Shown: one piece after another, positions 1 to 64,000 of the stretch
Position numbering within the stretch: position 1 is the stretch's first letter
Layout of the letters: every line of letters begins with the position of its first letter
Source of the DNA: Escherichia coli
GTDB lineage: Bacteria; Pseudomonadota; Gammaproteobacteria; Enterobacterales; Enterobacteriaceae
Reading direction: 5' to 3' (one strand)
Assembly: GCF_003334255.1 (NCBI RefSeq)
Contig: NZ_QOWU01000009.1
Length of the DNA stretch: 64,000 nt
Notes under the pieces: generated by a model
What the model was told of the DNA's origin: nothing
The model's database searches: none
What the model saw: the letters and a program-made list of their open reading frames with translations, nothing else
Made by a program: the position numbers and the translations under genes

Positions 1-408
1 CAGTGCTTTAGTCAGCGGAGGCAGAATAGTGTTGATATATTCGTCAGTGGTCTGCTTGATCTTATTAGCAATATCTTCAGCAGCACCCAGCGCATATTCA
101 AAGAAGCTAATCTGTAAACGCAGGTCATTCAGGCTTACATCGAGAGTGGAATACGTATTAGCGAACGCGTACAACGGCAGGTTCTCGTTCATTTTGCTAA
201 TTTCTTCGCACAGCTCGAGATTATATTTATCCCAGTCAAAAATAACGCCGCACAGACGCGCATTGTTTTCGATCAGTTTTAATAAGTCGTCACGGTCGTT
301 CGGGTAAACAATCTGGAAGTTCAGACGTTCAAGCGCGCGATGAAGTTCACGGATGGGTTCTTCTTTAAAATAAACCCCCATGTGATTCAATATTGCAATA
401 ACGTTCAT
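1..408 (-). CDS. cadA: Lysine decarboxylase CadA, N-terminal 136 codons only; gene continues beyond window start
   Basis: Reverse-complement of 380..408 translates MNVIAILNHM and of 1..28 gives ILPPLTKAL, matching recalled CadA N-terminus; not on ORF track because truncated. Confidence 0.9.
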   Translation of the reverse strand, partial: MNVIAILNHMGVYFKEEPIRELHRALERLNFQIVYPNDRDDLLKLIENNARLCGVIFDWDKYNLELCEEISKMNENLPLYAFANTYSTLDVSLNDLRLQISFFEYALGAAEDIANKIKQTTDEYINTILPPLTKAL

Positions 409-487
409 AGTCATATCTCCAGGTAAAAAAGGCCCCTCCCAACACATGGGACAAAATGAAAGGAGGAGCCTCGGAAAATACTTTTAA

Positions 488-1822
488 TTAATGTGCGTTA
501 GACGCGGTGTGGTTATCCATTGAGTGGCTCTGGCGCTCGTGCATTTTGCGAGCGTAGAACATCAGGATAATCAGGCTGACGATGAAGGTACCTGCCAGCT
601 CGAAGGAGCTTGCGCCCATCAGCGCGATGAAGCAGAACACGCAACCCAGTACAGAGCAGATCAGGCTGACAAAGTTGCGGATGTTAACGCCTTCAAAACG
701 AATCAGGTCAACGCAAGAGTAGAAATACGGCAGCATAGTCAGCAGTACTGCGATACCGGTCAGTTCACCGAACAGGTCAGATGCTTTACCACCGGCAGAG
801 TTCATCAGAGTGATAAGGATCATCAGGGCAGTCATTTTCACTGCAGCCAGCAGCAGACCTTTTTTCGGAATACCGTTGCTGTCGACTTCACCATAAACTT
901 TCGGGAAGTTACCGTCGTTAGCGGCACGTACACCTGCCTGGCCTACCAACATCATCCAGGAGCCCAGAGAAGTCAGGCACGCAAAGGCGGTGAATGCAGA
1001 AACCAGCGGCGCAGCCCAGTTACCGAGGATAGTTGAAGCACTGATTGCAAACGGAGCACCGGAAGCCGCCATTACAGAAGACGGATACATACCGGAAAGC
1101 ACCTGAGTCGCAGCGATGTAAACAATACCTGCTAAACCAGTACCCAGCATGGTTGCCAGCGGAACGGTACGTTTCGGGTTTTTAACCATACCAGTACTTA
1201 CAGCTGCGGATTCAACACCCACGAAGGCCCACAGGCAGAGCAGAATACTTTTAATGATCGCATGACCATCAGTGGTATCCGCAGTATTCCAGTTAGCTGC
1301 ATAAGTTGCTGCATCAAACCAATGCCAGCCAACAATAGCAGTCATCACCACAGGAATAAGAACCAGCACCAGACCAATAGTGGTTAAACGGCTTACCCAA
1401 GTACCGCCGAGCATATTTACAAAGGTAAATACCCAGACGATAGCAATACAGGCGATACCCGCCGGAACAGGATCATTTAATACTGGGAAGAAGGTGGAAA
1501 GATAAGATACAGCGGTAATACCAATCGCCAGGTTACCAATCCAGTTAGCATGGTAATAAAGAACACCTGTCTGAAAACCAAATGCAGGGGAAATTTCTCC
1601 GGCATAAGCAATTGGGCCACCTTGTTGCGGGTTTTTTGTTGCCAGTCGGGCATATACATACGCCAGCGACATTGCACCAATAATAGAGATAATCCAACCC
1701 CAGATAGCAATACCACCGATACTTGCTAGGTTCGCAGGTAATAATGCAATACCGCTCCCCATCATATTACCGGCAACAACACCGGTACAGGCAAATAGCC
1801 CGATCTTCTTGGCAGAACTCAT
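488..1822 (-). CDS. cadB: Cadaverine/lysine antiporter CadB
   Basis: ORF track 444 aa, full-length recognition of CadB (MSSAKKIGLFACTGVVAGNMMGSG...); sits upstream of cadA on same strand. Confidence 0.95.
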   Translation of the reverse strand: MSSAKKIGLFACTGVVAGNMMGSGIALLPANLASIGGIAIWGWIISIIGAMSLAYVYARLATKNPQQGGPIAYAGEISPAFGFQTGVLYYHANWIGNLAIGITAVSYLSTFFPVLNDPVPAGIACIAIVWVFTFVNMLGGTWVSRLTTIGLVLVLIPVVMTAIVGWHWFDAATYAANWNTADTTDGHAIIKSILLCLWAFVGVESAAVSTGMVKNPKRTVPLATMLGTGLAGIVYIAATQVLSGMYPSSVMAASGAPFAISASTILGNWAAPLVSAFTAFACLTSLGSWMMLVGQAGVRAANDGNFPKVYGEVDSNGIPKKGLLLAAVKMTALMILITLMNSAGGKASDLFGELTGIAVLLTMLPYFYSCVDLIRFEGVNIRNFVSLICSVLGCVFCFIALMGASSFELAGTFIVSLIILMFYARKMHERQSHSMDNHTASNAH

Positions 1823-2186
1823 GCTCTTCTCCTAATTTCATTTTTGAATTTGGAGTCCGGGTCATGATGTATAACTATTTCCTGACCAGACCAAACTGGC
1901 GATAAGATTACTCACGAAAAAAGGATTAATCCTAAAGATTAGGTGAAATAACACAAAAGTTTCTGTAAGTGAGAACTTGAGGTTTTTTATTAACACATCA
2001 GGATCGCAAGTTGATATCATGAAAAGATAAACATTTAATGTTTACAATGGATTGCGTGACATTCTCTGGTTAAATTTATGTAATAAAAATTATGCGGCAA
2101 ATAAATTGCCGCAACATATTATACCAACAGGAACATACAAAAACTCAACAACAAATATTTCCGAGCATAAATCAACCCGGAGTTAC
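1823..2186 (-). promoter_or_regulatory. cadBA promoter region (Pcad), expected target of CadC and H-NS
   Basis: AT-rich 364-bp spacer between cadC stop and cadB start; role assigned from established cad operon biology, individual sites not resolved. Confidence 0.5.
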
Positions 2187-3725
2187 TTATTCTGAAGCAA
2201 GAAATTTGTCGAGATAAGGTACAACATAAGGAACAGAAGTCTGGAATATACCATTTTCAATCCAGTAAAGGGTGTTTGCCCCTGGGCGTAAATTAAAGGC
2301 GGTGAGATATGCATCAGCTGCTTCCCGGTTCATCCCCTTCATTTCATAAACCTTGCCAAGCAACACATAATTTAGCCAGGACATTTCAAGATCAATGCCA
2401 GTATTTATCGCCTGGTAAGACTCATCTGTTTTACCTTTTACCAGAGCACTGACCGCTTTTATTTGATATATAATGGACAGGTTGTTCAATTCCGGCAGTG
2501 TAACAATGTTATCTATTTCTGTGTTCAGTGCTGCTAATTGTTTTTCATCTAAAGGATGTTGAGAATGGCGCACGATATCAACTAATGCTTTTTCTGCTCT
2601 CGCGTAGGTAAATTCTGGGGATGATTGAACAATCTCACCTAATAATTCACTGGCACGGTTCAATGATTTATCATCGCCATGCAGTAAATAATCATGTGCC
2701 TGATAAAAATTAGTTAATAACGCACCACGATGCGGCAAAATTTTCTGGAGCGTCTCCTGCATTCGTTGTGGCCACGGTTGGTTTAACGCTTTTGATAAAC
2801 TCTCCAGTAAATCATTTTGAATCGCCAGCTGATTACCGTTAGTGATGACATAACGTTTATCCAGCATGGTTGAACCATCTGCATTGTCTACCAATTTTAT
2901 CGACATAAAGCATTGTTGAGCACGGTATTGGCGCTGATTAACAAACGCAATAGATAATGTTTTACCGGAACTGCTCGGTTCATCAATGTTGTAGTTGATT
3001 TTGTCATGCACCATAAAGGTGGAGAAGGTGTTAAGTGATGTCGCCACCAAATCACCCACGCCTATCGCGTAAGAGAGCTGATACGGGGAACTCCAGCTGT
3101 TACAACTTTTATTTACCATATTAATGTCAATATCGCGTGGATTGAGCAAAATACGCGATTTGCTCATAGGAAGACGTGTATCAAGACTTGAAAACGCTAC
3201 CAGTGCTACACAGATACCTAACGACAACAGGAAAAAAAACCATACCCAAAAGGTAGTGAATCGTTTGCTTTTAACTGGGGATTGTTCAGGTGGCGTTGCG
3301 GTGTTTTGAATGTTAAGACTGTGGGAGGGAGAATCTGTGGCAGGAACCGCCTCTGGTATAGGGGGAGGCGAAGATAGCATTATTTCCTCTCCCTCTTCTT
3401 CGCTGTACCAGATAACCGGCACCATTAATTTATAGCCGCGCTTTGGTACAGTAGCGATATAGACAGGACTATCTTCATCATTATCTTTTAATGACTTACG
3501 TAGTTCTGAGATACTCTGCGTCACAACGTGATTGGTGACAATACTTCTCTTCCAGACATTATCGATAAGTTCATCCCTGCTAAGTACTTCGCCACTGTGT
3601 TGAGCAAAGAAAACCAGAAGATCGATTAATCTCGGCTCAAGGGTAAGTTGACGCCCATTGCGGCTAATTTGGTTTATGGACGGAGTAACAAGCCATTCGC
3701 CAACGCGAACTACAGGTTGTTGCAT
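2187..3725 (-). CDS. cadC: Membrane-integrated ToxR-like pH/lysine-responsive activator CadC
   Basis: ORF track 512 aa, recognised as CadC; contains PPPIP tract at residues 120-124. Confidence 0.95.
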   Translation of the reverse strand: MQQPVVRVGEWLVTPSINQISRNGRQLTLEPRLIDLLVFFAQHSGEVLSRDELIDNVWKRSIVTNHVVTQSISELRKSLKDNDEDSPVYIATVPKRGYKLMVPVIWYSEEEGEEIMLSSPPPIPEAVPATDSPSHSLNIQNTATPPEQSPVKSKRFTTFWVWFFFLLSLGICVALVAFSSLDTRLPMSKSRILLNPRDIDINMVNKSCNSWSSPYQLSYAIGVGDLVATSLNTFSTFMVHDKINYNIDEPSSSGKTLSIAFVNQRQYRAQQCFMSIKLVDNADGSTMLDKRYVITNGNQLAIQNDLLESLSKALNQPWPQRMQETLQKILPHRGALLTNFYQAHDYLLHGDDKSLNRASELLGEIVQSSPEFTYARAEKALVDIVRHSQHPLDEKQLAALNTEIDNIVTLPELNNLSIIYQIKAVSALVKGKTDESYQAINTGIDLEMSWLNYVLLGKVYEMKGMNREAADAYLTAFNLRPGANTLYWIENGIFQTSVPYVVPYLDKFLASE

Positions 3726-4298
3726 AATAGAAACTCATTCGAAAAGGGAATGATGCAATGATAATTGCCACAACCTATTTTTACCATCTATAGATGGGTT
3801 TATTTACATATTATTGGTGAATGCAAGACGTTATTTTTACCAGCCATAAACTTCTTGATTACATAGTATTACGAAAGGATTTTACTGAGAACCAGAAGTA
3901 ATATTCCTTACCATCAAAATTCATCATCTTTGCCAAAGAAAAATGTTCAGAAAATAATCCATGGAAAATTGTCCGGAGCACTTACTATTTTAATGGATTG
4001 TTAGTCTTTGCATGAGCAAGCGAACTGATACATTTCTCTTTGTTCTCATTCAGAAAATCTCATCAGTCGCCGTTCAGACCGGTGTTGTGCTTTATGGATG
4101 CGTTACGCTCCTGATGACGTCATTTGACGTTCAACAGCATCACGGGGCCGCACGACATTTCACGTCAGTTAGTGCTATAGCTCAGGAACAAATTTTCCCG
4201 AATTGGGATATGCCCGCAAATTGCTGGTGATGTGGGGAGAATCTGGTTGAGTTCGGTAGAATTGATTTGGAGGCAGAACGCTTAAATCGTGGCGTCCT

Positions 4299-4331
4299 GA
4301 AACGAAAAACGGACCTCCGTGGAGGTCCGTT
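4299..4331 (-). terminator. Rho-independent terminator downstream of pheU
   Basis: Perfect 9-bp stem aacggacct/aggtccgtt (4308..4316 / 4323..4331) followed on minus strand by U-rich tract. Confidence 0.6.
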
Positions 4332-4341
4332 TATATGAATT

Positions 4342-4417
4342 TGGTGCCCGGACTCGGAATCGAACCAAGGACACGGGGATTTTCAATCCCCTGCTCTACC
4401 GACTGAGCTATCCGGGC
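4342..4417 (-). tRNA. pheU: tRNA-Phe (GAA)
   Basis: Reverse complement reads GCCCGGATAGCTCAGTCGGTAGAGCAGGGGATTGAAAATCCCCGTGTCCTTGGTTCGATTCCGAGTCCGGGCACCA, the canonical E. coli tRNA-Phe. Confidence 0.95.
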
Positions 4418-4523
4418 AACGGGGCGCATTAAACCGTAATCTGCACATCTCGTCAACCTAATTTCAGTAAAAGCGATTCAACTGCTTAAGATTGCGGCAA
4501 ATCGCTTCTTTTCTGTGTTTCTG

Positions 4524-5099
4524 TCAGGTCAATGCACCACCCTGGCGGCAGCGGGCGAAGCGCAGGATATCTTCCGCCAGCCGATGTGCAGTGTCGACAT
4601 CCGCCTGGCTACGATTCACCAGCATTCGGCTTAAACAGCCTTCCAGCACCAGTTCCATCTGCTTTGCTACCATCGCCGGATCGTCAACTTCCAGTGTGGT
4701 TAACAGTTCGTGGGTGAAATCGTAGGCCGCGCTTTTTTGCTGATCGGCCAGTTGATGAATAGGGTGGCCAGGATCGGGATAAAACGTACAGGCAGCGATA
4801 AATAGACAGCCCGGATAGCGGTTGTTTTTAACGCACTCCGATAACGCCTGATAACGTGCCAGCAGCTTTTGTTCGGCGGTTTGCGTTTCGTCCAGCATCA
4901 GCTGACGACGCCAGACATCTATCTGTTGGCTAAGATAACGCAGCGCATCGTAGAGGATTGCCTCTTTGTCTGGCCAGAAGCGGCGTAGCTCGTCCAGTGG
5001 ATAATCCACACGTTCAGCAACCATCTCCAGCGTGGTGTTGGCAATCCCTTGTAATTCTAATAATTTCAGGGCTTCTCCCAGTACATCTTCACGTTGCAC
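4524..5099 (-). CDS. yjdC: TetR-family transcriptional regulator YjdC
   Basis: ORF track 4524..5123; start moved to GTG at 5099, which has GGAGG 8 nt upstream; 191 aa, TetR-like N-terminal helix-turn-helix region. Confidence 0.8.
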
Positions 5100-5135
5100 G
5101 CTATTTTCCTCCGTCTTTCCCACTGCAAGTGTCGT

Positions 5136-6833
5136 TCACGGTTGGCGATCGCGCAAATGTGCGCTGAAGGTTTCAGCATCCATAAAGCCCGTGACGCGTG
5201 CTTGTGGATGCTCCTGGCCTTGTCCGTCAAAAAAGAGAATTGTCGGTAGGCCAAGGACATTAAGATGCTTTAACAGCGCCACATCTTGTGCGTCGTTGGC
5301 CGTGACGTTGGCCTGAAGTAAGACCGTGTCTGCTAACGCTTTTTGCACCTGCGGGTCGCTGAAGGTGTATTTCTCAAACTCTTTACAGGCGACGCACCAG
5401 TCGGCATAAAGATCTAACATCACCGGTTTGCCTTTGGCTTCAACGAGCGCCTGATTTAACTCATCTACCGTTTTGATTTGTGTAAAGTTGAGATGCGTCT
5501 GAGTTTGCGCGGTATGCGTCGCACCAAATGCCCAATCCTGAAGTGGGCGCACGCTAACCAATGCCGCTGCCAGCAGAATAATTTGCACAATACGCATCCA
5601 GCCGCGTTTAGCCTGTAGGCTGGTGATAAAGGCCCAGCCAAAGAATGCGACACCCAGCGCCGACCACAAGCGTAATCCCCATACATCACCAATCACTCGC
5701 TCCAGCAGGAAGACCGGCAGTGCGAGGATCACAAAACCAAACGCGGTTTTGACTTGTTCCATCCACGGGCCGCTTTTCGGCAGCAAGCGGTTACCAAAGA
5801 CGGTAATTAGCATCAGCGGCAGGCCCATGCCCAACGCATAGAGATAAAGCGTGCCGCCGCCCAGCCACATGTTCCCGCTTTGGGCGATATACAGCAGAAT
5901 CGCGCTAAGCGGTGCGGTGGTGCATGGTGAACAGATCAGTCCGGCAATCGCCCCCATAACAAACACACCGCCAGGTGAGCCGCCCTGTTGGCGATTGCTC
6001 ATCAACGTGAGACGTGTTTGCAGCGAAGAGGGGAGTTGCAGGGTAAACAAGCCAAACATTGACATCGCCAGCAAGGTAAAGACGATGGCGAGGCCAATGA
6101 GCACGTATGGGTGCTGTAGCGCCGCCTGGAACTGTAACCCTGCGGCGGCAACCACCAGACCCAGCGCCGTGTAGGTCAGCGCCATCCCCTGCACATAAAT
6201 AAAGGTCAGCAACAATGCTCTGGCAGTGGAGAGCCGCTGTTTACCACCCAGCACGATGCCAGAAATCAGTGGGTACATTGGCAGCACGCATGGCGTAAAG
6301 GCGATACCAATACCGATCAACAACGCCCAGAGCGCGGAAAAGGGCAATTGCGCGGTGGGCTGCTCTTGCTGCGGAACAGACACAGGCTGTGGCGCTGCGT
6401 TGTTGGCGACCACTTCGCTTAACGGAACGGTTTTGGTTTCTGGCGGATAACAGAAACCGGCATCAGCACAGCCCTGGTAGGTGACAGTTAACGTCGCTCC
6501 CGCACTCGCCTGGTTGATGGTGACGGGAAGCGTCAGCCGATCGCGGTAAATCTCGCTTTTGCCGTAAAACTCATCTTCATGCCAGACGCCTTGCGGCAGC
6601 TGCACGTCGGCAATTTTCGCGTGTTCCGGCGTAATGCGGATCTGTTTACGGTAGAGGTAGTAACCGTCTTTGATCTGCCAGGTCAGATTAAGGTCATGTT
6701 GGTTTTGCTGAAAATCAAAAGCAAAGGCTTGATCCGCGGGGACAAATTGTGAACGTCCCGGCGCGTCGAATAATCCGGCAAAAACGGAAGTGCTGCAAAG
6801 TAGCAGGATCAGCGTAAAGATGCGTTGAGCCAT
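5136..6833 (-). CDS. dsbD: Thiol:disulfide interchange protein DsbD
   Basis: Track ORF 592 aa trimmed to recognised start [12 protein letters not shown] (565 aa); CxxC motifs and central TM domain present. Confidence 0.9.
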
Positions 6834-7147
6834 GAGAGGTAATCTGTGTCTCCGTGTGTAACAGGTAAAACCAGAAGTTCCGGGGTTTGATATGGATGAT
6901 GAGACTTCAGGCATTCCAGCAGTGCCTGCTGGTGAGATACGGTAGTTTTTAAAATCATCTGCACTTCGTATTCTTGCTCCAGCTTACCTTCCCAGTAATA
7001 GAGAGAGGTAGCGCCGGGGATCAAGGTCGCGCAGGCCGCCAGTTTTTCCGCCAGCACTTTGGCGGCTAAATCCTGGGCTGTCGCTTCATCTGGTGCCGTA
7101 CATAGCACCACGACAGACGCGGTATTCGAACTTTTTTCATCAAGCAT
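6809..7147 (-). CDS. cutA: Divalent-cation tolerance protein CutA
   Basis: Track ORF trimmed to ATG giving [15 protein letters not shown] (112 aa); 3-prime end overlaps dsbD start by 25 nt. Confidence 0.9.
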
Positions 7148-7262
7148 AAACACCTCGCAAGAACAGATGGAACCGCAAGAGAGAGGTCACTATACAACGG
7201 ACGGGGGAAGGATGTTAGTCGGCGGGAAAGAAAGCGGGGCGTGAACGCCCCGCGATTGATCA

Positions 7263-8564
7263 TTACAGCATGAAGCTACCCAGCACGAAGCCGAAGCAAA
7301 CGGCCAGGGCAACACCCAGAGTACCCGGGATGAAGAACGGATGGTTGAAGACGAATTTACCGATACGGGTAGTACCCGTGTCATCCATCTGTACCGCAGC
7401 AACCAGCGTCGGGTAGGTCGGCAGAATGAACAGACCAGACACCGCAGCGAAAGAAGCAACAGCGGTCAGCGGTGAAACGTTCAGTGCCAGAGCCATCGGC
7501 ATCAGTGCTTTTGCGGTTGCAGCCTGAGAGTACAGCAGAGCAGAAGCAAAGAAGAAGATGACGGCCAGCAGCCACGGATGACCCTGAATCACTTCACCAG
7601 CGGTATCTTTGATCCAGTCGATGTTGTTGGAAACGAAAGTATCGCCCAGCCACGCAACACCCAGGATACAAATACAGGCGCTCATACCTGCTTTGAAGGT
7701 GCTGGAGTTGAGGATGTTGTCGGTATCGACTTTACAGATAACGGTGGTCAGAGTTGCAACGCTGAGCATGATGATCAGGATTGCGTTGGTGGTGTTCATC
7801 AGCGGTTTTTCAACCAGACCCATGCTTGGGCTGTTGATGATTGCATAGATAACCACGCCAACTACGCCCAGCAGGAACAGCCAGACGGACGTTTTTGCAC
7901 CGGATTTGATTTCAATCTGCTTTTCACCGCGCAGTTCAACCAGGCCCTCTTCCAGACGCTTGCGATAAATCGGATCGTCAGAGAGTTTGGAGTTGAACAG
8001 CATAGTGACCAGGAAGGACATCACCAGAACCGCCAGCAGGGTGGACGGGATGACCACGGAGAGCAGATGGAGGTAGCTGATACCATGACCTTCCATCACG
8101 GAAGACATGTAAACCACTGCCGCTGAGATTGGCGATGCGGTGATCGCAATCTGCGCGGATACCACTGCAGTAGACAGCGGACGGCAAGGTTTAACGCCTT
8201 GTTCCTTCGCAACTTCAGCGATAACTGGCAGTGTCGCCAGAGAGATGTTGCCAGTACCAGCAAAGATAGTCAGGAAATAGGTCACGATCGGTGCGAGGAT
8301 CGTGATGTATTTCGGGTTACGGCGCAGCAGCTTTTCTGTCTGATGAACCAGATAGTCCAGACCGCCAGCAACCTGCATGGCAGAAATAGCGGCGATAACC
8401 GCCATGATAATGGAGATGACATCGAACGGGATGTTACCGGGTTTAACGCCAATAGCGGCAAGAACCAGCACCCCCAATCCGCCTGCAAAACCAATACCTA
8501 TTCCCCCCAATCTGGCGCCCAAGAAGATCGCCAGCAAAACTATGATGAGTTCTACAACTAGCAT
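7263..8564 (-). CDS. dcuA: Anaerobic C4-dicarboxylate transporter DcuA
   Basis: ORF track 433 aa, recognised as DcuA; polytopic membrane protein downstream of aspA. Confidence 0.95.
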   Translation of the reverse strand: MLVVELIIVLLAIFLGARLGGIGIGFAGGLGVLVLAAIGVKPGNIPFDVISIIMAVIAAISAMQVAGGLDYLVHQTEKLLRRNPKYITILAPIVTYFLTIFAGTGNISLATLPVIAEVAKEQGVKPCRPLSTAVVSAQIAITASPISAAVVYMSSVMEGHGISYLHLLSVVIPSTLLAVLVMSFLVTMLFNSKLSDDPIYRKRLEEGLVELRGEKQIEIKSGAKTSVWLFLLGVVGVVIYAIINSPSMGLVEKPLMNTTNAILIIMLSVATLTTVICKVDTDNILNSSTFKAGMSACICILGVAWLGDTFVSNNIDWIKDTAGEVIQGHPWLLAVIFFFASALLYSQAATAKALMPMALALNVSPLTAVASFAAVSGLFILPTYPTLVAAVQMDDTGTTRIGKFVFNHPFFIPGTLGVALAVCFGFVLGSFML

Positions 8565-8630
8565 ATTAGCCTTCCTTGTTTTTTAACAAGTTGATATTAG
8601 ATTGTTATTTTTAAGTTACTGCTCACAAGA

Positions 8631-8661
8631 AAAAAGGCACGTCATCTGACGTGCCTTTTTT
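8631..8661 (-). terminator. Palindromic intrinsic terminator between aspA and dcuA
   Basis: Stem ggcacgtc/gacgtgcc flanked by an A-run on one side and a T-run on the other, so it can terminate in either orientation. Confidence 0.6.
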
Positions 8662-8681
8662 ATTTGTACTACCCTGTACGA

Positions 8682-10118
8682 TTACTGTTCGCTTTCATCA
8701 GTATAGCGTTTTGCTTTGTAAGCCGGGTGCATCAGATTCTGTACGGAGAAAATATCGTCAAGTTCCGCTTCAGTCAACAGACCGCGTTCCAGAACGACTT
8801 CACGTACACTCTTACCGGTTTCGGCACAGATTTTACCCACGATGTCACCGTTGTGGTGACCGATGAACGGGTTCAGGTAAGTAACGATACCGATAGAGTT
8901 GTAAACGTAACCTTCGCACACTTCTTTGTTAGCAGTGATGCCGTTAATGCATTTTTCCAGCAGGTTGTAGCAAGCGTTGGTCAGAATGTGAACGGATTCG
9001 AACATGGCCTGGCCAATGACCGGCTCCATAACGTTCAACTGCAGCTGACCTGCTTCTGCTGCCATGGTAACAGTGGTGTCGTTACCGATGACTTTGAAGC
9101 ATACCTGGTTAACCACTTCCGGAACAACCGGGTTTACTTTAGCTGGCATGATGGAAGAGCCCGCCTGCAGTTCCGGCAGGTTGATCTCGTTCAGGCCGGC
9201 ACGTGGGCCTGAAGAGAGCAAGCGCAGGTCGTTACAGATTTTGGACATCTTCACAGCCAGGCGTTTCAGCGCGCCGTGAACCATAACATAAGCGCCGCAG
9301 TCAGAGGTCGCTTCGATCAGGTCTTCAGCCGGTACGCATGGGAAGCCAGTAACTTCAGCCAGTTTTTTCACTGCCAGCGGAGAGTACTCTTTCGGCGTGT
9401 TCAGACCAGTACCGATTGCTGTTGCACCAAGGTTAACTTCCAGCAGCAGTTCAGCGGTACGTTGGATGTTTTTCACTTCTTCTTTCAGCAGGATGCTGAA
9501 AGCGCGGAATTCCTGACCGAGGGTCATCGGTACTGCGTCCTGCAGCTGGGTACGACCCATTTTCAGGATGTCCTGGAATTCGACAGCTTTACGTTCAAAG
9601 CCTTCACGCAGTTGGTTAATCGCATCTACCAGCTTAATCAGGGAAGAGTAAACTGCGATACGGAAACCGGTCGGGTAGGCGTCGTTAGTGGACTGACATT
9701 TGTTAACATGGTCGTTCGGGTTCAGGTACTGATATTCACCTTTTTGGTGACCCATCAGTTCCAGACCGATATTGGCCAGCACTTCGTTGGTGTTCATGTT
9801 TACGGAAGTACCTGCGCCGCCCTGGTAGACGTCTACCGGGAACTGATCCATGCATTTTCCGTTGTTCAGGACTTCATCACATGCGGCAATGATGGCATTC
9901 GCTACACTTTTAGGAATGGTTTGCAGCTCTTTGTTTGCCATAGCTGCGGCTTTTTTAACCATTACCATACCGCGAACAAATTCAGGAATATCACTGATTT
10001 TGTTGTTGCTGATATAGAAGTTTTCAATCGCTCTCAGAGTGTGAACACCATAGTAGGCATCAGCTGGAACTTCCCTGGTACCCAACAGATCTTCTTCGAT
10101 ACGAATGTTGTTTGACAT
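8682..10118 (-). CDS. aspA: Aspartate ammonia-lyase
   Basis: Track ORF 493 aa trimmed to [13 protein letters not shown] (478 aa); fumarase/aspartase family signature [11 protein letters not shown] present. Confidence 0.95.
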
Positions 10119-10454
10119 GTGAACCTTCTTTTTCAAGCTGCCAATGATTTGCTTTAAACACACAGAATATATGTGGTTTCGAATGTTTTTCGACCGACGA
10201 TTATCCCCTGCATCGACCGAATACCCGAGATCATATGCTGCTTGAGGATTTCTACCGTAATCTGGATCACTTTAAGTGTCGGTTTTTACCCCTTAATTAT
10301 TAATTTGTGAAATAGATCACCGCTTTGGGATTACTACCAAAAATAGTTGCGCAAACATCTTGAAATTTTGCTAATGACCACAATATAAGCTAAACGCGAT
10401 TCGCAACCCATTCAGGTAGCCGGGGTTAACCGGCTGCTATTACAGGAGAAACCT

Positions 10455-10931
10455 TTGCGCTGGTTACCTTTTATTGCCATTTTCCTTTATGTCTATATTG
10501 AGATTTCAATCTTTATTCAGGTTGCCCATGTATTGGGGGTATTGCTGACCCTCGTGCTGGTTATATTCACGTCAGTTATCGGTATGTCACTGGTACGTAA
10601 CCAGGGCTTTAAGAATTTCGTGCTGATGCAGCAAAAAATGGCGGCGGGTGAAAACCCAGCGGCGGAGATGATTAAAAGTGTTTCGCTGATCATTGCTGGT
10701 TTGCTGCTTTTATTACCGGGCTTTTTTACCGACTTCCTCGGTCTTCTACTTTTATTGCCGCCGGTGCAAAAGCATCTGACAGTGAAGTTGATGCCGCATT
10801 TGCGCTTTTCTCGCATGCCTGGCGGCGGTTTTAGCGCCGGGACCGGTGGCGGTAATACTTTTGATGGTGAGTACCAGCGAAAGGATGATGAGCGCGACCG
10901 CCTTGATCATAAAGACGATCGCCAGGATTAA
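10455..10931 (+). CDS. fxsA: FxsA inner-membrane protein (suppressor of F-plasmid exclusion of phage T7)
   Basis: ORF track 158 aa beginning at a TTG codon; recognised as FxsA. Confidence 0.9.
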   Translation: MRWLPFIAIFLYVYIEISIFIQVAHVLGVLLTLVLVIFTSVIGMSLVRNQGFKNFVLMQQKMAAGENPAAEMIKSVSLIIAGLLLLLPGFFTDFLGLLLLLPPVQKHLTVKLMPHLRFSRMPGGGFSAGTGGGNTFDGEYQRKDDERDRLDHKDDRQD

Positions 10932-10946
10932 TGTCGAAACGCCGGA

Positions 10947-64000: not shown

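What the first reader, a model, noticed from the sequence alone, without database searches (positions are those of the whole stretch)
3360..3368. CadC carries a PPPIP polyproline stall motif, a classic EF-P-dependent site
Minus-strand codons CCT CCC CCT at 3360..3368 encode Pro120-Pro122 of CadC, followed by Ile-Pro. Consecutive prolines stall ribosomes unless EF-P is present, and CadC levels set the output of the adjacent cadBA acid-stress operon. This couples the cad system at the start of the window to the efp/epmA/epmB genes later in it.
Basis: partly seen in the sequence, partly recalled or inferred. Interest (0 to 1): 0.4.

Follow-up and report, generated by a model that had tools for sequence, protein, structure and literature searches.

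The report
Known EF-P-dependent polyproline site in CadC

Summary
The window is E. coli K-12-like DNA starting at NC_000913.3 position 4358210. cadC lies at 2187..3725 (-). Codons CCT CCC CCT at 3368..3360 encode Pro120-Pro122, preceded by Ser119 (TCG) and followed by Ile-Pro. epmB, efp and epmA lie 12.7-20.7 kb away in the same window.

This triplet, with these codons, is the model EF-P substrate (Ude 2013; PMC8129111; PMC5936718). The PPPIP-to-AAAIS variant is EF-P-independent and raises CadC from 3-5 to 11-14 copies per cell. PcadBA::lacZ is the field's standard EF-P reporter.

My additions:
- The motif is no more than chance gives in this proline-rich linker (shuffle P about 0.17).
- Among the CadC relatives retrieved, it sits at this position almost only in E. 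coli-type sequences.
- The 40 bases around it are identical in 5046 of 5234 E. coli genomes.
- The closeness of cad and efp is specific to E. coli, so the link is functional, not genomic.
- The PPP codons are antisense to Gly18-Gly20 of the published overlapping gene laoB (3310..3435 +). I found no paper that mentions this.

Novelty: already known. Interest: low.

The parts
3360..3368 (-). Triproline codons CCT CCC CCT, encoding CadC Pro120-Pro122: the stall site
   Evidence: Identical to the published codon string (PMC8129111).
3354..3371 (-). Full context S119-PPP-I123-P124 (TCG CCT CCC CCT ATA CCA). Ser occupies the -1 position.
   Evidence: Starosta 2014 (PMC4176338) places S among the -1 residues that favour peptide-bond formation, i.e. 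that weaken stalling.
3288..3293 (-). Second diproline, Pro145-Pro146 (CCA CCT, context TPPE), in the same linker
   Evidence: The literature speaks of two polyproline motifs in the CadC linker (PMC5811046; PMC5936718).
2187..3725 (-). cadC: membrane-integrated pH sensor and activator of cadBA, 512 aa
   Evidence: NF007540 scores 752.6 bits against a cut-off of 400. Pfam PF00486 and PF18500 are precomputed for the matching clusters.
1823..2186 (-). cadC-cadB intergenic region, which holds the CadC-activated cadBA promoter
   Evidence: Position. The promoter assignment comes from the literature; it was not tested here.
488..1822 (-). cadB: lysine/cadaverine antiporter
   Evidence: NF007754 scores 920.4 bits against a cut-off of 585.
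1..408 (-). 5' part of cadA (lysine decarboxylase), cut by the window start
   Evidence: The translation begins MNVIAILNHMGVYFKEEP....
16420..17448 (-). epmB: lysine 2,3-aminomutase, which makes the beta-lysine used to modify EF-P
   Evidence: TIGR03821 scores 533.9 bits against a cut-off of 369.3.
17490..18056 (+). efp: elongation factor P, carrying Lys34 in the loop KPGKGQA. It is transcribed divergently from epmB.
   Evidence: TIGR00038 scores 253.6 bits against a cut-off of 185.8.
24434..25411 (+). epmA: EF-P-(R)-beta-lysine ligase
   Evidence: NF006828 scores 604.4 bits against a cut-off of 264.
3310..3435 (+). laoB: a 41-aa antisense overlapping gene inside cadC. Its Ile17-Gly18-Gly19-Gly20 codons (ATA GGG GGA GGC, 3358..3369) are the reverse complement of the PPP site.
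   Evidence: ORF. NF038068.1 'LaoB_over_CadC' scores 103.1 bits against a cut-off of 45. PGAP annotates laoB at this position in strain CD09. Phase map. Paper: PMC5810103.

Best explanation
The window carries the E. coli cad locus. When ribosomes translate cadC mRNA they reach Pro120-Pro121-Pro122 (CCU CCC CCU). Peptide-bond formation between consecutive prolines is slow there, and the ribosome stalls. EF-P relieves the stall. EF-P is encoded 13.8 kb away. It is activated by beta-lysylation of Lys34, for which EpmB makes the beta-lysine and EpmA attaches it. Relief is only partial, and the non-CCG codon choice adds to the slowdown. Together they hold CadC at a few molecules per cell. That low number matches the amount of the co-sensor LysP, so cadBA is switched on only at low pH with lysine present. 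Without EF-P or its modification, CadC is under-produced and cadBA is not induced. Without the motif, or with 3xCCG codons, CadC is over-produced, escapes LysP control and cadBA is deregulated. Shown here: the sequence, the gene identities and the presence of all partners. Taken from published experiments: the stall, the EF-P dependence and the physiology.
For: Sequence and numbering are exact. CadC, CadB, EF-P, EpmA and EpmB each pass their NCBIfam equivalog cut-offs, and the region is nearly identical to MG1655. EF-P carries Lys34 in the KPGKGQA loop. Literature: PMC8129111 gives the same codons, a threefold higher PcadBA output with 3xCCG, and induction already at 100 uM lysine. PMC5936718 gives 3-5 against 11-14 copies per cell and the EF-P-independent PPPIP/AAAIS variant. 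PMC5615199 and PMC6544042 use PcadBA::lacZ in efp and efp/epmA deletion strains as an EF-P activity assay. PMC4176338 reports CadC-XPPP-LacZ fusions. PMC11611912 reports the cad phenotype of efp and efpL deletions. The 40-mer around the motif is identical in 5046 of 5234 E. coli genomes that hold it.
Against: Nothing contradicts the mechanism in E. coli. Three limits apply to the claim that the motif is a selected regulatory device. Shuffling the linker gives PPP in 17% of trials. Across 81 distinct CadC linkers, PP and PPP occur as often as composition predicts: 57 observed against 62.6 expected for PP, and 18 against 14.9 for PPP. PPP at this alignment position occurs in only 7 of 112 full-length cluster representatives, six of them E. 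coli-type sequences and one an unclassified Enterobacteriaceae bacterium (P0090), and 26 of 112 have no PP in the linker. Avoiding CCG in three codons is expected 36% of the time from cadC's own proline codon usage, in which 8 of 28 are CCG. Ser at -1 belongs to the weak-stalling class. The primary paper (Ude 2013) is not held in the library, so I cite it through later papers.
Confidence: 0.96

Rival explanations
1. The triproline is an unselected by-product of a proline-rich, disordered linker. It does make CadC EF-P-dependent in E. coli, but it was not shaped by selection as a copy-number control.
For: The shuffle probability of a PPP in the E. coli linker is 0.17. PP and PPP counts across 81 distinct linkers equal the composition-based expectation. 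The motif has no positional conservation outside E. coli-type sequences, apart from one Enterobacteriaceae entry (P0090), and 26 of 112 orthologue representatives have no PP in the linker. E. fergusonii has PPA at this site and a PPP about 20 residues further on.
Against: Removing the motif, or recoding it to 3xCCG, deregulates the lysine dependence of cadBA, so the motif has a fitness-relevant effect in E. coli. The 40-mer is identical in 96% of E. coli genomes that hold it. That figure is weak evidence, because the species is only 1-5% divergent in this gene.
Confidence: 0.2
2. Part of the low CadC yield comes from +1 frameshifting at the slippery CCC-C (P121-P122) rather than from pure stalling. 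The frameshifted ribosomes would make a truncated product.
For: CCC/U-CCN is described as slippery, and 'ribosome slipping' is invoked for the 3xCCC and 3xCCU CadC variants (PMC8129111; PMC12856214). A +1 shift at P121 would give a 168-aa product: 121 residues plus a 47-aa out-of-frame tail.
Against: No frameshift product of wild-type cadC is reported in the papers I read. 3xCCA, which is not slippery, gives an output similar to wild type, so stalling alone accounts for most of the effect.
Confidence: 0.1
3. The sequence at 3358..3369 is held constant in E. coli partly because it also encodes Ile-Gly-Gly-Gly of the antisense protein LaoB. On this view dual coding, not only translational tuning of CadC, constrains it.
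For: A LaoB ORF is present and passes its equivalog cut-off. The PPP site is antisense to LaoB residues 17-20. Intact laoB is reported only in Escherichia/Shigella, and in my sample PPP at this site is confined to E. coli-type sequences except for one Enterobacteriaceae entry (P0090).
Against: All 64 synonymous PPP codon combinations keep Gly-Gly-Gly in LaoB, so laoB cannot explain the codon choice. E. fergusonii keeps a LaoB-like ORF (AGG instead of GGG) although CadC there reads PPA, so the two features come apart. The shared distribution is expected anyway, because both features sit in the same 126 bases of a fast-evolving linker. The function of LaoB rests on a single study.
Confidence: 0.07

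Closest known systems
The E. coli CadC PPP(120-122) EF-P-dependent stall site (Ude et al. 2013, Science 339:82; Krafczyk et al. 2021, PMC8129111)
   Same: It is the same object: same gene, residues, codons (CCU CCC CCU after TCG) and genome region.
   Different: Nothing of substance. Over the first 33.8 kb compared base by base, the window differs from MG1655 only by two synonymous SNPs, in cadB and dcuA. Two small intergenic differences lie further on. None of these is in cadC.
Other EF-P-dependent polyproline proteins used for stoichiometry control, e.g. EnvZ (PMC6023141) and CpxA in Shigella
   Same: Consecutive prolines in a membrane sensor make its synthesis EF-P-dependent and tune its copy number.
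   Different: These are different proteins and motif contexts. CadC is the case in which a change in copy number was tied directly to loss of co-sensor (LysP) control.
laoB/cadC antisense overlapping gene pair (Hücker et al. 2018, PMC5810103)
   Same: A 41-aa ORF in frame -2 inside cadC, found here at 3310..3435 (+).
   Different: That paper never mentions proline or EF-P, and no paper in the library holds both 'laoB' and 'EF-P'. The coincidence of the stall site with LaoB Gly18-20 is my own reading of the sequence.

Membership tests
EF-P-dependent polyproline stall motif | Three or more consecutive proline codons (or a strong XPPX motif) inside a translated ORF | tested here: met
   CCT CCC CCT encodes P120-P122 of the 512-aa CadC ORF.
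EF-P-dependent polyproline stall motif | The genome encodes EF-P with the modifiable Lys34, plus the EpmA/EpmB modification enzymes | tested here: met
   efp, epmA and epmB are in the window and pass their equivalog cut-offs. Lys34 lies in the KPGKGQA loop.
EF-P-dependent polyproline stall motif | Protein output falls without EF-P or its modification | not testable with these tools
   Published: PcadBA::lacZ is low in an efp deletion strain and restored by complementation (PMC6544042; PMC5615199). That epmB and epmA (yjeK, yjeA) mutants behave alike is in Ude 2013, which I recall from memory; the paper is not held.
EF-P-dependent polyproline stall motif | Removing the prolines abolishes EF-P dependence | not testable with these tools
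   Published: CadC-PPPIP/AAAIS is EF-P-independent and reaches 11-14 copies per cell (PMC5936718).
CadC (ToxR-like membrane one-component regulator of cadBA) | N-terminal winged-helix DNA-binding domain plus C-terminal periplasmic CadC_C1 sensor domain, at full-length equivalog score | tested here: met
   NF007540 scores 752.6 bits against a cut-off of 400 over residues 1-509. PF00486 and PF18500 are recorded for the identical cluster.
CadC (ToxR-like membrane one-component regulator of cadBA) | Located directly upstream of cadB and cadA on the same strand | tested here: met
   cadC 2187..3725, cadB 488..1822 and the start of cadA at 1..408, all on the minus strand. The same order is seen in Raoultella, Pseudescherichia and E. 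fergusonii.
LaoB antisense overlapping gene | A 41-aa ORF in frame -2 inside cadC that matches the LaoB model | tested here: met
   ORF 3310..3435 (+). NF038068.1 scores 103.1 bits against a cut-off of 45 over 1-41 of 41 positions.
LaoB antisense overlapping gene | Transcribed and translated, with an arginine-dependent phenotype | not testable with these tools
   Reported for O157:H7 Sakai only (PMC5810103). Not known for this strain.

The most novel reading that the evidence does not exclude
The CadC stall site and the Gly18-Gly20 tract of the antisense gene laoB are the same nine base pairs. No paper in the searchable library connects the two. The most novel reading is that the two features interact. 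Three forms are possible. Antisense laoB transcription could modulate cadC mRNA exactly where ribosomes queue at PPP; in Sakai the laoB start site lies 289 bp upstream of its start codon, so the transcript would span roughly window 3021..3590. Chromosomal cadC PPP mutations could carry a hidden LaoB effect, because PPP-to-AAA turns LaoB GGG into AAA. Dual coding could help fix the motif in Escherichia.
Probability: 0.07. Interest if true: 0.35.

Novelty: already known. Interest (0 to 1): 0.07.

Why it matters
The finding itself changes nothing. It re-identifies the founding example of EF-P-dependent translation and of copy-number control by polyproline stalling, and does so correctly from raw sequence. 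Two points go beyond the published picture. First, the motif is not statistically or phylogenetically distinguished among CadC linkers, so its regulatory role cannot be assumed for CadC in other genera. Second, anyone editing these codons on the chromosome also edits laoB.

Tried and rejected
- The primary paper (Ude 2013) is not held in the library under the PubMed id I tried (23239624; later papers cite it as 23239623). I relied on later open-access papers that restate its results.
- I tested whether the closeness of cad and efp is a conserved linkage, and rejected the idea. The cadCBA-dtpC-lysU cassette lies next to unrelated genes in Raoultella. In Pseudescherichia vulneris it lies next to glk, ypdAB and alaC. 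In E. fergusonii it lies next to pgaABCD and a GGDEF gene.
- I tested whether PP or PPP is enriched in CadC linkers. It is not.
- I tested whether avoiding CCG at the triplet is unusual for cadC. It is not: probability about 0.36 from 8 CCG among 28 proline codons.
- I asked whether laoB constrains the proline codon choice, and rejected it. All 64 synonymous combinations keep LaoB Gly-Gly-Gly.
- P0008 is an 84%-identical 'CadC' labelled E. coli. It turned out to be a CadC-like gene on an IS66-rich island with no cadBA next to it, so I left it out of the linker shuffle test. It was still among the 112 representatives counted.
- P0004 is a singleton whose linker matches the +1 frame of cadC, so it is probably a frameshifted assembly. 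It too was left out of the shuffle test but counted, where it is one of the 7 PPP-site entries.
- Locus L002 never appeared in the script sandbox. I compared the second half of the window with MG1655 through ORF coordinates and two small alignments instead.

Full report
**Observation.** The reverse complement of window 3300..3440 contains tcg cct ccc cct ata cca. The only long ORF across it is 2187..3725 on the minus strand. It is 512 aa and its sequence reads ...EEEGEEIMLSSPPPIPEAVPATD.... Counting from the ATG at 3725 puts Pro120 at 3368..3366, Pro121 at 3365..3363 and Pro122 at 3362..3360. Ser119 (TCG) comes before them and Ile123 (ATA) and Pro124 (CCA) after.

**Identity of the locus.** The first 33.8 kb of the window match E. 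coli K-12 MG1655 (NC_000913.3 from 4358210) with two synonymous substitutions, one in cadB and one in dcuA. Further on there are two small intergenic differences: one extra A plus two SNPs in the glyX-glyY spacer, and a T8 run where MG1655 has T9 after rlmB.

The ORF is CadC: NCBIfam NF007540 scores 752.6 bits against a cut-off of 400. Downstream lie cadB (488..1822, 920.4 bits against 585) and the first 136 codons of cadA, which the window start cuts off.

The EF-P system is present as claimed. epmB is at 16420..17448 (-), efp at 17490..18056 (+) and epmA at 24434..25411 (+). All three are above their equivalog cut-offs. EF-P carries Lys34 in the loop KPGKGQA. The distances from the cadC start are 12.7, 13.8 and 20.7 kb.

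**Is it more than chance?** CadC holds the only PPP among the 63 annotated proteins of the window. The window-wide proline frequency of 4.57% predicts 1.8 PPP in all, and 0.05 in a 512-aa protein of average composition. The motif, however, lies in the proline-rich cytoplasmic linker, which has 9 Pro in 51 residues. Shuffling that linker produces a PPP in 17% of trials and a PP in 81%. The sequence alone therefore does not single the motif out.

**What is known.** This exact site is the model substrate of the EF-P field.
- Krafczyk et al. [quoted passage not shown] Recoding to 3xCCG raised PcadBA output threefold and allowed induction already at 100 uM lysine (PMC8129111).
- Jung et al. 2018 summarise Ude et al. 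2013. Stalling at the linker's proline motifs is relieved only by EF-P. CadC is held at 3-5 molecules per cell. The PPPIP/AAAIS variant is EF-P-independent, rises to 11-14 copies and activates PcadBA aberrantly (PMC5936718).
- CadC-XPPP-LacZ fusions were used to rank the -1 residue. Ser, the native residue, falls in the class that favours peptide-bond formation, so the native context is not the strongest possible staller (PMC4176338).
- The EF-P paralogue EfpL gives a related cad phenotype (PMC11611912).

**Comparative evidence (new here).** A protein search with CadC returned 120 cluster representatives at 62-100% identity. I aligned the 114 of near full length and counted motifs in 112 of them.
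- PPP at the E. coli position occurs in 7 of these 112. Six are E. coli-type sequences and one is an Enterobacteriaceae bacterium with APPPRP.
- 19 of 112 have a PPP somewhere in the linker. 86 of 112 have at least one PP, and 26 of 112 have none.
- Klebsiella pneumoniae-type CadC has its PPP some 30 residues further on. Raoultella has SPLAP at the E. coli site.
- E. fergusonii has CCT CCC GCA (PPA) at the site and a CCG CCA CCT triproline nearer the membrane helix.
- Over 81 distinct linkers, the number with PP (57) or PPP (18) does not differ from composition-preserving shuffles (62.6 +/- 3.5 and 14.9 +/- 3.4).
- Within E. coli, the 40-mer centred on the motif is identical in 5046 of the 5234 complete genomes that contain it. 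One variant I read is a synonymous CCT-to-CCC change at Pro122.
- cadC's own proline codon usage is 10 CCT, 8 CCG, 8 CCA and 2 CCC. Three codons would avoid CCG by chance 36% of the time.

In short, the regulatory role is well shown experimentally in E. coli. Neither enrichment nor conservation supports extending it to CadC in general.

**Genomic coupling.** The functional link is real. The physical proximity is not conserved. The cadC-cadB-cadA-dtpC-lysU block is flanked upstream by unrelated genes in Raoultella. In Pseudescherichia vulneris it is flanked by glk, ypdAB and alaC. In E. fergusonii it is flanked by pgaABCD and a GGDEF gene. In E. coli, cadC abuts tRNA-Phe pheU and a pseudogenised integrase. 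From my own knowledge, that spot is a genomic-island insertion site. I therefore treat the co-location as incidental.

**An unremarked overlap.** On the plus strand, 3310..3435 is a 41-aa ORF, MLRLWEGESVAGTASGIGGGEDSIISSPSSSLYQITGTINL. It matches NCBIfam NF038068.1 'LaoB_over_CadC' at 103.1 bits against a cut-off of 45. PGAP annotates it as laoB in a strain whose cadC is split by IS1. LaoB is a published antisense overlapping gene with ribosome-profiling support and an arginine-dependent competition phenotype. It is reported as intact only in Escherichia/Shigella (PMC5810103).

LaoB codons 17-20 (ATA GGG GGA GGC, 3358..3369) are the reverse complement of the PPP site, offset by one base. The wobble bases of Pro120 and Pro121 coincide with the wobble bases of Gly19 and Gly18. 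All 64 synonymous PPP codon combinations keep LaoB Gly-Gly-Gly. Only a CCC codon at Pro122 changes LaoB, turning Ile17 into Met. A PPP-to-AAA change turns LaoB GGG into AAA.

The laoB paper never mentions proline, and no paper in the library contains both 'laoB' and 'EF-P'. E. fergusonii keeps a LaoB-like ORF (…SAGGDADIISS…) without PPP at this site, so the two features can be separated. I regard this as a curiosity. It is also a caution for chromosomal mutagenesis. It is not evidence of a new mechanism.

**Mechanism and rivals.** The best explanation (confidence 0.96) is the published one. A stall at PPP is partly relieved by beta-lysylated EF-P, and this sets a very low CadC copy number matched to LysP. 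Three minor or complementary readings remain:
- The motif is an unselected by-product of linker composition (0.2).
- +1 slippage at CCC-C contributes to the low yield. A +1 product would be 168 aa (0.1).
- A dual-coding constraint from laoB helps hold the sequence constant (0.07).

**Verdict.** Interest is low.

Noticed in passing
window 3310..3435 (+): This is the 41-aa antisense overlapping gene laoB, inside cadC (NF038068.1, 103.1 bits against a cut-off of 45). Its Ile17-Gly18-Gly19-Gly20 codons are the reverse complement of the CadC PPP stall site. No paper in the library mentions laoB together with EF-P or proline.
   Followed up: partly
window 2000..4000; hits H1-H9 and locus L003: Many complete E. 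coli genomes carry an IS element (IS1, IS2/IS3 or IS903) inside or beside cadC. In strain CD09, IS1 sits about 13 bp downstream of the PPP codons and splits cadC. Whether this is an insertion hot spot or repeated adaptive loss of cadC was not examined.
   Followed up: no
window 3726..4417: Between cadC and tRNA-Phe pheU (4342..4417, -) lies a pseudogenised tyrosine-recombinase/integrase fragment, yjdQ in MG1655. This marks the junction as an old island-integration site. It fits with the cad cassette lying in different chromosomal contexts in other genera.
   Followed up: partly
window 1310, 8082, ~34346..34360, ~51837: The window is not exactly MG1655. It has synonymous SNPs in cadB (Ala171 GCG to GCA) and dcuA (Gly161 GGC to GGT). 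The glyX-glyY spacer has one extra A and two SNPs. The terminator after rlmB has a T8 run where MG1655 has T9. The source strain was not identified.
   Followed up: partly
window 18602..18648 (+): Guanidine-II (mini-ykkC) riboswitch aptamer upstream of gdx (sugE): Rfam RF01068, 50.4 bits against a gathering score of 32. This is a known element.
   Followed up: no
L008 10001..11575: An 84%-identical CadC-like gene in a genome labelled E. coli (CP028768.1) lies on an IS66-rich island beside autotransporter and intimin-like genes, with no cadBA next to it. Its linker reads SSLPSVP in place of SSPPPIP.
   Followed up: no
protein P0004: A singleton 507-aa 'CadC' at 93% identity has a linker (…TVLTFKTPQRHLNNPQLKANDSLPFG) that equals the +1 reading frame of cadC a few codons downstream of the PPP site. 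It is probably a frameshifted assembly or sequencing error.
   Followed up: no

Follow-up and report, generated by a model that had tools for sequence, protein, structure and literature searches.

A decayed P4-type integrase gene between cadC and pheU in Escherichia coli as the probable end of an ancient genomic island

Introduction

The closest described relatives of the locus considered here are the intP4-type islands of the tRNA-Phe genes pheV and pheU, such as GI-pheV, the papGII PAIs and LEE-pheU, in which tRNA, leader and int follow one another in this order and which end in imperfect attR repeats of 19-23 nt (PMC11537424, PMC7686366). The yjdC-pheU-cadC interval is an established insertion site for PAIs, LEE and ICEs, and intP4 islands with attR repeats of 19-23 bp have been described (PMC7686366, bioRxiv 10.1101/549998, PMC11537424). 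A comparable layout is found in phage P4, although this phage targets leuX and not tRNA-Phe: the core is followed by ~150-200 nt with tandem 12-nt arm repeats and by int, which reads away from the core. In P4 itself the core and int are 152 nt apart, and the annotated attP arm repeats between them read gATGCCCCCAAT and tATGCCCCCAAT. A further relative is carried by the pESI-like megaplasmids of Salmonella Infantis, which hold an integrase C-terminus and its ~145-nt 3' flank. This copy has an uncorrupted frame but is truncated on the 5' side, where an IS110 element adjoins it, and no tRNA lies beside it.

In E. coli K-12 strain MG1655 (NC_000913.3), the pseudogene yjdQ (b4654) is annotated between cadC and pheU on the minus strand at 4362191-4362353, and the PGAP annotation of RefSeq genomes labels nearly the same stretch as a frameshifted, incomplete tyrosine recombinase 'missing N-terminus'. 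That an integrase fossil lies at the pheU hot spot is therefore already known, even though yjdQ is mentioned nowhere in the literature searched. The present analysis adds incrementally to this: a corrected anatomy that extends the yjdQ annotation, which covers a C-terminal fragment only, an age at the level of the genus, a figure for the present occupancy of the site and long repeats flanking modern islands.

The sequence analysed is a stretch of 64,000 nt from E. coli contig NZ_QOWU01000009.1 (assembly GCF_003334255.1), here called the window. Compared to the intP4-type islands, with which it shares the tRNA target, the integrase family and the order of elements, the integrase stub in the window keeps only codons 1-9 and ~351-420 and has neither an attR nor a recognisable cargo boundary. 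Whereas such islands are variably present, the stub is fixed in sister species and in nearly all E. coli, the spacer that contains it being found at a coverage of at least 80% in 5219 of 5426 complete genomes. In contrast to P4, the window retains a single putative arm-type repeat and no functional int.

The cadC-pheU spacer

The window contains the K-12-type cadB-cadC-pheU-dicD-dsbD region of E. coli (Table 1), in which the 3' end of pheU at 4342 points into a spacer, 3726-4341, that separates the tRNA from cadC. A preliminary description of this spacer as a 616-bp AT-rich stretch was exact in its coordinates, and the GC content of the spacer is 0.396 against 0.512 for the whole window. The AT-richness is uneven, as 3726-3984 has a GC content of 0.317 and 4001-4341 one of 0.463, which is near normal. 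Searched with Rfam (E<=1), 3400-4700 gave the tRNA and two chance matches, and no known RNA element.

Two parts of the spacer are conserved above the neutral level. The segment around the pheU terminator (4297-4345) is 96-98% identical across Escherichia lineages, and towards cadC, whose promoter the spacer had been said to carry, visible constraint is limited to the 69 nt next to the gene, which are 96-97% identical across these lineages compared to 83-88% at cadC third codon positions. A sigma-70 consensus scan gave no minus-strand cadC promoter and a single plus-strand match within shuffle expectation, and the literature searched held no usable data on the cadC transcription start.

Table 1. 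Features of the cadC-pheU region, in window coordinates
Feature	Position	Strand	Evidence and remarks
cadC	2187-3725	-	512-aa ORF and annotation; first gene of the cadC-cadBA-dtpC-lysU block abutting the stub
Constrained 69 nt beside cadC	3726..3794	-	Putative 5' UTR and ribosome-binding site, possibly core promoter
Non-coding integrase 3' flank, AT-rich, island-derived, ~145 nt	3840..3984		Alignment to intact locus and pESI copy
HSP, gene end (codons ~356-420) and 3' flank	3882-4152		68% identity, E 4e-36 (blastn against intact locus)
PGAP/RefSeq tyrosine recombinase label	3985-4144	-	Frameshifted, incomplete
MG1655 yjdQ (b4654) annotation	3982-4144	-	Position equivalent to the K-12 coordinates
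Integrase codons ~351-420 (yjdQ)	3985..4151	-	Frameshifted; PGAP, MG1655, tblastn and DNA alignments
72-codon ORF	4012..4230	+	Listed ORF; antisense to stub; judged spurious
Internal deletion junction	4147..4152		Codon ~9 fused to codon ~351; HSPs meet here
HSP, gene start	4147-4185		29/39 matches, E 0.002 (blastn against intact locus)
Integrase codons 1-9 (IALTDVKCR)	4152..4178	-	Start ATG>ATA at 4176-4178; tblastn (aa 1-9) and blastn
HSP, tRNA and leader	4185-4420		89% identity, E 7e-78 (blastn against intact locus)
Single arm-type repeat ATATGCCCGCAAAT	4208..4221		Putative Int arm-binding site, by analogy
Leader between tRNA end and integrase region	4228..4341		Near-identical copies on modern intP4-type islands
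pheU intrinsic terminator hairpin	4307..4332	-	Terminator scan; 12-bp stem (inverted repeat 4307-4318/4321-4332), then T-run
pheU, tRNA-Phe(GAA)	4342-4417	-	ARAGORN; Rfam RF00005, 68.3 bits; b4134 in MG1655
att core	4342..4364		Last ~23 nt at the tRNA 3' end; modern pheU islands have a copy at their far end

Homology to intact P4-type integrases

The preliminary description had named an integrase remnant, yjdQ, at this place in K-12, in agreement with the MG1655 annotation, without finding an integrase-like frame by reading, which is explained by the gene being both internally deleted and frameshifted. Likewise, six-frame translations of 3726-4341 with masked stops gave no integrase match against NCBIfam and PHROGs. 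Profile HMMs miss the stub because its pieces are too short and frameshifted, so that pairwise comparison with intact genes is needed. Using an intact 416-aa leuX-linked integrase of Salmonella houtenae as tblastn query, residues 360-392 align to 4144-4061 (E 9e-6), and residues 1-9 align weakly but collinearly to 4178-4152 (E 0.7). In addition, the gene end and downstream flank present in ~140 pESI-like Salmonella plasmids align to 3899-4152 with 70% identity (E 1e-31). This plasmid copy served as the bait that led to an intact E. coli integrase gene linked to pheU itself, to which it is 94.5% identical.

The intact gene encodes 420 aa and lies directly beside pheU, in dicD-dsbD context, in E. 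coli 2018-02-2CC; strain 131 and an O111:H8 strain have it beside pheU too, in the same orientation as the stub. Its product contains the domains Arm-DNA-bind_3 (residues 3-88), Phage_int_M and Phage_integrase, and shares 55% identity with the Int protein of phage P4 (E 3e-174). The distance from the integrase start to the tRNA is 197 nt in the intact locus and 163 nt in the stub. A blastn comparison of the window with the intact locus of 2018-02-2CC yields three collinear HSPs (Table 1), which together cover the tRNA with the leader, the gene start, and the gene end with its 3' flank. The DNA identity between stub and intact comparator is only ~68%, and the N-terminal piece is weak in the window alone (E 0.7 for protein, 0.002 for DNA) and becomes convincing only together with other Escherichia sequences. 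Integrase homology, on which the proposal of an island scar depended, is therefore present by tblastn and as collinear HSPs even though profile HMMs are negative, and the stub resembles the intact genes of the P4-type family beside a tRNA in collinear sequence, position and orientation, as is appropriate for a pseudogene of this family.

Anatomy of the stub

Read on the minus strand from the tRNA, the stub consists of the terminator, a 114-nt leader, one arm-type repeat, codons 1-9, a deletion of about 1 kb, codons ~351-420 and the 3' flank. In the intact locus the arm-type motif occurs in tandem, as TATACCCGCA and TATACCCACA spaced 12 nt apart, and the second copy is missing from the window, where it falls in a 12-nt deletion relative to the intact locus. 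By analogy to the annotated repeats of P4, the remaining repeat is a candidate arm site for Int.

The internal deletion measures ~1,034 bp, the missing stretch corresponding to positions 6284-7317 of the intact locus (L009). Residues ~10-350 are lost with it, including the GHGFR box (HxxR). The arm-type DNA-binding domain is absent from the stub, of which only codons 1-9 remain on this side, and the central and catalytic domains are not intact. The 3' part carries further lesions, namely an additional nucleotide near 4119 and two deletions, one of 16 nt at 4098/4099, by which the VRAAY codons including the catalytic Tyr are lost, and one of 14 nt at 4059/4060; the stub of E. whittamii has an Asp at the position of the catalytic Tyr. 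The integrase's own stop codon, TAG, is found at 3985-3987. The loss of the ATG, three or more frameshifting indels and stops within the frame leave the stub with no open frame. Beyond the stop, homology of the 3' flank to the intact locus can be followed down to 3882, at which point an IS cuts it off, and homology to the pESI copy down to 3899. A collinear extension with the plasmid copy to ~3840 is marginal (z about 4.4 against shuffles).

The degenerate start and the first nine codons were found at 4152-4178, and on the strength of these alignments the lesion reads as an internal deletion that spared the gene start, the leader, one arm-type repeat and the 3' flank, and not as a 5' truncation.

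Age and decay across Escherichia

A scan for CadC with one genome per species yielded 49 loci. The spacer of the window can be aligned with those of Escherichia sp. E1V33 (92%), E. whittamii (86%), MOD1-EC7003 (85%) and the divergent 'E. coli' SCPM-O-B-8794 (79%), and the junction that fuses the N- and C-terminal pieces is identical in these four and in E. coli. In the Escherichia lineages other than E. coli, ATGGCACTGACTGACGC has survived and gives MALTDA, the residues found in the intact gene. In SCPM-O-B-8794 (L021) the fusion is even in frame, MVLTDNKMS being joined directly to CSGLWSRDPVKRQM. In both E. whittamii (E 3e-76) and SCPM-O-B-8794 (E 3e-91), tRNA and gene start are covered by one continuous HSP, which lends the N-terminal piece the support that it lacks in the window.

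The smaller indels (10, 12, 14, 16, 23 and 28 nt) are lineage-specific. Identity of stub, leader and flank between lineages is 81-93%, compared to 83-88% at cadC third codon positions, so that the region changes at a synonymous-like rate and with indels that disregard the codon triplet, as expected under neutral evolution. Because one deletion junction is common to five lineages and the stub diverges at a neutral rate, the scar predates E. coli, an age estimate that rests on these five lineages, and the stub has decayed neutrally since. In E. albertii only the cadC-proximal 69 nt of the spacer are kept (94% identity), and the sequence upstream of them is a P4-primase-like ORF.

pheU as a live integration site

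The 3' end of tRNA-Phe had been put forward in the preliminary description as an island hot spot, and the present state of pheU, the tRNA-end repeats around its insertions and the literature cited above bear this out. An 801-nt probe reaching from the stub across pheU into dicD, with interruption scored by a coverage proxy, divided the 5426 complete E. coli genomes into 3724 that are uninterrupted and 1702 (31%) that are not, so that the junction between pheU and the stub does vary among genomes, as the proposal of a scar had anticipated. A first figure of 4% disruption, obtained with a 240-nt junction probe, was rejected as an undercount, since incoming islands carry the same leader. For comparative genomics this is a caution, as short junction probes call occupied pheU sites empty.

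In most interrupted genomes the pheU-side match starts at query position 329, equal to window 4228. The match persists from there because the island brings a leader of its own, 114 nt long and nearly identical, with an intact integrase behind it. A near-identical leader follows pheU in ~87% of the interrupted genomes (1702 minus 223 that fail the short junction query). The cadC-side matches of the 801-nt probe stop 21-49 nt into the tRNA.

The insertions themselves are diverse. The pheU island of 2018-02-2CC (~55 kb), a defence island, combines Zorya II with large helicase/methylase genes and a CbtA/YeeU module; that of EA7 is of the CP4 type with a different 396-aa integrase and a different leader; and JNEC-KY174 holds an ICE of the SPI-7/PFGI-1 type. 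At their far ends all three show a tRNA repeat followed by the K-12-type spacer and cadC. The attR copies of the tRNA end measure 22 nt in 2018-02-2CC and 14EC047, ~19 nt in EA7 and 50 nt in the ICE of JNEC-KY174, and in 14EC047 islands are stacked in tandem at pheU.

An attR of the old island was sought as a direct repeat of the tRNA 3' end, as the preliminary description had suggested, and this one expectation failed: neither window 1-4341 nor the 20 kb between melA and cadC contains a copy of the 23-nt tRNA end (<=6 mismatches, or 16 nt with <=3), shuffled controls likewise giving 0 matches. Many established GI-pheV islands also have no attR (PMC11537424).

Genomic context of the cad genes

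Salmonella and Klebsiella share the order dicD-dsbD-cutA-dcuA-aspA with E. coli on the 5' side of pheU. The 3' side is different: synteny with Salmonella is lost precisely at the tRNA 3' end and returns at dcuS. The dcuS-to-pheU interval holds yjdIJ-ghoST-lysU-dtpC-cadABC and the stub in E. coli, and DMSO-reductase genes, STM4309-4318, a fimbrial operon and phoN in Salmonella. The stub abuts the 3' end of a tRNA documented as an integration site, and the adjacent DNA is lineage-specific while synteny on the opposite side of the tRNA is conserved, both of which are characteristic of island remnants.

Synteny of the cadC-cadB-cadA-dtpC(-lysU) block extends from Klebsiella to Edwardsiella, but only Escherichia has a tRNA-Phe upstream of the block. 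At least five groups of upstream context can be told apart, of which one is common to Serratia, Edwardsiella, Hafnia and Shimwellia, and none is like that of E. coli. A tblastn search with the intact integrase found no P4-type integrase within 10 kb of cadC in ~40 non-Escherichia species. In E. coli, the GC content is 0.42 for cadC, 0.476 for cadA, 0.475 for lysU, 0.349 for ghoST, 0.494 for cadB and 0.514 for dtpC, compared to 0.499 for dcuS, 0.531 for dicD and 0.544 for dsbD in the flanks, cadB and dtpC not being below the latter. In other genera cadC has a GC content of 0.50-0.56, which places the E. coli gene 8-14 points lower.

Discussion

Integrase homology, a junction common to several lineages and the occupancy of the site all support the island-integration scar at pheU that had been proposed, and the spacer is very probably the tRNA-proximal (attL) end of an ancient, now decayed genomic island of the P4 type. 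Under this reading, the island would have integrated into the 3' end of pheU before E. coli separated from its sister lineages within Escherichia. The ~1-kb deletion then fused int codon ~9 to codon ~351, with loss of the arm-binding, the central and most of the catalytic domain, after which the neighbouring DNA could presumably no longer be excised by the enzyme of the stub. Small indels and the start-codon mutation piled up subsequently at the neutral rate, selection keeping only the pheU terminator and the 69 nt before cadC. The intact tRNA 3' end still acts as attB, and newer islands enter between the tRNA and the stub and move the stub and cadC to their far end.

Two readings dispense with this history. 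If the spacer were simply AT-rich regulatory DNA, that is, a cadC promoter and H-NS target with no mobile past, the integrase label would be an artefact; the lack of an HMM match in any frame, the conservation of the 69 nt next to cadC and the mention of H-NS at the AT-rich cadBA and cadC promoters (PMC5430869) would fit. However, a regulatory origin is contradicted by the significant, collinear DNA and protein homology to intact integrase loci, which includes start, end, stop and 3' flank, as well as by the position and orientation equal to those of intact genes beside the same tRNA, and is considered very improbable. Equally improbable is that the spacer is accounted for by a real small-protein gene, the 72-codon ORF on the plus strand. 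This ORF exists, as the preliminary description stated in calling it weak and without a recognisable family, and it is open in Escherichia sp. E1V33 as well as in the window. Nevertheless, it runs antisense to the stub, matches nothing in NCBIfam or PHROGs and had no Shine-Dalgarno sequence on first reading. Furthermore, it is disrupted in three of five lineages, by a frameshift or stop in E. whittamii and MOD1-EC7003 and by loss of the ATG in SCPM-O-B-8794, and the indels of this neutrally evolving region do not come in multiples of three.

The relation of the cad genes to the island is far less clear-cut, and the idea that they were part of it is the sole element of this analysis that would be new. 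Since the block adjoins pheU only in Escherichia and has a lower GC content than its flanks, the acid-stress genes cadC-cadBA-dtpC-lysU, possibly with ghoST and yjdIJ, may represent surviving cargo of the ancient pheU island, a tentative proposal to which we give somewhat less than an even chance; the atypical base composition is suggestive, not decisive. There is about an even chance that the island inserted beside cad genes that were already resident, and that a later deletion left the ends of int behind, so that cadCBA-dtpC-lysU never was cargo. With no integrase near cadC outside Escherichia, no mobile cad island is seen today, and no attR is found beyond lysU. Large deletions with an endpoint in or near the spacer do occur, as in strain YJ4, which has lost cadC through ghoT in an IS1-linked event, and the proteins of the block, 84-94% identical to their Klebsiella and Enterobacter orthologues, are not obviously foreign. 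Prior residence is harder to reconcile with a pheU adjacency confined to Escherichia, where both flanks differ from those of every other genus sampled, with a dcuS-to-pheU interval that is lineage-specific in Salmonella too, and with the low GC content of cadC, cadA and lysU next to the 0.53-0.54 of dicD and dsbD. If the cargo proposal holds, the Cad acid-resistance module would have reached its locus through insertion by a P4-type integrase at tRNA-Phe and would have been locked in place by the ~1-kb deletion in int. Island-derived sequence comes as near as about 115 nt to the start of cadC, and the gene would then be read today from DNA that began as the 3' flank of an integrase gene. This would also bear on the ready loss of the cad region in Shigella and enteroinvasive E. 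coli.

A separate question is whether the 114-nt leader acts as a homology or landing pad that promotes RecA-dependent gain and precise loss of leader-bearing intP4-type islands. In its favour are the wide sharing of a near-identical leader among the interrupted genomes and the ~136-nt repeat around the island of 2018-02-2CC, and the ~97% likeness of the leader between island and stub, compared to ~68-74% for the int parts, suggests exchange. However, the leader segment 4185-4296 stands at neutral divergence across Escherichia species (84-88%) with no sign of selection, and the identity could merely reflect conservation within the element family, which makes such a role unlikely. The repeat of 2018-02-2CC is made up of leader and core and has five differences, and most modern pheU islands are bracketed by repeats of ~136 nt rather than ~20 nt.

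Islands at pheU and their cargo

The bulk of the cargo of the pheU island of E. coli 2018-02-2CC, a strain with the intact P4-type integrase, consists of defence-type genes (see the table). A second integrase start, truncated (...gtcagtgccat), is found in E. coli 14EC047: it and its leader lie immediately behind an attR and a terminator, and next comes a gene for a very large TcdA/TcdB-type glycosyltransferase toxin. This arrangement indicates that 14EC047 carries tandem islands with another decayed integrase. On its 5' side the tRNA gene is also variable, as the dicD-pheU distance amounts to approximately 2.2 kb in Escherichia sp. E1V33 and Escherichia whittamii compared to 106 nt in E. coli, reflecting an insertion 5' of the tRNA in the former two.

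Features and their positions in the window and in the comparison loci (L-handles, own coordinates)
Feature	Position	Genome
tRNA-Gly(GCC), three in tandem, 112 nt start-to-start	window 34151-34450	E. coli, NZ_QOWU01000009.1
pheU island	L010 13818-43641 (cargo)	E. coli 2018-02-2CC
type II Zorya zorA2-zorB2-zorE		2018-02-2CC pheU island
STY4851/ECs_5259-family protein		2018-02-2CC pheU island
three very large DEAD/DEAH helicases		2018-02-2CC pheU island
SAM-dependent DNA methyltransferase, 1,642 aa		2018-02-2CC pheU island
UvrD-like helicase		2018-02-2CC pheU island
second truncated integrase start and leader	L002 7778-8045	E. coli 14EC047
dicD-pheU interval	L012 7108-9310	Escherichia sp. E1V33
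dicD-pheU interval	L014 7094-9296	E. whittamii
P4-type integrase fragment	L005 3000-3395	Salmonella Infantis plasmid pN55391, NZ_CP016411.1
cadC upstream region	L029 1-4263	E. albertii NBRC 107761
second cadA-like decarboxylase gene	L032 6324-8466	Serratia grimesii
second cadA-like decarboxylase gene	L040 6699-8831	'Citrobacter freundii M-21'

An integrase fragment on pESI-like plasmids

An unannotated P4-type integrase fragment of the same family as the yjdQ remnant in the spacer, together with its 3' flank, is present on pESI-like megaplasmids, namely pN55391 and some 140 similar plasmids. It comprises the C-terminal ~95 codons with the frame intact, is flanked by a TerB-domain gene on one side and an IS110 transposase on the other, and shares 94.5% identity with the chromosomal pheU integrase of 2018-02-2CC.

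Rearrangements and gene content around cadC

In E. albertii NBRC 107761, the E. coli match upstream of cadC is limited to 69 nt, past which lies an ORF of 612 aa whose match to a cassette-chromosome replicative helicase is weak. Judged by eye, its product is a putative P4 alpha/primase-like protein, and a P4-like element apparently adjoins cadC at -69 in place of the integrase remnant.

In E. coli YJ4 (NZ_AP023230.2), IS1 replaces cadC-cadBA-dtpC-lysU-ghoST and yjdJ is joined to the spacer at approximately window 3932; this loss of the cad region is of the 'black hole' type and has one endpoint inside the spacer. The same ~10 kb are missing from an O8:H- strain (PMC3408504). IS1 is also found within the spacer of some K-12-like strains (NZ_OY754443.1 and NZ_CP080133.1). 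There, two separate pieces make up the spacer match, which spans ~1.4-1.6 kb and has an annotated IS1 transposase beneath it.

Beyond Escherichia, a second cadA-like decarboxylase gene is located ~1.5-3.5 kb upstream of cadC in S. grimesii and 'C. freundii M-21', and belongs to a cadC upstream context common to Serratia, Edwardsiella, Hafnia and Shimwellia. CadC fragments are furthermore encoded on low-coverage contigs of 279-643 nt (L055, L057 and L058) filed under Arthrobacter, Myxococcus and Alkalicoccobacillus. Identity to E. coli CadC is 100% for two of the three fragments and 69% for the one filed under Myxococcus (L057); all three contigs most likely represent enterobacterial contamination of those assemblies.

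The tandem tRNA-Gly(GCC) genes of the window, probably glyVXY, are unconnected with the finding in the pheU spacer.

What the first reader, a model, noticed from the sequence alone, without database searches (positions are those of the whole stretch)
10455..10931. fxsA, a phage-exclusion-related membrane protein, with a non-ATG start
FxsA is known to relieve F-plasmid-mediated exclusion of phage T7 when overproduced; its native role is unclear. The reading frame opens at a TTG codon, and the C-terminus is a highly charged Asp/Arg/Lys-rich tail (DGEYQRKDDERDRLDHKDDRQD).
Basis: partly seen in the sequence, partly recalled or inferred. Interest (0 to 1): 0.3.

Follow-up and report, generated by a model that had tools for sequence, protein, structure and literature searches.

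The report
E. coli fxsA gene, TTG start
This is the already-annotated Escherichia coli heat-shock membrane-protein gene fxsA, correctly read by the first stage (TTG start and charged tail included); it is ordinary, apart from a start codon that is never ATG in any related species and a conserved RNA hairpin in its leader.

Summary
Window 10455..10931 (+) is the E. coli K-12 fxsA gene. It is base-for-base identical to the RefSeq CDS (158 aa, WP_001267448.1) and present once in all 5,426 complete E. coli genomes. The TTG start is real. No in-frame ATG/GTG/TTG lies upstream before a stop, AGGAG sits 6 nt upstream, the family models begin at residues 6-8, and codon periodicity of conservation begins at this codon. 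The next ATG (codon 44) would remove two conserved helices. The quoted tail is exact (residues 137-158, 16 of 22 charged) and has no predicted structure.

New details:
- The homologous start is GTG (86) or TTG (26), never ATG, in 112 copies.
- The leader carries a sigma-32 promoter, then an 8-9 bp hairpin with compensatory changes at all 8 pairs and no Rfam family.
- fxsA lies upstream of groES on the same strand in 76/76 loci with enough downstream sequence; yjeH is absent in 10 of them.
- A tail motif TxEGE[YF]xR is conserved in distant relatives.

The native function remains unknown. The only ascribed activity is titration of F-plasmid PifA on overproduction. Low interest.

The parts
10359..10386 (+). 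sigma-32 (RpoH)-type promoter of fxsA: -35 cTTGAAA (10359-10365), 13-nt spacer, -10-like CACAATAT (10379-10386). The inferred transcription start is near 10393.
   Evidence: TTGAAA is >=95% conserved in 108 orthologous upstream regions, and the -10 consensus in other genera is CACCATCT, against the sigma-32 consensus CCCCATnT. The aspA-fxsA spacer gives an RpoH-holoenzyme SELEX peak of 19.2, named among the highest peaks just after the top one, ybeD (PMC5493296). The fxsA promoter is used as a sigma-32-dependent reporter (PMC6505264; bioRxiv 10.1101/406918). The transcription start itself is inferred, not mapped here.
10415..10438 (+). Conserved hairpin in the fxsA leader: GGTAGCCGG-ggttaa-CCGGCTGCT. 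The consensus 8-bp helix pairs 10416-10423 with 10430-10437. It ends 5 nt before the SD.
   Evidence: E. coli fold. A hairpin with dG <= -8 kcal/mol is present in 99/103 distinct leaders. RNAalifold finds 8 pairs, all with compensatory changes. 88.4% of cells are paired, against 71.0% in shuffles (0/500 reach it) and 31-54% when partners are slid; 114 double-change cells against 39 expected. No Rfam match. Function unresolved.
10444..10448 (+). Shine-Dalgarno sequence AGGAG, 6 nt upstream of the start codon.
   Evidence: Sequence. (A)CAGGAG(A) is conserved at this spacing, with entropy 0.1-0.4 bits at -11..-6 across 102 distinct orthologues.
10455..10457 (+). TTG initiation codon.
   Evidence: It is the first possible start after the upstream stop and the start of the RefSeq CDS. 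The homologous codon is GTG in 86 and TTG in 26 copies, ATG in none. Codon periodicity starts here.
10455..10931 (+). fxsA coding sequence: 158 aa plus a TAA stop.
10464..10799 (+). Membrane core, residues 4-115. Predicted helices are 4-27, 29-63, 69-86, 90-100 and 102-115. E16 (helix 1), G43, P88 and G89 are invariant. F90 and D93 of the PGFxTD turn between helices 3 and 4 are nearly invariant.
   Evidence: AlphaFold2 model with pLDDT above 90 over most of residues 1-115. Hydropathy profile. Conservation in 69 relatives of 29-70% identity.
10800..10928 (+). C-terminal tail, residues 116-158: a Gly-rich linker followed by TFDGEYQRKD...HKDDRQD.
   Evidence: No secondary structure predicted and block pLDDT 58-70 from residue 121. 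16/22 residues charged. The motif T-x-[ED]-G-[ED]-[YF]-x-R is kept in distant relatives, G138 is nearly invariant, and the motif is duplicated in some.
10936..10982 (+). Intrinsic terminator of fxsA: an 11-bp stem (10936-10946 with 10966-10976) followed by UUUUUCGUUUU. Its loop and 3' arm lie inside the last codons of the convergent yjeH gene (stop codon at 10947-10949).
   Evidence: Fold of -24 kcal/mol, z = -3.8, with 0/200 shuffles as stable. The terminator scan finds its inner part. yjeH coordinates come from the RefSeq annotation.

Best explanation
This is the chromosomal gene fxsA of Escherichia coli K-12 type, a monocistronic unit between the divergent aspA and the convergent yjeH. It is transcribed from a sigma-32 (heat-shock) promoter about 60 nt upstream, through a leader that folds into a conserved hairpin, and ends at an intrinsic terminator 5 nt after the stop codon. 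Translation starts at TTG 10455, helped by a strong, well-spaced AGGAG.

The product is a 158-residue inner-membrane protein. It has a compact helical core (four membrane-spanning segments, with an invariant buried Glu16 and a PGFxTD turn) and an unstructured, highly charged tail that the positive-inside rule places in the cytoplasm.

Shown here: identity, start codon, promoter motif, hairpin, terminator, predicted fold and synteny.

Taken from the literature: induction by sigma-32 and misfolded-protein stress, and relief of F exclusion of T7 on overproduction because FxsA holds the F-plasmid protein PifA at the membrane.

Inferred: the T7 phenotype is a titration side-effect, not the native role. 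The weak, never-ATG start codon keeps the protein scarce, which is why only overproduction gives the phenotype. The native role is in membrane or protein homeostasis during heat and envelope stress, given the sigma-32 control and the ancient position directly upstream of groES-groEL.
For: Identity: 100% DNA identity to MG1655, and the annotated CDS has the same ends. Pfam and NCBIfam FxsA models match. The gene is single-copy in 5,426/5,426 complete E. coli genomes.

Start: as detailed in the observation check.

Promoter: conserved TTGAAA-N13-CAC(C/A)AT(C/A)T; a high RpoH SELEX peak (PMC5493296); use as a sigma-32 reporter (PMC6505264).

Membrane core and disordered tail.

Synteny: aspA is divergent upstream in 92/92 loci with enough upstream sequence. 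groES is downstream on the same strand in 76/76 loci with enough downstream sequence. yjeH is interposed in 66/76. fxsA lies directly upstream of groES in ten enterobacterial genomes and in five distant relatives of 43-71% identity.

PifA sequestration is the only ascribed function, and fxsA rises 4.4-fold on phiX174 infection together with the heat-shock response (PMC8125068). FxsA interacts with PifA (PMC9599605). The gene is monocistronic and non-essential (PMC11954222).

Not a defence or phage family: no PADLOC or PHROG match. The family is very large, with 8,110 cluster representatives at E <= 1e-3; I take that to be far wider than the range of hosts that carry F (my own knowledge, not measured).
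Confidence: 0.85

Rival explanations
1. The protein really starts at the first in-frame ATG (codon 44, GMSLV...), giving a 115-residue product, and the TTG is an annotation artefact.
For: ATG is the usual start codon. No direct N-terminal data were found.
Against: No Shine-Dalgarno precedes codon 44 (sequence). Residues 1-43 are the most conserved part of the family, with invariant E16 and G43. Codon periodicity begins at the TTG. The family HMMs start at residues 6-8. In many orthologues the first internal Met falls elsewhere, at codon 27, 31, 34 or 56. The predicted fold needs helices 1-2.
Confidence: 0.02
2. FxsA is natively a phage-related factor, either a host defence modulator or an anti-abortive-infection 'antidote', and the F/T7 phenotype reflects its true function.
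For: The only phenotype on record is phage-related. fxsA is among the most induced genes on phiX174 infection. One adaptive-evolution study links mutations in the aspA-fxsA-yjeH region and in ompT to phage resistance, but the mutations were not tested separately.
Against: The phenotype needs non-physiological overproduction. The gene is core in E. coli, not part of a mobile defence island, and the family has thousands of clusters. There is no PADLOC or PHROG match. Induction on infection is explained by the general sigma-32 response.
Confidence: 0.07
3. FxsA is a small ion- or proton-conducting or lipid-handling membrane protein. The invariant membrane-embedded Glu16 and the PGFxTD turn form a functional site, and the conserved TxEGEYxR tail motif gates it or docks a partner. 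Heat-shock control reflects a need to adjust membrane properties.
For: E16, G43, P88 and G89 are invariant, D93 is nearly invariant, and the tail motif with the nearly invariant G138 is conserved across relatives of 29-70% identity. The helical core is predicted with confidence.
Against: This rests on conservation alone. There is no fold or sequence similarity to any channel or transporter and no experimental hint in the accessible literature.
Confidence: 0.15

Closest known systems
FxsA of Escherichia coli K-12 (WP_001267448.1; gene named by Wang, Cheng and Molineux 1999, cited in PMC10824729)
   Same: It is the same gene: identical DNA, the same CDS ends, and the same neighbours dcuA-aspA / fxsA / yjeH / groES-groEL.
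   Different: Nothing differs.
FxsA family (Pfam PF04186; NCBIfam NF008528; called 'UPF0716 protein FxsA' by some sources)
   Same: Full-length match to the family models. It shares the invariant E16, G43 and P88-G89 and the tail motif.
   Different: The enterobacterial subfamily always uses GTG or TTG, whereas some distant members use ATG. The leader hairpin is confined to Enterobacteriaceae and was not found in the 71%-identity relative L114.
PifA-mediated F exclusion of phage T7 (an abortive-infection system of the F plasmid)
   Same: FxsA is linked to it functionally: overproduced FxsA sequesters PifA in the membrane and lets T7 grow (PMC8125068; PMC9599605).
   Different: fxsA is chromosomal, core and heat-shock regulated. 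It is not part of the F system or of any catalogued defence system. No pifA was looked for or seen in this locus.
RNA thermometers in leaders of heat-shock genes (ROSE-like element of ibpA, fourU elements)
   Same: A conserved hairpin in the 5' leader of a sigma-32-controlled gene.
   Different: The fxsA hairpin does not contain the SD or the start codon. It is predicted to stay folded to 65 C (pair probability 0.92). SD accessibility barely changes from 30 to 45 C (0.42 to 0.50). It matches no Rfam family. It therefore does not work like a thermometer.

Membership tests
FxsA family (Pfam PF04186 / NCBIfam NF008528) | Significant full-length match to the family profile, above the curated cut-off | tested here: met
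   Pfam E = 2.3e-33, 115 bits, residues 8-110 on model positions 2-104 of 109. NF008528 scores 112.4 bits against a cut-off of 40.
FxsA family (Pfam PF04186 / NCBIfam NF008528) | Small polytopic inner-membrane protein: four hydrophobic helices followed by a hydrophilic C-terminal tail | tested here: met
   Hydropathy profile and an AlphaFold2 model with helices 4-27, 29-63, 69-86 and 90-115 and a disordered tail. This is prediction only; the experimental topology (Cheng et al. 2004) is recalled from memory because the paper could not be read.
FxsA family (Pfam PF04186 / NCBIfam NF008528) | Conserved residues of the family (Glu in helix 1, the PGFxTD turn) | tested here: met
   E16, G43, P88 and G89 are invariant, and F90 and D93 nearly invariant, in 69 diverse relatives.
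E. coli fxsA locus | Orthologous position between aspA and groES-groEL | tested here: met
   RefSeq annotation of MG1655. aspA upstream in 92/92 and groES downstream in 76/76 orthologous loci with enough flanking sequence.
E. coli fxsA locus | Overproduction suppresses F exclusion of T7 through interaction with PifA | not testable with these tools
   Literature only (PMC8125068; PMC9599605).
sigma-32 (RpoH) regulon | Promoter with TTGAAA at -35 and a CCCCATnT-like -10 at 13-15 nt spacing, bound by the RpoH holoenzyme | tested here: met
   cTTGAAA-N13-CACAATAT at 10359-10386; the -35 is >=95% conserved and the -10 in other genera is CACCATCT. RpoH SELEX peak of 19.2 (PMC5493296). The E. coli -10 matches only 5 of the 7 specified consensus positions. 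The consensus is quoted from memory (Nonaka et al. 2006), because the paper is not held under the id tried.
Anti-phage defence systems (PADLOC-DB) / phage protein families (PHROGs) | Match to a model of a known or candidate defence or phage protein | tested here: not met
   No family at E <= 0.1 in either library.
RNA thermometer (for the leader hairpin) | Temperature-labile structure that sequesters the SD or start codon | tested here: not met
   The helix lies upstream of the SD. It is predicted to be stable to 65 C, and SD accessibility is nearly independent of temperature.

The most novel reading that the evidence does not exclude
fxsA expression in Enterobacteriaceae is held down after transcription by a conserved, undescribed module. 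The module is a structured leader hairpin (maintained by compensatory changes, no Rfam family) plus an obligately non-ATG start codon (GTG or TTG in 112/112 copies). The amount of this heat-shock membrane protein would then be under selection to stay low. The hairpin would be a new cis-regulatory RNA element, for example a stabiliser, a pause or attenuation site, or a binding site.
Probability: 0.35. Interest if true: 0.35.

Novelty: already known. Interest (0 to 1): 0.15.

Why it matters
As a finding it matters little. The gene, its TTG start and its odd overproduction phenotype are already in the reference annotation and in papers from 1999-2004.

The modest value added is threefold. First, the TTG/GTG start is an evolutionarily fixed feature with a clear signature. 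That corrects mis-extended N-termini in public Salmonella, Klebsiella and Yokenella protein entries. Second, the gene carries a conserved leader structure that nobody appears to have described. Third, its ancestral position directly upstream of groES-groEL and its sigma-32 promoter point to heat-shock and membrane stress as the place to look for the still-unknown native function of a very widespread protein family (over 8,000 sequence clusters).

Tried and rejected
1. Downstream ATG start (codon 44): rejected by conservation, periodicity, SD position and family-model coverage.

2. Upstream extension: impossible in E. coli, which has no start codon before the in-frame stop. In other genera the upstream in-frame ATGs overlap the SD (GGAGATGCCAGTG) or precede it (AATGAAGGAG), so they are unlikely starts. 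They explain the longer gene calls such as P0014, P0024 and P0077.

3. Direct experimental evidence for the start: the Term-seq supplements (PMC7815308), the Ribo-RET preprint (no supplements held) and the TRAINSPOTTER N-terminomics supplements (PMC13245402) contain no fxsA entry.

4. Primary fxsA papers (PubMed 10497016, 15302217) and the sigma-32 regulon paper: the first two are not held, and the third is not held under the PMC id I tried.

5. Defence-system or phage-family membership: no PADLOC or PHROG hit.

7. Known RNA family for the leader or terminator: no Rfam hit at E <= 1.

8. Leader hairpin as an RNA thermometer: rejected.

9. Leader hairpin as an insulator that keeps the ribosome-binding site open: not supported. 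Breaking the 5' arm in silico changes mean accessibility only from 0.43 to 0.41.

10. Leader hairpin as a conserved intrinsic terminator: not supported. By eye, a long T run follows it in only a few genera (sequences), and the automated tail count was confounded by extra downstream pairs in the MFE folds.

11. Pairing between the leader 5' end (CGCGA) and the start codon region in the E. coli MFE: not pursued, because both partners are nearly invariant and covariation cannot test it.

Full report
OBSERVATION. The window carries a 158-codon ORF at exactly 10455..10931 on the + strand, opening at TTG and ending in ...DGEYQRKDDERDRLDHKDDRQD. The 801 bases around it are 100% identical to E. coli K-12 MG1655 and many other strains. 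In the RefSeq record the fxsA CDS ('FxsA family protein', WP_001267448.1) has exactly these ends. The neighbours are dcuA(-), aspA(-), fxsA(+), yjeH(-) and groES-groEL(+). The protein matches Pfam FxsA (PF04186, E = 2.3e-33, residues 8-110) and NCBIfam NF008528 (112 bits, cut-off 40). The gene is present once in each of 5,426 complete E. coli genomes.

THE START CODON. Five lines of evidence agree on TTG 10455.
- It is the first ATG/GTG/TTG after the upstream in-frame stop.
- AGGAG lies at 10444-10448, 6 nt upstream.
- A degenerate DNA pattern for the conserved peptide YVY[IV]EISIFIQVAHV retrieved 112 stretches from one-genome-per-species Enterobacteriaceae. Adding the window and the MG1655 locus, 112 of 114 copies could be scored. 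The homologous codon is GTG in 86 and TTG in 26 and is never ATG, and it is always preceded by (A)CAGGAG(A).
- Over 102 distinct sequences, the 3-nt periodicity of conservation begins at this codon. Entropy is 0.50/0.03/0.91 bits at codon positions 1/2/3 of codons 2-11, and a flat 1.07-1.24 upstream apart from the SD. The first base of the start codon is G in 79 and T in 23.
- The next ATG is codon 44. Starting there would remove helix 1 and most of helix 2, including the invariant Glu16.

TTG is seen in Escherichia, Salmonella, Citrobacter, Intestinirhabdus and one Leclercia-like genome, and GTG everywhere else. At least two G/T changes therefore occurred, and none to A. In some genera an in-frame ATG overlaps the SD (GGAGATGCCAGTG) or precedes it (AATGAAGGAG). 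These explain the N-terminally extended gene calls in public databases: MVVADGYDLQESPLRW in Salmonella, MKETPVRW in Klebsiella oxytoca, and the Yokenella entry.

Outside the family Enterobacteriaceae the same (G/T)TG-Arg-Trp start is seen in relatives of 71%, 60% and 45% identity. More distant or AT-rich lineages use ATG. I found no direct N-terminal or initiation-site data for FxsA.

THE TRANSCRIPTION UNIT. Upstream lies a sigma-32-type promoter, cTTGAAA (10359-10365), a 13-nt spacer and CACAATAT (10379-10386). The -35 is at least 95% conserved, and the -10 of other genera reads CACCATCT, close to CCCCATnT. The aspA-fxsA spacer gives an RpoH-holoenzyme SELEX peak of 19.2, named among the highest just after the top peak (PMC5493296). 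The fxsA promoter is used as a sigma-32-dependent reporter of misfolded protein (PMC6505264; bioRxiv 10.1101/406918).

Five nucleotides after the stop codon a strong hairpin (10936-10976, -24 kcal/mol, z = -3.8) followed by UUUUUCGUUUU makes an intrinsic terminator. Its 3' half lies inside the last codons of the convergent yjeH. This fits the published statement that fxsA is monocistronic (PMC11954222).

A CONSERVED LEADER HAIRPIN. Between the inferred transcription start (about 10393) and the SD lies a 9-bp hairpin, GGTAGCCGG-ggttaa-CCGGCTGCT (10415-10438). Orthologous leaders have a hairpin in the same place but with different stem sequences. Examples are Enterobacter CAGGGGCC/GGCACCTG, Citrobacter CAGACGTT/AACGCCTG, Mangrovibacter CAGGTAGC/GCTGCCTG and Pseudocitrobacter CGTGAAGGC/GCATTCACG. 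99 of 103 distinct leaders fold to -8 kcal/mol or better within 44 nt.

On a 72-sequence alignment RNAalifold predicts 8 pairs, each with compensatory double changes. 88.4% of cells are paired, against 71.0 +/- 1.1% in column shuffles (0/500 reach it) and 31-54% when the partners are slid by 1-3 columns. There are 114 double-change cells against 39 +/- 7 expected. No Rfam family matches.

What the hairpin does is unresolved.
- It does not contain the SD. It is predicted to remain folded to 65 C, and SD accessibility hardly changes between 30 and 45 C, so it is not a thermometer.
- Breaking it in silico barely alters accessibility of the ribosome-binding site.
- By eye, only a few genera (Kosakonia, Atlantibacter) have a long T run after it, so it is not a conserved terminator (sequences).
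- It is missing in Pseudescherichia, which has a shortened leader, and in the 71%-identity relative.

An mRNA-stabilising, pausing or factor-binding role remains possible.

THE PROTEIN. AlphaFold2 on a 69-sequence alignment gives a confident core (mean pLDDT 85, above 90 over most of residues 1-115). The helices are 4-27, 29-63, 69-86, 90-100 and 102-115, and the tail from about residue 116 is unstructured. Hydropathy shows two hydrophobic blocks, 2-42 and 75-103, each long enough for a helical hairpin. The positive residues (R2; R48, K53, K61, K74; the tail) place the N-terminus, the central loop and the tail in the cytoplasm by the positive-inside rule. This agrees with the four-span topology I recall from Cheng et al. 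2004, a paper I could not read.

E16, G43, P88 and G89 are invariant across relatives of 29-70% identity. G28, G51, P68, G82, L85, F90, D93, G96, L100, P102 and G138 are nearly so.

Its composition is not what is conserved; the short motif T-x-[ED]-G-[ED]-[YF]-x-R is, and it is duplicated in some distant relatives.

There is no solved structure or informative fold relative. There is no match to defence-system or phage-protein libraries. The family is very large: 8,110 cluster representatives at E <= 1e-3 and 3,446 at E <= 1e-10.

GENE NEIGHBOURHOOD. aspA is divergent upstream in 92/92 orthologous loci with enough sequence. groES follows on the same strand in 76/76. yjeH is interposed in 66 of those 76. 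In ten enterobacterial genomes, and in five distant relatives, fxsA lies only about 140-280 nt upstream of groES. The ancestral arrangement is therefore fxsA-groES-groEL, and yjeH is a later insertion.

HOW IT MOST LIKELY WORKS. Shown here or in the literature: sigma-32 drives transcription under heat or misfolded-protein stress, and fxsA is also among the most induced genes on phiX174 infection (4.4-fold, PMC8125068). The mRNA is translated from a weak TTG with a strong SD. The product inserts in the inner membrane.

From the literature: at wild-type level it has no known phenotype and is non-essential. When overproduced it binds or sequesters the F-plasmid protein PifA in the membrane, which blocks the PifA-dependent abortive response to T7 gp1.2 and gp10.

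Inferred: the T7 effect is a titration artefact. The never-ATG start keeps the protein scarce. The native role lies in membrane or protein homeostasis alongside GroES/GroEL. The invariant buried Glu and the conserved tail motif suggest a specific site and a cytoplasmic partner, but nothing tested here identifies them.

COMPARISON AND NOVELTY. The feature is not merely a member of the FxsA family. It is the type gene, and the annotation already starts at TTG.

The small additions are the fixed non-ATG start across the family Enterobacteriaceae and beyond, the covarying leader hairpin, the ancestral fxsA-groESL linkage and the conserved tail motif. They are of specialist interest only. The hairpin is the one item that could be new as a regulatory element.

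SCORES. Interest 0.15. The most novel reading that the evidence does not exclude is a conserved post-transcriptional restraint module (hairpin plus obligate weak start): probability 0.35, interest 0.35 if true.

Noticed in passing
window 10415-10438 (and the same position in loci L002-L113): The fxsA leader holds a structurally conserved hairpin with compensatory changes at all 8 consensus pairs. It matches no Rfam family. It is not a thermometer, not a conserved terminator and not an obvious RBS insulator, so its function is unknown.
   Followed up: yes
window 10947-12203 (yjeH); loci L008, L018, L027, L031, L046, L047, L061, L089, L100, L108 and L114, L117-L120, L122: yjeH appears to be a later insertion. 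In ten enterobacterial genomes and in five distant relatives, fxsA lies about 140-280 nt directly upstream of groES on the same strand. The ancestral arrangement is therefore fxsA-groES-groEL.
   Followed up: partly
window 10306-10320: A CRP-like box, TGTGA-aataga-TCAC, lies in the aspA-fxsA spacer. It is highly conserved across genera. It presumably serves aspA regulation, but it sits only about 45 nt upstream of the fxsA -35.
   Followed up: no
window 10936-10982: The fxsA terminator hairpin overlaps the last codons of the convergent yjeH (stop at 10947-10949). The A-tract before it and the T-tract after it suggest that it may terminate both genes.
   Followed up: partly
proteins P0014, P0020, P0024, P0077 (Salmonella, Klebsiella oxytoca, Yokenella): Public protein entries for FxsA in these genera carry spurious N-terminal extensions of 5-13 residues. 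Gene callers preferred an upstream ATG over the conserved TTG/GTG start.
   Followed up: partly
protein P0001 (E. coli, 172 aa): One E. coli FxsA variant carries a 14-residue tandem duplication (GLLLLLPGFFTDFL) spanning the invariant PGF turn between helices 3 and 4.
   Followed up: no
loci L009 and L048 (Pseudescherichia vulneris and a related MAG): The leader is shortened. The sigma-32 -10 box CACCATCT sits about 25 nt from the SD and the hairpin is absent. This is a natural deletion variant that could be used to test the hairpin's role.
   Followed up: no
proteins P0165 and P0207 (distant FxsA relatives): The tail motif T-x-[ED]-G-[ED]-[YF] occurs twice in some distant relatives, which suggests that it is a modular short linear motif.
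   Followed up: no
window 10444-10450 with 10480-10486: In the E. coli minimum-free-energy fold of the leader plus the first 11 codons, the SD AGGAGAA pairs with UUUUCCU in codons 9-11. The mean SD unpaired probability over 108 leaders is only about 0.45. This may be a further brake on translation, but there is no covariation evidence.
   Followed up: no
E. coli genome search: Three of the 5,426 genomes have their fxsA match on a record labelled as a plasmid. These may be mislabelled replicons or large chromosomal segments carried on plasmids.
   Followed up: no
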